DNA of 64,000 nt, from positions 35,553 to 99,552 of the IMG/VR virus record IMGVR_UViG_3300006104_000013; one strand, given 5' to 3'. This document shows positions 1 to 64,000 of the stretch, piece after piece. This stretch comes from a virus. The notes under the pieces were generated by a model that saw only the letters and a program-made list of their open reading frames with translations, was not told the origin of the DNA and made no database searches. Both the position numbers and the translations under genes were made by a program. Numbering within the stretch: the first letter of the stretch is position 1; every line of letters begins with the position of its first letter.

Positions 1-135
1 CAAGTCCGTTCTGTTGGTGCCAATGTCACTGACGCACCGAAGGGACACTTCCGCCGGGCAGCCGCCCGCGTTAATTCTGACTTCCAGCAAGTCTCTCTTG
101 AAGGAACGTCGATGGCAGAAATCGCCGACGAATAG
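1..135 (+). CDS. 3' end of hypothetical phage protein (partial)
   Basis: Frame-1 open stretch QVRSVGANVTDAPKGHF...MAEIADE* ending TAG at 133-135; runs off the window edge. Confidence 0.55.
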   Translation, partial: QVRSVGANVTDAPKGHFRRAAARVNSDFQQVSLEGTSMAEIADE

Positions 136-154
136 CGCCAAAATAACAAAAGGC

Positions 155-183
155 TTGCCAGAACGGCGAGCCTTAGTTAATTT
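155..183 (+). promoter_or_regulatory. sigma70-type promoter for head operon
   Basis: TTGCCA-17 nt-TAATTT upstream of a structured leader and the capsid genes. Confidence 0.55.
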
Positions 184-338
184 GCAACGAAATATGTCCG
201 TAGAGCCTATGGACAATCGCCCGATCTGGACGCCCATGCTGGAGCGTTTGGGTCATTAAGCGGACGAGGCCCGTACCGCTAATCCAACCTACGTCGCGCA
301 GAGCCTGTGGCGGCCACGGTAGACCCAGAAGGTCAGCT

Positions 339-998
339 ATGGCAAACATTCTCGCGCCTTTCGGATTCATTCCGACGAAACGTGTTGATGGGGCTTCCTG
401 GAGCGGCAATATGTCCGTTCGCAAGATCGCCTACAATAACACCAACAAATTCTATAAGGGCGACATCGTCCTTACTCTCTCGACCGGATACATTACCTCG
501 GCCGCCGCTGCCTCGTGGACGTCCGCGACGACGACCCCGATCGCCGGTGTCTTCCAGGGTTGCAAATACTTCTCTTCCGCCCAGCAGAAGGTCGTGTGGT
601 CGCCGTACTTCCCCGGTGGTGACACTGTCACTGGCCTGGACGTTGAAGCTTATATCATCGACGATCCGAACGTCGTGTTCCTGGCCCAGACCGGTGGCCT
701 GTCGGGTTCCGCCATCGGCATCTCGGCCATTGGCAACAACGTGCAGATCAGCGTGTCTGTCGGCTCCGGAAACACTCTGAGCGGTATCTCCGGGTATGTT
801 GTTGACGAATCCAACGTCGGCACCACCTCGACCTACCCCTTCCGTGTGTACGATATCCCCAACGTGCAAACGTCTGGCGGGACCCCCGGAACTGCCGCTG
901 GCGCGATCGGCAATGGTTATGATCCGACGACAAAGTACAACTTTGTGCTGGTGACGCCGAATAACCATGAGCTCCGTGCTCCGATCACTGGCATTTAA
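339..998 (+). CDS. head decoration / minor capsid protein
   Basis: 219 aa, MAN.APFGF start, IAGVFQGC and AYIIDDPNVVF motifs typical of the gene preceding the capsid in this phage type. Confidence 0.65.
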   Translation: MANILAPFGFIPTKRVDGASWSGNMSVRKIAYNNTNKFYKGDIVLTLSTGYITSAAAASWTSATTTPIAGVFQGCKYFSSAQQKVVWSPYFPGGDTVTGLDVEAYIIDDPNVVFLAQTGGLSGSAIGISAIGNNVQISVSVGSGNTLSGISGYVVDESNVGTTSTYPFRVYDIPNVQTSGGTPGTAAGAIGNGYDPTTKYNFVLVTPNNHELRAPITGI

Positions 999-1014
999 TA
1001 GAGGAGATTGAACG

Positions 1015-1929
1015 ATGCCCGTTTCCTTATCCGCAATCGCCAATCTGCTCTATCCCGGCCTCCGGGAAGTGACTGGCAAATATAAACAAATCGGACGTCA
1101 GTACGACAAAATCTTCGACCACATGAAGTCGGATATGGCGTTGGAACGCACCAGCGAAGCCCGCTACCTGGGTTACGCTCAGTTGAAGAATGAAGGTGCT
1201 GCCACCGCATTCGACAACCAAGCCGGTGTGCGGTTCACCTACAACCAGGAACACATCGAAATCGCCTTGGGGTATGCGATTACCCGCAAGGCCATCGATG
1301 ACAACCTGTACAAGACGCAGTTCCAACCGTCGAACCTGGGCCTGATGGAATCCTTCAATCAGACCAAGGAAATCTACGGTGCCAACGTCCTGAACACTGC
1401 CAACGTCTATAATCAGGCGGTGGGCGGTGACGGCGTGGCCCTGTGCGCCCCCAACCACCAGGTTGATGGTTCGACCTACGCCAACACCCCCTCAGTGGCT
1501 GTTGACCTGAATGAATCGACTCTGCTGTCGGCGATGATCTCGATCCGTCGCAACTTCGTCGATCAGGCTGGTCTGAAGTTCTATGCCCGTGGCCGCAAGC
1601 TGATTGTGCCCCCGGAATTGGAACCGATTGCCATCCGTCTGTTGCAGACCGAATTGCGTCCCGGCACTGCCGATAATGACGTCAATGCGATCCGCGCCAC
1701 TGCTGGCGGCTTGACTGAAGGTTACATGGTCAACGACTTCCTGACCTCTCCCTACGCTTGGTTCCTGCTGACCAACGTCAAGGGTCTGGCCTACATGGAG
1801 CGGATGCCCTTTGAAACCGATATGCAAGTCGAGTTTACGACGGACAACCTGCTGGTGAAGGGTTATGAACGCTACTCGTTTGGCGCGTATAATCCGCGCG
1901 CCATCTACGGTAGTTTTCCGACCTCGTAA
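1015..1929 (+). CDS. major capsid protein (HK97 fold, Mu gpT-like family)
   Basis: 304 aa, strong RBS (GAGGAG), motifs ALGYAIT..AIDDNLY, KLIVPPEL, ERYSFG..NPRAIYGS. Confidence 0.9.
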   Translation: MPVSLSAIANLLYPGLREVTGKYKQIGRQYDKIFDHMKSDMALERTSEARYLGYAQLKNEGAATAFDNQAGVRFTYNQEHIEIALGYAITRKAIDDNLYKTQFQPSNLGLMESFNQTKEIYGANVLNTANVYNQAVGGDGVALCAPNHQVDGSTYANTPSVAVDLNESTLLSAMISIRRNFVDQAGLKFYARGRKLIVPPELEPIAIRLLQTELRPGTADNDVNAIRATAGGLTEGYMVNDFLTSPYAWFLLTNVKGLAYMERMPFETDMQVEFTTDNLLVKGYERYSFGAYNPRAIYGSFPTS

Positions 1930-1938
1930 GGCGATTAT

Positions 1939-1964
1939 CTGGGCTGCCCTTCGGGGTGGCCCAG
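1939..1964 (+). terminator. GC-rich C(UUCG)G hairpin after capsid gene (stabiliser or weak terminator)
   Basis: CTGGGCTGCCC-TTCG-GGGTGGCCCAG; no U-tract follows. Confidence 0.55.
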
Positions 1965-1993
1965 GTGGTACTCGTAATTAGAAGGAGCCTCAC

Positions 1994-3313
1994 ATGGCTG
2001 AGACTATTGAACGCGGCCCGGCAATCTCGCTAGGGGCTCTGACAGACGCCAATCTGGTTGTCATCAACGGCGTGGTTCAGACCAATGCCCAGATCCAACC
2101 CACTGACGGACCGTCCATTTCCTACCAGGGTGACGCCATCCCCGATGTGCGTGTGTTTCCTGCCAATAAGGACGGCCTGCAAACCGCCCGCATCCCCTGC
2201 TTTGTCAGTTCGCCCTACATCGTGATGGTCGATGCTATCCCGTCGGTGAGCTCGGCCAGCGGATCGAATACCGGCACTGTGGCTGCGGCCCAGGCGATTT
2301 CCTCGGCCGGTGGTGCCTTTACCTTGATTTCGACCCAGCCCAGTTGCTCCGCATCTGGTTCGGCCGCCCACGGTATTGTCCCGCTGATCCCCAAAGCCTA
2401 TCCGACCAGCTATACTGGGACGGTAGGAACCCCCATCAACGTCCTGGCGCTGGACTTCGGCTTCACCTACGGCACGACCACTGCTTCGAGCACCACCGTC
2501 ACGGTGGCCGACTCCTCGCTGTTCTATGTCGGCCAGTGGATCTGCATCGCCGGTGCCGGTAATTCGGCGACGACCTTGCCGCTGGTGACTCAAGTCACCG
2601 CGATTCCGACGTCCACCACGATCACCCTGGCGACCGCCGCTATCGGTGCCGTGACCCGCGCCCCCATCGGATCGACCAACTACAGTGGCCCATACCCGGC
2701 TGGATCTTCGGCCAACGCGGTGAATCCCTACTGGAACGGCGGAGTCGCCGGTCTGTTCAATCCGACCGAAGGCATCGCCCGTAACATCGCCGTCTATGCC
2801 GCAGCGAATGCCATCACCAACTCGGTGGTTATCAACGGCTATGACGTCTATGGCTACAAGATGACCGAAACCATCTCCTTCACCACGTCCGGCTCGGCCC
2901 AGACGGTGTATGGGAAGAAGGCTTTCAAGTACATCTACTCGGCGACTCTGACGAATGCCGACGGATCGCACAACGTCTCGCTGGGCGTCGGCGACGTCAT
3001 CGGGTACGCTCTGCGCATCGACAAGTGGGAATATTCCAACAACTTCTACAACGGCACGTTCACGACTGCTCAGACGGGATGGACCCAGGCTTACCAACCG
3101 ACCTCCGGCGCGTCCACGGCCACTTCGGCTGACGTTCGCGGAACGATCCAAGTAGGGTCTGCCGGTGGCGGTTCGCCCATCTCTGGCGGCGCGAACCTCG
3201 ATGGAACCAAGCGCATCGCTCTGATGATGACGGTCCCCTTGAGCAACTTGATCAATTGCACCCCCGCCGCACCTCAGTATATGTTCGGCACGGCGCAATA
3301 TTCCAATTTCTAA
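1994..3313 (+). CDS. virion structural protein
   Basis: 439 aa, T/S/A/G-rich; shares R.I...V.I.G.D.YG...ET segment with 3931..4563. Confidence 0.7.
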   Translation: MAETIERGPAISLGALTDANLVVINGVVQTNAQIQPTDGPSISYQGDAIPDVRVFPANKDGLQTARIPCFVSSPYIVMVDAIPSVSSASGSNTGTVAAAQAISSAGGAFTLISTQPSCSASGSAAHGIVPLIPKAYPTSYTGTVGTPINVLALDFGFTYGTTTASSTTVTVADSSLFYVGQWICIAGAGNSATTLPLVTQVTAIPTSTTITLATAAIGAVTRAPIGSTNYSGPYPAGSSANAVNPYWNGGVAGLFNPTEGIARNIAVYAAANAITNSVVINGYDVYGYKMTETISFTTSGSAQTVYGKKAFKYIYSATLTNADGSHNVSLGVGDVIGYALRIDKWEYSNNFYNGTFTTAQTGWTQAYQPTSGASTATSADVRGTIQVGSAGGGSPISGGANLDGTKRIALMMTVPLSNLINCTPAAPQYMFGTAQYSNF

Positions 3314-3327
3314 GCGAGGACTGACAA

Positions 3328-3714
3328 ATGGCTAAAGCAAAAGAAGGTGTGGTTGCCCACGACAAGCCCGGCAAGGCTTACAATGCCCAGGGCTCCAACG
3401 TCGAACACGAAGCGGAAGAAAAGGCCGAACGCAAGCGCGGCGGTCACTGCGAACGTGCCGAAGGTGGCGCTGCCGAAGAAGGCGCTGAAGAACGCGCCCA
3501 TGGCGGCGGTCTGGACGCCATGAAGAAGAAAAAGAAAAAGGAAGAAGGCAAGGCCGAGGGTGAACATAATCGCCCCCGCTTCGATCGCCCCGGCCGCAAG
3601 CGCGGCGGTGCCATCGGTGCCAACCTGACTCCCTTGTCCACGGCTGCCAAGATCACCCCGGCCGAAGGCCGTAAGGACGTCGATGGCGATCGTCTGGACG
3701 AAGAAGAAGGCTGA
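3328..3714 (+). CDS. small charged (putative internal head) protein with four RxxGG motifs
   Basis: RBS GAGGA; RKRGG, RAEGG, RAHGG, RKRGG; ends in TGA 3712-3714. Confidence 0.8.
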   Translation: MAKAKEGVVAHDKPGKAYNAQGSNVEHEAEEKAERKRGGHCERAEGGAAEEGAEERAHGGGLDAMKKKKKKEEGKAEGEHNRPRFDRPGRKRGGAIGANLTPLSTAAKITPAEGRKDVDGDRLDEEEG

Positions 3715-3927
3715 AGAGGCAGGGCGTCAGGCGGGCGTCTGACATCCTCCGAACGGAATGCCCTACCTGGAAAAGAGTTCGCTCTCCCAGGTAGGCGCTA
3801 CCCGATAGAGAATAAGAGCCATGCTCGCAACGCGCTCGCCAGAGTCAGCCAGCACGGCTCTCCAGAAGAAAAGGCCAAGGTCCGGGCCAAGGTTCACGCC
3901 AAATATCCGGACATCGGTGAGGAGTAG
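3715..3927 (+). CDS. in-frame extension of 3328..3714 (probable UGA readthrough); DUF6582-like domain
   Basis: 70 sense codons RGRASGGRLTSSERNALPGKEFALPGRRYPIENKSHARNALARVSQHGSPEEKAKVRAKVHAKYPDIGEE*; no ATG/GTG/TTG in frame; fills the gap to 3931. Confidence 0.7.
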   Translation, partial: RGRASGGRLTSSERNALPGKEFALPGRRYPIENKSHARNALARVSQHGSPEEKAKVRAKVHAKYPDIGEE

Positions 3928-3930
3928 AAG

Positions 3931-4563
3931 ATGATCCCTGCAAGCGTTTCCATCGTTTTGGCGGCTGGTGTCGCTGCCGGGATCGTCGCCTCGAACACCC
4001 CTGCCGGTGCTGGGAACCTGACCATCGTCAGCGGCAAATACACTGCCGATGCCCCGCGCCGCATTCTGATCACCTATGGCAATGAAGCCTCGAACCGGAC
4101 GGTGAAGATCACTGGAACCGATCGCTATGGCAACTCCTTGGTGGAAACCGTGACTGTGCCCCTTGGCGCTCCGGGATCCATCTACACTGCCAATGATTTT
4201 GCGACCGTTACTGTCGTGACCGTGGCTGGAGCCTGGACGACCAATATGACGGTCGGCACCAACAACGTCGGCTCGACTCCCTGGATCGTCCCCAGCCTGC
4301 TCATCACCCCACAGCAGATCGCTGTGGCAGGCGTGAACGTCAGCGGCACGGCGACATGGTCGGTCGAATATACCTATAACGACCCGAACAATCTGCCTTC
4401 GACTCTGACGACTCCGACGGTCTTTGCCCTGACTGCCTTGTCGGCGCAATCGGCAACGAAGGATGGTACGTTCGCGCAGCCGGTGGCCGCTTATCGCTTG
4501 ACCGTCACTTCCGGCCAAGGAACAGTTCGTCTGGATAGCCTGCAAGCTGGGCGTAACCAATAG
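3931..4563 (+). CDS. virion structural protein
   Basis: 210 aa beta-rich; paralogous segment with 1994..3313. Confidence 0.7.
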   Translation: MIPASVSIVLAAGVAAGIVASNTPAGAGNLTIVSGKYTADAPRRILITYGNEASNRTVKITGTDRYGNSLVETVTVPLGAPGSIYTANDFATVTVVTVAGAWTTNMTVGTNNVGSTPWIVPSLLITPQQIAVAGVNVSGTATWSVEYTYNDPNNLPSTLTTPTVFALTALSAQSATKDGTFAQPVAAYRLTVTSGQGTVRLDSLQAGRNQ

Positions 4564-4572
4564 GAGGGCGGG

Positions 4573-5766
4573 ATGGCCTCTCCATCTGGCACAACGACTT
4601 TCTCACCAGCGTTCTCGGATATCCTTCTGGATGTGTTCTCGCGCATCCAAATCCGCCCATCTGAAATCACCGCCGATCATATGTGGCAGGCAAAGATGTC
4701 GGCCAATCTCATGTTGGCCGAGTGGGAGGTCCGCAACGGCCCGAACCTCTGGAAGATGGAAGAGGTCACGGTCCCGCTGCAACAGGGCGTCTCGTCTTAT
4801 ACGCTGCCCTCCACCACGGTCGGGATCCTCGATTATTTCATCCGGCAGTACCAGCTCACCAACACCGCAAACATTCCGGTATCGCTGACCACGTCGGCGG
4901 GCTTCACCAATGTCACGGTGGTGTGGCCAAATCACGGTCTCGTGCCGTCGAGCTGGATTTCGTTTGTGACTCCGATATCGATCGGCGGCCTGACGATCTA
5001 TGGGACCTATCAGGTCCTGGCCGTCATCGACATCAACACCTTCATCATCACGTCGGTCTATGCGGCATCGACGTCTGTATCTGGCGGCGGCGCTGTTCCG
5101 GTCTTCACGTCGAGCTATGGATCGACGACGATCAATGTGAACTTCGCCAACCACGGCCTTGTCGCCGGGCAGACCTTTGCCATCGGTGTCGCAACCTCCG
5201 TCGGCGGCGTGCCGCTGTCCGGGGCCTACAACGTGGCCAGCGTCATCGACATCAACAATTTCACTATCGTTGCGGCCCAGGCCGGAGCATCAGCCACTGT
5301 CGCCGAGAATTCCGGCCTTGCCCAGATCCAGAGTCAGAGCGTTGCTGTCAGCCCGCTGGACAAGGTCATCAACCCGATTTCCCGGTCTGAGTATTCGGCA
5401 ATCCCGAATAAGACGGACCAGGGGTTCCCGACCAGCATCTGGTTCAATCGCCAGATTACGCCGGTGGTCAATCTCTGGTACGCCCCGGACTCCAACGGAC
5501 CTTACGTCCTGCATATGTGGTGCCTCGTCCAGACCAACGATATCACGACTCCGGGCGGTGTCGGCCTCGATGTGCCGTGGCGCTTCCTTGAAGCCTTTGC
5601 CCAGGGCATGGCCGCCAAGCTGGCGGTGAAATTCCCGCCCAAGGCCCCGAACACCATTGACCTCCAGATCAAATTGGCTGAACAATCTTGGTCGTTTGCA
5701 TCCCAGCAGGATACAGAGGGAGCCCCGATGTATGTGACTCCGATGCTGAACTCATATTTTAGGTGA
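4573..5766 (+). CDS. head-tail adaptor / tail tubular protein with two inserted beta domains
   Basis: N-term (SANLMLAEW..GPNLW) and C-term (ISRSEY..IPNK..QG.P, VPWRFLEA) adaptor motifs flank two NHGL-containing repeats. Confidence 0.65.
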   Translation: MASPSGTTTFSPAFSDILLDVFSRIQIRPSEITADHMWQAKMSANLMLAEWEVRNGPNLWKMEEVTVPLQQGVSSYTLPSTTVGILDYFIRQYQLTNTANIPVSLTTSAGFTNVTVVWPNHGLVPSSWISFVTPISIGGLTIYGTYQVLAVIDINTFIITSVYAASTSVSGGGAVPVFTSSYGSTTINVNFANHGLVAGQTFAIGVATSVGGVPLSGAYNVASVIDINNFTIVAAQAGASATVAENSGLAQIQSQSVAVSPLDKVINPISRSEYSAIPNKTDQGFPTSIWFNRQITPVVNLWYAPDSNGPYVLHMWCLVQTNDITTPGGVGLDVPWRFLEAFAQGMAAKLAVKFPPKAPNTIDLQIKLAEQSWSFASQQDTEGAPMYVTPMLNSYFR

Positions 5767-5767
5767 T

Positions 5768-6091
5768 GTGATGGCCTGGAGACCGCACGGAAAAGCACGG
5801 GTTAATGCGCGATCGCCATCGGCGTTTGCGATCTGTGACCGCTGTGGGTTTCTGCATAATCATTGCGATCTATCCTGGGAGTTCGACTGGCGCGGCCCAC
5901 AGCTTACTAATCTGCGCATCCTGGTGTGCAGGAAGTGTAAGGACCGGCCGCAAGAGCAGAACCGCCCGAAGATCACACCTCCAGATCCCGTGCCGATCCA
6001 GAACCCGCGTATCGAGCAGTACAGCTCAGATAATGTGGGGATTACCAGAATTCAGGCGTCGATCCCGCCGACTTACATTGAGGATGAATGA
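5768..6091 (+). CDS. small Zn-finger virion morphogenesis protein
   Basis: AICDRCG ... LVCRKC ... DPVPIQNPR. Confidence 0.7.
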   Translation: MMAWRPHGKARVNARSPSAFAICDRCGFLHNHCDLSWEFDWRGPQLTNLRILVCRKCKDRPQEQNRPKITPPDPVPIQNPRIEQYSSDNVGITRIQASIPPTYIEDE

Positions 6092-6813
6092 TGCAGTATT
6101 CCGACCTCGTCACAGCCCTCGTTGTCGAGCTGGCGATCTGCTCGACGTCAGACCCGGCGTTTTTGCCAGCCACCGCGACTCCGACTCCGGATGCGAACTT
6201 CAACGCCATCTTGCCACGGTGCATCGAGTACACCGAGAATCGTATCCAGCGCGACATCGACTTTGTCGATACGACCGTCTCGAAGACGGGGACGATGACG
6301 GCCAACACCCGGACTCTGACGCTGAACCCCGCCACCCAGGGGACGTTCATTGTTCCGCAGCAGCTTTGCGCCGTGGTGTCTGGTGCCCGCCAACCCCCGA
6401 TGACGTTTGTCACTCGCGAGTTTCTTGACGCGGCATGGCCCAGTGAAATCGGGACCGGAGTCCCGACATATTGGACCCTGGTTGGGCAAACCGATATCTT
6501 GGTCGGGCAGGCCCCGGATATGGCCTATGGCTATGAACTGACCGGATCCCAGCGCTTCATTCAGTTGTCCCTGACCAACCCGACGAATTTCATCTCCATA
6601 AACATGCCGGAATTATATCTGGCGGCCGCCATGGTCTTTATGACCGGGCACCAACGAGATTGGGGTGCGCAAGCCGATGACCCCAAGATGGCGATGTCCT
6701 GGGAGAACAATTACCAGACGCTCAAGGCAGGGACCAGCTCCGAGGAGATGCGGAAGATATTCCGTGGGGTCAACAATACGACAGACCTGCCGAGCCCGCT
6801 GTCACCGCCGTAA
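6088..6813 (+). CDS. head-tail adaptor-like protein
   Basis: 241 aa; E.RI.RD, G.P.YW, PD..Y, N..S...PELYL.AA pattern; position. Confidence 0.6.
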   Translation: MMQYSDLVTALVVELAICSTSDPAFLPATATPTPDANFNAILPRCIEYTENRIQRDIDFVDTTVSKTGTMTANTRTLTLNPATQGTFIVPQQLCAVVSGARQPPMTFVTREFLDAAWPSEIGTGVPTYWTLVGQTDILVGQAPDMAYGYELTGSQRFIQLSLTNPTNFISINMPELYLAAAMVFMTGHQRDWGAQADDPKMAMSWENNYQTLKAGTSSEEMRKIFRGVNNTTDLPSPLSPP

Positions 6814-6842
6814 TTGCACGACTCTGCGTTTTGTGTTTTATT
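6814..6842 (+). promoter_or_regulatory. sigma70-type promoter
   Basis: TTGCAC-17 nt-TTTATT in the intergenic gap. Confidence 0.45.
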
Positions 6843-6862
6843 GAGAGTCCGAAGGGGACGTC

Positions 6863-7516
6863 ATGCCACTTAAACCTGGAACATCGAACAAGGTCAAAAG
6901 CGATAATATCCGTGAGATGATCAATGCAGGTCATCCCAGGGATCAGTCGATCGCCGCCGCCATGCGCGAAGCTGACCAGAGTCGGAAGAAGCGTGCCGCC
7001 GGTGGATCGACACTGGCCCCCATGACCGCCGAGCCAGCCATCTTCGGATTGGTGAATTCCACAGTCCCGGGCCGGACGGATCGCCACAACACGACTCTTC
7101 CCCATGGATCATACGTCCTCCCCGCCGACATCGTCTCAGGCATGGGCGAGGGCAATACCATGGCTGGGGCAAAAGTTGTCCGGCAAATGTTTTCTACCGG
7201 GCCGCACGGCGTCCCGATAAACCACACCCAGCGACAGAATACGATCCCAGGCGCAGCATCAAACCCGATGGTGCGCCATCACTATGCGCAGGGTGGCGAA
7301 GGCAGCGGCGTTCCGTGTGTCATCGCTGGTGGTGAGTTCGTACTGACCCCGGAAGAGGTCGCCTACAGCCCGCGTGCCGGTGCTGGCGACCCGAACAAGC
7401 CGGAAGATTTCCAGAAGTATCTGGATCGTGGGCATAAGGTCTTGGATGCTTTCGTTGTTGCCCGCCGAAAGATGGACATCAAGACAATTTCAAAACTTCC
7501 CGGACCTGTAAAATAG
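6863..7516 (+). CDS. virion-associated protein with xxxGG motifs and G(S/E)(Y/F)V repeat
   Basis: N-term PLK.G.S...S.NI.EM...G.P..Q.IAAA; RAAGG, YAQGG; PGRTD...GSYVLPADIVS and IAGGEFVLTPEEV. Confidence 0.7.
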   Translation: MPLKPGTSNKVKSDNIREMINAGHPRDQSIAAAMREADQSRKKRAAGGSTLAPMTAEPAIFGLVNSTVPGRTDRHNTTLPHGSYVLPADIVSGMGEGNTMAGAKVVRQMFSTGPHGVPINHTQRQNTIPGAASNPMVRHHYAQGGEGSGVPCVIAGGEFVLTPEEVAYSPRAGAGDPNKPEDFQKYLDRGHKVLDAFVVARRKMDIKTISKLPGPVK

Positions 7517-7525
7517 GAGACTATC

Positions 7526-7774
7526 ATGGCGACGACGCCCGAAATTGAAGCCTTTGACGCTATTTTTGACCTGACCAATCCCCTGTTGCCCCCGATGTTC
7601 GTCGAAGGTTTGGCCATCGTGCGCGGCAATCTGCTGGAAAAGGCCCTGGCCGCCGCCAACCCGGCCCCTGTCGAATCCCCCGCCCCGGCTCCCGAGCCGA
7701 CTCCGGAGCCGACTCCCGAACCGGTCGTCGAGGCAGCCCCCGTCGAAGAGGCCGCCCCCGAAGCGGTGGCTTAA
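7526..7774 (+). CDS. hypothetical protein with Pro/Glu-rich tail
   Basis: RBS AGGAGA; PAPEPTPEPTPEP. Confidence 0.65.
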   Translation: MATTPEIEAFDAIFDLTNPLLPPMFVEGLAIVRGNLLEKALAAANPAPVESPAPAPEPTPEPTPEPVVEAAPVEEAAPEAVA

Positions 7775-7776
7775 TT

Positions 7777-8250
7777 ATGGCCGCAGTGGTTGACGTCGCC
7801 GACGCCAGCGACTGCGCCGAGGTCATCGACCTCCTGCGTATGAAGCATGGGGAAGATGGCCTGGGTCGTTTCAGTGAAGAACGCGCTCACGAATCAGTGG
7901 TTCGTGGCGCGGTCACGAAGAACATGGCCCGTATCGGCGTGATCCGTGGGAAGACCCGCATCGAGGCCACCGTCGGCCTTTTTGTCGATCGCCCCTTCGA
8001 CTCCATCGACCAGTATCTGTTTGACCGGTGGCTGTTCGTCCACCCCGATAACCGCCGGTCTGAACATGCCAAGGACCTGATCATCTGGTCAAAGAAGATC
8101 GCCCTGTGCCTGGGTGTCCCCCTGGTGCTGACCACCATCGTCAATCAGACGACGGCGAATAAGGCCAAGCTCTACGAGCGTCAGATGCCCGAGGGTGGCA
8201 AAATCTTCGTGTTCAATCCGATCCTTGAACTGCAAAGACAAACCGCTTAG
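7777..8250 (+). CDS. GNAT-fold protein
   Basis: LFDRWLFVHPDNRRS.HAK.LI motif A-like segment. Confidence 0.65.
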   Translation: MAAVVDVADASDCAEVIDLLRMKHGEDGLGRFSEERAHESVVRGAVTKNMARIGVIRGKTRIEATVGLFVDRPFDSIDQYLFDRWLFVHPDNRRSEHAKDLIIWSKKIALCLGVPLVLTTIVNQTTANKAKLYERQMPEGGKIFVFNPILELQRQTA

Positions 8251-8345
8251 TATCCGCAGTGACTTCCCGACGTGCCGTTGGGCTTTATATTTCGCCGGTT
8301 CCTTTACGAAGCTCGTGACCGAACTTAAACGCTGGGCGGGATTTG

Positions 8346-8852
8346 ATGCTTAACGGCACCGACTACCACTTCAAGACTCCGAAGCCTGACAACGTCCGCA
8401 TCGCTACGAAGCTGGACGAACCCGCTTTGTTTGACCTCTTGTGGAACGGTCTCCACGACTCCAACGACATGGGCTATGGCCGCTCTCACCGCAAGGTGTG
8501 GGAGCATATCAATGCGACCTGCCGTGGCGAGAAGGGGATTGCCGGAGTCATCTATGAAGGCCCCAAGATGGTGGCCAGCGTTGGCATCGTTGCATCCCAG
8601 TTTTGGTATTCGGACGTCTGGTTTCTGTCAGAGGTCTGGATGATTGTCCTCCCGGAATACCGGTCGAAGGGCTATGCCGATGATCTGTTCAATTTTGCCA
8701 AGTGGCACCGTGAGGACATGGAGCGGCTAACCGGTCAGGAATATGACCTGGAATGCTCTGTAATCAGTAACCGCCGTCTTGAGGCCAAGGAGCGTCTGTG
8801 GGCGACAAAGGGCCGGAAGATCGGCGCATCCTTTATGATCGATAGGGACTAA
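8346..8852 (+). CDS. GNAT-fold protein (paralogue)
   Basis: VRIAT..D, WYSD..LSEVWMIVLPEYRSKGYADDL. Confidence 0.7.
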   Translation: MLNGTDYHFKTPKPDNVRIATKLDEPALFDLLWNGLHDSNDMGYGRSHRKVWEHINATCRGEKGIAGVIYEGPKMVASVGIVASQFWYSDVWFLSEVWMIVLPEYRSKGYADDLFNFAKWHREDMERLTGQEYDLECSVISNRRLEAKERLWATKGRKIGASFMIDRD

Positions 8853-8853
8853 A

Positions 8854-11800
8854 ATGGGAAAAGGCGGCGGCAGCGGTGGCGGCACAAACACGGTATCTCA
8901 ATCGGCTCCGCCGACAGCGGTCCTTAACGCATACCAATCGATTAATAATCAGGCCCAGGCCCAAGCGTCTGCTCCGCTGAATCAGTATGCCGGAGCGACG
9001 ATCGCCGGGTTCACCCCGCAGCAAATGCAGGGGTATCAGACCACACAGCAAGATCAGGGCGTCCAAAACCCCTATATCAACGCGGCTGCCCAGCTTTATG
9101 GCGACGTCGGCAACCAGATCAATGTACCCCAGTTCAGTGGGTATCAGGTCGGCCAGTATATGAGTCCGTACACCCAGAGCGTGGTGAATGCGACCGGTCA
9201 GCAGTTCGCAAATCAGAACGCCCAGCAAGATCAACAATTGCTCGGAAGCACGATTCAGCAAGGAGCCTTTGGTGGGGACCGCGAAGCGATCGCTCGGGCG
9301 GCACTGGCCGGACAGCAGCAGGTATCGCAGGCCCCGACGATTGCCGGACTCTACAATACCGGCTATGGCCAAGCCCTGAACGAGTTCAATAACCAGCAGA
9401 ACGTCAACGTCAACGCCCAGACGACGGGTGATTGGCTGGCGTCGAACGCCGCCGCCGGACTCTCTGGGCTTGGCAGCGCCGCCGCGAATGGGCTCTCCAC
9501 TCAGGCCGGAGCCCAGACTGCGGCCGGGGCACAGCAGCAGCAACTGAGCCAGGAACAACTCAACGTCCCATATCAGAACTTCGAGCAGGCCCAGGCATTC
9601 CCCTATCAACAGATCGGCTGGAATTCCAACATCGCCGAGTCGATGGGGGCTGGATCTGGCGGGACATCGACGACGTCGCAGCCGGGAGCATCTCTTGGTG
9701 CGACGATCGGCGCGTCAGCGATCGGTCTAGGCGGCATTGCCGGAGCCACTGGCGGCTTTGGTAACGGTGGCTGGCTCTATGATAACGGATCGAGTGCTGG
9801 CGGGCTATTGAATAGCGCAGGATCATCGATCGGCCAGGGATTGAGCAATATCGGCCTTGCAAAAGGTGGCGGGATTAAAGAATACCATGGGTTTGGCGGG
9901 ATGGCGGCGAGCGGCATCCCTGGCACCGGAAACGGCGACACGTCTGGATTCCTGGCTGATGGTGGTCGAGTCGGGCTGGCTGGTGGCGGCACAATGATGG
10001 CTGGCATGACCGGGCTCGGCAATATGAAGCAATACGGGACAAGCATGTCCACGAGTACCGGTCCTGGTCCAAGTGCAGGAGTCCAGCTCCAAAAGGCTGC
10101 CGGTGATATCGGGTCCATTAGAAATGCGTATGGTTTGGCCAATTCAATCTATCAAGGGGCAATCTCGAACCAGCTCGGACTTGACGCTGCCGGGAACGCC
10201 GTCGGTGCTGGATCTGCATGGACTGGAAGCACTGCTGGTTTGGGTGGGGCCAATATCGGCGAAGGCGTTGGACAGCTATCATCTGGGTTCACCAACATTG
10301 GTAGCTTCGGCGGGTCAGCGAGTGGCGTTGGAACCGCTGCCGAAGCGGCTGGAACTGCCGCAGAAACAGCCGGGACTGCGGCTGAAGCCGGAACAGCAGC
10401 GTCATCCATGGCTGGTGGTGCTGGAACTGTAAGCGAAGGGTTGGGTGAGTTCATCCCCCTTATTTTTGCGAAGGATGGCGGCCGGATTGGGCTGGCTGGT
10501 GGTGGATTGCCGACAACGCAGGGAACGACCGAGGACGGAGTGCCACAAGGTGGAACGGATGCAATCTCGCCGTTCATTCCGAACAACAGCAACCCGTTCA
10601 CCATCGTTGGGAAAAGCGCCTATGCCCCCCACGTCGGTGGCCACGGGGTCGGGATTCCTGCCCCACCGGCACCTACGCATCAAGACCCCATCAAGCAGGC
10701 AGTTGAAATGGCCAGCTCACTTGGGAAGGCGATCGGAAGCCAGAAAAATACTGGCGACGGCAAGCCGACTCCGGGAACACCGTGGAGCGGCAGCACAGCG
10801 AGTCTGACTGGGCAAAACACTGGCGATGGTGTCGCCCCTGGGTATGGCTCTCCCATGGGGGCACCGGGGCAGTCTCAGTTTACGAGCCCGGATCAACCGG
10901 CCCAGGGAGTTTCCCAAAATGCAGCCCCGGCGAACATGTCCAATGGATTTACGGGGCCGAGCACTCTCCCCGCCATTCCTGGCGTGAGCCAGACCTATAA
11001 AGAAGGCGGCCGGGTCGGACTCGCCAATGGCGGAAGCAACGCAGGCGTCAGCCAGGGGTGGAATGCCGGACAGGCACAAGGCGTTCAGACGCATGCTCCA
11101 GTGCAGCAGCAATATAGCGGATACCATCCCAGCATGGGATTCGGCGGTTGGGGAATGCCGCAATCTCAGCGGGGATACCAAATGCCGCAAGGCTATATGG
11201 GGTATCAAGCCCCAGCAGTTGGCGCGTCACCGTGGCTCTCTGGCTCTCTGGTGAACCAACGCGGAATCGCCATTCCGCAGCTTGAGACTGGTGGATATGG
11301 ACCTCAAGGGCAGAACCTGTATGGGTATGCGGCTCCGTCTAGGGCGAATTTGAATTCGTCTATGATGCAGAATTATGCAGCACCGAACACGGGAACTCTT
11401 CCGTATTACTCGACATCGTATGGTGTGCTGACCCCAGCATCGATCCACAATGGCGTTAGCCAGTACGCCTACAGCGCCCCGACAACAACATTGGTTGGCA
11501 AAGGGCAAAATGCCATTCCGCAACAGCCGATGAATGCAACGCCTTTTGGTGCTCCTGATGGGTCTACTGTCGGTCAGATTTCGCAGGCTGATATTTTTCG
11601 CGCCGAATTGAATGGAACAAGCGGTAACGCGAACCCGCTCGTCTATCAAAACGGAAATCCGATTGGTTGGCTCAACGGATCGAATTACCAGAAGGGCAAC
11701 CCTGGGCTTCAGGCGGACACGTCGCAATCCTCGTCTCCTGGCGGAAAGCTTTCTACCGGAGGCGCTGTTACGCCCTATGAGAAAATCCGTAAGAACCGTG

Positions 11801-13887
11801 ATACCGGAGGCTCGACCAATGCCGAACCGACTCCAGAACAACAGGTAACGGCAGGTCTTCAGAATGCCGGAGTCAAAGACGGCGACTCTCCGATGGTCCA
11901 AAATTACATGGACCAGTATAAGCAGATGCCGCTGAACCAGCTTTTGCAGATGGCCCAGCGCGTTCCCGCCGGGTCGGCGCAAGGGGCAATGATCCAGCAA
12001 GCTATTCTGATGCAGAAAATGAGGCCACAGCAGGCCCCGCAACCAGTTCAGCCCGGCCTTGCCGCAGCCATGGGGCCGCAAGCGCAGCAGCTCCGCACTG
12101 GTGGCCGCGCTGGATTCGCTCCGGGTGGACTGACAAAGCTTCCGTCGAGTGACGCCGTAGCTGATCTTGGAACTTTGCCGACGAGCGATCTGGTCGCTAA
12201 TGGGCAACAGGATCAGACTGTTCAACCGTCGCCGCAGCCATTTGTGCCAGCAACCGCCGATATGGCCGCCGGGTTATCCCGTCCGACTGTTGATTCCACA
12301 GAAAAAGCCGCCAAAGCCGCTCTTGTTGACCCTCGTGTCAACAAGGAAAAGGCTATTGCAACTGGAATTGCCCTAGGTTCTGCGAAGGAAGCTCAAGCTG
12401 AACAAGACGCCAAAGCGCCCTTGACGCCGAAGCCGTCAGCCCCGGTAAATCCAAATCAAACGGTATGGGATGCTCTCGGCCTTCCGAAGATCGGGACTGA
12501 CGAACCGGAGAGCACTGCGAGCAAGGCGATGGCTAATCCCCCTGTGCAGCCGCCATCCCCTCCTGCTAAATCTGGTCTTGGAGCGCCGCAGCAAACGTCG
12601 GCGGAATATGACCCCATGGCTGAAGACCGGGCGCGCGGGGTATATAAGATGCAAGATCCGGCCATCGATCGTATTGGGCATTTCCTGAAGGATTCATTGG
12701 GGCGCATTTATGGCGTTCCTGGTGCATCACCAGAATCTTCACCGACTCCGAGCCAGAAGGCATTGGCGCAAACAGCCCCAGTGCCTGCATCGACTGCTCC
12801 TGCGCCTAAAGCAGATTCACAACCGGCCCCAGCACCTCAACCTGGGCTCGGCCAAAAGGTTGACCCGACTCATTTGACGTTGGCGAATGGCCCAGCTTCG
12901 GCTACGGCCAAGAAAGATGTCTCTGGACTTAAGAAAGCTTCGCCGCAAGAAGTGGCAAAAGTGAACGCTGTCGATGCCGACAAGGTAAAGGTGGAGTCAT
13001 CTCCGACCACATCGACGTCAACGCCGCCGCCGATCCATCCGCTTGACTATACACCCGACAACCACACCGTTAACGCTAAGGACATGTACGACAAGTATGG
13101 ATCAAACGATCCTTTGTGGAGCGGGTTGCTGTCAGCCGCCGCCGCGATGGCCAACACCCATGGCGGAAGCCTACCTGCTGCAATTGGCCAGGGGGCTGTC
13201 TCCGGACTGGGTGCGTACAATAACCAGATGGCGGCCTATGCCCAGCAGGCCAAGGATGCGAACGACGCGACGGATAAGAAGAACCAAACCGCGTTGCGCG
13301 TGGCTGAAGCCAACCAAAAAACAGATATCGATAATACGACCGCAGCCCAACAGCAGCAGCGGATCGATATCGAAAAGGCAACACAAATCGAAACGGCGAA
13401 GAAGAACGCCGCCGAAATGAACAAACCTCAGATCGTCAATGTTGGGCAAGGTCTCGCCTTGGTAGTTCATCCAGATGGAACGTCTCAGACAGTGCGAGCT
13501 CAAGGATACGATACCAGCTTGGATAAAAGTGGAGGCAAAGATGCAACAACAGCCCTGATTACGACGGCGAACTACCTGAAGGCAGCCGATCAGAACTCAG
13601 GAAAGCCAATGAAATCAGACGATGAATATCTCCAGAGAGCCGCCATTCTCCAAGGGCATAAGCAGCCAGCTCCAGGCATGACGCTTGCTCAGGCGAACAC
13701 GGCCGCTCAGAAGGAAATTGATTCCGGTCTCGCGGTTAGCCCCGATGGAAAAGCTTTAAAAGGAGCTGATAGACTCGCGTGGAAAAAGAACAGAGTCGCT
13801 GAATTGACCGCATCGTCCTCGCCAGTTTCAACTCCGTCTGGTACAAACCAACCGACAAAGACCATCAGCTTCAGCGATTGGAAATAG
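8854..13887 (+). CDS. internal virion / DNA ejection protein
   Basis: 1677 aa, MGKGGG start, Q/G/A-rich, YMSPYTQSV and GAFGGDR motifs; many xxxGG motifs. Confidence 0.7.
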   Translation: MGKGGGSGGGTNTVSQSAPPTAVLNAYQSINNQAQAQASAPLNQYAGATIAGFTPQQMQGYQTTQQDQGVQNPYINAAAQLYGDVGNQINVPQFSGYQVGQYMSPYTQSVVNATGQQFANQNAQQDQQLLGSTIQQGAFGGDREAIARAALAGQQQVSQAPTIAGLYNTGYGQALNEFNNQQNVNVNAQTTGDWLASNAAAGLSGLGSAAANGLSTQAGAQTAAGAQQQQLSQEQLNVPYQNFEQAQAFPYQQIGWNSNIAESMGAGSGGTSTTSQPGASLGATIGASAIGLGGIAGATGGFGNGGWLYDNGSSAGGLLNSAGSSIGQGLSNIGLAKGGGIKEYHGFGGMAASGIPGTGNGDTSGFLADGGRVGLAGGGTMMAGMTGLGNMKQYGTSMSTSTGPGPSAGVQLQKAAGDIGSIRNAYGLANSIYQGAISNQLGLDAAGNAVGAGSAWTGSTAGLGGANIGEGVGQLSSGFTNIGSFGGSASGVGTAAEAAGTAAETAGTAAEAGTAASSMAGGAGTVSEGLGEFIPLIFAKDGGRIGLAGGGLPTTQGTTEDGVPQGGTDAISPFIPNNSNPFTIVGKSAYAPHVGGHGVGIPAPPAPTHQDPIKQAVEMASSLGKAIGSQKNTGDGKPTPGTPWSGSTASLTGQNTGDGVAPGYGSPMGAPGQSQFTSPDQPAQGVSQNAAPANMSNGFTGPSTLPAIPGVSQTYKEGGRVGLANGGSNAGVSQGWNAGQAQGVQTHAPVQQQYSGYHPSMGFGGWGMPQSQRGYQMPQGYMGYQAPAVGASPWLSGSLVNQRGIAIPQLETGGYGPQGQNLYGYAAPSRANLNSSMMQNYAAPNTGTLPYYSTSYGVLTPASIHNGVSQYAYSAPTTTLVGKGQNAIPQQPMNATPFGAPDGSTVGQISQADIFRAELNGTSGNANPLVYQNGNPIGWLNGSNYQKGNPGLQADTSQSSSPGGKLSTGGAVTPYEKIRKNRDTGGSTNAEPTPEQQVTAGLQNAGVKDGDSPMVQNYMDQYKQMPLNQLLQMAQRVPAGSAQGAMIQQAILMQKMRPQQAPQPVQPGLAAAMGPQAQQLRTGGRAGFAPGGLTKLPSSDAVADLGTLPTSDLVANGQQDQTVQPSPQPFVPATADMAAGLSRPTVDSTEKAAKAALVDPRVNKEKAIATGIALGSAKEAQAEQDAKAPLTPKPSAPVNPNQTVWDALGLPKIGTDEPESTASKAMANPPVQPPSPPAKSGLGAPQQTSAEYDPMAEDRARGVYKMQDPAIDRIGHFLKDSLGRIYGVPGASPESSPTPSQKALAQTAPVPASTAPAPKADSQPAPAPQPGLGQKVDPTHLTLANGPASATAKKDVSGLKKASPQEVAKVNAVDADKVKVESSPTTSTSTPPPIHPLDYTPDNHTVNAKDMYDKYGSNDPLWSGLLSAAAAMANTHGGSLPAAIGQGAVSGLGAYNNQMAAYAQQAKDANDATDKKNQTALRVAEANQKTDIDNTTAAQQQQRIDIEKATQIETAKKNAAEMNKPQIVNVGQGLALVVHPDGTSQTVRAQGYDTSLDKSGGKDATTALITTANYLKAADQNSGKPMKSDDEYLQRAAILQGHKQPAPGMTLAQANTAAQKEIDSGLAVSPDGKALKGADRLAWKKNRVAELTASSSPVSTPSGTNQPTKTISFSDWK

Positions 13888-13889
13888 AC

Positions 13890-16800
13890 ATGGATGTCAC
13901 AATGCCGGACGGTACTGTTGTTAACAACGTGCCTGATGATATGAGTAAATCCGACTTTGTCGCTAAAGCTAAAGCAAATGGGGCATGGAATCCTTCCTGG
14001 GATGCCCCGCAGAAATCGCAGAATCCAGGCAGTGATGATCAGCCGGGAATCCTCGAATCTGGCCTCAAAGGATTTGCCAAGGGCGTTATCGGATCGGCCA
14101 AGAGTCTGAAGACGACGGCTGTCGGTGACGCCCTGCATCCTGAGAATGACGCCCCAGAGGGTGAGCCGGACTCTGTCGATAAGTTGATGGCCGATCCTAA
14201 CTGGTGGCACCATGGCGCTGGCTGGGCGGCAAAGATCGGCGCTGGCCTCGGCGGCGTTGCTCCCGGCATGGGTGCAGCAGCACTTGCCTCCGCCCCGTTC
14301 GGCGGACCAGAAGACCCTCTCGGCGCGGCCGCTGGTACGGCGGCATGGGCCGGTGTTTCGGCTATGCAGGAATTGCCTGAAGCGTATCGGAGGAACCTCA
14401 AGAACGGGGATGACGCTGAAACGGCCTATAACAAGGCATGGAAGGACTCTGGGATCGCTGCGGCCACGGGCGCACTGATGAATATCGTTCCTGGCATGAA
14501 GGCATTTAAAGGCGCGGCAGATGCGACCGGAAAAATCTCTGCCGACGAAGCGGCAAAAGCCTATCTGAAAAATCTGGTGTTCCATACCTTTGGAACCGGC
14601 CCGGCCATGGGCGCGGCCCAAGACATTGCCCAAAGCGAGGTCGATACCGGAAAGGCCCCCGATGCCCAGGATCTGGCGCTGAATGCTGCTGTCATGGGTC
14701 TTACCGGCGGCGTTCAGGCGGCCATTCATCATGGTGTCGCCAAGGTGTTGCCTCAAAAAGCGGCAACAGAAGGGACCCCCAACAAGGAAGTCCCGCCACC
14801 TGCCACGACCGGTCACTATGTTGAACCGACTGTCACCGGTGGATTCCAGGTTTTTGGTCCGGACCAGCAGCCGGTTGCAAATGGATTGCACAAAACTGAA
14901 GACCTTGCAGCAGCCCATGCGAACAGCCTGAACGCGGCCGCCACAGAACCGGCCAATACACCAGTCGATCAAGCGGCAGCAGTCCAGCGGCAGGGGGATC
15001 AACAGCTCGAAGGGGCTTTGGCGCAAGAGACGGGGGACGAGCTTCCTCCCGACGTGCCGCCTGCCGTCCCAAATGGGCCGTCCCTTTCCGGTCTGAACAA
15101 GCCGAAAGAACCAACCGCAACAGGTGGTGACGAACAACAAACCGTCAGCGAGCCCAATGCGACTCTCTTGCACCAGCAAAAGCAGTTGCAGGACGGACTC
15201 CGCCCAGCCCAGTATTTCCCGAACGAAACGACTCCTCTACCTCTTCCAGATGGCATGCAGGAAGTAAAGACGGATCGCGGTGTATTCCATATCAACCCGA
15301 AGCTGACATCAGAGGAAGAAGTCCATCAGAAAGCGGCGGAAGGTCGAATCGGTGATCTGCTGAACCTCGGTCCCTACAATAAAGATGACATCAACAATCG
15401 TGTTGCCACCGGTGAGCAGCCGGTAGCCGTGACCGAACGTACGCCGGATGGGACCGAAGTCCGTGCCGCGCATGGAACGGGTCAGACGGCAGCCGAGCAG
15501 GCAGCTTATTTTGAACAGACCAAAACCCCTGGAAACACGATTGCCGTAGAACATCCGCTTGAAACGGTTGCGAAGCGCATCGAAAACGCCCAGGCAGCCC
15601 CCCCTGCCGAAAGCGAGTCGCCTCAGACCCCCGCCGCCCCCTCGGTGGAGTCTGGGGCGACGCCCCCCATTGACGAAAAGACTCCGGGAACGCGCAAAAA
15701 CCCGATCGACGTCAAGACGGCAGAAGATCTTCGCGCCGCAGAGGAAAACATTGATCACGAGCCGACTCCGGCTCAGAAAACGGCGTCGAATTACGAGCAC
15801 GGCCATATCCGCCTGCATGGACTCGATATTGGCCTAGAAAATGGTAAGGGCAGCAAGCGCACTGGCATCGGCGAAGATGGCCGCAAATGGACGGCGGCAA
15901 TGAAGGCGGCCTATGGCTACGTCAAAGGGACCATCGGCAAGGACAAGGACCATGTGGATGCTTTTATCGGCGACCATGTGGAGTCCGACAAGGCGTTCAT
16001 CATCGATCAAAAGAACTTGGCCACCGGTGAATTCGACGAGCACAAGGTCGTCCTTGGCGCACGGGATGAAGCGGAGGCCCACAAAATCTATGATGGGAGC
16101 TTTTCGGACGAGGAAGGTCCAGCCCGGCGCATGGCCACGACCGAAGTTCCCATCCATGATCTGAAAGAGTGGCTGGCCAATAAGTCGAAAACTCAGGAAG
16201 AAGCCGCTCCGCACTTCGCAGAAAAGGCCGAGATCGAGGCCGCAAAGGAAAAACTGAAGGCGGCGATATCTCGACATCCGGCTTCGACGATCTTTAAAAT
16301 TAAGGATGCGATCGCCGCTACAGGTCTCGATTCGGCGACAGCTCGATCCTTGCTGAAAGAGGTCGCCGAAGAGGCAGGACTGGAGAATAAAAGCGGGTCT
16401 TTCTTCACGTCAAAAGCCGGGGAAAAGTTGTCCGCCTTTTCCGCTGTTCCGAACCCACCGCGTCGTCTCAGCACTTGGATCAAATCCAAAGGCGGCATCA
16501 AAAATGAGGGGGAAGAGCTGACGAATGCCATTAGGCAGCGCCCAGGACTTGTGAACAACAAGACTGGAATGACGCACGAAGATGCTGCTTTGGCGGCATG
16601 GCAGGCAGGATATTTCCCCGAACACGGCAGCCCCAAGGAAGACGGGACTCCTCCAGATATTTCCGCCTTTCTCAAGCGCCTCGATGAAGACATCAGGGGA
16701 AATAAGCAGTTTTCCGAGCATGACACGGAAGAGCTTGAAGCGTTTAACGATGCAATCTCCCGCAACGAGGAAATCTCAAAGCTTGCCGACGAGCATGATA

Positions 16801-19800
16801 TTCCAACTAGCGGGTTAACACAGGCGGAGTTTTATGATAAGCTCCGTGAATCAATGTCGTTGCGGGATATGGCTCGTCTCCAAAAGGAACAAGAGGATTC
16901 GCATCTGGCGGCGATGGCCGAGGCTGAAGCTAGGCAGAAAGAATGGATGGATCAACGGGGTGAAGCCTGGGAGCCCGATTGGGAGCCGAAGGGGCGACCC
17001 CGGACACTGAAGGATTTACAAGATGAGTATGAGCGAGAGGAGCTTGCTAGAAGGGCGTCTGAAGGCGAAGGCTCTCCTGACGCATCCGAGTCCGGAAGTT
17101 CGGACGCAAGCGAAGAAGGCGCTGGATCACGCGAACGTAGCTCTGGGGATCAGGGCGGCAATGAAGACCTCCGAAACAAAAGCATCGGAGACGCCATCGG
17201 ATTAACGTCTGAAGCGATTGCAGCAGCGGATAAAGCCGCCAAAGCAGAGGCAGACAAGGCATCAAAACTAGAGCAGCACAAGCTGGAGAAATCCCAGTCT
17301 AAACTGCGGAAGAGTGGGCAAAAGAGCGCAGAGTCGCAGAAGGACGGGTTGTTTGCAAAGGCTGCTGAAGGCGACCAAGGGGACCTCTTAAGCCAGCCGA
17401 AGCCAAAAGCGGAATGGGGAAGTGCCAATAAGCTCGTTTCTACAGAACGTGCAGAAGCGATCCGAGAGGCTCTCCGAGCAAAGATGCGGTCCCAGATCAG
17501 CTCAGGTCTTGACCCAGAGACGATCATGCTTGGAACCGAACTTGCCGTCTATCATATCGAAGCCGGGGCTCGGTCATTTGCTGATTTTGCAGGACGGATG
17601 ATCGCCGACTTAGGAGACAAGATCCGTCCGTTCTTAAAGATGTGGTATAACGCTGCGCGGGATTATCCCGGCATGGATGACACAGGAATGACCCCCTATG
17701 AGGAGGTCAGGAAGTTTGATCATAATGGAGAGTTCAATGTACCAGACCTATCCGGAGATTTGGAACGAGATAGCGGAAACGCAGAAATTGGCGACTCCGT
17801 GGGCAAACCGGATGTTCAATCTAAAGGGGATAGAGCAACACAAGGCTCTGGACGCGGAGACGAACGAGCTGAAGAAGGAAGGGTACGGCCTGACAGTGAT
17901 ATCGGCATTTCACCAGATGGCACCGCTTCTGTGGGAGAGGGTGGCGATAGCGAAGTTCAAGCAGAAGCATCCGGGGCTCGACAACGCGCTGCCGAACGTG
18001 GAGGACAGCCAGGAGGCTACGATGTTGGCGAGCATGGACCGGCCATTATCCACATTGGAGCAGAGTCAGTTGGTAAAACTGCTGGAGACTCCCCGGAATT
18101 AGCCAAAAAGGAAGCGGCACAGGCCAAGGCCAATAAGCTTGAGGTAAAGCCAGGACTGAACAATATCAGGGAAACCCTCCCGTACCTGCTGCCTGGGCAA
18201 CATGACGACATCCACAAGGCCGAACAGCGTTTCGCTAAACCAGACGGCCACGGTATGTTGTTCTCTAATGGCACCGGGACAGGTAAGACCTTTACTGGCG
18301 GTGGCATCATTGCTCGTTTCGTCCGTCAAGGAAAAGGCGACATCCTGATTGTCGCCCCGTCGCAAGGCATTGTGGCTGATTGGCAAAAAGCCCTGGCGAA
18401 AATTGGCATTGAATCCTCCGTTCTTGAATCGACGACAACCGCTGGGAAAGGTGTTGTTCTGGCGACGTATGCCAATCTTGGGGAAAACCGTCATTTGGCC
18501 GATCGCAACTGGCATTTAGTTGTTGCTGATGAGTCCCAGAAATTGATGGCCAATGAAAACGGGGAGCCAACGGGAGCCCTAAATCATTTTCGTGCGATCA
18601 CAAATCATCCAGATGGCCTTTCTACCAAGGCCAATATGCAATTGCGCGACTTGAATGACCGTCTTGACGAAGTGACTGCAATAGCGCAGGGAAAGAAGCC
18701 ACCGACTCCGGAAATGTCGCGGGAAAAAGCTTCCGAGCTAAGTTCTGAGTTGAATAGAGAACTTAACAAAAAACGTAACGACCTCATTGATAAGTTCAGC
18801 CAAGAACCGCGATCTAAAGCTGTCTTCCTTTCTGCCACGCCACTCCCTTACGTAAAAGCTATTGATTACGCAAATGGATACCTGTTCCACTATCCAAAGG
18901 TGGAAAAGACCGGAGCCTACAATCAGGCCGACGGACGAGGCCAGTTTCTGATGGAGAACTTCGGCTATCGGATGCGCACCGGAAAGTTGACCGAACCCGA
19001 TTCCAATGTCGATTCAGGGATCATGGAACGCGCCTTCCATGAGAAGCTCAAACGCGAAGGGTCTCTCTCCACCCGCCGTTTGGACGTCGATGCGGATTAC
19101 GATCGCAAATTCGTCCTCGTGAATGATGCCGTAGGCCATAAAATTGACTCTTTGATGGAATTCCTACGGGAAGCCGATAACGGCAAGTTTAGGCATATCG
19201 CCGAGATCGTGAATGAGAACTTCGACTATCTGAGCAGAATGCGGCTGCTTGAGGCGATCAAAGCCAATCATTTCGTGCCAATCATAAAAAAACATATCGA
19301 GATGGGGCGCAAGGTCGTCGTCTTCCATGATTATAATGAGGGCGGCGGTATGAATCCGTTCGACCTATCGAATGTGCCTAATGCGGAAGTTCCGCTGCGG
19401 GTCAACGGTAAGGACGAAATGGTGAATTTGCAGGATTTGGCCAGAGAGTTCCATGATCGGAATCCGGAAGCCAAGAAGATGGACTTCTCGCAGTTTAAGG
19501 CTCCTATCGAGACAATGCGGGACGCATTTCCTGCTGCCCTCTTTTATAACGGCAATGTCCCTGAAAAGGCCCGCGCTCAAGCTAAGATGTTGTTCAATCA
19601 AGATGGCAGCGGCCGAGACATCATCGTTGTCAATTCTGCCGCCGGTGAAGCCGGAATCAGCCTGCATGACACCACGGGCGCACATCAGCGTGTTCTGATC
19701 AATCTGGGGATGCCGATTAAGCCGACCACGGCCATTCAGGAAGAAGGCCGGATCTATCGCACCGGGCAGGTGACGGACGCTCTCTTCCGCTACGGAAACA

Positions 19801-22800
19801 CTGGCACCAATTGGGAGCGGTGGACCTTTGCTGGGAAGATCGCCGACCGGGCCGGAACCGCTGAGAACCTTGCCATGGGGAATGAGGCGCGGGCACTCAA
19901 AGAGGCATTTATCAATGCTTTCAATGATTCGGACGAATACTCCCCATCAAAGGACGAGGGGAAAGGCGGGAAGGAGTCCGATCGATCTGGTGCGGCAGAA
20001 ATGTCGGAGTTTGATCGGGCAAAATCCTATTACTGGGCGCAACAGAAGAAGACCGGGCGTCGTGACCAGCGTGAAGGCATCGACTATTTCCCGACTCCAG
20101 AACCGATCGGCCAGAAGATGGTTGAATGGGCGGACATCAAACCTGGAGACAAAGTTCTGGAGCCGTCGGCCGGACATGGCGCTATTGCACGGTGGTTCCC
20201 TGAACACTCAGATCGGACTCTAATCGAGCCATCAGGGGAGCTCGCCAGCCGAGCGGCATTAGCCAGTCCAGGGGCCAAGGTTCTCGACCATAACTTCGAG
20301 GACCTCCATAAAGTCAATAAATACGACGCTATCGTGATGAACCCACCCTTTGGACAAGGCGGGAAAACGGCCATCGACCACTTGGCCTTGGCGGCGTCTC
20401 ATATTCGAGAAGGCGGCCGCATTGTCGCCCTGCTGCCTGATGGTCCAGCCGCGAACAAGCGTTTGGCAGACTTCTTGGTCGAGCACAATTACCTCCATGA
20501 CGTTGGCGTGATCAAGCTGCCGGAGTCCGTTTTTGAAAAGGCGGGGACGGCGGTAAGAACCCATGTCGTCGTCCTTGAAAAGCACAGCGATCATAACTCT
20601 ATGGCTGATGGTCCTGGTAAATTTGAAGGGTCCGCAATCCATACTGACAAGAGCAACGCGAAAGATATCAAAGAACTATTTGACCGGATCGAGCATGTTT
20701 CGCTGCCGGGGCGAATCGAACCAACGGTCAAAGAAGTTGAATCTGTACCTGACGCTAAAGGCAACATCAGCGCGGGAGGCCACGACTATGTCCTATCGAC
20801 CGCGCAAAATGGCGATTTCCTGGTCAAGCCGAAGAAGTATTTGGCCGATGACTATCACCGGATCAATGCTTTGGCCAAAGAAAACAATGGCGGATATGGC
20901 AAAGACGATAAATCATTCCGCTTCAAAACCGAGTCGGATCGGTCGGAATTCTTAAAGGCGCTCGCCAGCGGGGCCGAGCCCAAGCCATCGCAGACTGCTG
21001 GGTTTGGGGTCGATTTTGAGAAGGCCCAGGCCGTCCACTCGAAGACAGGTAAGGATCTCTTTGTAGCCATCCCGCAGAGTCGGGTTGAAACCGATAAGTT
21101 TCACCAGATGAATGCGCTGGCCAAGCAATTTGATGGGGCCTATTCGGCGTGGAAAGGGAAGGGGGCTGTTCCTGGGTTCCAGTTTCCTTCCGAGGCAGCG
21201 CGCGAAGCTTTCATCAATGCGGCGACCGAGGAAAAAATCGGACCTCGTGGCGCCGCCGATAATGACGAGATGCCGGATATCACCCCTCACCAAGAAGCGC
21301 GAGGCGAAGTCCTCAAACGTGGGGAATCCGACGGAAACGAGCACAACGCCTTCGTCGATCGAGAGGGCAAGATCATCTATGAGACCAGCGGAAAAAATGA
21401 TTCTGTCGAATTCTCCAACGCAATACTAAAAAGGCTGATGGACCAAAAAGAATCCATAACTATCCACCATAACCATCCTTCAAATAGACCGTTAAGTCAG
21501 CAAGATTTTCTTCTCTTAAGCTATCCTGGTATTGACCATGTTGTTGCGCATGGTGACGGGGTAATGAGTTCAGCTACATTGACGGAACTTGGCCGGTCGA
21601 TTGTCGGAACTGGAGCATCATCCCATGCTGACTGGGAGAAAATAGTTCGTAAAGTTAAGCGCGATGTCGATGAATCGCTGTTTAGCGCTTACGAAGCCGG
21701 AGAAATTGGTTCTGTCCCCACTATGTCTGAACAAAGAATGGCATTGGGGCAAGCTCTGCATCAGTCTGGGCTCATTGAATACCACTCAACTCATGATGTT
21801 GCGCGTGGAGAGCCTGCTTTTAATTATGCTGTTGATAGCGGTGTTACTGGTGCCATATCTTCAGTAAAGCGTTTGAAAAAACCAACAGCGGAGATGGAAG
21901 ATGATCGGTTGCATAGATCCACCTGGACTGGAAGCGTCGATGACGGAATTGCAGACCTTCCGTCGAAAACTGAAAAAAATGGATCAGACGGACAGGGCGG
22001 TAAAAGTGGCTTTGGAGGACATCGATTTGACGATCAAGCGCAAAGTCAGATCGATCAAGATCGAAGCGCAACGGGGAGCTTAAATGGACTTGCCGGGGGC
22101 AGCGAGCCCGTGGAAAAGCCTGACGGGCAAAAAGGAGGACCAAACCCTCGTGGGACATCTGATAGCGACGAGCTGACGGAGACCCAGAGAACCAACCGTC
22201 AGCAGGTGGCGCAAAAGATCAAAGAAGGGGTTGAAGAACACAAGGAGTCGGCAAAGACCCTGTGGAAAGCGATCCAAATGATTTGTGCCCCAATGGCCAC
22301 CGGAACCGATAAGGGCAAGGTGATTGCCAAGCAGTTCGCCAATAGCATTCGTGACGGTCTATATCGCATGAATCAGACGATCGATATGCTGGCCAAGGGG
22401 TTCTCCCCGGAGCAGCTCGGAAATATGTGGCGGGCGCTCGACGATACCTGTGTCCGCCATTCCATGGAAGAACGCGACTTCATCGCCGAAAACATCAATC
22501 GCATCCAGGCCAAAATGGCTGAAAAGTGGATCGAACGAGGAATGCCGGAAGATGAGGCCATGGAAAAAGTATTTCCGGCAGCCATGGAAGCCGCCAAGAT
22601 TGAAGCCCGTGGAGAGCTGGAGAAACGTGAAAAGGCAATGGCCGAAGAGAAGTTCGGGATCTTCTCCCTCCCGGATGATCAGCGCGACATCGTCATGGAC
22701 CTCTCCAAGCAGGCCGACCAGCTTTGGAAAGAAGCTCTGAACGCCAACCTTGTGTCCGGCCAAGGCTTGCCTCGCTGGACTCCGCGCATGCTGGCCATGG

Positions 22801-25109
22801 TCTCGGATGAAGGACATTTTGAGCCGATCCAAGGCGACCCAGCCAAACAGCGGGCCTACCACCTGGATGTTTTGGGGACGAACGCGACAACTGTGGCCCC
22901 CAGCCTCCGCAGCCGCAAGTATATGACGAAGGAAGAGCAGAACGAAGCCGGAGCGCGGATGCGGGACGAATTGGGATTCAACGGCGATATCAAAGTCCTT
23001 GAAGACATCCGCACGATGCCGCTGGCCATGGGGCGAATCCAGCATGCAGTGACGACACGGACTCTGATCAACAAACTTGATTCCATGGGTAAGGCCATGG
23101 GGCTTGAGCTCGTCAAAGAGGGACATGAAGGCGGAGACCATTTCACAGTCAACCATCCGGCATTCAGCATCATGAAGCCGATGTTGGAATGGAAGCCAAT
23201 AAGTAAGGAAGACCTGGAAGATAGGGGTAATTTTGTCCACGACGGAAAGGTCTACAAGGGAGATCCGGACGACGTCGAGAACGCCTCTTTGCTGAAGAGC
23301 TACCGAGTCAAAGGGGATGAAATCCAGCAGCATGCCCCGGTTACGCGCGAGAGTGACGGGTCAACGGTCATGCAAGCCGTACCCATCTCGATCCACCGCT
23401 CATTTGAAGGCCCGTTGCGGGCGATCCTGACGTCGAAGCCGGGGCCGATCTATCAGGCCGTCATGCGGCTCAAAGCGACGGTTACACATATGGTCCTTCT
23501 CTTCCCCACCGTCCACTTGGGGATGGAACTTGGCCGTGCCCTCCCGACTCTGGGTGGGAAAATGTTCACGGTCTCTTTCTGGAAGCAAGCTTTGCAGGAC
23601 ATGGGCGACAAAGAATTCATGTCCTATGCCATCCAGCACGGAATGGACCCGATCGGCAGCTTCTATGAGCACCAGGACATTTCGACTCTGTCCTATGACA
23701 AGGGGCTGATGCCGGGGAAAAGCCCCCCGGCGAAATTGCTCGGCCTCGCTGGCGATCTGGTCAGTAAGGAATTTGGCAATGCTCTGCGTAAGGGCGCTGA
23801 TAAATTCGGCGATTTTTACACCAACACATTGCTGTGGAATCGAGTTCGCCAACTCCAGGTCGGGCTGTTCCGCTCCACGATGGAGGCCGAAACACAGCAT
23901 CTGGCCAAGAAGATCATGGCGCAGGACCCGACGGTGACTCTCGACGAGGCCAGAGAAAAGGCGAAGACCGCTGCGGCATGGATGGCTGGGAACGTCAGCA
24001 ATCGCTATGCCGGGGCTCTTCCACTGGAGTCCATGGGCGAACCGGCTCGCAAATTCTGTAACATCATGCTGTTCTCTCGGATGCTGACCGTCGGCAACTG
24101 GGGCGCAATGAAGGACATGTTCCACGGGATGCCGGGCGATGTCTATTCGTCGATCAAGCAAGCTTGCGGCGAGAATGTCGCTGATCTGGCCAAAAGCGCG
24201 GGTAAGCGTAAGGCCCTAGCTGCCTTCGCCATCGATATCGGCATGATGTACGCCATGAATGCTGGCCTTCAATCAGCATTCAGCATTCTCAACAAGGACA
24301 AGACGGAAGACGAAGAAGTTCAGGGTTACATCGATCGGTATCATGCGGCGATCAACGATGTCGGCAATGACCCATCCCTGTTGCTCGACCCCACCTTCAT
24401 GATTGAACGGATATCTCCTACTTTCGATAATGATGTCGGCGCGGAGAACCGGTTCAAATTCGGCAAGAATATTGAGGGTGCCGATATGTATGGACGCTCT
24501 CCATTTGGTAAAATCGGTGAAGACCTCTTGGGTGCCATTTCCCATCCGCTGAAGATGATGGGCAACAAGATGAGTACCTTGGCCCGTCCGATCATCAGCA
24601 CCATTACCAATGCAGATCCATTTACCCACGATGCCATTTATGACGAAGATGCCCAGGGAGTATGGGCGAATGCTAAGGTTGTTGGCGATGTGGTCAAATA
24701 CTTCATGGAACAACAACTTCCGAGCCAGGAAATCGATTCCGTATCGTCGTGGATTCAAGGGGGAGATGACGCCCATGATTCGATGATTAAGTCTGTGTTG
24801 CCTATTTTGGGGATCACGACGAGAACAGGGAACTCCGGAGGCCCGTCAGCCAGTGTTGCCGCCCAAGTCAAGCGTGAGCATGACCGGACGGTCAAGAATG
24901 CTCGCCGTGAGGTGTCAAAAGACATCCGCGCCGGAAACCTTGATAAAGCGATCGATTATCTGTCAGAGCACGGAATGACGAGCGAGCAGGCGACCAAGTA
25001 CGTGCTCAGCCGTGGGAAACCGAAGGATTACACCGCCGCTCAACGCAAGCTGGTGTCTGAATATGGAACGGATCTTCAGAAGGAACGCGCCGACGAGGCC
25101 GACCAATAG
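13890..25109 (+). CDS. giant polyvalent (DarB-like) protein: InPase + SF2 strawberry-notch helicase + N6-adenine MTase + HNHP domain
   Basis: InPase ~15760-16175 (GKDKDHVD, FDEHKVVLG); helicase ~18185-19900 (GTGTGKT, DESQ, SATP, GISLHD, QEEGRIYRTGQ); MTase ~20080-20700 (YFPTP, LEPSAGHG, NPPF); HHNHPS ~21465. Confidence 0.85.
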   Translation: MDVTMPDGTVVNNVPDDMSKSDFVAKAKANGAWNPSWDAPQKSQNPGSDDQPGILESGLKGFAKGVIGSAKSLKTTAVGDALHPENDAPEGEPDSVDKLMADPNWWHHGAGWAAKIGAGLGGVAPGMGAAALASAPFGGPEDPLGAAAGTAAWAGVSAMQELPEAYRRNLKNGDDAETAYNKAWKDSGIAAATGALMNIVPGMKAFKGAADATGKISADEAAKAYLKNLVFHTFGTGPAMGAAQDIAQSEVDTGKAPDAQDLALNAAVMGLTGGVQAAIHHGVAKVLPQKAATEGTPNKEVPPPATTGHYVEPTVTGGFQVFGPDQQPVANGLHKTEDLAAAHANSLNAAATEPANTPVDQAAAVQRQGDQQLEGALAQETGDELPPDVPPAVPNGPSLSGLNKPKEPTATGGDEQQTVSEPNATLLHQQKQLQDGLRPAQYFPNETTPLPLPDGMQEVKTDRGVFHINPKLTSEEEVHQKAAEGRIGDLLNLGPYNKDDINNRVATGEQPVAVTERTPDGTEVRAAHGTGQTAAEQAAYFEQTKTPGNTIAVEHPLETVAKRIENAQAAPPAESESPQTPAAPSVESGATPPIDEKTPGTRKNPIDVKTAEDLRAAEENIDHEPTPAQKTASNYEHGHIRLHGLDIGLENGKGSKRTGIGEDGRKWTAAMKAAYGYVKGTIGKDKDHVDAFIGDHVESDKAFIIDQKNLATGEFDEHKVVLGARDEAEAHKIYDGSFSDEEGPARRMATTEVPIHDLKEWLANKSKTQEEAAPHFAEKAEIEAAKEKLKAAISRHPASTIFKIKDAIAATGLDSATARSLLKEVAEEAGLENKSGSFFTSKAGEKLSAFSAVPNPPRRLSTWIKSKGGIKNEGEELTNAIRQRPGLVNNKTGMTHEDAALAAWQAGYFPEHGSPKEDGTPPDISAFLKRLDEDIRGNKQFSEHDTEELEAFNDAISRNEEISKLADEHDIPTSGLTQAEFYDKLRESMSLRDMARLQKEQEDSHLAAMAEAEARQKEWMDQRGEAWEPDWEPKGRPRTLKDLQDEYEREELARRASEGEGSPDASESGSSDASEEGAGSRERSSGDQGGNEDLRNKSIGDAIGLTSEAIAAADKAAKAEADKASKLEQHKLEKSQSKLRKSGQKSAESQKDGLFAKAAEGDQGDLLSQPKPKAEWGSANKLVSTERAEAIREALRAKMRSQISSGLDPETIMLGTELAVYHIEAGARSFADFAGRMIADLGDKIRPFLKMWYNAARDYPGMDDTGMTPYEEVRKFDHNGEFNVPDLSGDLERDSGNAEIGDSVGKPDVQSKGDRATQGSGRGDERAEEGRVRPDSDIGISPDGTASVGEGGDSEVQAEASGARQRAAERGGQPGGYDVGEHGPAIIHIGAESVGKTAGDSPELAKKEAAQAKANKLEVKPGLNNIRETLPYLLPGQHDDIHKAEQRFAKPDGHGMLFSNGTGTGKTFTGGGIIARFVRQGKGDILIVAPSQGIVADWQKALAKIGIESSVLESTTTAGKGVVLATYANLGENRHLADRNWHLVVADESQKLMANENGEPTGALNHFRAITNHPDGLSTKANMQLRDLNDRLDEVTAIAQGKKPPTPEMSREKASELSSELNRELNKKRNDLIDKFSQEPRSKAVFLSATPLPYVKAIDYANGYLFHYPKVEKTGAYNQADGRGQFLMENFGYRMRTGKLTEPDSNVDSGIMERAFHEKLKREGSLSTRRLDVDADYDRKFVLVNDAVGHKIDSLMEFLREADNGKFRHIAEIVNENFDYLSRMRLLEAIKANHFVPIIKKHIEMGRKVVVFHDYNEGGGMNPFDLSNVPNAEVPLRVNGKDEMVNLQDLAREFHDRNPEAKKMDFSQFKAPIETMRDAFPAALFYNGNVPEKARAQAKMLFNQDGSGRDIIVVNSAAGEAGISLHDTTGAHQRVLINLGMPIKPTTAIQEEGRIYRTGQVTDALFRYGNTGTNWERWTFAGKIADRAGTAENLAMGNEARALKEAFINAFNDSDEYSPSKDEGKGGKESDRSGAAEMSEFDRAKSYYWAQQKKTGRRDQREGIDYFPTPEPIGQKMVEWADIKPGDKVLEPSAGHGAIARWFPEHSDRTLIEPSGELASRAALASPGAKVLDHNFEDLHKVNKYDAIVMNPPFGQGGKTAIDHLALAASHIREGGRIVALLPDGPAANKRLADFLVEHNYLHDVGVIKLPESVFEKAGTAVRTHVVVLEKHSDHNSMADGPGKFEGSAIHTDKSNAKDIKELFDRIEHVSLPGRIEPTVKEVESVPDAKGNISAGGHDYVLSTAQNGDFLVKPKKYLADDYHRINALAKENNGGYGKDDKSFRFKTESDRSEFLKALASGAEPKPSQTAGFGVDFEKAQAVHSKTGKDLFVAIPQSRVETDKFHQMNALAKQFDGAYSAWKGKGAVPGFQFPSEAAREAFINAATEEKIGPRGAADNDEMPDITPHQEARGEVLKRGESDGNEHNAFVDREGKIIYETSGKNDSVEFSNAILKRLMDQKESITIHHNHPSNRPLSQQDFLLLSYPGIDHVVAHGDGVMSSATLTELGRSIVGTGASSHADWEKIVRKVKRDVDESLFSAYEAGEIGSVPTMSEQRMALGQALHQSGLIEYHSTHDVARGEPAFNYAVDSGVTGAISSVKRLKKPTAEMEDDRLHRSTWTGSVDDGIADLPSKTEKNGSDGQGGKSGFGGHRFDDQAQSQIDQDRSATGSLNGLAGGSEPVEKPDGQKGGPNPRGTSDSDELTETQRTNRQQVAQKIKEGVEEHKESAKTLWKAIQMICAPMATGTDKGKVIAKQFANSIRDGLYRMNQTIDMLAKGFSPEQLGNMWRALDDTCVRHSMEERDFIAENINRIQAKMAEKWIERGMPEDEAMEKVFPAAMEAAKIEARGELEKREKAMAEEKFGIFSLPDDQRDIVMDLSKQADQLWKEALNANLVSGQGLPRWTPRMLAMVSDEGHFEPIQGDPAKQRAYHLDVLGTNATTVAPSLRSRKYMTKEEQNEAGARMRDELGFNGDIKVLEDIRTMPLAMGRIQHAVTTRTLINKLDSMGKAMGLELVKEGHEGGDHFTVNHPAFSIMKPMLEWKPISKEDLEDRGNFVHDGKVYKGDPDDVENASLLKSYRVKGDEIQQHAPVTRESDGSTVMQAVPISIHRSFEGPLRAILTSKPGPIYQAVMRLKATVTHMVLLFPTVHLGMELGRALPTLGGKMFTVSFWKQALQDMGDKEFMSYAIQHGMDPIGSFYEHQDISTLSYDKGLMPGKSPPAKLLGLAGDLVSKEFGNALRKGADKFGDFYTNTLLWNRVRQLQVGLFRSTMEAETQHLAKKIMAQDPTVTLDEAREKAKTAAAWMAGNVSNRYAGALPLESMGEPARKFCNIMLFSRMLTVGNWGAMKDMFHGMPGDVYSSIKQACGENVADLAKSAGKRKALAAFAIDIGMMYAMNAGLQSAFSILNKDKTEDEEVQGYIDRYHAAINDVGNDPSLLLDPTFMIERISPTFDNDVGAENRFKFGKNIEGADMYGRSPFGKIGEDLLGAISHPLKMMGNKMSTLARPIISTITNADPFTHDAIYDEDAQGVWANAKVVGDVVKYFMEQQLPSQEIDSVSSWIQGGDDAHDSMIKSVLPILGITTRTGNSGGPSASVAAQVKREHDRTVKNARREVSKDIRAGNLDKAIDYLSEHGMTSEQATKYVLSRGKPKDYTAAQRKLVSEYGTDLQKERADEADQ

Positions 25110-25117
25110 GAACGTCT

Positions 25118-25260
25118 TGGCTTTTTAGCATGTTTGGGGCATAGTCCAGTGACCAGCGGGCCGCTGGAACAACCCCAACATGAATCCGCTTGACGGCGCT
25201 CGTCATGGTTCTTCGGGAAATGACCGGTGCGGCACCTGGACTCACCCTTCGATGAAGCCA
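25118..25260 (+). ncRNA. candidate structured RNA with pseudoknot
   Basis: Nested helices, C(UUCG)G loop, AGTCCAG/CTGGACT crossing pair. Confidence 0.4.
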
Positions 25261-25279
25261 TCTTGGCGGGAGATATCCC

Positions 25280-27160
25280 ATGCCGATGATGCCGCTCGCC
25301 ATCAAGCCGGGCGTTAACTCCCAGGCGTCAAAACTTCTTGCGCATGATATGTGGTCGTCCTCGAATTTGATTCGGTTCAAAGATGGGATGCTGCAAAAAC
25401 GTGGTGGCTGGACTCACCTGAATAGCACGACGTTTCTTGGAACTGCTCGCGGGATGCACCCGTTTCAGGATTTGCAGAACAATACATATCTGGCGATTGG
25501 AACAAACCAGCGTCTGAGCCTCTATAATTTCGGAACAGTTTACGACATTACGCCATATCGCTTGACGACGACTCCAGCCGGAGGGGCTCCCTTCGCTGTG
25601 ACGCTGGGGCAGTCAACCGTGGTCGTCACTGATTCTGGGGCCACAGGTGCGCTTTGCCCTGCTGTCGGGGATTGGGTATTCATTTCCGGGGCTTCCGCTG
25701 GAGCATTTAACCTCGGTCTTTATGGGCAAGGGGTTTATCAAGCAGGCACCACCGGCGGCATCAATATGAACGGCTTCTTCCAAGTGAACGCCGTCATCAA
25801 CGCGTCAATCGGAGAATATTCGGTCGCCACTTCGACTGTGGCGAATCAGACCGGAACCGGCGGCGGCGCTCCGACAATCAACTATCTCCTCAGTAGTGCG
25901 TTAGACCCGGTCATCGGCGGCTATGGGACCGGCGTATATGGGAGCGGGTCCTTCGGCGCAACCACATCGCAGGGTGGAGTTGCCATCGTCCTCCGGGAGT
26001 GGTCGCTTGATAACTGGGGTCAGTTTTTAGTGGCCAACCCACTGAATGGTGGCCTTTATCTGTGGACTCCACCGAACACATGGCCGCCGACGTCTGGGGC
26101 TGCGGCACCGGCCGTCGCCATTTCGAGCGCAGACACGTATTTCCCGACAGCATCGCGGGGAATGTTCGTGGCGATGCCACAACGGCAATTGATTTGCTTT
26201 GGAACACAGAACAGCACTCTATCCAACCAAGACCCTCTATTGGTCCAGTTCTCAGACGTTGGAAGCTACACGACCTTCACTCCGACAGTGACAAATCAGG
26301 CTGGGTCTTTCCGACTCTCGTCCGGGTCTCGGATCATGGGTGGCATGCAAGCCATGCAGAACGGACTGATTTGGACAGATATTGAGCTGTGGCAGTTCCA
26401 ATATATTGGGTATCCATTGGTCTATGGCTTTAACAAAATCGGCATCGGCTGCGGACTGATTGGAATGAAGGCTGCGGCCAAGATCGGCCCAACCGTTTAT
26501 TGGATGTCGCTGGATGGGTTCTTCTCATATGACGGCAGCACCGTGAGCCCGTTGCGTTGCTCAGTCTGGGATCGGGTATTCAATAACATCGATCGGAATT
26601 ATGCCGAGGCTGTCTTCGCTGCTCCGAATTCGTATTTCAACGAGATTCTGTGGTTTTTCCCTGTGATCGGTGGAAGTGGGGCGGTGAGCAATTACGTCTC
26701 ATTCAATGTCGTTGATCAGGTCTGGGACTATGGGCAAATGAACCGGACCTGCTGGGTTGACCAATCTGTGTTGGGGGCTCCGATCGGGGCAGACTCAACG
26801 ACCGGCCTAATCCAACAGCATGAAACGTCGAATGATGCCGACGGAAACGCTTTAGACTCATGGGCCGAGACCGGATGGCTGGACATGGCAAGCGGACAGG
26901 AATTCATCTTCTTGGAACGCATGCTGACCGATTTTGTCGTTTCATCCGGGTCAATCGTTCTGATCACGGTAAAGGTCTGCAATTACGTAGGAGACACACC
27001 GCGAGTCTATGGCCCCTTCTCCATAACGTCGGCGACTGAAAACATCATTATTCGTGCGCGCGGAAGATTCATTGCGATCCGGGTAGAGAGCCAGGGGACC
27101 GGTTCTTTTTGGCGCGTCGGGCAAAACTTGATGCTGACCAGCGCAGCGGGGAGACGATAA
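25280..27160 (+). CDS. tail nozzle / DNA stabilisation protein (P22 gp10 / T7 gp12 analogue)
   Basis: 626 aa; RF..G..QK.GGW, WSLDNWG, NQAGSFRL..GSRI, WTD, C.V.D.VF, F.EI.WF.P, R.RGR, C-term GRR. Confidence 0.7.
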   Translation: MPMMPLAIKPGVNSQASKLLAHDMWSSSNLIRFKDGMLQKRGGWTHLNSTTFLGTARGMHPFQDLQNNTYLAIGTNQRLSLYNFGTVYDITPYRLTTTPAGGAPFAVTLGQSTVVVTDSGATGALCPAVGDWVFISGASAGAFNLGLYGQGVYQAGTTGGINMNGFFQVNAVINASIGEYSVATSTVANQTGTGGGAPTINYLLSSALDPVIGGYGTGVYGSGSFGATTSQGGVAIVLREWSLDNWGQFLVANPLNGGLYLWTPPNTWPPTSGAAAPAVAISSADTYFPTASRGMFVAMPQRQLICFGTQNSTLSNQDPLLVQFSDVGSYTTFTPTVTNQAGSFRLSSGSRIMGGMQAMQNGLIWTDIELWQFQYIGYPLVYGFNKIGIGCGLIGMKAAAKIGPTVYWMSLDGFFSYDGSTVSPLRCSVWDRVFNNIDRNYAEAVFAAPNSYFNEILWFFPVIGGSGAVSNYVSFNVVDQVWDYGQMNRTCWVDQSVLGAPIGADSTTGLIQQHETSNDADGNALDSWAETGWLDMASGQEFIFLERMLTDFVVSSGSIVLITVKVCNYVGDTPRVYGPFSITSATENIIIRARGRFIAIRVESQGTGSFWRVGQNLMLTSAAGRR

Positions 27161-27397
27161 ATGGCGGACACAATAAATGTTCCAGGGATGGCTGATCTTG
27201 TCATGGCCGTCAAAAATTCAAATCAGATCATGGGGCAGCTTATCGCCGCGATCAAAGCTGCATTCCCTCAGAACGCAAGCACAGCGACAACGGCCACAGC
27301 CGGTTCGGCAACTCTTCCTGCGACTCCAGCCGGTTTCTTGGTGGTGAATAACCCTGTCACGGGGCTTGCCGTCAAGATCCCGTACTACAATAATTAG
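27161..27397 (+). CDS. small tail protein
   Basis: C-term LPATPAGFLVV...KIPYYN motif typical of fibre/needle ends. Confidence 0.6.
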   Translation: MADTINVPGMADLVMAVKNSNQIMGQLIAAIKAAFPQNASTATTATAGSATLPATPAGFLVVNNPVTGLAVKIPYYNN

Positions 27398-27405
27398 GAT
27401 AGGCA

Positions 27406-30400
27406 ATGGGAACGACTTCAATAAACAAGGGGTATCTTGTCCCAACGCTAAATGGCGATGCATTGACGTGGGGAAGCCAAGTCAACTCGTCGATTGGGTT
27501 TCTTGACGCCAATGTCGCCGGGGTTGCCCCTGTTTCGACGACAGGTGGGTCTATCAACGCTTTGACGGCCCTCTACAACTCGATCCCGCTTTATGAATAT
27601 ATGGCGATTTCGTTGACTGGGGCCTTGGCCGGGACCCTCACCTACACCCTTCCGGGGGCCTCTGGTGCGTCAACTTATGGCGGGTACGCCTTTATCCGCA
27701 ATGCGACGACAGGGGCGTACACGGTCACAGTCAATACGTCAGCGGCCGGGTCCGTTGGGGTTGTCATTCCGCAGGGAACCACATGCTTGGTTTGCTCTGA
27801 CGGAACGAATGTCTATTTGGTTGGAAACTCCCAATATGGGTTGCCGACACTCAATGCCGGTGGATCGGCAGATGTCCTGACCGGAACATTCTCCCCATCG
27901 GCTGTCCTATCAGATGGTCTGGTCGTCGAAGTCATCGCGTCATATGCCAATGCCACGACCGCACCGACGTTCCAAGGAATCACCATCACGAAATGGGGCG
28001 GCCAAGCTCTGGTTCCTGGCGACATTTATGGATCTGGCCACCGCCTCCTTCTCTGCTGCGTTGGAAGTGGCACTCGGTGGGAGCTGACGAACCCGGCTAC
28101 GAATATGCCGTACACGGTAAATACCGGGGCAAATTCGTTGGTCCAGCTCGACTCTCTGGTCAGACTCCCAGCGCTCGATGCGTCCCTGCTGACCAACGTC
28201 ACAGGAAGCAATACGCTCACATGGACGTCGATATCAGCGTCTCAAGCTCTTGTGGCCAAGAACGGATATCTCTGTACGTCGGCATCTTCGCTTCAGCTTC
28301 CGACTCCCTCCATTTGCGCCGTCGGTGACACCATCGAAGTCATCGGAGTCGGACAGGGCGGATTCCTGCTGGCCCCGGCCAGTGGGCAAACTATAAACTT
28401 CGGGAATACATCTGTTTCCTATGGGTATGGATTCAGCGGGAATCAATACGCGACGATTCGGATTGTGTGCACGGTTGCCAATAGCACCTGGGAAGTCGAG
28501 TCGTCGGTTGGAACAATTACCAGCGTCCTTTACCTGCTTGACCCCTTCTGGAATAACGTCACGTTCTTTATGCCGCTCTCGACTTCGGCTATACCCAGCA
28601 CGGAAGCGAGCAACAGCGGGTTGACGATCACCAATACTGGGGCCGTCTCCGGTTCGTCGTCGCAGCCCCTTTTCGGAACTGGGTACTCAGCATCATTTAA
28701 CGGATCGTCTCAGTATCTATCCTACGGGGCGGCAACCCCGCCGTTCATGTTCACATCGAATGTGACAATCGAGGGATGGTTTTACCAGAACAACAGAACG
28801 GCTCAGCAGGCACTGTTCGATACTCGCGCATCGACCAGCTCAACGACGGGGGTCATGCTCTACACGGCAGCGACGACAGGAAACCTTGTCCTCTGGCTGA
28901 ATAATGGTGCGTTGATCACGACCTCGACTCCGATCCCCGCTTCGCAATGGAACCACATCGCGGTCACTTGCAATGGCCTCTCTGGGGTCACGGGGACTTG
29001 GACAATTTGGTTGAATGGAACCGCGATCGGAACCGGGTCATCCACGGTTCTGGCATCGGATGGATGGTTTTATCTGGGGTCTATCCATGGTGGCGGAAAT
29101 TACTACAGTGGTTTTGCGACCTACGTGCGAATTACCAATGGTGTAGCGCGGTATGCGGCGAAATTCACGCCGCCGCAATCTGCGTTTGTTGCTCAATTCG
29201 ACTCTTACGCCGATCCGCTTTGGAACAATGTCCTTTGCCGACCGATTCCAAATGCGACTCCATCGCTAAGCTACGACACCTCTGGCAATGGATGCGCTTT
29301 GACGGTGTCTGGGGCATCAACAACGTCGGTGTCAAAACAAGATGCATACGCATTCAATGCAAGTATCAGCAATAATTATGTGCAGTATGCATCGGCGAAT
29401 GAGAACATCTATGGTGACTTCACCATTGAAATGTGGATCAACCCGCTGACTCTTGGGGCCCCTCAAGTTGACTGCAATTTCTTTAACACAAGCACCAGTA
29501 TATTCACCGGCACCTATTCCGCTTTGCTGATGTTCCCGTCCTTGGGGGGCTATGTCGCTGCTGTTGGCGGGACTGCCTTCTCTACGACGACGTCACTAAC
29601 GGCTGGAAACTGGTATCATTTTGCCCTTGTTTACCAGGGTGGAACGGCGACTCTGTATGTGAATGGTGTGTCTACGGGGTCATCGTCGCAGGCTCCAGGT
29701 GCTGTTGCCACCGGCGGCAACCTTTTCATTGCCGGTTATGGGAGCGGATCTGGGATACCAGGGTCGTATTCTGGTATCCGGGTGTCCAATTGCGCACGGT
29801 ACACGACGAAGTTCACTCCGCCAGTAAGCCCGTTCGCTGGACAGGTTTCCCTGATCTACGATGGTCTGTGGCAAACGGTCTCGTTTATGCCACGCGCCGC
29901 AGCTAGCAACACAGGGTCAGACCTCTCTGGAAATGGCTTGGCGCTCACATTGAATGGCGTCACGACGTCGTTGTCGTCAACTCAGGATACCTATTCGTGG
30001 GTGTTCAATGGGACGAGCTATATTTCGGTCGCGTCGCCCGCATCGTCTTGCATCTTCCCGGCCGATTTCAGCATCGAAATGTGGGTGAACCTGTCGAATA
30101 CGACTGGAACCCAGGTTCTGATCGACACGTCCGCATCCGCAGGCAGCGCTTCAGGCTTCGTCTTTGCGATTGTTTCTGGTGTGCCGACATTCTCGTCTGG
30201 AGGGTCGGTGATTGCCGCCGGTCCAGCTATAACGGCCGGGGCGTGGAAGCACATTACGGTGACGCGCCACGGAACCGCATTGATGATCTTCTCCTCTGGG
30301 GTCATGGGGACAATGGCGACGTCTTTCCAGACCAGCATGACCGATACCAACCTCTTCATTGGCCGGGCGGCGACATCATCCACGAATTTCCTGACTGGGA

Positions 30401-30492
30401 ATATTGCGGGGATGCGGGTCACTAAAGCATCTCGCTATTCGGCCAATTACACCCCGCCGATGAACGTCTTCCTGACGAATGGAGCCAATTGA
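27406..30492 (+). CDS. tail fibre / receptor-binding protein with 3 LamG (ConA-like) domains
   Basis: N-term WG...N anchor, N.TTG.Y; three DP.W...TIE.W...W.H.A...R.T..ARY repeats. Confidence 0.85.
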   Translation: MGTTSINKGYLVPTLNGDALTWGSQVNSSIGFLDANVAGVAPVSTTGGSINALTALYNSIPLYEYMAISLTGALAGTLTYTLPGASGASTYGGYAFIRNATTGAYTVTVNTSAAGSVGVVIPQGTTCLVCSDGTNVYLVGNSQYGLPTLNAGGSADVLTGTFSPSAVLSDGLVVEVIASYANATTAPTFQGITITKWGGQALVPGDIYGSGHRLLLCCVGSGTRWELTNPATNMPYTVNTGANSLVQLDSLVRLPALDASLLTNVTGSNTLTWTSISASQALVAKNGYLCTSASSLQLPTPSICAVGDTIEVIGVGQGGFLLAPASGQTINFGNTSVSYGYGFSGNQYATIRIVCTVANSTWEVESSVGTITSVLYLLDPFWNNVTFFMPLSTSAIPSTEASNSGLTITNTGAVSGSSSQPLFGTGYSASFNGSSQYLSYGAATPPFMFTSNVTIEGWFYQNNRTAQQALFDTRASTSSTTGVMLYTAATTGNLVLWLNNGALITTSTPIPASQWNHIAVTCNGLSGVTGTWTIWLNGTAIGTGSSTVLASDGWFYLGSIHGGGNYYSGFATYVRITNGVARYAAKFTPPQSAFVAQFDSYADPLWNNVLCRPIPNATPSLSYDTSGNGCALTVSGASTTSVSKQDAYAFNASISNNYVQYASANENIYGDFTIEMWINPLTLGAPQVDCNFFNTSTSIFTGTYSALLMFPSLGGYVAAVGGTAFSTTTSLTAGNWYHFALVYQGGTATLYVNGVSTGSSSQAPGAVATGGNLFIAGYGSGSGIPGSYSGIRVSNCARYTTKFTPPVSPFAGQVSLIYDGLWQTVSFMPRAAASNTGSDLSGNGLALTLNGVTTSLSSTQDTYSWVFNGTSYISVASPASSCIFPADFSIEMWVNLSNTTGTQVLIDTSASAGSASGFVFAIVSGVPTFSSGGSVIAAGPAITAGAWKHITVTRHGTALMIFSSGVMGTMATSFQTSMTDTNLFIGRAATSSTNFLTGNIAGMRVTKASRYSANYTPPMNVFLTNGAN

Positions 30493-33400
30493 TGGGCAGC
30501 GTTACAACCTACAAGTCTTATCAAGCTCCGACGGTCAATGGTGACAATCTCACCTGGGGGCAGGAGCTTCAGAATTTTCTGACTCTAGCTGACCTGAATA
30601 TGGGTGGCGTCGTCAGCGTTTCGGTGGCCGGGAATGCGAATGTCGTTGCCTCGACGACTTCGTACAACACCCTGAACGCAATGACCCCAGGAAGCGCATC
30701 GTTTATGATGCAAAAACTGATCGGGGCTCTGACGGGGAATATCCAATATCAGCTCCCAGCCGTAAGCGGATTCTATATCGTTCAGAATGGCACCACCGGG
30801 AACTATACGATCACCTTGGCCACTGTCACCGGAGGATCGACTGGAATCATTCTCCCGTTTGGTTCGACGATTATGGTGTGTTCGGATGGGACCAATGTCT
30901 ATGAGGTCTCGTCCGGGGTCACGTTAATCCCCCCACAAGCGGCAACTGGAACGTCTGACGCCATTCTCTGCCCGACAGTAGGCATGTCGTATCAAGATGG
31001 GCAGGTGGCGATCGTAACGGCAACGGCGGCCAATATAACGACGTCCCCCACACTGAACGGACTGACCATTACCAAATGGGGTGGACAAGCACTGATCGCT
31101 GGGGATATCTCTGGCGCTGGTCATCGCATGCTGCTTGCCCTTGTTGGAACAGGAGCTCGATATGAGCTGCTCAACCCAGCGTCGCCCTTTCCCTATACCG
31201 TGGGGACCGCCGCAAACAACCTGTTGCAGACCAACGGATCGAACCAGCTCCCGGCCGTTGATGGCTCACTGATCTATAATTTACCGTCCGTCGGCGGTAT
31301 CCCCCTGACGTGGAGCACCGTGACGATCAATACGGTGATGACGACCAGGAACGGCTACGTGGCCAATGCCTCGAATTATGTCAATTTCCAGACTCCTCCG
31401 CTTGGTGCCATCGGAGATCCGATCGTTCTCAGCGCGAATGGAAGCGGCGGATGGGTGCTTACACCGTCGGTAGGTCAGACCATCATCTTTGGTGGCAATG
31501 GCTCTGCCGTCGGCATCGAATCCCTTTTTGGGTCGCAGAATGCAACGGTCCGGCTAACCTGCGTTGTGGCCAATCTGGTTTGGCAGGTGGAGTCCTTCAT
31601 TGGGACGATTTCTCTCGGATACAATGGCGATGCCTTTTGGAATGAGGTGTCGTGCCAATTGATGCTGAACGGCGGCATCGCCGACTCATCTGGCAACAAT
31701 CTGGTGTTCACCAACACCAACACGGTGACGGCATCGACCGCCCAAAACAAGTTTCTGCCGTATTCGGCCCTCTTCAACGGCACGAACCAATATCTGAACA
31801 TCACGACAGCAAAATCAGCATTCCAGTTTTCGGGGGAAGTCACTCTGGAAGGTTGGTTCTTCCCGACAGCGTTCAATGGAACGGCCAATGCGACTCTGTT
31901 TGACACCAGATTATCGACGTCATCCACGACCGGACTCTGGCTGTACACGACCCAGACCAACGGCTACCTGACTCTCTGGCTCAACAACGGGACTCTGATC
32001 ACGACAACATCAGTCCTTCCCAATGGGTCATGGTCGCATGTCGCAGTTACCAGGAATGGCAAGCCTGGGACCAATGGGACGTGGACAATCTGGGTGAATG
32101 GTTTGGCCATCGGCGCGGCATCGAGCTCGCTGAATGTTTCAGACGGATGGATGTCCATCGGCGGATCTGTTTCCGGCGGCAATTATTATGCGGGCTATAT
32201 CTCGCAGTTCCGTGTGACGAATGGAATTTGCCGCTACGCAGCCAGCTTCTCTGCGCCTACGGTTGCCCTGCTGACCAGCCAGGATGTTACGGCTGACATG
32301 GCATGGAACCGGACTGTGGCCCAGTTCGGATTCCAGAATGTCTTGACGGATTCGTCTGGCAACGGCCTGACGATGACAAACTCAGGAGCCGTCGCCTTCA
32401 GCGGGACGATTTACAAAGTTGGAGTCGCCTCGGCAGCCTTCTCGTCGAGTTATCTCTACAACGCATCAACGACAGCGCTCCAAACCACCGGTGATTTCAC
32501 CTATGAGGCATGGGTTTATCCCACAGCCAATGGTGCAAGCGGTGGAAGCATGATTGTGACTGCCGGTCTTTCAGGCTCGCAAGCCGGGATTATGCTCACC
32601 GCATCTGCGCTGACGGTTGCTTGTGTTATCGGTGGGTCAACGGTCATTACGACTGCCGCGTTAACAGCATCGCAATGGAGCCACGTCGCCTTTGTTCGAT
32701 CAGGACAGACTGTCACGGCTTATGTGAATGGCTCAGTTTCTGGGACACCGACGACCAACACGTCAGCAATCGCCTCGACGGGGATTTATATTGGCGGATC
32801 GACAACGGCAAACACAGGTTTCGCCGGGAATATGAACAATGTCCGGGTCAGCAATTTTGCTCGGTACACAGCGCCGTTCACGCCGTCTGTCTTGAATTTC
32901 CAGACGGCCCTTCCTCTGGCATATGACCCCTTCTGGAGAGATACAGTCTTCCTTCCCCGTGCGGCGACAGGGAACACTGGATCTGATGTCTCTGGAAATG
33001 GATTGGCGCTGACGCTGAACAGCACGATTTCCCAAGGGTATGTAACGACACAGGACCCCTATTGCTGGCTGTTTAATGGGTCGTCGAACAACATCGTTCC
33101 GTCTTCCCCTGGAGGAGCTTCGCAATTTGCGGGTGATCTTACCTTTGAATGCTGGGCATACCTGAACGCTTACGGAGCAAGCGGGGCGACCGGAACGGCA
33201 ACGAGCGGCTCATGCCTAATTGATACGCGGGCATCCGGAGCATCGGCAACTGGCTTCGCTCTGGCCATTGTCAACACCACTGGCCAATTCGCTTTCAATA
33301 CGAATGGGATTTGGACCTGTTCGACGATGACCGCGACTCTCAATAGCTGGACACATGTGGCGCTTGTGCGACTTGGCTCAACGATAACCGTCTATGTTGG

Positions 33401-33599
33401 TGGCGTTGCCCAATTCACCGTCACCTCGACTGCAAACTTCTCCGATACAAATTTGACGATCGGATCGACGACAGCGGCTGTCGGCGCTGCGCTTTATATG
33501 TCCGGATACCTATCCGGCATTCGGCTGGCTAAGGCCGCCCGCTATGCCGCTTCTTATACGCCACCCTCCTCTCCATTCCAGATCACGGGGCCGATGTAA
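30492..33599 (+). CDS. tail fibre / RBP paralogue 2 (3 LamG)
   Basis: Same architecture; TGATG coupling. Confidence 0.85.
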   Translation: MGSVTTYKSYQAPTVNGDNLTWGQELQNFLTLADLNMGGVVSVSVAGNANVVASTTSYNTLNAMTPGSASFMMQKLIGALTGNIQYQLPAVSGFYIVQNGTTGNYTITLATVTGGSTGIILPFGSTIMVCSDGTNVYEVSSGVTLIPPQAATGTSDAILCPTVGMSYQDGQVAIVTATAANITTSPTLNGLTITKWGGQALIAGDISGAGHRMLLALVGTGARYELLNPASPFPYTVGTAANNLLQTNGSNQLPAVDGSLIYNLPSVGGIPLTWSTVTINTVMTTRNGYVANASNYVNFQTPPLGAIGDPIVLSANGSGGWVLTPSVGQTIIFGGNGSAVGIESLFGSQNATVRLTCVVANLVWQVESFIGTISLGYNGDAFWNEVSCQLMLNGGIADSSGNNLVFTNTNTVTASTAQNKFLPYSALFNGTNQYLNITTAKSAFQFSGEVTLEGWFFPTAFNGTANATLFDTRLSTSSTTGLWLYTTQTNGYLTLWLNNGTLITTTSVLPNGSWSHVAVTRNGKPGTNGTWTIWVNGLAIGAASSSLNVSDGWMSIGGSVSGGNYYAGYISQFRVTNGICRYAASFSAPTVALLTSQDVTADMAWNRTVAQFGFQNVLTDSSGNGLTMTNSGAVAFSGTIYKVGVASAAFSSSYLYNASTTALQTTGDFTYEAWVYPTANGASGGSMIVTAGLSGSQAGIMLTASALTVACVIGGSTVITTAALTASQWSHVAFVRSGQTVTAYVNGSVSGTPTTNTSAIASTGIYIGGSTTANTGFAGNMNNVRVSNFARYTAPFTPSVLNFQTALPLAYDPFWRDTVFLPRAATGNTGSDVSGNGLALTLNSTISQGYVTTQDPYCWLFNGSSNNIVPSSPGGASQFAGDLTFECWAYLNAYGASGATGTATSGSCLIDTRASGASATGFALAIVNTTGQFAFNTNGIWTCSTMTATLNSWTHVALVRLGSTITVYVGGVAQFTVTSTANFSDTNLTIGSTTAAVGAALYMSGYLSGIRLAKAARYAASYTPPSSPFQITGPM

Positions 33600-36500
33600 T
33601 GCCTAATTATTCACCAAACAAAGGGTTCGCGGTTCCGGTTATCGGTGGGGACGCCAACATTTGGGGAAACCCAGCAGGAAGCTATCCCGGACTGAATGAG
33701 ACGATCAATGCGCTGGATGCAGCTCTCGGCCAAACGGTCAATGTAAACTGCGCTGGGTCCGCCAATATCACGCTGACATCCGGCCAGTACGGGGCATTGA
33801 TTCTGAATCTGACCGGAGCATTGACTGCGAACATCTCCGTCATCCTGCCGCAAGCGGCGTCAGTCAGCAATTCTGGCTGGTATGTCGTTCGCAACAATAC
33901 GACCGGGGCATACACGATCAATGTCGTGACAGCCTATTCTGGGTCAACTGGTCCTAATATCCCACAGGGGTCAACATCCCTGATCTATTCCGACGCACAG
34001 AATGTCAGGCTGTCTGGTTCGTCACTGAACCAGATGATTTCGTTGACGGCCGCCGGAACATCGGAAATGTTAACGGCGACGATATCGCCATCCATTACAC
34101 TTGTGGATGGCCTGATCATCGAAGTCACAGCGGCCTATGCGAACACAACGGTTGCTCCGAAGTTCAATGGGCTCACTATTACCCGTTGGGGGGGGCAGCC
34201 GCTGGTCCCTGGGTGCATCTATGGCGCAGGCCATCGTCTGCTGCTGTGCTATTCGGCTTCTGCGCTTCACTGGGAGCTGATCAACCCTCGGATTCCTCTG
34301 GCGTACAGCGTCGGTTCGTCCGCAAATGCATTGGTCCAGCTTACGGCTGCCGCGAAGATCCCTGCTGTCGATGGGTCTCAGCTCACCAATCTTCCTTTCG
34401 GATGGCAGACGATCACAGCCAATCAGTCTGGGGTAACAAAGACCGGGTATGTCTGCAATTCAGCATCACAATTGACGGTTACAACCCCGGCATCCGCATC
34501 GATCGGAGACCAGTTTGCCGTCGCCGCTTATGGGGCAGGTGGGTTCTTGCTCAGCCCTCAAGCGGGGCAGACGATTCAATATGGGGCGACCGCAGTTAAT
34601 TCTTCGGCCGGGCTATCAGGGGCGCAAGGTGCTGTTGTTCGGTTGGTTTATGCCGCTTCAAACCTATGGATTGTTGCCGCCGGTGTCCTGTCCAGCGCCG
34701 GGACAACGCAGGACCCCTTCTGGAACGACGTCACGTTTTATATGCCGCTATCGACTCTGGCGATTCCGTCATCTGATGCATCAGCTAACGGCATTGCCGT
34801 AACCAATAATGGATCTATCGCAGGATCGACGACTCATACCCAATATGGGGCATATGCCGCGTATCTGGGTGGTGGTGGAAGTGGTCAATACCTTTCAATC
34901 CCCGCCAACAATGCCTTCAAATTCAGCGGCTCCATGACTCTGGAAGGCTGGTTTTTCTTCCCCAACTTCACAGCGGCAGGCGCATTGTTCGATACTCGAT
35001 CGGCAAGTGGATCGACGACAGGCTTGCTTCTGCAAGCGACAGCATCAACAGGGCTTCTGACCCTGAAGGTCAACAATGCTGTTCTTATCACCAGCAGCTT
35101 CGCCCCAAGCCTCGGCGTGTGGAACCATATCGCTGTCACCTGTAACTCCCTTACTGGTACGAATGGCGGCTGGACAATCTGGATCAACGGTCTGTCAGCG
35201 GGGACGGGCTCTCTCTCGATCAATCTGAGTGATGGCCTTCTCAACATCGGGGCCGCGGCGAACCTTACAAATTATCTCAACGCCTATGTGACGCAGGTGC
35301 GTGTCACCAATGGTATCTGTCGTTATTCAGGTCCATTCACGCCTCCGTTGAATGCGTTCTACACGACAGCGGATATCAATTTTGACCCTCAATGGTATCG
35401 CACAGCCTTCCGTCCGATTGCCGCAGCAACCCCAGCATCAAGTTATGACGCTTCCGGGAACGGACTCTCGCTCTCGATAAACAGCACGACGACATCTTCC
35501 TCATCGAAGCAGGACGCTTACGCCTTTGTCTTCAATGGCTCGTCCAACTATATCGGAAGCGCCGCCGCCAATACTGTTTTGTCTGGAGACTTTACGGTCG
35601 AAGCCTGGATTAATATGTCGTCGATTAGCGGCACCGCAACCACCAGAATTCTATCGTCGGCAGCCAGCGCAACCGGGGCTTTTTATTGGTCTGTTGGCAT
35701 CTATAACAACAGCGGCAACCCGGAAATCGATTTCTTCGATGGATCGGACTATTACAGCTCGGCTGGAGCCATCACATCGGCTGGGGTTTGGTATCATATT
35801 GCGGTTGTCCGCTTTGGGACGACGCTGGCTTTCTTTGTCAATGGCAGCCGAATTGGGACTGCCACCTATACAGGGACGCCAGGAGCTTCAAATGGAATCT
35901 TCATGCTTGGGGCTCGCGCCAATGGGTCGGCAACGATCGAATACTGGAATGGGAGCATCGCAGGTGCTCGCTTCACCAATGGAGCTCGCTACGTTTCCAA
36001 TTTCAACACCGGGATAGCCCCGCTCACGGCACCGTTCCCGGTCGCCCTTCCGACAACTTATGACCCGTGGTGGCAGGATGTTACGTTTATGCCCCGTGCG
36101 GCCTCCGTTATGGCCAACAGCGTTGACGTTTCGGGTGCGGCTCTAACACTTCTCAACACCGGCAGCGTCACCTCTAGCGCAACAAGCCGCCAGGACACAT
36201 ATGCATTTGTCTTCAATGGGGCCAACTATTTGTCCGTTGCGTCGTCGGCAAATGCTTATGCCTTCTATGGTGACTTCACTATCGAACTGTGGGTTTACCC
36301 GACTGCGGCTGGCGGCGGAAGCGGATCGTGCTTGATCGGGACACAAACCGCTGGCGGCGTTTATATTGAACTGAGTGCCTCCTACACAGTTGATCTGTCG
36401 AATTACGGCAGCTCGCACTATGCAACAACAGCGGCGCTGACCCCGAACCAATGGAGCCACATCGCTTTTGTTCGCTGCGGATCGGTAATCACGTCATATG

Positions 36501-36697
36501 TGAATGGCGGAAGCCCCGTTTCATCCACATTCACTAGCGTATTCCCCGCCGCAGGCACACTATTTGTTGGCGGAACAGGGTCGGCAGGTCAGTATTTCAC
36601 TGGAAGCCTTGCTGGCATTCGCGTTACAAAGGCGGCGCGATACGTTCCCAAGTTCTCGTACCCGACAACTCCATTCCTTACTAACGGAGCCACATGA
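33599..36697 (+). CDS. tail fibre / RBP paralogue 3 (3 LamG)
   Basis: Same architecture; TAATG coupling. Confidence 0.85.
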   Translation: MPNYSPNKGFAVPVIGGDANIWGNPAGSYPGLNETINALDAALGQTVNVNCAGSANITLTSGQYGALILNLTGALTANISVILPQAASVSNSGWYVVRNNTTGAYTINVVTAYSGSTGPNIPQGSTSLIYSDAQNVRLSGSSLNQMISLTAAGTSEMLTATISPSITLVDGLIIEVTAAYANTTVAPKFNGLTITRWGGQPLVPGCIYGAGHRLLLCYSASALHWELINPRIPLAYSVGSSANALVQLTAAAKIPAVDGSQLTNLPFGWQTITANQSGVTKTGYVCNSASQLTVTTPASASIGDQFAVAAYGAGGFLLSPQAGQTIQYGATAVNSSAGLSGAQGAVVRLVYAASNLWIVAAGVLSSAGTTQDPFWNDVTFYMPLSTLAIPSSDASANGIAVTNNGSIAGSTTHTQYGAYAAYLGGGGSGQYLSIPANNAFKFSGSMTLEGWFFFPNFTAAGALFDTRSASGSTTGLLLQATASTGLLTLKVNNAVLITSSFAPSLGVWNHIAVTCNSLTGTNGGWTIWINGLSAGTGSLSINLSDGLLNIGAAANLTNYLNAYVTQVRVTNGICRYSGPFTPPLNAFYTTADINFDPQWYRTAFRPIAAATPASSYDASGNGLSLSINSTTTSSSSKQDAYAFVFNGSSNYIGSAAANTVLSGDFTVEAWINMSSISGTATTRILSSAASATGAFYWSVGIYNNSGNPEIDFFDGSDYYSSAGAITSAGVWYHIAVVRFGTTLAFFVNGSRIGTATYTGTPGASNGIFMLGARANGSATIEYWNGSIAGARFTNGARYVSNFNTGIAPLTAPFPVALPTTYDPWWQDVTFMPRAASVMANSVDVSGAALTLLNTGSVTSSATSRQDTYAFVFNGANYLSVASSANAYAFYGDFTIELWVYPTAAGGGSGSCLIGTQTAGGVYIELSASYTVDLSNYGSSHYATTAALTPNQWSHIAFVRCGSVITSYVNGGSPVSSTFTSVFPAAGTLFVGGTGSAGQYFTGSLAGIRVTKAARYVPKFSYPTTPFLTNGAT

Positions 36698-37350
36698 TGA
36701 CTGATTACCCTTTGCAATGCGGATATTGGTTCAATGTCGTCAATGGGCAGATTGTCGGATGGCAGAATGGGGCTCCCTTCCCGCAGGGGACTCCGATCGC
36801 AACGGTGCGTGGCGCAGGATGGTTCCCCGGAGTCCAAGTTGGAATTGACGCTGGCGCTGACCCTGAAGTGTATCAGGCCGCCCTCCAATCCCAGGTCCTG
36901 ACCGGCGACATCGTCACCATGACCTACACCATGGAGCCGCAACCTCTGGAGCCAGCAAAAAAGGCCCAGATCGAGGCTGTCTCCGCAGGATGCAAGGCGG
37001 CAATCTATGGTGGGTTTTCGTCGTCAGCCCTGGGAGAAGCATACACCTACCCGACTGGCGACCTCGATCAGTTGAACTTGCTCGGGGCTTATAGCGCATC
37101 GCTGAACCCTGCGAACCAAACTTCATGGACAACTAAGTTCATCTGCGCAGACTCTGTTGGAAATTGGGCCTATCGCGTGCATAATGCACCCCAGATCCAG
37201 AAGGTTTACCTGGATGGGGTCAACGCCAAGCTGGCTTATCTGACTCAGAACGCCGAGCTGGCCACGCAAATCAACGCTATTAACGACACATCAGCCGCTG
37301 GTCTCCAGGCCGTGCTGGCGATCGTGTGGGTTCCACCCGCCGTCGTGTAG
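36694..37350 (+). CDS. tail fibre assembly-type protein (DUF4376-like)
   Basis: AI.GGF.SSALG..Y.Y.....DQLNL, H.A.QI..V pattern; follows the fibres. Confidence 0.6.
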   Translation: MMTDYPLQCGYWFNVVNGQIVGWQNGAPFPQGTPIATVRGAGWFPGVQVGIDAGADPEVYQAALQSQVLTGDIVTMTYTMEPQPLEPAKKAQIEAVSAGCKAAIYGGFSSSALGEAYTYPTGDLDQLNLLGAYSASLNPANQTSWTTKFICADSVGNWAYRVHNAPQIQKVYLDGVNAKLAYLTQNAELATQINAINDTSAAGLQAVLAIVWVPPAVV

Positions 37351-37359
37351 GAGAGATGA

Positions 37360-37611
37360 ATGACCCTTGACCAGTTTAAAGCCGGTCTCTCTCGCTTCGG
37401 AATGAACCTTCTGGTTCTCCTCGATGAAGTCGGCAACACCGTGACTCTGGGGTCACCTGACGAAACGATTTCCTCTCGGTCGGCCAAGGCCCGCAACGAG
37501 GGCAAGGCGTGGGGGTGCGTCATGTGCCGATTCCTGGATATCTTCCAGAAAGGGCACTGCGATAAGGCGTTGGAACTGAACCACGGCCAAGACGCCGTTA
37601 TTCCGGATTAA
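37360..37611 (+). CDS. conserved small phage protein
   Basis: LD...N....G.PDETISSR...C.FLD..KGHC. Confidence 0.75.
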   Translation: MTLDQFKAGLSRFGMNLLVLLDEVGNTVTLGSPDETISSRSAKARNEGKAWGCVMCRFLDIFQKGHCDKALELNHGQDAVIPD

Positions 37612-37616
37612 GGGCG

Positions 37617-38024
37617 ATGGAAGCTGATCTCACAACGTTAGCTGCTGGTGGGGCCGGAACGGCCAGCGTCGCTGCCGTCTTTGGATGGCAGTGGTGGCGC
37701 ATGATGAAGGACGACAAGCAGAGTCAGCACCTTCATACCCAGGCCAATGCTTTCAGCAACACCCTGCTGAAAGAGTCGGCGGCCCTCAAAAAAGAGAACA
37801 AGGAATTGCGCGAAGCGTGCGCCAAGGCCGAACGTGTGGCACTGGATGCCGAGCGCAAACAACTGAAGGCCGAGAACGACATCAGCCTTCTTAAGTCTCA
37901 GATGGTCACTGTCCTCGCAAAGTTCGAGGAGCTGAAGGCTGAAAATGACTGCCTTTGCCGGGAGAACAAGGAGCTGAAGAATCCTGCCCCGCCAAAGTTA
38001 GGGGGGAAAATGGAATGGAAATGA
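37617..38024 (+). CDS. membrane-anchored coiled-coil protein (holin/antiholin-like)
   Basis: N-terminal hydrophobic helix then heptad-rich region. Confidence 0.55.
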   Translation: MEADLTTLAAGGAGTASVAAVFGWQWWRMMKDDKQSQHLHTQANAFSNTLLKESAALKKENKELREACAKAERVALDAERKQLKAENDISLLKSQMVTVLAKFEELKAENDCLCRENKELKNPAPPKLGGKMEWK

Positions 38025-38380
38025 CCTTTCAGGACGCCACATCCCTGGTTCTGACCACATCCGTTATTACGATGTGGGCTCGGGTTGCCGGGATGTCTGT
38101 TTATATGCTGTTTCATGCCAGCGCGTTTGCATCTGACAGAGAGAAGATAGATACCGCCGCCACGGGATTTCTGGCCTTCTTGATGATCATCGGTCAGGCC
38201 GATGTTGTTGCAACCCATATTGGAGACATTCTCGGGTTCGGTCGATCCCTCCTTTGGTCGATAATCGACCTGATGGCGGGTTTCGGCTTCCTTACTGTCC
38301 TCCAGCACCGTCGGCAATTCTATCTGTATGTGGAAAAGGACATGGCGGAGGCGTCACATGCGTTTTTTGACCAAGCATGA
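38021..38380 (+). CDS. multi-pass membrane protein
   Basis: ATGA overlap; about three hydrophobic segments. Confidence 0.6.
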   Translation: MTFQDATSLVLTTSVITMWARVAGMSVYMLFHASAFASDREKIDTAATGFLAFLMIIGQADVVATHIGDILGFGRSLLWSIIDLMAGFGFLTVLQHRRQFYLYVEKDMAEASHAFFDQA

Positions 38381-39251
38381 AGTTACGGCCCTCATTGGCG
38401 GGATGGTAAGCATCGCGGCTATCCTCGGGTTTCTTGGGTACGTTTTCTCCCCGGAAAAGCCGCTTCGGCTGATGACCCAGGTCTATGCGGATTACCAAGT
38501 CGAGAACCCTGACGGGACCATTACTGGCCGGGCTGTCGAAGTCGTCAAATGCGCTCTGGATAGCCTGGAGGTGGCATATACGATCGAGATCACGCCTGAA
38601 TCCGGGTGGCTCCATTCCCAGCTCATGGTCGAAAATGGCGAAGCGGATGGGTTCTTTGAGGCTCTGCGCGAAGACCGGCGCGACAAGTTTGCTATCCTGA
38701 CGTCAAACCTGACTCTGAACCGGACCTACTTTGTGAAGTTGAGAGACAACAAGATGGATCGGCACGACCCTAAAGTGACGTGGGTTACGAAGACCGGGTC
38801 CGGGATAAACATGCAGTTGGAGAAGATGGGTGGCACGATCACCTCTTATTCGACCAGCAACGCAGAGTCGATCCAGCAGCTCCTGGCTGGAAAGGGCGAC
38901 TTTGTCTATATGGACTTTGCCCTCTTCCGCTGGAGCGCCAAGCAGGCCGATATCCACGATAAGCTGCTCGACCAATTACCGGTGAACCCGGCGACGACAG
39001 TTGTCACGGACCTATTCGTGATGGAGCCTGGGGCGGAGCAGGGGCTTGGACTCTATCTGAGTCGGAAGTGGGCGCACGCTCACCCGGCGATGATCGAGAG
39101 GATCAACAGCGCCATTACGTCATGCCGCCAGAACAAAGAATTTTCCTACGACTTCCCACCTTTCCGCGCACCGCGCATGAGGAGGAAGTCAGATGATATG
39201 GAGGAAGAGATATGGGCCTCACTCCCCTTAGCCTCGCCGGTCGGCTTATAG
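38358..39251 (+). CDS. membrane-anchored periplasmic substrate-binding protein (SBP_bac_3 / PBP2-like)
   Basis: TM helix; Y..Y....DG..TG..VEVV, W....VENGEADG, LLAGKGDFVYMD motifs. Confidence 0.7.
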   Translation: MRFLTKHEVTALIGGMVSIAAILGFLGYVFSPEKPLRLMTQVYADYQVENPDGTITGRAVEVVKCALDSLEVAYTIEITPESGWLHSQLMVENGEADGFFEALREDRRDKFAILTSNLTLNRTYFVKLRDNKMDRHDPKVTWVTKTGSGINMQLEKMGGTITSYSTSNAESIQQLLAGKGDFVYMDFALFRWSAKQADIHDKLLDQLPVNPATTVVTDLFVMEPGAEQGLGLYLSRKWAHAHPAMIERINSAITSCRQNKEFSYDFPPFRAPRMRRKSDDMEEEIWASLPLASPVGL

Positions 39252-39424
39252 CCAAGGGCAAGCAGATCCAGGACGGAGACTGCTCTGGACACATCTGCGG
39301 TGACAGGGAAATCCTGTTCCTGCTCAAAGAGGCAGCCGAGGTCCTGATCAAGCAAGAGCAGGACCTGCTAACGATGACTCAGAATTTTTACGAAATCGCC
39401 GATACCATAGACTTCGGACAATGA
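39212..39424 (+). CDS. hypothetical protein
   Basis: ORF with purine-rich RBS filling the gap. Confidence 0.45.
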   Translation: MGLTPLSLAGRLIAKGKQIQDGDCSGHICGDREILFLLKEAAEVLIKQEQDLLTMTQNFYEIADTIDFGQ

Positions 39425-39436
39425 AAGGCCCGGACC

Positions 39437-40042
39437 ATGAAAATAGCTGGTTTTTTTGCTGCTGTGTTTGCTGCCGTCATTGGTGGAAGCGTTTTTGTCG
39501 GCTGTTCGGCCCATGCCGACGGGTATAGCAACACTGCTTACATGGAGTACAACTATACCGACGGGTTCGACTCCAAGCCGAACGTCGAGGGGTACACCGC
39601 CGAGTGGTTCCACGTCCTCTGCCCAAACCTTGTCGTTGGCGCAAAGACATCCTGGTCCCAGAGTCAATACAATGGCAAGAAGGCAGGTTCGACGGCCGAG
39701 GTGGTCGCCATACAGGTGATCCCCAGCATTGCCATTGCAGATAACATCAAAGGGTATGTGACCATCGAGGGTGGGGACCGGTATAGCAACCAGGATGCTT
39801 TCGTTTATGGCTCGCTGGAGCCCGGCGTAAAGGTCACGGTCAGCCCGACATGGGCCATCCAAACCGGCGTTCGGTATCGTGATGATATCCAGAACTCGAT
39901 CCCGTACCAGACATGGACGGTGCGTGATACGCTGCTCTGGACTGCGAACGAGCGGTCCACATGGGGACTCCGCCACGACTATATTTTCGGGGCATCGAAC
40001 CAGGGCCACGGCATCAACCTAACCTATGGGTATAAATTCTGA
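39437..40042 (+). CDS. outer-membrane beta-barrel protein
   Basis: Signal peptide (..AHA), alternating beta strands, C-terminal beta-signal LTYGYKF. Confidence 0.75.
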   Translation: MKIAGFFAAVFAAVIGGSVFVGCSAHADGYSNTAYMEYNYTDGFDSKPNVEGYTAEWFHVLCPNLVVGAKTSWSQSQYNGKKAGSTAEVVAIQVIPSIAIADNIKGYVTIEGGDRYSNQDAFVYGSLEPGVKVTVSPTWAIQTGVRYRDDIQNSIPYQTWTVRDTLLWTANERSTWGLRHDYIFGASNQGHGINLTYGYKF

Positions 40043-40081
40043 TGGAAAACGAAGCCTACAATTGGGTTTTGGCCGGGTTTG

Positions 40082-40678
40082 TCACGGGCGCTCTGATCTG
40101 GCTGGTGATATGGGTTGTCTTTCGGGAGTAGAATCCGGAATATGGGCCCATGACTTACCATTCCTTATTTTCCAGAAGGTGGAGTCGCTCAGGCCGAGAA
40201 TCCTTGACAACTGGAGGTTGGTAACTCCCATGGCCATCACCTCTTTTATCGCGACGACTTGATCTGCTGTTAGCTTGCTGCTGACATGATCGTCACCGCG
40301 ATCGGAAGCTATTCCAGTTTTCCATTGGAGCTCCGAGTTCTCTCTCCGAGTAACCCACTCAAGATTCGACGGAACATTGTCAACCTTGACTCCATTGATG
40401 TGGTTTACGGTGAGGTCTGGGGAGAACCCTTCTACAAAGGCTGACGCCACGAGCCTATGGACAAGGTGTTTAACTCTTTTCCCATCGTGCTTTGTCGATA
40501 TGACGAGGTATCCATGGCTACCGGTGTACGGAGACAGCACCCGTTCCGGTCGTACCTGGACGTTATCAGCCCCGCAACGGGTCGATCGCACAATCCTTCT
40601 TATAGCCTTCACTCTTCCAAACGAAGAGACTTCGAGGTATTGTTCGAGCCCATGAGCTGGCCGCCATTCTTCTTCCAT
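40082..40678 (-). CDS. NUMOD4-HNH homing endonuclease
   Basis: EEWRP..G....EVSSFGRV; VHRLVA.AF...VNHINGVKVDN..NLEWVT..EN. Confidence 0.9.
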   Translation of the reverse strand: MEEEWRPAHGLEQYLEVSSFGRVKAIRRIVRSTRCGADNVQVRPERVLSPYTGSHGYLVISTKHDGKRVKHLVHRLVASAFVEGFSPDLTVNHINGVKVDNVPSNLEWVTRRENSELQWKTGIASDRGDDHVSSKLTADQVVAIKEVMAMGVTNLQLSRILGLSDSTFWKIRNGKSWAHIPDSTPERQPISPARSERP

Positions 40679-40754
40679 TGTGCTGGCTCCGTGTATGCGT
40701 GTTTTTTATGTATGGGGCAATACCTCACTCATGTCAATCGGGGGGAGAGCAAAA

Positions 40755-41192
40755 ATGGAGCTTTCTGATAATGGCAAAGAATTTATCAAATCTTTTGAGA
40801 CCAGACAGTCTGTTGGGTATCTTCCCACTCCAAATGATGTTCCCAGCGCTGGATATGGCCATACCGGTCCTGATGTCGAGCTGGGGGTTGCTTACTGCGA
40901 CGAGCAGATTGACTCGTGGTTCAATGCGGACGTTGCTTGGGCTGTCGCCGCCGTCAACAAACACGTCGGCGTCCCGCTGACTCAGAATCAGTTCGATGCC
41001 TTGGTGTCGATCTGCTTCAACATCGGACAAGGCAATTTCGACAGCTCGACTCTGCTGAAGGATCTGGACGAGGGCGATTATACCGATGCGGCCGCTCAGT
41101 TCTTGGTCTGGGATAAGCAGCGAGGCACAGTCCTGCGCGGCCTGGAGCGCCGCCGGGAGGCCGAGCAAACCCTGTTCGAGACGGCGGCATGA
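40755..41192 (+). CDS. endolysin, GH24 lysozyme
   Basis: IKSFE...Y...DVP.AGYGHTG, LTQNQFDALVS..FNIG, GL.RRR.AE..LF. Confidence 0.92.
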   Translation: MELSDNGKEFIKSFETRQSVGYLPTPNDVPSAGYGHTGPDVELGVAYCDEQIDSWFNADVAWAVAAVNKHVGVPLTQNQFDALVSICFNIGQGNFDSSTLLKDLDEGDYTDAAAQFLVWDKQRGTVLRGLERRREAEQTLFETAA

Positions 41193-41425
41193 CGTTGAAC
41201 GAGCACCGCCTCTCCATCGCCCGGTACGTCTTGGGCGCGACTCTGTTTATCGACTCTGTCGGGCTCGCCCTCGTCAAAATCATCGACTGGGCGACGCTTC
41301 CCGGCCCGGAGGCTGGGATTGTGTCTTCGGTTATCACCGCAGCCATGACCAGCAGCTCCGGTCTTTCGGCGGCTGTCGTTGGGTACTATTTCTCAGCCAG
41401 TCCTCCCCCGGAGAAACCGCAATGA
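41189..41425 (+). CDS. holin
   Basis: Two TM segments, AVVGYYFS motif, between lysin and spanin. Confidence 0.7.
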   Translation: MTLNEHRLSIARYVLGATLFIDSVGLALVKIIDWATLPGPEAGIVSSVITAAMTSSSGLSAAVVGYYFSASPPPEKPQ

Positions 41426-41979
41426 ACCCATACCTGATTATCGGAGCCCTTGTGGGCTTCATCGCCGTTGCCATCGGCTCCTTCACATACGGCCAGCACG
41501 TCGAAAACCTGTCATGGGAGGCCACCGTCGGCGAGCAGAAGGCCCAGGCCGCGACTCTCCAGACTCGCCTGACCGCCGCCGTGTCCGAAAAGGACCGGTC
41601 GAATGCGCAACATACCCTCGAACTGGATCAAGAACATGACGCACACCAGAAAGCCATATCTGCTGCTGCCGCTGATAACCAGCGCCTGCTTGCTATCATT
41701 GACAGCCTGCGGAACCCCGTCCCAGGACATCGGGATAGTCGTTCAGTCCCCGTGTCCAAAGTCTCCGCCGGTTCCGGCCCTACTGCGAACGGAAGCCCCG
41801 ACTCAGGACAACCAGCAAGCTGTCAAAGCCTACTTATTGAAGGTGCAGACCTTCTTGGTCGGATCAGCGCAGCCGCAGACGACAACGCCGAATACGACCG
41901 AGTAGCCCATGACTTCGCGGCCGAGGTTGATAAGTCCACCTCATCTCCAACGGAGGCGACAAATGAACTGGTTCAATAG
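41422..41979 (+). CDS. i-spanin (Rz-like)
   Basis: N-terminal TM then coiled coil. Confidence 0.75.
   Translation: MNPYLIIGALVGFIAVAIGSFTYGQHVENLSWEATVGEQKAQAATLQTRLTAAVSEKDRSNAQHTLELDQEHDAHQKAISAAAADNQRLLAIIDSLRNPVPGHRDSRSVPVSKVSAGSGPTANGSPDSGQPASCQSLLIEGADLLGRISAAADDNAEYDRVAHDFAAEVDKSTSSPTEATNELVQ
41636..41905 (+). CDS. o-spanin (Rz1-like lipoprotein) embedded in +1 frame
   Basis: Lipobox LSLTAC, Pro-rich PCPKSPPVPA. Confidence 0.75.
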   Translation: MTHTRKPYLLLPLITSACLLSLTACGTPSQDIGIVVQSPCPKSPPVPALLRTEAPTQDNQQAVKAYLLKVQTFLVGSAQPQTTTPNTTE

Positions 41980-42322
41980 CATCATCCACAAACAGGAGTC
42001 TAACGTGACGACCGATACATCCCTGACCACCACCTCGACACCGGCACTGACATCCGATCAGGTGGCCGCCATGCCGACTCCGATCCAGACCCAGGCCGTC
42101 CAGAGTCACTTGGCCATGGCCGAGGCCAATCTGATCGCCGCCGCCGATAACCTGAAGATGTTCGTCGAAGGCGAATACGCGGCAGCCAAGGCGCAGTTCG
42201 AGGCCCAATGGAACGCCGCCAAGGCCGAGAAAACGAAGCTGGTGGAGGACGCCGAAGCAGAATTGGCCAAGGCCCATTCATGGCTGTCGAACGAAATCGC
42301 CAAGGTGAAGGCGCTGCTGTAG
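41963..42322 (+). CDS. hypothetical protein
   Basis: RBS GGAGG; helical Ala-rich ORF. Confidence 0.65.
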   Translation: MNWFNSIIHKQESNVTTDTSLTTTSTPALTSDQVAAMPTPIQTQAVQSHLAMAEANLIAAADNLKMFVEGEYAAAKAQFEAQWNAAKAEKTKLVEDAEAELAKAHSWLSNEIAKVKALL

Positions 42323-42495
42323 TGGTGTCGTCGGTGCAAGTCTCGCCGGGGAAGATTCTAAGGCGCGTTGCTAGGTACGAGATCGAAAACGGACTCATTC
42401 CTGATTTAGTCGTTGAGGGATTTGATCCGTTTACGGACACTTGCTTGGCGATTGTTGCCGAAAAACAACCGGAACAAACGCGCACTAAAAAATAG

Positions 42496-42596
42496 TTGAC
42501 CTGGGTTACGCCGTGGGTTACACAACACCCATCTTGTACCGACCCTGAACAAGACTTGACCCCCAGCCGAATGGAATCGGTGGGGGTCTTTTTTTA
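42496..42596 (+). ncRNA. promoter + candidate small RNA + intrinsic terminator
   Basis: TTGACC-17-TACACA; hairpin TCTTGT..ACAAGA; GACCCCCA..TGGGGGTC followed by T7. Confidence 0.5.
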
Positions 42597-43295
42597 CCAG
42601 CGCTTCAGGGGTCGGCGGGGGATTTTCATGGGGTCCATGTTCCATGCCGTGAGCTCCTCTACGGTCCACCCCAGAAACTCGTGCAGGGTAACTTTTGTGG
42701 CCCCGATCACCCCACCGACACGCATCCAGTTGCATGTCGCATTTTCCAGCTGCTGCTTTGTCGGCGGACTCGCATGGATCAGGACTCCGTCATGGAATTC
42801 GATCGATCCGGGGTTTTCCTTCATATACTGGTTCAGTTCGTTGATGACCCAGTCGATGGACTGTTCGTCAGAAACCAAACCAGCCCCTTCGTCGCGGCCC
42901 CATTCCTTGTCACCATAGATGGAAACAAGATGGGCAACCGTGGCCTTCGATATGAAGACCTCGCCGTCCCGCTGTGCCGCGCTGATGGGAATGCTGTTCA
43001 TGGGGCGAAGATCATGGAGCCCACCGACACCGCGACCGATGACGAAGCGGAATAACGGACTGCAATCATTGGTGTTGGTCTGCGGAACTGGGGTATAGAT
43101 GCAATGCCGCTGGGCCTTGTAAGGAATCTCCTCCTCTTCCTGTGGGGTCAGGGGTCTGATGACCATATTATCGCCCCGATCCTCGATATAGACTCTTCCG
43201 TTCCCCAGGAATTCGTATTCCTCTGAAGATAGACCGAAGGAAGCCTTAGCGACCCTCCCATCTTTGCACTTAACATTGTGAACTGAAAACTGCAT
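42594..43295 (-). CDS. hypothetical protein
   Basis: 233-aa ORF with RBS, last gene of leftward operon. Confidence 0.65.
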   Translation of the reverse strand: MQFSVHNVKCKDGRVAKASFGLSSEEYEFLGNGRVYIEDRGDNMVIRPLTPQEEEEIPYKAQRHCIYTPVPQTNTNDCSPLFRFVIGRGVGGLHDLRPMNSIPISAAQRDGEVFISKATVAHLVSIYGDKEWGRDEGAGLVSDEQSIDWVINELNQYMKENPGSIEFHDGVLIHASPPTKQQLENATCNWMRVGGVIGATKVTLHEFLGWTVEELTAWNMDPMKIPRRPLKRW

Positions 43296-43306
43296 CTTAC
43301 CTTCTC

Positions 43307-43702
43307 CTAAAAAGGGATCGAATCGTCCAAATCATCCGGCGGAACATAGGGCTTCGACTCCCGCTTGGGTTCCGAAGCGGCCCCATCCTTGGACCCCAGG
43401 CCCAGGTCCTCGACGTTATTGACGTTGACCGAAATGACGCAGGCCGTGGTGCCATCCTTCTTCTGATAGGAGTCAGCCGTCGCGACTCCGGTGACGGAGA
43501 CGAAGGCCCCCTTCTTCAGCTTGTCGATCAGCTTCTTGCCGCGATCGCCCCACATGGCGCATTTGATCCATTCGGTATGCTCGCGTTCCCCGAAGCCCGT
43601 CTTATTGGCCACGGTGAAATTCACGACATACTTTCCAGAGACCTCCCGGCCCTCGGCGTCCCCACCGAGGCGTCCGGAGAAGACAAAGCAGTTCATACTC
43701 AT
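43307..43702 (-). CDS. ssb: single-stranded DNA-binding protein
   Basis: N....GRLG.DAE, F.VA, TEWI.C..WG, LKKG, C-term DDSIPF. Confidence 0.95.
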   Translation of the reverse strand: MSMNCFVFSGRLGGDAEGREVSGKYVVNFTVANKTGFGEREHTEWIKCAMWGDRGKKLIDKLKKGAFVSVTGVATADSYQKKDGTTACVISVNVNNVEDLGLGSKDGAASEPKRESKPYVPPDDLDDSIPF

Positions 43703-44031
43703 CCTTCATTCTCCCAAAAATGCCGGTACGGACTATTCCGCGCCAGAAACTCACAAATTCGGCTGCAATCGATGCCGTGCCGACGCTCAAATTTTTCCCG
43801 ACCCTGGTGGATCTCCGAGTGGTGCTCCATGCAAAGGGGAATTGTCCATTTGTCCATCGGCTTCATCCCGGTTCCGCCCCGCTCATGGAACGGGACGTCA
43901 GGATCGTCTCTCAGGTGGTGCGGCACGACGGTGTGGTCATTGCAGCACCCCATCACGGAGCATTGGCGGTCCGCCACCCACCGGGTATGCGGCTCACACA
44001 CCCACCCAGGATGCTTATTCTTTCTCGACAA
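43699..44031 (-). CDS. DUF968-like putative nuclease
   Basis: C..C...HH...GGTGMKP.D..TIPLC..HH..IH. Confidence 0.75.
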   Translation of the reverse strand: MSRKNKHPGWVCEPHTRWVADRQCSVMGCCNDHTVVPHHLRDDPDVPFHERGGTGMKPMDKWTIPLCMEHHSEIHQGREKFERRHGIDCSRICEFLARNSPYRHFWENEG

Positions 44032-44794
44032 CCTCCACGGCCTCCGCTTCGATCAGGTCCTTGTCGTTGAGCATGGTCGTTTCGATCCGCTCGACCTCGT
44101 TGTGGACGTCCTTCATCTCCTCGGCGATGGCCAGACCACACAGAACGTCGGCGAACCCGTCACGGATAGCCCACGACCGCGCCCGCGCCTGGAGCATTTT
44201 CTGTGGGTACAGAATCCACGGCTGCTTTTTGGGGTTCACCCAGAGATTGGCCCGCTTGGCGTCCTCCACCGAGAACTTCTGGTGGTATGCCACTTTCTGG
44301 CCCTTCCGGCGCATTTCGCAGTGGGCCGTCCATTCAGGGCTCATCGGAGCGCCTTCCCACCATTCCCGCATCCACTCCAGTTGCCCGCTGGCCTGGACCA
44401 GCGCGATAGCGGAGTCCCCCCAGATCGAATACCGGTTATTGATGATCATAATGTTGGACAGGGCCGTCATCGGCGGGAGTCCGACTTCGAGCCCCTTCAG
44501 GATGCCGCCGGTGATCCGTGCGATCTGTTGGCTGGTGTCGAAATTACCGTTCGTATAGGAGTCCGGGACAACCCCTGACAGCAACATGCCGTGGGCGAGG
44601 CGCTGGGCCTCTTCTATGGTGCGCGGGATGATCGCGTGGACATCGGTGCCAACGACCAACTCAGCCCGCTGTGGCGGGTTCTTTGCCGGGTCAGCGATGA
44701 CGACCTGCTTCGACTTGATCTGTTCGGCCAGCTCCTCGGCAGTCATAACGATTGCCTCGAGAGATTCGGTCTTGTCTTCGGTCTTGGTTTCCAT
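44015..44794 (-). CDS. RecT-like ssDNA annealing protein
   Basis: GLEVGL.PM.AL.NI.IIN.R.SIWGD, FS.EDAKRA.LW, PW..YP.KML..RAR.WAIRD.FADVL.G. Confidence 0.8.
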   Translation of the reverse strand: METKTEDKTESLEAIVMTAEELAEQIKSKQVVIADPAKNPPQRAELVVGTDVHAIIPRTIEEAQRLAHGMLLSGVVPDSYTNGNFDTSQQIARITGGILKGLEVGLPPMTALSNIMIINNRYSIWGDSAIALVQASGQLEWMREWWEGAPMSPEWTAHCEMRRKGQKVAYHQKFSVEDAKRANLWVNPKKQPWILYPQKMLQARARSWAIRDGFADVLCGLAIAEEMKDVHNEVERIETTMLNDKDLIEAEAVEVVEKE

Positions 44795-44807
44795 TTTCGA
44801 TCCCTTT

Positions 44808-45170
44808 CTATTTGGTCCCCACCATGAAGGACGGCGGCATGGGGATTTTCCGATCATGCGGCCGCCAGAGGTGGAGGCAGTTCGGATGGCAATTGATGTG
44901 GTCGGCGGGCGGGACGTGCAGTTGCATGGCCGTCTCGTCGTCCTTGAAGAAGAGTCGCTTCACCGCTTCCATTTCGTCCCAGGTCGGGCAGCTATCTTCC
45001 TTTGAGACGGAGACGTGATCCCATCCTTCCCCGGCGGAGGCGATGACCCGGACATCGATCCCATTCACCAGCAGCGAGAACACCCCACAGCTATGGTCCC
45101 CGTCGGTCCCGTAGAAGCGGCGCTCGACGGCTGTGTTTCGATAAATATCCAGCAGGTTCAGGTTGCGCAT
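44808..45170 (-). CDS. conserved phage protein
   Basis: GWDHVSVS...CPTWDEM..VK.LFF..HINCHPNCLHLWRP. Confidence 0.8.
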   Translation of the reverse strand: MRNLNLLDIYRNTAVERRFYGTDGDHSCGVFSLLVNGIDVRVIASAGEGWDHVSVSKEDSCPTWDEMEAVKRLFFKDDETAMQLHVPPADHINCHPNCLHLWRPHDRKIPMPPSFMVGTK

Positions 45171-45173
45171 TTT

Positions 45174-46286
45174 TTACTCCGTCGCATAAACAGGGAATTG
45201 TTGGTCGTCAAAATCGTCGATATCGAAGATGTCGATCCAAGGCACGTCTGGCCCGAAGGTCTTCATCATCTCGTCAAACTTGGCGATGCCCTGGCGCATT
45301 TCCATTTGGCCGATCTGGTACATGGATTTGCGCGGGAACCGGAAGGCGCGAGTCACAGGGGCGCTGCCGGTCATCTGAAAGACGAAGATGAAATCGATGG
45401 GGTCTGACAGTTTGGAGAAGGCCCTGACCCAGCGCGGGTCCGGGTTCCCTTGAAAAATCCCCTGACGAATGAAGGACCGAGCGATAGCCCCGGCGTCCAT
45501 ATAGGCGGCGGCCTGAATGTGGTATTTGTAGGACGCCATGCTGGAATAGATGGCCCTGTCCACCGGCTTATTCATCGGGTTTGAAAAGCTCTTCAGATCG
45601 ACCATCTGACGCAGCTTCAGGTAATCGATGCGGTGCTTGAGTCGGACTCCGGTCGCCGGATCAGTGTGAAGGATCGTCACCTCCGGATACCCGTCACGGA
45701 AGCACTGCGAAATATCCGGGTGCTTCTCGATCATCGCGGCGGCGATCTGGATTCGGCTGATCTGCTTTGCCGAAATCTGGACCAGGCCTTCATTTTCGAT
45801 GGCGTAATCGGCCACGATGCGATCCCAGATTTGAGCGGACGGATCATGCAGATAGATCAGGTTTGCCAGCTCGGGCTTTGATGTCGAGGACTTAAATCCG
45901 ACTCCCATCTCGGTGAGTTTGGTTTTCATGTGCTCGGCCGTCACCAGAGCGTCCGGGTAATCGGCCTTGTCCAGATTCGCAACGAACATGTCGTCGAATT
46001 TTTCCTGACCCTCCAGGATGCGGTAGCCATATGCCCGGCCCAAGATTTTGGCGTCGGTATCGGTGTCCTCTTCATCCTTCATCGGGTTCATCCAGGAGCT
46101 GGCCCAGAAGTGCATGTTCGACACGCGCAGGGCCTTGATGCCGCTGACCGACAGACGGTGGAGCCCGTGATAAACGTCTTCATCCAGGTTAAAATAGACT
46201 CCGTCATCCATGATGCTTGGATGTGGGTATCGATAGGCCACAGCCTCGTGTTTTTGGGTAAGTTCAGGATAGTCCATTTTTTCCAA
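45174..46286 (-). CDS. exonuclease VIII-like PD-(D/E)XK nuclease
   Basis: YH...LS.SGIK, PEV, K.RID...DLKS, YHIQAAAY; start TTG 46286 or ATG 46277. Confidence 0.8.
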   Translation of the reverse strand: MEKMDYPELTQKHEAVAYRYPHPSIMDDGVYFNLDEDVYHGLHRLSVSGIKALRVSNMHFWASSWMNPMKDEEDTDTDAKILGRAYGYRILEGQEKFDDMFVANLDKADYPDALVTAEHMKTKLTEMGVGFKSSTSKPELANLIYLHDPSAQIWDRIVADYAIENEGLVQISAKQISRIQIAAAMIEKHPDISQCFRDGYPEVTILHTDPATGVRLKHRIDYLKLRQMVDLKSFSNPMNKPVDRAIYSSMASYKYHIQAAAYMDAGAIARSFIRQGIFQGNPDPRWVRAFSKLSDPIDFIFVFQMTGSAPVTRAFRFPRKSMYQIGQMEMRQGIAKFDEMMKTFGPDVPWIDIFDIDDFDDQQFPVYATE

Positions 46287-46518
46287 TTATCCCCGCTGCA
46301 ACGATTTTTTTCAGGTAAGACGGTGCTGTAGGGGCGACCATCTCGACGAATTCTTCCTGCCCGTAGATCAGAGACCACTTTATTCCCCAGCAGGTCCGAC
46401 CTTCCCTTCGACACGGAGGTCCGCGCATATCTGGGAGAGGGCCACACCTAGGACACGCCCTAGTTCCGTCTCTACGTTTTGATTTGAGGTGTTTTCCGCA
46501 TTTAGGACAGGACGCCAT
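46264..46518 (-). CDS. small Zn-ribbon protein
   Basis: CPKC...CPRC; RBS GGAGG. Confidence 0.6.
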   Translation of the reverse strand: MASCPKCGKHLKSKRRDGTRACPRCGPLPDMRGPPCRREGRTCWGIKWSLIYGQEEFVEMVAPTAPSYLKKIVAAGIIGKNGLS

Positions 46519-46678
46519 GTTGGCCTCCTGGGTGGAGTTTGGGGACAAGGGCCTTCGCCCGGACTCCTTGGTCCTTGTCCCCGTCCCCTAATCTTGTGCG
46601 AAGCACAACAGACGAGCGAATGCGAGTCTGTATTAGGCCGCTCCCCTGGAGTGTCGGGCAGAGGGTTACAGCCGAATT
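46519..46678 (-). ncRNA. structured intergenic RNA element, copy B
   Basis: Multi-branch fold; shares GTAACCYTCTGCC-N5-CYCYAGRGGAGCGRC with copy A. Confidence 0.5.
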
Positions 46679-46682
46679 CATA

Positions 46683-47057
46683 TTACTTCCCTTCCGCCGG
46701 TTTGCCAAACATTGTTGCCAATGTTCCCATCAATTTATCAGGGATGGCAATCAGGCTGGACGGCAGCCCATGTATGGTAACTGTCGGCGGCGTGAACACC
46801 TTCATCAAAGGTTTCCACCAGATGGCCGCCAAGATGGCGAGAAGCACCACCATGGAGATTTGTGTCCCGGCGAAGAAGTGAACCCCAGCCACCGATTCGA
46901 TGTATGCCAAGTTACTCGGTTCAAGCTCTTTCCCGGACATGATGCCAGATCCGAGAGCGGCGACCGGTGTGATAATGGCATTTACCCACCCGTGAATGAA
47001 AAAGGCGACAACAGATAAAGCCGTCCGCCAAAGGTATCCGTGTAATTTGTCCATCAT
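46683..47057 (-). CDS. membrane protein
   Basis: Hydrophobic segments; RBS AAGGAAAG. Confidence 0.6.
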   Translation of the reverse strand: MMDKLHGYLWRTALSVVAFFIHGWVNAIITPVAALGSGIMSGKELEPSNLAYIESVAGVHFFAGTQISMVVLLAILAAIWWKPLMKVFTPPTVTIHGLPSSLIAIPDKLMGTLATMFGKPAEGK

Positions 47058-47067
47058 ACTTTCCTTA

Positions 47068-47242
47068 AAATCCGAGGATTTAGCCGTTGCATGGTTCACC
47101 GTATAGTCCCCACCCAAACAACGGCCGCCTCCGCATTCGCAGATGAATTTCCGAGAATTGAATAACAATTGTGAATGCAATTGTTTTCTCAAGTCTCGGA
47201 GTCGCTCCTCTAGGGTATTCGGCAGAAGGTTACGACGCGAAT
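47068..47242 (-). ncRNA. structured intergenic RNA element, copy A
   Basis: Four-helix junction incl. long hairpin 47150-47200; shared 5' motif with copy B. Confidence 0.5.
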
Positions 47243-47243
47243 A

Positions 47244-47669
47244 TTAGCCTTCAATCACCGGAGCGTTATTGAAGGACAGGGTTTTGATGTCGTCAGGAAC
47301 ATCCGCCAGCAGAGTCTTGCGCAGTTCTTCCTGCTTCCGGCGCTTTTCAGCCGACTTGATCTTCTGAATGGCGTCTTCTTCGACGGCGAGAACATTTTGG
47401 TAAGGGACTTGATCAACCTTGGAGATGACCCATTCCAAGATGGTCGAGGATTCCAAATCGACGTCAATATCGACTTCCTTCACCTTGACCACCGTCATTT
47501 TGCAGCGGGTATCGGTGGGGATCACCACCAGATCATCCGGCTTGATCGACTTATCGAAGGTCTTAAAGATAGTGCGGGGCGCTTTGGCCTCGTCAGGATG
47601 ATCACCATAGATGCAGGCCACGGCCCGGACGTCGCTGTTGATCAGAAAAACCGCAGTAGAAAAGTTCAT
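47244..47669 (-). CDS. conserved phage protein
   Basis: FKT.D..I..DDLVV.PT...TVVKV.EVD. Confidence 0.7.
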   Translation of the reverse strand: MNFSTAVFLINSDVRAVACIYGDHPDEAKAPRTIFKTFDKSIKPDDLVVIPTDTRCKMTVVKVKEVDIDVDLESSTILEWVISKVDQVPYQNVLAVEEDAIQKIKSAEKRRKQEELRKTLLADVPDDIKTLSFNNAPVIEG

Positions 47670-48109
47670 TTGGAGAGCTCCTTAGCAAGTGAATAGACCG
47701 CCTCACGCTGCGACGGTGATTTGATCGCGTGAAATGCGCGGACGAGCTCAAGAGTCACGCGGCGCAAAGTCGGGTCGAGTTCACCAACATCGACAGACCC
47801 GCCGGACGTTTTCGCAGGACTATTATCCTTCGTCACGTCGGCCATGTCATCAAAGAAGGCGGAAACGGGCTTGTCGAGAGCAGAGCTCATATCGTAGAGG
47901 CGCGATGCGCTGATGCGGTTTGAACCGCGCTCATACTTTTGGACCTGCTGAAATGTAATGCCAAGTCGTTCGGCAAGAGCTTCTTGGCTTAGGCCAGCGA
48001 TGCTCCGGAACAGACGGACCCGACGGCCGACATGAACGTCTATCGGGTTGGGAGAGCCATCATTAAGACGGCCGCGCTGCCTTTTGCGCGATCCAATTCC
48101 TTTTTCCAC
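47666..48109 (-). CDS. XRE-family HTH regulator (alphaproteobacterial type)
   Basis: PNPIDVHVGRRVR...SQE.LA..LGITFQQVQKYERGSNRISASRL; GTG start with RBS AGGAG. Confidence 0.9.
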   Translation of the reverse strand: MEKGIGSRKRQRGRLNDGSPNPIDVHVGRRVRLFRSIAGLSQEALAERLGITFQQVQKYERGSNRISASRLYDMSSALDKPVSAFFDDMADVTKDNSPAKTSGGSVDVGELDPTLRRVTLELVRAFHAIKSPSQREAVYSLAKELSK

Positions 48110-48143
48110 AATCGTAACTCCTGATTTCGTTCTCAATGGATGT

Positions 48144-48210
48144 AGGCTAACCGATAAAATAAAACTGTGCAAGCACAAAAAACCCATTTTATGGGTGCGC
48201 ATTTTAATGC
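48144..48210 (-). promoter_or_regulatory. leftward promoter with adjacent palindromes (operators?)
   Basis: TTGCAC-17-TAGCCT (48172-48144); palindromes TGTGC-AA-GCACA, ACCCAT-TTT-ATGGGT, GCATT-TT-AATGC. Confidence 0.5.
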
Positions 48211-48518
48211 TAGAATCCTGAGAGATTTATGGTTAAATCGGTTTTTGAAGGGGGATGGGATTTTCCTTGGTGGCCACAAACCACGGTTTCCACATAAATA
48301 TGCTGCTGATGCTAAACACAGGGACCTTCGTACTATCATTACTCTGTGGTCTGACTCTTTCATCGGGAGATGGTGTCATGACAGGTCAAGCCCGACCGTC
48401 CCAGCAAAAGAATATCGAGTAATCAGCGGAAGGTATGGCGGCTGGAAATTGGGGATGCCGGAATGAGCCGGTTGACCTGAGATCTGGCCGTCGCTCTCTC
48501 AATCCAAAGGAAAACAAT

Positions 48519-48983
48519 ATGGCGGTAGTGTTCCAACATGAGACGACGGTCTCTATACAAGCGTGTCAGGACGGCGGGGCGGACCCCCTTGAAGTAAATG
48601 TTCGGCTAAATTTGCGCGGCAGTCAGGGGCGTCGCGGACGTTTTTATGGCGAACCTGGAGACTGCTATCCCAGCGAGGATGCAGAAATAGACCTACTCAG
48701 CGTTGACATCGAAAGCAATCAAGTCTGTCCGAGATGCGAGGGGGCTGGACAAGTCTTCTGCGACTCCGCGCCGTCAGACACGACAACGATCATCTGTTCG
48801 ATGTGTCGTGGAAAGGGGCGCTATACGTCATATCGCCCATCCACACCGGAAGATTACGCTATCGTCAGCGCTGCCCTTACCTTTACACAAGACAAGGGCA
48901 ATTGGGCCGCTATAGGGGAATCCCTCGACGAGCAAATTGTTGGGGACCGAGAATATTTTGCTGAGCTCCGGAGGGACGCATGA
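48519..48983 (+). CDS. hypothetical protein with CxxCxGxG Zn-finger repeats
   Basis: CPRCEGAG, CSMCRGKG; RBS AAGGA. Confidence 0.65.
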   Translation: MAVVFQHETTVSIQACQDGGADPLEVNVRLNLRGSQGRRGRFYGEPGDCYPSEDAEIDLLSVDIESNQVCPRCEGAGQVFCDSAPSDTTTIICSMCRGKGRYTSYRPSTPEDYAIVSAALTFTQDKGNWAAIGESLDEQIVGDREYFAELRRDA

Positions 48984-49389
48984 AGAATCACTATATTCCT
49001 TCAGTGGTGGACTGCCACACGCACTCGACTCTGGCCAGATTGTGGGCTGACACGAATGGCCGTAAGCCAATGACAGACTCCGAGATCGAGAAATCAAGGT
49101 GGTGCGGTGAGTGCCCGGTTCGTCGCCAGTAAGTTCTATGATTCCTACTGGAAAAACCTCAAGAAAGGGATTTCTGTAGATCCGCGTTCCCTCCTAATTC
49201 CGGGGGCCAGATGGACTCCCGGATGCTGGTCGCCATCACGCTGCGAATGGTATCGGCAGGCCAGCCCGGAAGTCCAGTTGGAAATCATGGCCTGGATCTC
49301 AAAGGAAGGTGAGCGAAAAAAATGCCACAGAACGCACCTTCCTGATAATCTGAAGTTGACCTCTGTACCAAATGATGGGACGATAAAAG

Positions 49390-49587
49390 ATGTTGAACGC
49401 TTATCTAAAGACATGGATGTCGGAAAACAAGAAGCCGCTGCAATGGCTGGCTGACGGTTTGAATTTGTCCAGACATACGGTAAAGAAATGGGGGACTATC
49501 CCCCCAGAGTATTGTGTTGCTATTGAAAAAATGACCAATGGCAATGTTACGCGGTATCAACTTCGACCTGATGTTTTTGGAGATTAA
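49390..49587 (+). CDS. Cro/YdaS-like HTH regulator
   Basis: LA..L.LS..TV.KW..IP.E....IE..T.G.VT...LRPDVF. Confidence 0.85.
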   Translation: MLNAYLKTWMSENKKPLQWLADGLNLSRHTVKKWGTIPPEYCVAIEKMTNGNVTRYQLRPDVFGD

Positions 49588-49589
49588 CT

Positions 49590-49850
49590 ATGAATGAAGA
49601 AAGTACAAACACGATCGGCGGGATCGCTGCCGATGCATTGAAACAGTGCATTGATCGGGTGGAGCGCCTCGAAGAAGAGAAAAAGGGAATCACGTCTGGT
49701 ATCAAGGACGTCTATGCGCAGTCCAAGTCCCAGGGCTTTGACCCCAAGATAGTCCGAAAGATCGTCTCGTTGCGAAAGATCGAGCGCAGCGAACGTGAAG
49801 AGCAAGACCAGCTCACCGAGCTGTACATGGCAGCGTTGGGGATGTCGTAA
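49590..49850 (+). CDS. gapR: GapR / DUF2312 nucleoid-associated protein homologue
   Basis: L...IDRVERLEEEKKGI...IKDVYA..K..GFD.K.VRKIV.LRK....R.EQ....ELY..ALG. Confidence 0.9.
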   Translation: MNEESTNTIGGIAADALKQCIDRVERLEEEKKGITSGIKDVYAQSKSQGFDPKIVRKIVSLRKIERSEREEQDQLTELYMAALGMS

Positions 49851-49852
49851 TC

Positions 49853-50251
49853 ATGGATGATACAAACGGAAACCTGCCGACCATTCTGCGCGGCATCACC
49901 GATGCTATTCAGATGTGCCATGGGGCATCTAAGACTGCCGGATGGTGGACAAACCTTGCTACCGGTGAAAGCACAGTCGGCACCCGCAACAAAGGGGAGC
50001 TCTTGATGCTGATCGTCTCCGAAGTCGCCGAGGCGATGGAAGGGGAACGGAAGAATCGGATGGATGACCATCTACCCCACCGTAAAATGGTCGAGGTCGA
50101 ACTGGCAGATGCCATTATCCGAATCTTTGACTATGCGGGGGCTTTCAATCTTGATTTGGCCGGGGCAATGCTGGAAAAGCTGGCATACAACGCCAGCAGA
50201 GCCGATCACAAAATCGAGAGCAGACTCTTGGACGATGGAAAGAAGTTCTAG
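49853..50251 (+). CDS. MazG-like NTP pyrophosphohydrolase
   Basis: LMLIVSEVAEAMEG.RK..EVELADA.IRIFD. Confidence 0.85.
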   Translation: MDDTNGNLPTILRGITDAIQMCHGASKTAGWWTNLATGESTVGTRNKGELLMLIVSEVAEAMEGERKNRMDDHLPHRKMVEVELADAIIRIFDYAGAFNLDLAGAMLEKLAYNASRADHKIESRLLDDGKKF

Positions 50252-50634
50252 TGCTTAGACCTGAACAACAGCTTCAGATCCTCGTCGTTCAGTACCTGGA
50301 GTTGATCGAGAAGACGACTCCGGGTTTTCTGTTTTTCCACACCCCCAATGGCGGCGGCCGGTCGAAGGTCGAGGGGGGGATTCTCAAGGCGATGGGGGTG
50401 AAGTCCGGGGTGCTGGACATCCAAATCCTGTTCAACGGACAGCCATATTTCATCGAGATGAAAAAACCGAGGGTGATGCTCCCATCTGGGAAGATGTCGA
50501 AGTCAGAAGAGAAACCGTCCGACTCTCAGGAGGCCTTCATGGAGAAGCTCGACAAGCAGGGCATCCCATGGGCCGTTTGCCGGTCGCTGGAGGACGTTCA
50601 GGATGCCCTCCGGCGATGGAAGATGATCCGCTAA
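50251..50634 (+). CDS. VRR-NUC-like nuclease
   Basis: FH.PNGG.R..EG..LK.MGV..GV.D...FIEMK. Confidence 0.85.
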   Translation: MLRPEQQLQILVVQYLELIEKTTPGFLFFHTPNGGGRSKVEGGILKAMGVKSGVLDIQILFNGQPYFIEMKKPRVMLPSGKMSKSEEKPSDSQEAFMEKLDKQGIPWAVCRSLEDVQDALRRWKMIR

Positions 50635-50888
50635 TCAAAGTCCCGATCCAGAATGCCGTCCCCTTGAAAATCCAACATCGCCCTGGTCTTCTTAGGGCCA
50701 CGCGGCAGGCAGCCACAGCTCTTTTTCTGCCCCTTCTTGAGGTGCGCCGAGTCGGCCACCGTTTCCTTCCCACACCCGCATTTACAGATCCAGAGGGTGT
50801 CCTTCCCTCTGCGCTCTAAAAACCGCAGGACGGTCAGGCCGCCGAACCGCTTCCCAGTCAGGTCGAAGATTTTCTTGGTGCCGGTCAC
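50631..50888 (-). CDS. stand-alone Zn-binding domain of HNH/AP2-type endonucleases
   Basis: DLTGKRFG.LTV...W.CKCGCG...L..G...SCGC; no nuclease domain. Confidence 0.6.
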   Translation of the reverse strand: MTGTKKIFDLTGKRFGGLTVLRFLERRGKDTLWICKCGCGKETVADSAHLKKGQKKSCGCLPRGPKKTRAMLDFQGDGILDRDFD

Positions 50889-51676
50889 AGCATTTTCCCC
50901 TGCTTCGGGGCGTCCAGTCCGAGCTTCTTGGCGATTACCGCCAGCGCCTCGAACGAGCACAGGACTTCCTGCCGGTGCTTTTCGACCATAATGCCGCCCG
51001 CACTTTTCGACCGGACGTAATAAGGCACGATCCGGTGCTTGAGCAGCTTGCGGTTCACCATCGTCTGGTGGGCGTAGGTCTCGCCATTGCGTTCGTAGAT
51101 CATTTTGGCGGCGATCATGCGGTCGCGCAGCTTGCGCGGTCCCTGGTCGAGGTTCTTGGCCAACTGGGCGATTGTCAGCCACCCGTCTTCGCCGACGATG
51201 GCGTCGAGGATATTGGCCTTCGGCTCCAGCTTGGCCACCTTGGCGGTCTTAACGGCCAGTTCAGCGGTGAGGCGCTTCTTGTCTTCGGCGTAGGCCGTCA
51301 GCAGGGGTAGAAGGTGGTCAGGATTGCGGAAGTCGATCTGCGGAGTCGCCTTGAGGGCCTCTTCCATGGCGTTGAACCTGGAGATATATGCGATTTTGAA
51401 TTTAAGGGCATCTTCTCCCGTGAATCCCATGACCAGGATGGCGAACCCGTCCTTCGTCATATCGTAACTCGCTATCGACGCGCCGGTTAAGTCATTGATA
51501 TATATCGGTCGAAAATTTGGCGCGAGGTCGTCCGGTGATTTCGCAATAAGATTTTTGATTGCCTCATGGACGTGCTTCGGTTCCTTTTTGAAGATGGCCG
51601 TCACTTCCCGGCTGTTCGTAAATACCTTTCCGTCACGGACAAAGACGGTCTGATCAATCTGCTCCAAATCATGCAT
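50885..51676 (-). CDS. Rha-family regulator with antirepressor-type C-terminus
   Basis: T.SREV...F.K..KHV...I..L, Y.MTKDGF..LVMGFTG..A..FK..YI..FN.ME; LEPKA...D. Confidence 0.9.
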   Translation of the reverse strand: MHDLEQIDQTVFVRDGKVFTNSREVTAIFKKEPKHVHEAIKNLIAKSPDDLAPNFRPIYINDLTGASIASYDMTKDGFAILVMGFTGEDALKFKIAYISRFNAMEEALKATPQIDFRNPDHLLPLLTAYAEDKKRLTAELAVKTAKVAKLEPKANILDAIVGEDGWLTIAQLAKNLDQGPRKLRDRMIAAKMIYERNGETYAHQTMVNRKLLKHRIVPYYVRSKSAGGIMVEKHRQEVLCSFEALAVIAKKLGLDAPKQGKML

Positions 51677-51762
51677 TTTATATGACTCCGTTGTTGACTG
51701 CTCACTATGTAAACATATAACGTAACCCACAGCAAGCATTTTACAACACAAGGTAAACTTCA

Positions 51763-51921
51763 ATGGGCGATCTAAAGGTCACTTACTCGTTCCGAGTTCC
51801 GACAGAATACAAAACCGCGATGGTGAAGGCGGCCAAGGCCCTCGACCAGACGCCGTCAAAACTCCTGATGATCATCCTGCGGGACTGGTTGATCAGGAAC
51901 CGGTATCTGGATGAGATGTAG
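51763..51921 (+). CDS. ribbon-helix-helix repressor (Arc/CopG-like)
   Basis: 52-aa ORF absent from track: MGDLKVTYSFRVPTEYKTAMVKAAKALDQTPSKLLMIILRDWL...; divergent from rha. Confidence 0.7.
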   Translation: MGDLKVTYSFRVPTEYKTAMVKAAKALDQTPSKLLMIILRDWLIRNRYLDEM

Positions 51922-52197
51922 TTTTTTAAATCTGGGTCTCCTCAAAATTGAGGACACCCCCATCAACAAAGGAAAAATCAATGAGCGACCAGAAATACAT
52001 CTGCATGGAAGGTGGTGGAGGTCTCGCTGGCGTCGATGGACTCCGGGATGCAGGTTGTCTGCCGACCGTCATGCTCGAACTGGAAGCTCTGATCGGTCTG
52101 GAATACGTCGATGACGAGGGGGAAGCGGAGTCGCCGTAGTTGACTATTTGATCCACGTCGGTTAGTTACAACTGCCGTGGATCAAAAACAGGAGCCT

Positions 52198-52677
52198 ATG
52201 ATGTCAGGTAAAAACTCCAGAAGGGGTGGCGGGAAGGGGTTGGCGTTCATAAAGAAATCAATTTCTGAGCCGACGAACGAATGTATCGAGTGGCCATATT
52301 ACCGAATGAAAAACGGATACGGACAACTCGGAACACATTTGGGAATGTCTCTGGCTCACAGAGTCGCGTGTGCGATGTTCTACGGCCCCCCACCTGATGA
52401 TAAGCCGCAAGCCGCACATATTTGTGGAAATAGGGGGTGTGTAAACCCTCTCCACCTCCGCTGGTCTAACCAATCAGAGAATGAACTTGATAAGCTCGGA
52501 CACGGGACTTGGTTTACTAGATTTGGTGGCGCAAAAGTAAATGACGATTTGGTGCGAAAGCTAAGGGCTGAAAGGGATTCTGGCATTCCAAACCGTGACC
52601 TCGCGAGGATTTATGGGATACCAAAATCAACTGTGAACAAAATTGTCAACAGAATCACATGGAAGCACGTCAAATGA
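52198..52677 (+). CDS. HNH endonuclease with C-terminal HTH
   Basis: CIEWP...GYG...AHR..C...AAHICGNRGCVNP.HLRW...EN. Confidence 0.85.
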   Translation: MMSGKNSRRGGGKGLAFIKKSISEPTNECIEWPYYRMKNGYGQLGTHLGMSLAHRVACAMFYGPPPDDKPQAAHICGNRGCVNPLHLRWSNQSENELDKLGHGTWFTRFGGAKVNDDLVRKLRAERDSGIPNRDLARIYGIPKSTVNKIVNRITWKHVK

Positions 52678-53234
52678 TTGAATTACCTCGTGGACCTTAC
52701 AGTGTCATCCTGGCCGACCCGGCTTGGGCCTTCAAAACCAGATCAGAAAAGGGAAAGGGGAAGTCCCCGGAGCAGCACTATAGCTGCATGACGATCGACG
52801 ACATTGCGGCACTCCCCGTTGCCGACATCGCGGCCAACGACGCCAGCTTGTTCCTGTGGGTGACGTGGCCCCTGATTTTTCAGGTCGAGCGCATCATTAA
52901 GGCGTGGGGGTTTGAGTATTCCGGGTTGGCGTGGGAATGGCTCAAATACAATCCGAAGACCAAGAAATATGCCTTTGGGACGGGGTACGGAACTCGGAAA
53001 AATGTCGAGCCCTGCCTACTGTGCCGCCGAGGGAAGCCCAAGCTGTTGAGCCGGTCGGTGCGCGATTTTATCCTCTCTCCCCGCCGTAAACATTCCCAAA
53101 AACCTGACGAGCAGTATGACCGGATCGAGGAAATGTTCGACGGCCCCTACCTCGAAATGTTCGCCAGATCAACTCGTCTTGGGTGGGACGCCTGGGGAAA
53201 TCAGGTTGGGCTCTTGGATGGAGATGGAGCATGA
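52674..53234 (+). CDS. MT-A70 family adenine methyltransferase
   Basis: ILADPAW, LFLW, WGF.Y, E.CL...RG.P, HSQKP, LEMFAR, GWDAWGNQ. Confidence 0.9.
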   Translation: MIELPRGPYSVILADPAWAFKTRSEKGKGKSPEQHYSCMTIDDIAALPVADIAANDASLFLWVTWPLIFQVERIIKAWGFEYSGLAWEWLKYNPKTKKYAFGTGYGTRKNVEPCLLCRRGKPKLLSRSVRDFILSPRRKHSQKPDEQYDRIEEMFDGPYLEMFARSTRLGWDAWGNQVGLLDGDGA

Positions 53235-53645
53235 CGGCCGCCATCATCACGATGATCAAACATAAATTCCGGCGGTGGCGTCTGTCTATCCTGCGCTCCC
53301 TCATCCTGGCCGAGCCAGAATCTGAACAGGTACGCATTCTCAGAATGTGGATGGAAGAGGAGCGCACATGAACAAGAAGCGTCACCTCACCTTTGCGGAG
53401 GCCATGGACCTCTGGAGAGATGACATAAAGGACATTAAATCAGGCACTTATGTCGCGCCAGCGCCGCACCCAGATTCGGTCCGCGCTGCCGAATACGTCC
53501 CTGACCAGCGGTATGTGCGCCAAAAGAGTCCGACTCTGGATGAGAGATTCGGGGAATCCCCCAAAAAAGGGGTTGCCGACCAGTCCAAGAATGGATAGAA
53601 AAAATTGTTGCCGGTTTGGCCGCCGGTGACATGGGCGGGTTAATC

Positions 53646-53674
53646 TTGACGACTCAGAACGTCAATGTTACCCG
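53646..53674 (+). promoter_or_regulatory. promoter overlapped by palindrome TTGACG-N8-CGTCAA
   Basis: TTGACG-17-TACCCG upstream of replication genes. Confidence 0.45.
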
Positions 53675-53722
53675 CCCGCCCCTTCCCTGTCGTTCAGCGG
53701 GGAGTTTCTGAGAGGAGAAAAC

Positions 53723-54577
53723 ATGACGCACGATATTCGTATATCCACCACATTTATGTCCAATCCGAAAACCGTTAAGCTCATTCGTCGCTGCGGTAAG
53801 TGTGCTCCCTTAAATTTGATCCAGCTATGGTTGAGCGCAGCCGAGAGCCGCCCACTGGGAAGGCTGACAAAATGGGATGCGGAGGACGTCGCTATCGCCA
53901 GCGGGTGGGAGTCTGACCCAGACACATGGGTTAAATGCCTGATAGAAATAGGTTTTGTTGACCTTATCGAAGAAGAAGACTGCTCGTATCAACTTCACGA
54001 CTGGGAGCGTCATAACCCTTTTGTGTTCCATGCAGAAGAGCGCTCTGAACAAGCCAGGAATGCCGCAAAGAAGCGTTGGGGAAAGCGGATTGATGCTGTT
54101 AGTAATGCTGTCAGCATAAGTGAGCAATGCGATACGCAAGAAAACAGCAATGCCCCATATCCTAATCCTAATCCTAATCCTAATCCTAAACATAAAGAGG
54201 GGCCTTCGGCTGAACCAACGACCAAATATGCTTTTGATGGCAAAGTCATCCGCCTGACCGAAAGGGACCATGACAGGTGGAAAAAATCATTCTCGAACAT
54301 CAACCTCGATTCCGTTCTGGAGAGCCGTGACGCTTGGCTGTCAGAGCAACCAGCAGCAGATCGGAAAAAATGGTTTCAGACGACCGCCGCCTATCTTGCA
54401 AACAAAGATACCGAGGCGTTGGCCAGCAAACCACCGGCCTATGACGGGGAGCAACCGGAAGGGTTCATCCCACAGAAGCCAGGATTTTATTACGGGAAGG
54501 AATGGATTTACGACCCTAATATCCAAAAAATCAGACCAGTAAAGCGGCCGGGTGAACGCCCGATCCTGTTGGTGTAG
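53723..54577 (+). CDS. putative replication initiator protein
   Basis: PK...L..R, LW, GF.D...LHDW..HN N-domain; PNPNPNPNP linker; precedes primase. Confidence 0.6.
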   Translation: MTHDIRISTTFMSNPKTVKLIRRCGKCAPLNLIQLWLSAAESRPLGRLTKWDAEDVAIASGWESDPDTWVKCLIEIGFVDLIEEEDCSYQLHDWERHNPFVFHAEERSEQARNAAKKRWGKRIDAVSNAVSISEQCDTQENSNAPYPNPNPNPNPKHKEGPSAEPTTKYAFDGKVIRLTERDHDRWKKSFSNINLDSVLESRDAWLSEQPAADRKKWFQTTAAYLANKDTEALASKPPAYDGEQPEGFIPQKPGFYYGKEWIYDPNIQKIRPVKRPGERPILLV

Positions 54578-54579
54578 CC

Positions 54580-54876
54580 ATGGACGTCGGACACATCCTA
54601 TCCAGTCTTGGGATTCACCTAAAAAGCCACTCCCAGGGCACCCATCATTCGGTTTGCCCGCAGTGCAGCCACCTTCGGAAAAAGAAGACGCTGCAATGCC
54701 TTACGGTGACAATCGAGCCGGACATCATCCTCTGCAAGTGCCATCACTGCTCATGGTCTGGGGGCTGGCGCGGAGCCGGGGAACGCGAGGAATGGCGGCC
54801 ACCTCGGATGACCAAGAACGAATGGAAATTGAAGCGCGGAAAAGAATTTCGAGACAGAGTCAAAAGATCGTTTTAG
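54580..54876 (+). CDS. primase zinc-binding domain (stand-alone)
   Basis: CPQCSH.RKKK..CL.V...CHHC.W.G as in T7 gp4/Twinkle-type ZBD. Confidence 0.75.
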   Translation: MDVGHILSSLGIHLKSHSQGTHHSVCPQCSHLRKKKTLQCLTVTIEPDIILCKCHHCSWSGGWRGAGEREEWRPPRMTKNEWKLKRGKEFRDRVKRSF

Positions 54877-54885
54877 GGGGTAAGA

Positions 54886-57800
54886 ATGCTTTCAGGGGAT
54901 GTTATCGCAGCGATCGAGGCGAGGGGCCTTGATCCTGAATTGGTGGCCCGACTCGGGGTTGATGGGACGGACAAGCTGGATGGGGTGGCGATTGCGATCC
55001 CCTATTTTATGAATGGGCAGGTGGTCAACCACAAATACAGGACGCTGACCGGGGAAAAGCGCTTCATGCAGGACGCCAATTCGGTCAAGTGCTTCTGGAA
55101 CATCGATTGCCTTCGGGATGAAAATCTTGCCGATCAACCGCTGATCATCACGGAAGGCGAGTTCGACGCCATCGCCGCACTCCAGTCTGGATTTTTTCGG
55201 GTACTGTCCGTTCCGGACGGAGCCCCAAAGGAGGAGGTTGGCGACCAGGACTCCAAGAAATATTCCTACATCGACGACCGCTTCTATGAGGCGATCAAGG
55301 GAGTCCGGGAAATCATCTTGGCCGTCGATGGGGACGGGCCGGGCGCAAACCTGCTGAACGACCTCGCCCTCAAGCTGGGGAAAAGCCGCTGCAAGTGGGT
55401 CTCATACCCGAAAGGCTGCAAGGACCTGAACGATGCCCTCCGCAAATACGGCGTAAAGGGGGTAAAGATGACCATGGAGCGGGCTCAGTGGCTCCGGGTG
55501 GCTGGACTGTTCAGAATGAGCGAATTGCCGCCTGTGCCAGACGCTACGCCCCTTCCGTCGGGTATCCCAGGTCTGGAGGAGCATTTCAATCTCCGGATGG
55601 GCGATTTTACGGTCATCACCGGAATCCCTTCCCATGGCAAGGCGCTGTATATTGAAACCCCCATTCCGACTCCTTCCGGGTGGACAACAATGGGAGAACT
55701 TCGCGTAGGGGACGTTGTTTTTGGCGACGACGGAATTCCGTGCCGTGTGAAGCGCATAACGCCTGTGATGCATGACCACGACTGTTTTAAAATGATTTTT
55801 TCAGATGGAAGCGAGCTGATTGCGGACGCTGATCATCAATGGTTGACCAGCACAGATAAAGCGCGGAGAAGTGAGCGAGAGACGTTAAAAAAGCGCAACG
55901 GCAGGGAGGAGACTCTTCCAGGGGGGAGTGACCAGCGATGGAAAAGAACGTATCCGTCCGTCGTCACAACAAAAGAAATATCAACAACTCTTAGGGCGCA
56001 GGGAAAGTGGAATCACCAGATTCAAAACGCAAAACCTCTTTCCTTGCCGATGATGAATGTTCCGATTCCACCCTATACTCTTGGAGTATGGCTTGGTGAC
56101 GGATATTCTTCGTCAGGGGCTGTAACGTGCTTTGACCACGAAATTATTGACTGCGTTAGCGCTGATGGGGTCGTTGCTCGCGCAAGAAAGAATGATGAAA
56201 ATTCCTTCTGCTTGATTGGTATCCAGCCTGTTCTCCGTAAAATTGGAGTTTTAGGGAACAAGCATATCCCTGCATCATATCTCCGCTCGTCGGAAGAGCA
56301 GCGCCTAGAATTGCTTAAGGGGCTTATGGACACCGACGGTTATTGCGCAAAAGACGGGACTTGCGAAATAACCCTGACCAACCATCAATTGGCTATGGAT
56401 ACATACGAAGTTATTTGCAGCCTTGGCCTTCGTGCAAAATGGATGGAGGGAAGAGCCACCCTCAATGGCCGCGATATAAGTGCTAAATATCGCATTCAAT
56501 TTACCCCTCCGTATGCTGTTTTTAAGCTAAAGCGCAAGGCGAATCGCCAGAGATATTCCGGCCAAAACAGGGCGAAGACATCGTACAGAACCGTAATGGG
56601 ATGCGTTTCTGTCCCATCTGTTCCTGTTCGGTGCATCGAGGTAGACAGCCCATCCCATATGTTTTTGGCTGGTCGTGAAATGATCCCAACACATAACTCG
56701 TCTTTTGTGAACGATCTGGTCTGCCATTACGTCGAGCGCTACGGGTTCAACGTCACCTTTGCCTCGTTCGAGCAGCATCCCCAGCTCGACCACAAGCGCA
56801 ATCTGCGCCGCTGGCACGCCAAGGTGAAGGTCCATTCGGCGACTCGCGAGGAACTGGAGCTGGCCGACATCTGGATCGACCAGCACTTCAGCTTCATTGT
56901 CCCGGACGAAGACGAGGACGCGACTCTGGCGTGGTGCCTGGAGCGGTGCGCCGCGTCGGTCATCCAGCACGGCAGCAAGATCATCGTCATCGACCCATGG
57001 AACGAGATGGATCACATCAAGGCCCCGGACCAGAGTCTGACCGAATATGTGGGTTACGCGATCAAGCAGTTCAAAAAGTTCGCTCGGAAATACCATGTCC
57101 ATGTGATCGTCGTCGCCCACCCGGCCAAGCTGAAGCGTAAGGACGATGGCGAGTTTCCGATCCCTGATCTGTACGATATTTCCGACTGTTATTCGGACGA
57201 CACAGAGGCTTTAACCAAGCGCGGTTGGCTGCGTCACGAAGAAATGGTCGTCACCGACGAGGTTATGTGCTTTGACCTGGAGACCGGAGAAAACCGCTGG
57301 GAGAGTCCGGAGAGGATTGTCTGCCACGACTTCGATGGCGAGATGATGAATTTCGTGGGTTACGGATACGACCTGCTGGTGAGTCCAAACCACAGGATGG
57401 TCATCAAGCCGGACTGGAAAGAGCCTGTCGGAGATGGATCTGGCCGTGGCCGTCCGGTGAAATACCAGAAGGGGGTCTGGGGCTTTGAGACCGCCTCACG
57501 CCTTCCGAAAGCGCCGTTCACACTCCCAAAGGCAGGGACTCCGGTGGACGGAGACGATCCGGATCTTCTGACGATCGATGGGAAGGTAATTCCTGCCCTG
57601 GAGTTCGCCGAATTCATGGGACTCTGGGTTGCCGAGGGCTGCTGGCAAAGCAGTGGTATCAGCATGTGCCAAAAAGAAGGGCCGGTCGCCGATCGTATCG
57701 ACCATTTGATCGAGGCGTTAGGGTTCTCGGCCACACGGGCTGTTCATTACGACAAGCGGGGGCTCCTGCCGATCGTGACGTGGTATTTCGGCGTCAGAGA

Positions 57801-58425
57801 TAACCCGGAATTGATCCGCTGGGTACGCGGAAAAGCCGGAGAGAATTCTGCGACCCGGTGCATTCCTTACCCGTTTTTCAGCATGTCATCCCGTATCAAG
57901 GTCGAGTTCCTGAATGGGTATATTGCCGGGGACGGGTGCATCTCGAAGAACCGAGGAACGCCGTCGGCAGTGACGTCGTCGCCCCGACTCTATGGGGAAT
58001 TGCAGCGCCTTGCCGTCGAGCTGGGGATACCTGTGAATGGCCACCGCATCGCCGCTAAAAAGGAAAACCACAACGATACCTACCAGATCAATTTTGGAAG
58101 GGGTGAACGGAGTGAGGTCTGCGTTCGGACCTACCGAAACCTCAAGACGGTTCCGTACTCAGGAAAAATCTGGTGCCTGACCGTTCCGACCGGGGCCTAC
58201 TATGTCCGGCGCAATGGCTGCGTCGCGGTCTGCGGCAACTCCAGCCACTGGAACAACAAGCCGGACGCCGGGATTGTCGTGCATAGGTCTTCACCAACGG
58301 AGTCGCTTATCCGGATCGTCAAGTCGCGGTATCACGACTCCATCGGCAAGCCGGGCGAGAAGACGTACAGCTTCAACGACCACAATGGGCGTTATCAGTG
58401 GGTGGATGAAATCAATGAATTTTAG
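54886..58425 (+). CDS. TOPRIM primase-SF4 helicase (T7 gp4/Twinkle-like) with two inteins
   Basis: ITEGEFDA, D.D..G, KDLND; Walker A GIPSHGK|S; IIVIDPWN; VAHP.K; ~476-aa extein. Confidence 0.92.
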   Translation: MLSGDVIAAIEARGLDPELVARLGVDGTDKLDGVAIAIPYFMNGQVVNHKYRTLTGEKRFMQDANSVKCFWNIDCLRDENLADQPLIITEGEFDAIAALQSGFFRVLSVPDGAPKEEVGDQDSKKYSYIDDRFYEAIKGVREIILAVDGDGPGANLLNDLALKLGKSRCKWVSYPKGCKDLNDALRKYGVKGVKMTMERAQWLRVAGLFRMSELPPVPDATPLPSGIPGLEEHFNLRMGDFTVITGIPSHGKALYIETPIPTPSGWTTMGELRVGDVVFGDDGIPCRVKRITPVMHDHDCFKMIFSDGSELIADADHQWLTSTDKARRSERETLKKRNGREETLPGGSDQRWKRTYPSVVTTKEISTTLRAQGKWNHQIQNAKPLSLPMMNVPIPPYTLGVWLGDGYSSSGAVTCFDHEIIDCVSADGVVARARKNDENSFCLIGIQPVLRKIGVLGNKHIPASYLRSSEEQRLELLKGLMDTDGYCAKDGTCEITLTNHQLAMDTYEVICSLGLRAKWMEGRATLNGRDISAKYRIQFTPPYAVFKLKRKANRQRYSGQNRAKTSYRTVMGCVSVPSVPVRCIEVDSPSHMFLAGREMIPTHNSSFVNDLVCHYVERYGFNVTFASFEQHPQLDHKRNLRRWHAKVKVHSATREELELADIWIDQHFSFIVPDEDEDATLAWCLERCAASVIQHGSKIIVIDPWNEMDHIKAPDQSLTEYVGYAIKQFKKFARKYHVHVIVVAHPAKLKRKDDGEFPIPDLYDISDCYSDDTEALTKRGWLRHEEMVVTDEVMCFDLETGENRWESPERIVCHDFDGEMMNFVGYGYDLLVSPNHRMVIKPDWKEPVGDGSGRGRPVKYQKGVWGFETASRLPKAPFTLPKAGTPVDGDDPDLLTIDGKVIPALEFAEFMGLWVAEGCWQSSGISMCQKEGPVADRIDHLIEALGFSATRAVHYDKRGLLPIVTWYFGVRDNPELIRWVRGKAGENSATRCIPYPFFSMSSRIKVEFLNGYIAGDGCISKNRGTPSAVTSSPRLYGELQRLAVELGIPVNGHRIAAKKENHNDTYQINFGRGERSEVCVRTYRNLKTVPYSGKIWCLTVPTGAYYVRRNGCVAVCGNSSHWNNKPDAGIVVHRSSPTESLIRIVKSRYHDSIGKPGEKTYSFNDHNGRYQWVDEINEF
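55642..56697 (+). mobile_element. class 3 (Ala1, WCT) intein with LAGLIDADG endonuclease
   Basis: GK|ALYIETPIPTPSGW...ADADHQW...LGVWLGDG...GLMDTDG...VRCIEV...IPTHN|S; 352 aa. Confidence 0.9.
57187..58239 (+). mobile_element. class 1 intein with LAGLIDADG endonuclease
   Basis: ISD|CYSDDTEALTKRGW...VSPNHRM...GLWVAEG...GYIAGDG...IWCLTVP...VCGN|S; 351 aa. Confidence 0.9.
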
Positions 58426-58431
58426 GGGAAG

Positions 58432-58461
58432 CCGTGTTTTGTCAGATTTGACAAAACACGG
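58432..58461. terminator. perfect 13-bp hairpin between convergent units
   Basis: CCGTGTTTTGTCA-GATT-TGACAAAACACGG. Confidence 0.65.
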
Positions 58462-59100
58462 TGATCAAGATCAATCGGGGTGTCCGGTCACATTATCCGC
58501 CCAAGGTGAGAAATCTGCCGACAGCACCGGACTGCGGCCCAAGGGCGGCCCGATTTAAAACTGGCTGGGGCCACCTGACGGCGGTGATTGCCCCATTCTC
58601 CTATCCCGTCTGTCACCGGGCTCTACCCGGTCTCTGGCCCCGCTTTGGTGACGTCCCCATCGCGGTATATAAGCCGACAACCGGAGTCGCCGGGAGCGCC
58701 GAAGCGCGAAGTCCAAAAACAAAGTGGCCGTGGGCGGAGAAACTGTCAAGGAAACTCACCCACGGCCATGTACCAGATCGGGAAGCGCTGGTTCGCCTTG
58801 CGATGGGGCATGAGTCCCACATCCCTGTCGTGGATTAGAGTGCAACGACTAGCGCACATTGGATCGGCTTTCGCCTTTCCGCTGCGGCATCCATGGTTCC
58901 TGGGGGATAGGCTACCGCAGTTTTGTTCTCGCCGTTCCGGAACCCTTTTTTCCGGCTTAGGTATCTCAGCTAGGGCTGAGACGGCGAACGCTTGGACTCG
59001 AACCAAGGACCTTCTGGTTATGAGCCAGACGAGCTGCCGCTGCTCCACGCCGCCGAACTAAAGGCCCACCGTTTTGCACGTGCGTGTGGTGGGCCGTGAC
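58462..59100 (-). ncRNA. large structured non-coding transcript containing tRNA
   Basis: Dedicated promoter, >12 helices, GAAA and UUCG tetraloops on minus strand, no credible ORF. Confidence 0.6.
58982..59054 (-). tRNA. tRNA with CAT anticodon (Met, initiator-like), atypical acceptor stem
   Basis: GGCGGCGTGGAGCAGCGGCAGCTCGTCTGGCTCATAACCAGAAGGTCCTTGGTTCGAGTCCAAGCGTTCGCCG. Confidence 0.8.
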
Positions 59101-59107
59101 AAGAAGG

Positions 59108-59136
59108 ATCGTAACCCACATGGATTTAGGTGTCAA
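59108..59136 (-). promoter_or_regulatory. strong sigma70 promoter for ncRNA/tRNA unit
   Basis: TTGACA-17 nt-TACGAT. Confidence 0.75.
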
Positions 59137-59795
59137 CCACTAAAAGAGCCACCACCACCGCCTGCGCCGTTCCCGCCAAAAAACATCGGTCCACTTGGCG
59201 AATGATACATTGCGCCATTGGGCATCGGTTCGACCTCGAACATATATTCGTCGAGCTTTTCCATCGCCGCCGTGTTGACGGAAAGGGATTCCTCGGCCTG
59301 CTTGATCCCGACATTAAGGTTCATGATGCTTGCCCGCAAGCTTTCGGCCAAAAGATTGGTGCCGACTCCGCTCTTGTTCTTGAACTTTGTCGCCAGCTTT
59401 ATGAGCCGATCACGTTCCTTCGTAAAAGAGGCGTGATCCTCTTTGATCTTTTTTATCATCACGCGAAACGCGGCCTTCATCAGATCAACAACGTCCCGAT
59501 AGACGACGCTGTCGCCGTAGGCTTGCAGGATCTGCTGGAGAGCCCCGGCCAGTTGGGCGCTGATTGCGGCCTCCCGGTTGTTTGGGGCCGTTTCAGCATA
59601 TTGCCCGGTCTCGTCGTATCTCTTGCGCCGATCCTCGTCGCCCAGGACGTCGGCAGCCAGCTTAACCAAAGCAAACGATGCACCGTCACCACCGGTATCG
59701 GGATGGGCGCTCTTTGCGGCGTTCCGATAGGCTTTTTTAATCTCGTCCGGAGTCGCGTCACGTCCGACACCGAGAACATCATAAAGATCGTCCAT
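59133..59795 (-). CDS. J-domain (DnaJ-like) protein
   Basis: DLYDVLGV...EIKKAYR..AK..HPD. Confidence 0.9.
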   Translation of the reverse strand: MDDLYDVLGVGRDATPDEIKKAYRNAAKSAHPDTGGDGASFALVKLAADVLGDEDRRKRYDETGQYAETAPNNREAAISAQLAGALQQILQAYGDSVVYRDVVDLMKAAFRVMIKKIKEDHASFTKERDRLIKLATKFKNKSGVGTNLLAESLRASIMNLNVGIKQAEESLSVNTAAMEKLDEYMFEVEPMPNGAMYHSPSGPMFFGGNGAGGGGGSFSG

Positions 59796-59807
59796 CCCCC
59801 ATACCTC

Positions 59808-60332
59808 CTAGTAGGCGCTCAAATCAAATTTGTCGTAGGTCTTCTTGCGCAAGGTCAGCTTATAACCGTCCGCATTTTTATAGTTATATTTGCCGGACCC
59901 AGATTGCGATTGAATGATGTCGGCGGGCGTGAAAATGGCATCGATCCATTCGCGGTCCCCATTCTTTGCTTTCTTCTCGCCGTAGCACCCGCAGCGACGA
60001 ACAATTCCCGTGAGCGGGTTGCCCTGACTTGCCGCCAGCGTGGAAATGCGCTTGGCCAGCAGGCTTTTGCCAGATCCTTTTTCACCGTTCAGCATCACGC
60101 CGGTCGCAGCGTCACGGGTATTGAATGTGGTCAAGATGCGTTGGGCATGGCGCTCGGTGTCACCGTAGAGCTTCGGCGGCAGAGTGAAGTCCTCGACCAT
60201 TTCCAAATAAAGCTCACCTTCCGGGCTGCATTTGACCATATAGGTGCCGACGGGCAACATTTTGTGCATGTCGAGATTGAGTTCGTCGGTCAGCCGGTAA
60301 TGATCCCCGCTGCGCAAAAAAATAGTACCCAT
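59808..60332 (-). pseudogene. truncated/chimeric AAA ATPase
   Basis: Walker A GEKGSGKS but no Walker B; unrelated C-terminus. Confidence 0.55.
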
Positions 60333-60382
60333 GTTCGTGTTCTCCGTCTGTGTTAAACTAAGAGTTAGTGGTAAACCACTGT

Positions 60383-60784
60383 CTATTGTGGGTCAACCCC
60401 GAAAAGCGTTTTGTATGAATTTTTCCAATCAGCGACCATGCGCTGGGCATCCGGCAAAGAGAGAGTGTGGTGCCAGCAGACTCGGCGGTACAGCTCGCCT
60501 TCGACTCTGTCTTTGAGGTACGACTCGTGCTTTTCCTGGGGAATCATGTTCGCTTCGGCATCCGCTCCGCCCAATCCCAGACTGATTATGTGGTCGATGA
60601 CGTAGCCACGGTGATCGACAATCCCATATTTTTGGTAGATCCGGGTTCGTCGTCCATAATCATTCACCCGCACCTCAGAGGTCGGAGTCGAGCAAACTTC
60701 CCGGACATCTGTCGTTCTGATCTCTTGCCCCAAGGCCATGGACGGCATGAGGACGGCAGCCGCAATTGCGATCTTTACGTTCAT
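60383..60784 (-). CDS. signal-peptide-bearing HNH-like nuclease
   Basis: N-terminal signal; IDHIISL.LGG....N..PQ...KD.VE..L...VC. Confidence 0.65.
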   Translation of the reverse strand: MNVKIAIAAAVLMPSMALGQEIRTTDVREVCSTPTSEVRVNDYGRRTRIYQKYGIVDHRGYVIDHIISLGLGGADAEANMIPQEKHESYLKDRVEGELYRRVCWHHTLSLPDAQRMVADWKNSYKTLFGVDPQ

Positions 60785-60907
60785 CGTTTTCTTCCTTGGT
60801 CTAAAGCTTCGGCCATCCGCGCATTTGTTGGAGCTTTATCCACAAAGCGACGGCAACCACTGCCCAGAAGAGAGCAATCCCCCAAGATCCTTGCTGGTCG
60901 CACATGA

Positions 60908-61165
60908 TTACGTCTTTGCCAGGAGCGCTTCGATGCCTTCGGCTATTTCATCCGCAGCTTCGGCGTGTCCGACATATCCCTGAATGTCCCCCCATTCATC
61001 GGACATCCGTTTTGCAATCTTAAGCGCAGCCCTAACCCCCGCCTCGTAGCCCTCGGCCTTGGCTGCTTCCAGTTCTGCGCGTAGCTTTTGAATAGTAGCC
61101 TTGGCGTCATGCGCTCCGCTGAGGTAGGCTATTGTGAGTAGTTCGCTTTCTTCTTGGTCGGTCAT
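60908..61165 (-). CDS. hypothetical protein
   Basis: Tiles leftward operon. Confidence 0.55.
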   Translation of the reverse strand: MTDQEESELLTIAYLSGAHDAKATIQKLRAELEAAKAEGYEAGVRAALKIAKRMSDEWGDIQGYVGHAEAADEIAEGIEALLAKT

Positions 61166-61426
61166 TTAGCAGTCCTCTTCGTATTTGTCGAAATACACAA
61201 CGCTATCAGTTGTGCAGGTCACCCGACCATTACGCTGCTTCACTATCTGCAAAGCAGTTTCCTTATCGGGAGCGAGAGCAATATGTTTTGAGCCGTAGCG
61301 CAGAACCTTTCTGACCTCCCATGCGTATTGTGGTGTCATTTCATAGGATCCAATACAACGTGATAGCCGAGCAATCCGGCGATAAGGATAAAGAGAAGGA
61401 CTGATCCGCAGAAGGTTCTTAGCCAA
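61166..61426 (-). CDS. hypothetical protein
   Basis: Tiles leftward operon. Confidence 0.5.
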   Translation of the reverse strand: MAKNLLRISPSLYPYRRIARLSRCIGSYEMTPQYAWEVRKVLRYGSKHIALAPDKETALQIVKQRNGRVTCTTDSVVYFDKYEEDC

Positions 61427-61615
61427 GTCATCGTTTCGTTTCGTCCTTCGTCAAAAGTTCATCATCGGCGTTCCAGTCAACTTTAGGTATGTTGCTTCTG
61501 TAGTATTCGTTACCGCAACCTTTCCTATGCGTAACACAGTAAAAATTGTCGTTTTTCATATTGAAATACGTTTCACCTCCGCAGCAAGGGCAGGGGGTAT
61601 ACTTCATGTTGGTCA

Positions 61616-62791
61616 TCACGCACCTTCCTTCGGCGTCCAGTTGTCTTCGATCCCGGTGTCTGTGCGATGGAGGCACAGAGTGCAAGCTGCCCTATGCCGT
61701 GTGCCGCACTTAGAGCAAAACCCCCAATACATCATCTTGGTCTTATCGACAGGCTTCCAGTTACACAGAACTTCATCGCAAGACGAACACGGAGATTGCC
61801 CATTCGCGTCAACGGTCCCACCGAACCAGTCGCAGTTGTCACACGACTTATCGACAGGCGCGGCTTTGCTGGCTTGCCATGCGCGGTATTCGTTGCACAG
61901 AGCTATTTCAGCTTCTTCGCTTTCCGTGTCATTGTTCCACACATCCAAAGCCCTCAGCACATCGTCTGGTGGGCATTTGGCGGACACGTACTCAAATTGG
62001 CGCGACACGGTTCCGAAAGTATCCGTCGTCCGTTCCAACTGCCGCTTAAGTTCGTCGCGCTCTGCTTCGAGTTTAGCGATGTCTTCACGGTGGGCTTTGT
62101 CCCGTAAGGCATCAACCCCGAAATAATCAGCGGTCCATCTGACAACTTCAGCTTCCAACTCCACAATCCTCGCGTCACGGTCATCCGGCGGGGCGGCAGC
62201 AAGGGCTGCGTTGATTAAACGCTCGGTGCTAGGCTTTCTGTACAGACCAGCCGACGTAATATCCCCCATAATAGCCTCGTAAGCCGCCACCATCCCCGGC
62301 GTTGCCTTGGCGGGGTAGCTGGCTTGTGCCGCCATAAACTGCGTGTGGGCGTACTCGGTCAGGTCTTCGATTCCCGCCAACAGCGCATCCTTGCACTCGA
62401 CCAGAGCAATCAGCAAGGCTTGCTGGGCGGCGATGGTGGCTTGGGCTTCTTTATTGGTAAATGATCGCATGTTGAATTTTTCCAGTTCCTCTACTCCAGG
62501 CAATAGTGTGGATCGGGGTTCTTCAAGAGAGGTGGGGGCTTCTTGGCCCTTGGCACCGTTGTCCAAATCCGGCGCGGGGGCAGTCACCAATTCTGATAGC
62601 GGGATGAGGTCGGCATCACTTTCTTCTCCTGCCAAAGACCGACCACTTGCGGTCCATGTGTACCCGCCACTACTACCGACCTTTCCGGCAAATGGGTAAT
62701 GCAGTCCTTCCAGTGTTTCAGTAATCACCACATCCCGACCATCGCGGGTCTTGGGGCCGAAGCCGTACTTGGCATTGGGGTTGTCAGTCAT
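61616..62791 (-). CDS. mosaic hypothetical protein (Ead/Ea22-like accessory)
   Basis: KTRDGR.V..G.V....WT..G N-domain, coiled coil, Cys-rich C-terminus. Confidence 0.6.
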   Translation of the reverse strand: MTDNPNAKYGFGPKTRDGRDVVITETLEGLHYPFAGKVGSSGGYTWTASGRSLAGEESDADLIPLSELVTAPAPDLDNGAKGQEAPTSLEEPRSTLLPGVEELEKFNMRSFTNKEAQATIAAQQALLIALVECKDALLAGIEDLTEYAHTQFMAAQASYPAKATPGMVAAYEAIMGDITSAGLYRKPSTERLINAALAAAPPDDRDARIVELEAEVVRWTADYFGVDALRDKAHREDIAKLEAERDELKRQLERTTDTFGTVSRQFEYVSAKCPPDDVLRALDVWNNDTESEEAEIALCNEYRAWQASKAAPVDKSCDNCDWFGGTVDANGQSPCSSCDEVLCNWKPVDKTKMMYWGFCSKCGTRHRAACTLCLHRTDTGIEDNWTPKEGA

Positions 62792-63822
62792 TCTGTGTAT
62801 CCCACATGGTGTTTAATCAGCCCAACAACCACGCGACCTTTATCGGTGATTGTCTCCCGGTTATTGATGTAGCCGAGCGCCTTAAGGTGCTTGATCGAAG
62901 CGTCTGACAGCACTTCCTTTGGCTTGCCAAGATCGAGGCAGATCAGGTATTTCAATTCCGGCTTAGTTGGATTTCTCATTTCGTCACTCATAATCTCATC
63001 TCCAATCTGTGCGGACCTTTCGGACCACAGGCTTTTAACCGAACGCTTTGATAAATCCCGCCGCGACTTGCGGGACGATGGCGTTGCCATAACCGCGCAG
63101 TCGTCCCACGCGGGCGGGAACCCCATAAGCCAGCGGCTCAGTGCCGGGTTCAACTGGCCGATATTTTTCATCTCTGCACCAGAGCCAGTCAGCTTCCCCC
63201 CAGAAGTTCCCCACACCTGTCTTCCCAGAGCGCATTTTACCGGGACCGTCCCGTCCGATGATCCGTCTTTGTGGTCCCGCGCTGTCGGTGTCGCCCACGA
63301 GGATAGGTGAACCGCAATGTCCGCCAAGCCGACTTGCGGGTCGGTGGGCTTCCTCGTCCCGTCCGTTATCGGCGGCTTCGATTTCGCCTCTATGATGTGT
63401 GCGTTGGGAGTCGGCCACCCAGAACAGTCGGGATCGGATGTGCGGTGCGCCGACGCCCGCAGCAGGGATACCGACCGCCCCGAAGGCGTAGCCTTCTCCT
63501 TCCAAGTCATCTTGAACAAGATCGAGCCATCCGTGCCTAATTGCTGCATCAACCTGCTCACCAAAGATGATGTCAGGTTTGCAGACCTTGATGAGATGGT
63601 GGAAGTGCGGCCATAAGTGCCGCTCGTCATCAACCCCTTTTCCTTGGCCTGCCGCGCTGAAAGGTTGACATGGGGCGCTTCCGGTCCAGACGGGACGATC
63701 TTCGGGCCATCGGGCGAGGCGCAAGGCTTCTTCCCATCCGCCGATACCGGCGAAGAAGTGGCATCTATTAAATCCAGCAAGTTCATCTGGTGTAACATCT
63801 TGAATATCCCTCTCATCCACAA
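62788..63822 (-). CDS. C5-MTase beta polypeptide (TRD + motif IX) in alternative frame, continuing in-frame into a downstream ORF
   Basis: WPTP, WATPTARDHKDG, GQLNPALSRWLMGFP..W; start uncertain. Confidence 0.7.
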   Translation of the reverse strand: MWMRGIFKMLHQMNLLDLIDATSSPVSADGKKPCASPDGPKIVPSGPEAPHVNLSARQAKEKGLMTSGTYGRTSTISSRSANLTSSLVSRLMQQLGTDGSILFKMTWKEKATPSGRSVSLLRASAHRTSDPDCSGWPTPNAHIIEAKSKPPITDGTRKPTDPQVGLADIAVHLSSWATPTARDHKDGSSDGTVPVKCALGRQVWGTSGGKLTGSGAEMKNIGQLNPALSRWLMGFPPAWDDCAVMATPSSRKSRRDLSKRSVKSLWSERSAQIGDEIMSDEMRNPTKPELKYLICLDLGKPKEVLSDASIKHLKALGYINNRETITDKGRVVVGLIKHHVGYTE

Positions 63823-63907
63823 CGCCGTCAGTGATGTGGCCTGCCTTGATCAGTTCGCGCAGCCAAGCGGCGGCGAACGGATCGTGTTCGTTGTAATAAG
63901 CGGTCAT
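63035..63907 (-). CDS. dcm: DNA cytosine-5 methyltransferase, alpha polypeptide
   Basis: FFAGIGGW, PCQPFS, GEQV, PH.R.RLF, RLRGYGNAIVPQVA; lacks motif IX. Confidence 0.88.
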   Translation of the reverse strand: MTAYYNEHDPFAAAWLRELIKAGHITDGVVDERDIQDVTPDELAGFNRCHFFAGIGGWEEALRLARWPEDRPVWTGSAPCQPFSAAGQGKGVDDERHLWPHFHHLIKVCKPDIIFGEQVDAAIRHGWLDLVQDDLEGEGYAFGAVGIPAAGVGAPHIRSRLFWVADSQRTHHRGEIEAADNGRDEEAHRPASRLGGHCGSPILVGDTDSAGPQRRIIGRDGPGKMRSGKTGVGNFWGEADWLWCRDEKYRPVEPGTEPLAYGVPARVGRLRGYGNAIVPQVAAGFIKAFG

Positions 63908-64000
63908 CTGTGTTCTTCCCACAACTTCCGCTTAAGCTCGTCGCACAAGAGCAATGCTTGCAATGGGTCGTCAGCCTTACGCAGACGATCCACAAGGGTG

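Follow-up and report, generated by a model that had tools for sequence, protein, structure and literature searches.

In an uncultured freshwater phage, two convergent genes are separated by 707 nt, and the minus strand of this gap is best explained as the transcription unit of a tRNA-Met whose non-coding trailer is unusually long, rich in hairpins and would end at an intrinsic terminator; we put the probability of this reading at about 0.5. The gap lies in the window, the whole 64-kb stretch of DNA analysed here, which is the right-hand part of an IMG/VR virus record of 99,552 bp estimated to be 87% complete; all positions below are those of the window. It is bordered by a primase-helicase gene with two intein-like insertions (54886-58425, plus strand) and by the gene for a J-domain protein (59133-59795, minus strand). 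According to a rough ORF map, the other convergent junctions in the genome measure 20-170 nt, so the 707-nt gap is unusually long. On its minus strand follow one another a promoter-like site, a leader hairpin, a tRNA-Met(CAU) and a non-coding trailer of about 550 nt, and the G+C content of the region is 58.6%, as compared with 55.5% for the genome.

The gap is gene-free and non-coding. All ORFs of at least 30 aa on both of its strands scored negative by a codon model trained on the long genes of the phage, under which most real genes score +0.05 to +0.4 and three of 30 sampled ones fall slightly below zero. The second-position G+C of these ORFs is 0.50-0.69, versus 0.32-0.48 in real genes, and searches against Pfam and PHROGs returned no match for them. 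A plus-strand frame of 125 aa was considered as a gene and rejected; a HMMER search of 1.84 billion proteins gave two weak matches, each pieced together from numerous short segments (15 and 7), which were judged not homologous. The first-pass annotation had described the region as one ornate non-coding RNA of ~640 nt. The codon scores bear out its non-coding nature; that it is a single ornate RNA is unproven and finds no support in long-range structure.

Judged by the identities of its proteins, the phage has no close relative. The identity of its structural protein to other IMG/VR contigs is at most 47%, and that of its primase domain at most 61%. The nearest relative of the primase in a cultured phage belongs to Bradyrhizobium phage BDU-MI-1 (32% identity), with which no synteny was found. 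The best relatives of the primase among bacterial genomes lie in alphaproteobacterial assemblies, suggesting that the host probably belongs to the class Alphaproteobacteria. A search of 5.8 billion proteins and of metagenome contigs returned no relative of the C-terminal part of the J-domain protein. Near-identical sequence is present in 18 freshwater metagenome runs of 2017, none of which is listed as RNA and which possibly represent one campaign. In contigs from four of these runs, all pieces are identical to the window, and the absence of variants is uninformative on constraint either way. A neighbouring ATPase lacks its middle part; the idea that this gene is split and runs on into the gap was rejected, the ATPase being internally deleted. 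Phages with relatives of this ATPase carry tRNA arrays (up to 10 tRNAs) or a permuted tmRNA close by, and genuine permuted tmRNAs or tRNA arrays lie near the ATPase relative in six loci (L166, L167, L172, L175, L177 and L182), indicating that this neighbourhood is a usual site for stable-RNA genes.

The tRNA gene is genuine. It was found on the minus strand at 58983-59055 by both ARAGORN and the Rfam tRNA model (RF00005; 49.1 bits against a gathering score of 29), where the first-pass annotation had placed a tRNA. The anticodon is CAU, the D and anticodon arms are initiator-like, and the anticodon arm recurs in at least 119 other phage contigs. The gene does not encode the CCA end. Its acceptor stem departs from the regular form, with 6 bp and a bulged U in the Rfam alignment, and the tRNA may be decaying. 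In the predicted fold, the 3' acceptor strand is able to pair with 58928-58935 of the trailer.

Upstream of the tRNA, a sigma-70-like promoter, TTGACA-17-TACGAT, lies on the minus strand at 59136-59108, overlapping the J-domain stop codon, and transcription is predicted to begin near 59101. Promoter matches of 10/12 are meaningless as a class, since five were found genome-wide versus 5.35 expected from Markov controls, and this weighs against a tRNA unit with its own promoter. On the other hand, the site is the only one in the genome with a perfect -35 box plus a 17-nt spacer, and we estimate that chance would place such a site so close to the tRNA (within 60 nt), and on the correct strand, in about 3 of 1000 cases. 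Between the promoter-like site and the tRNA, a leader hairpin (59063-59095, minus strand) has an 8-bp GC-rich stem followed by UUUAGUU, a folding energy of -18.6 kcal/mol, a z-score of -2.5 and a pair probability of 1.00. In structural terms it may belong to the 5' leader of the unit, or it may weakly terminate the leftward operon that lies upstream. Because the hairpin with UUUAGUU could equally serve that operon, we only infer from sequence that the promoter is used; the same hairpin could also end transcripts of the tRNA unit early.

The first-pass annotation had listed the promoter, the leader hairpin, a series of local helices, a long hairpin with a U-tract and a perfect terminal hairpin, and every one of these was recovered at its position. 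Immediately downstream of the tRNA, block S1 (58861-58982, minus strand; z -4.04, as compared with -1.75 on the plus strand) consists of four clean hairpins with pair probabilities of 0.92-1.00. Hairpin H1, of 8 bp, directly adjoins the tRNA at its 3' end, H2 is formed by CCGGAA/UUCCGG within a CC/GG clamp carrying CCUAAG, which we take to be half of the 11-nt tetraloop-receptor motif, H3 is formed by CUGCGGUA/UGCCGCAG, and H4 is GGC-GAAA-GCC. It is followed by a poorly structured linker of about 90 nt (58770-58860, minus strand; z +0.41), which has an empty centroid and holds ACAGGGAUGU.

Beyond the linker lies an intrinsic-terminator-like hairpin with a U-tract (58715-58768, minus strand; -24.8 kcal/mol, z -3.2). 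A stem of 12+2 bp (58768-58725) with a 15-nt loop is followed directly by CUUUGUUUUU, which is the form of a rho-independent terminator, that is, a GC-rich hairpin running directly into a U-tract on the strand being transcribed. The plus strand has no such tract, and in a loose scan the element ranked second among the minus-strand hairpin-plus-U-tracts of the genome. On this structural ground, most transcripts of the tRNA unit probably have their 3' end here. If the terminator works, the primary transcript would be about 390 nt long, comprising the leader, the tRNA and a trailer of about 270 nt, and the second half of the region would be made by read-through only.

This second half begins with two adjacent UNCG-capped hairpins (58674-58707, minus strand; pair probabilities 0.98-0.99), GCGC-UUCG-GCGC and CCGGCGAC-UCCG-GUUGUCGG. 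The latter has two G-U pairs, opposite which the plus strand would have A-C mismatches, so it forms on the minus strand only. Past some moderately folded sequence, a branched domain closed by AAUCGGG/CCCGAUU and CCGCCC/GGGCGG follows (58473-58555, minus strand; pair probabilities 0.92-1.00), in a segment (58466-58559) with a local z-score of only -1.5; an alternative 7-nt pairing, GUCCGGU/ACCGGAC, is present in its sequence. The last element is the perfect 13-bp hairpin (58432-58461; z -6.6), which starts 6 nt past the stop codon of the primase-helicase gene, lacks a U-tract on both strands and is likely a 3'-end or insulator element of the convergent units.

As a whole, the 551-nt trailer folds better than its dinucleotide shuffles (z -4.38 for the minus and -3.44 for the plus strand; -4.6 with the leader and tRNA added), and 64% of the bases are paired in the minimum-energy fold. 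However, dinucleotide shuffles are a lenient control here. Against the 180 non-overlapping 551-nt windows of the genome, regressed on GC, the trailer lies at only -2.1 SD, ranking 4th on the minus strand and 1st on the plus strand, and S1 lies at only -1.6 SD among the 122-nt windows of the genome (rank 78 of 1630); both values speak against the tRNA-unit interpretation. The signal is also uneven along the trailer. The segments 58861-58982, 58708-58772 and the 13-bp hairpin have z-scores of -4.0, -3.2 and -6.6, respectively, whereas 58770-58860 (+0.4), 58617-58712 (-0.7), 58560-58616 (-0.25) and 58466-58559 (-1.5) are at shuffle level. Composition alone thus explains the folding of about half of the trailer length, and folding better than shuffled controls holds for the trailer as a whole but not for four of its seven segments.

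The strand signal is clearer, and it supplies the strongest argument for a genuine minus-strand RNA. The minimum-energy fold of the minus strand has six tetraloop hairpins, three of which have loops of the extra-stable GNRA/UNCG types (GAAA, UUCG and UCCG), versus none of these types on the plus strand. Such loops were absent from 223 of 250 dinucleotide shuffles and occurred singly in 26; one shuffle contained two, and three were never reached. Likewise, among 360 strand-windows of the genome, three occur only here, and two occur in four windows. The tetraloop orientation therefore agrees with the promoter strand, as had been noticed at first reading. Together with the G-U pairs and the minus-only U-tract, this bias suggests that the minus strand is probably transcribed along with the tRNA and that some of the hairpins have been selected as RNA. 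We argue that the trailer hairpins look selected, which does not imply that they belong to one molecule.

Long-range structure gives no support for a global architecture, but at this length single-sequence thermodynamics are too weak to speak against one. The 9-bp complementary pair CCCCAUCGC/GCGAUGGGG (58800-08/58655-63), which had been proposed to enclose the middle of the RNA as a long-range helix, is present in the sequence; its pairing, however, is disfavoured, with an ensemble probability of 0.0005 and a forcing cost of 5.9 kcal/mol. By our own rough count, about 0.5 perfect 9-mer complements are expected by chance within 550 nt. When the leader is included, a 13-bp helix between leader and trailer appears in the fold, and it was considered as a processing stalk. 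This idea was rejected, since helices of at least 13 bp spanning at least 300 nt occurred in 48 of 350 shuffles (14%). The fold predicted for the full length has the U-tract base-paired to 58630-58637 (P 0.92), closing a multi-hairpin domain. This pairing, together with the UNCG hairpins past the terminator, is the best argument for a longer RNA.

The proposed course of events is as follows. Transcription would enter at the promoter-like site (59136-59108) or by read-through from the J-domain operon, and RNA polymerase would pass the leader hairpin, the tRNA and the four stable hairpins of S1. Most transcripts would stop at the hairpin and U-tract of 58768-58715, giving the precursor of about 390 nt, from which the tRNA would be released by RNase P and 3'-end processing. 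What is left would be a structured trailer RNA of about 120-270 nt, which might be kept as a small stable RNA or serve processing and termination only. Read-through would add the two UNCG hairpins and the branched domain, up to the 13-bp hairpin, which would separate the tRNA unit from the convergent primase-helicase gene. We infer the use of the promoter, the termination, the processing and any trans-acting role alike. The first-pass annotation had left a choice between a new or divergent large RNA and an sRNA cluster processed via the tRNA; the latter fits this scheme, whereas a large RNA related to GOLLD or ROOL does not agree with the family searches.

In these searches, cmscan with the complete set of 4227 Rfam 15 families, GOLLD, ROOL and OLE among them (PMC12286853), matched only tRNA at gathering score in queries of 1001 and 565 bases, and at E<=10 it added only three noise matches (E 7-9). 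No match to the Csr/Rsm, tmRNA, STnc100 or Y-RNA models was obtained by cmscan at E<=10. A direct search of the genome with the ROOL model (RF03087) gave no match at E<=10, and the control genomes likewise gave none. The element is not a member of GOLLD, ROOL, Csr/Rsm or tmRNA. Blastn against cultured phages returned tRNA matches only, and no homologue of the trailer was found by blastn in plasmids; nor was there a second copy in the phage's own genome. Searches of IMG/VR and JGI metagenomes with exact trailer and tRNA-arm patterns, nhmmer searches of about 4 Mb of related loci (collected via the J-domain, primase, ATPase and structural proteins), the sequences that follow 119 phage tRNA-Met genes sharing the anticodon arm, and the loci of primase relatives in bacterial genomes yielded no homologue of the trailer. 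In 401 alphaproteobacterial genomes, searched after a first five, only short matches at chance level were seen. A covariance model of S1 run over about 1.8 Mb produced a lone match of 24 bits in locus L295, which is without hairpin H3 and was judged to be noise. Since no homologue turned up in any collection searched, the element has neither covariation nor conservation in its favour and is an orphan RNA candidate, a singleton.

Several readings compete with that of a tRNA unit, which itself has to contend with the missing conservation, the irregular acceptor stem and the UNCG hairpins, which lie downstream of the terminator, would be reached by read-through only and fit a longer RNA better. 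One of them, which we regard as doubtful, is that the region is mostly functionless spacer left by a decayed tRNA array or deleted genes, together with ordinary terminators of the two convergent units, any further hairpins having arisen by chance at 58% G+C. It draws support from the defective acceptor stem of the sole tRNA, from the missing middle part of the neighbouring ATPase, from the arrays of up to 10 tRNAs near ATPase relatives and from a folding score of only about -2 SD in the genome-based comparison, with half of the region shuffle-like. However, no pseudo-tRNA was detected, as the Rfam tRNA model at E<=10 found the single gene only and ARAGORN at lowered thresholds gave implausible calls only; in addition, nowhere else in the genome is there such a one-strand enrichment of GNRA/UNCG loops, which tRNAs do not have as a feature. 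It is rather unlikely that the region encodes one large tRNA-linked ornate RNA (~550-670 nt) of a new class with a role like that of GOLLD or ROOL, in which the U-tract hairpin would be structural. The whole-trailer z-score, the GNRA/UNCG hairpins on both sides of the terminator-like element, the pairing of the U-tract, and the CCUAAG half-motif and GAAA loop in one block (S1) are in its favour, and GOLLD and ROOL occur near tRNA islands, one GOLLD being downstream of a Met-tRNA (PMC12286853). Against it stand the empty Rfam searches, the direct ROOL search included, the lack of homologues and hence of covariation, the behaviour of the 9-bp and 13-bp helices, and the four segments that fold like shuffles; moreover, the strong terminator-like element would act co-transcriptionally, before its downstream partner exists. 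A fuller version, with a single tRNA-linked, self-folding and perhaps multimeric RNA of 550-670 nt that is produced along with the tRNA, works like GOLLD or ROOL and forms a new class restricted to one hardly sampled lineage of freshwater Alphaproteobacteria phages, appears slightly less likely still.

The remaining readings are much weaker. A phage origin of replication activated by the promoter, which we consider improbable, would suit the position of the gap directly downstream of a replication-initiator-like gene (53723-54577) and the primase-helicase gene, with a promoter-like site present. However, no iterons or repeat families were found beyond 9-14-nt chance pairs, the G+C content exceeds that of the genome and no AT-rich unwinding element is present, and the tetraloop bias points to a function at the RNA level. 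More improbable still is a sponge or decoy RNA for CsrA/RsmA with ACAGGGAUGU as its high-affinity site. The first-pass annotation had noticed a loop matching the CsrA/Rsm consensus, and indeed ACAGGGATGT at 58819-58828 is the sole exact match to the CsrA SELEX core (ACARGGAUGU) in the 64-kb window, with a second GGAUG 69 nt upstream. The consensus match stands but the loop position does not, since the GGA is predicted to be paired (unpaired probability 0.01-0.18); furthermore, GGA is not enriched (13 versus 10.4 expected, and 10 on the other strand), and no Csr/Rsm family matched. A divergent two-piece (permuted) tmRNA using the T arm of the tRNA is effectively refuted. ARAGORN at an 80% threshold did call one at 58800-59071, real permuted tmRNAs occur in the ATPase-relative loci L182 and L172, and the 3' acceptor strand can pair within S1; but the same setting produced 47 calls for this genome of 100 kb and 706 for loci totalling 1.8 Mb, no tmRNA model matched at E<=10, both a G3-U70 pair and an ...ALAA-type tag are missing, and the tRNA keeps full D and anticodon arms. 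Two further candidates were rejected: a bacterial Y RNA (YrlA-like), because no TROVE (Ro60/Rsr) domain was found in the 99.5-kb record and no Rfam model matched, and an attP site, because no tyrosine integrase was found in the record.

Phage tRNA genes are often trailed by folded non-coding RNA of obscure role, such as GOLLD, ROOL and the T4 stable RNAs. A further, unrelated example, from freshwater phages whose lineage lacks a cultured relative, would support tRNA trailers as a general place for new phage RNAs and the tRNA as a built-in processing signal. As a singleton, the element has its value as a flagged candidate. GOLLD, which is also found in lake metagenomes, and ROOL are likewise phage-encoded and non-coding, several hundred nt long and adjacent to tRNA genes. 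The setting here is of the same type: within an IMG/VR virus record, a tRNA-Met immediately precedes the trailer on its own strand. In contrast to GOLLD and ROOL, the trailer has no covariance-model match at E<=10, no family of homologues and no supported pseudoknots or long-range helices, and it contains an internal terminator-like element.

As for smaller RNAs, the species 1 and 2 RNAs (rnaC/rnaD) of the T4 tRNA cluster are structured non-tRNA molecules of about 120-140 nt, which are co-transcribed with the phage tRNAs and freed by tRNA-processing enzymes; to our knowledge, no function has been assigned to them. S1, at 122 nt, is about as long, and by analogy a small stable RNA may arise from the trailer. 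A sequence relation to the T4 RNAs is not expected, and in contrast to them the expression and processing proposed here are read from the sequence. Known CsrA sponges carry many GGA loops. The trailer shares with CsrB/RsmZ one exact ACARGGAUGU core, but it has this single site only, outside the predicted loops, and no excess of GGA. Finally, 3'ETS-leuZ of E. coli is an sRNA sponge of about 50 nt derived from a tRNA trailer, which pairs with known sRNAs. The likeness lies in an RNA from the trailer of a tRNA transcript that ends at the terminator of the operon. Whereas 3'ETS-leuZ is short and base-pairs with known sRNAs, the trailer here is longer, and its only target lead is a 16-nt complementarity to the mRNA of a phage exonuclease (E 0.011).

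The tRNA-Met(CAU) gene (58983-59055, minus strand) encodes an initiator-like tRNA in which A11-U24 is present, and its anticodon arm is common to at least 119 phage contigs. The first acceptor pair is G1-C72, the acceptor stem is made up of 6 bp and a bulged U, the anticodon stem contains only two G-C pairs, and CCA is not encoded in the gene. The tRNA-Met may be defective or specialised.

In the trailer, the non-coding stretch of ~550 nt downstream of the tRNA, the hairpin H2 (CCGGAA/UUCCGG) is flanked by CCUAAG inside a CC/GG clamp (58932-58960, minus strand). In the 11-nt receptor motif for GAAA tetraloops, CCUAAG forms the 5' half; however, the strand opposite it here reads AACGG, not UAUGG as in the motif. 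A GAAA loop (58866-58875, minus strand) lies 70 nt downstream of the CCUAAG site, and the two elements could be partners in a tertiary contact or their joint presence could be a coincidence. Directly 5' of the terminator stem, 16 nt of the trailer (58766-58781) are perfectly complementary to positions 45310-45325 in the mRNA of an exonuclease VIII-like gene (45174-46286, minus strand), ~140 nt before its stop codon (blastn-short E 0.011). This match could represent an antisense target or have arisen by chance. In addition, a putative ORF of 21 codons (MPHRKANQRFPIWYMAVGEFP; 58746-58813, minus strand) is preceded by GGGA ~5 nt upstream of its start, and its stop falls within the loop of the terminator-like hairpin (58715-58768). 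If the ORF were translated, the terminator might in principle be opened.

The genome-wide tetraloop control yielded four runner-up windows, one of which (46310-46860, minus strand) contains six hairpins capped by tetraloops; in two of these the loop belongs to the GNRA or UNCG class. This region overlaps an intergenic RNA element pair at 46519-47243, which had been flagged earlier from the sequence alone.

Beside the tRNA unit, an ATPase gene of phrog_2376 (59808-60332, minus strand) encodes 174 aa, whereas its relatives are ~360 aa long. The N-terminal ~110 residues, with the Walker A motif, and the C-terminal ~65 residues can be aligned to the relatives, and the middle is absent. The short ATPase is internally deleted; a split gene was rejected. 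In IMG/VR phages that encode an ATPase relative, a permuted (two-piece, beta-type) tmRNA gene or an array of 5-10 tRNAs lies no more than a few kb from the ATPase gene (contigs L182, 6705-7093; L172, 1-162; and L166, L167, L175 and L177), and the ATPase appears to move together with genes for stable RNAs. Contigs L182 and L183 (both at 3475-3549) and L184 (2357-2431) also carry a tRNA with anticodon CUA, labelled 'Pyl' by ARAGORN; the presence of this amber-suppressor tRNA is a hint that TAG is recoded in these phages.

The primase-helicase (54886-58425, plus strand; 1179 aa) has two intein-like insertions. The first is Hint-like, follows directly after the GK of Walker A, and begins with Ala rather than Cys or Ser; the other contains a LAGLIDADG homing endonuclease.
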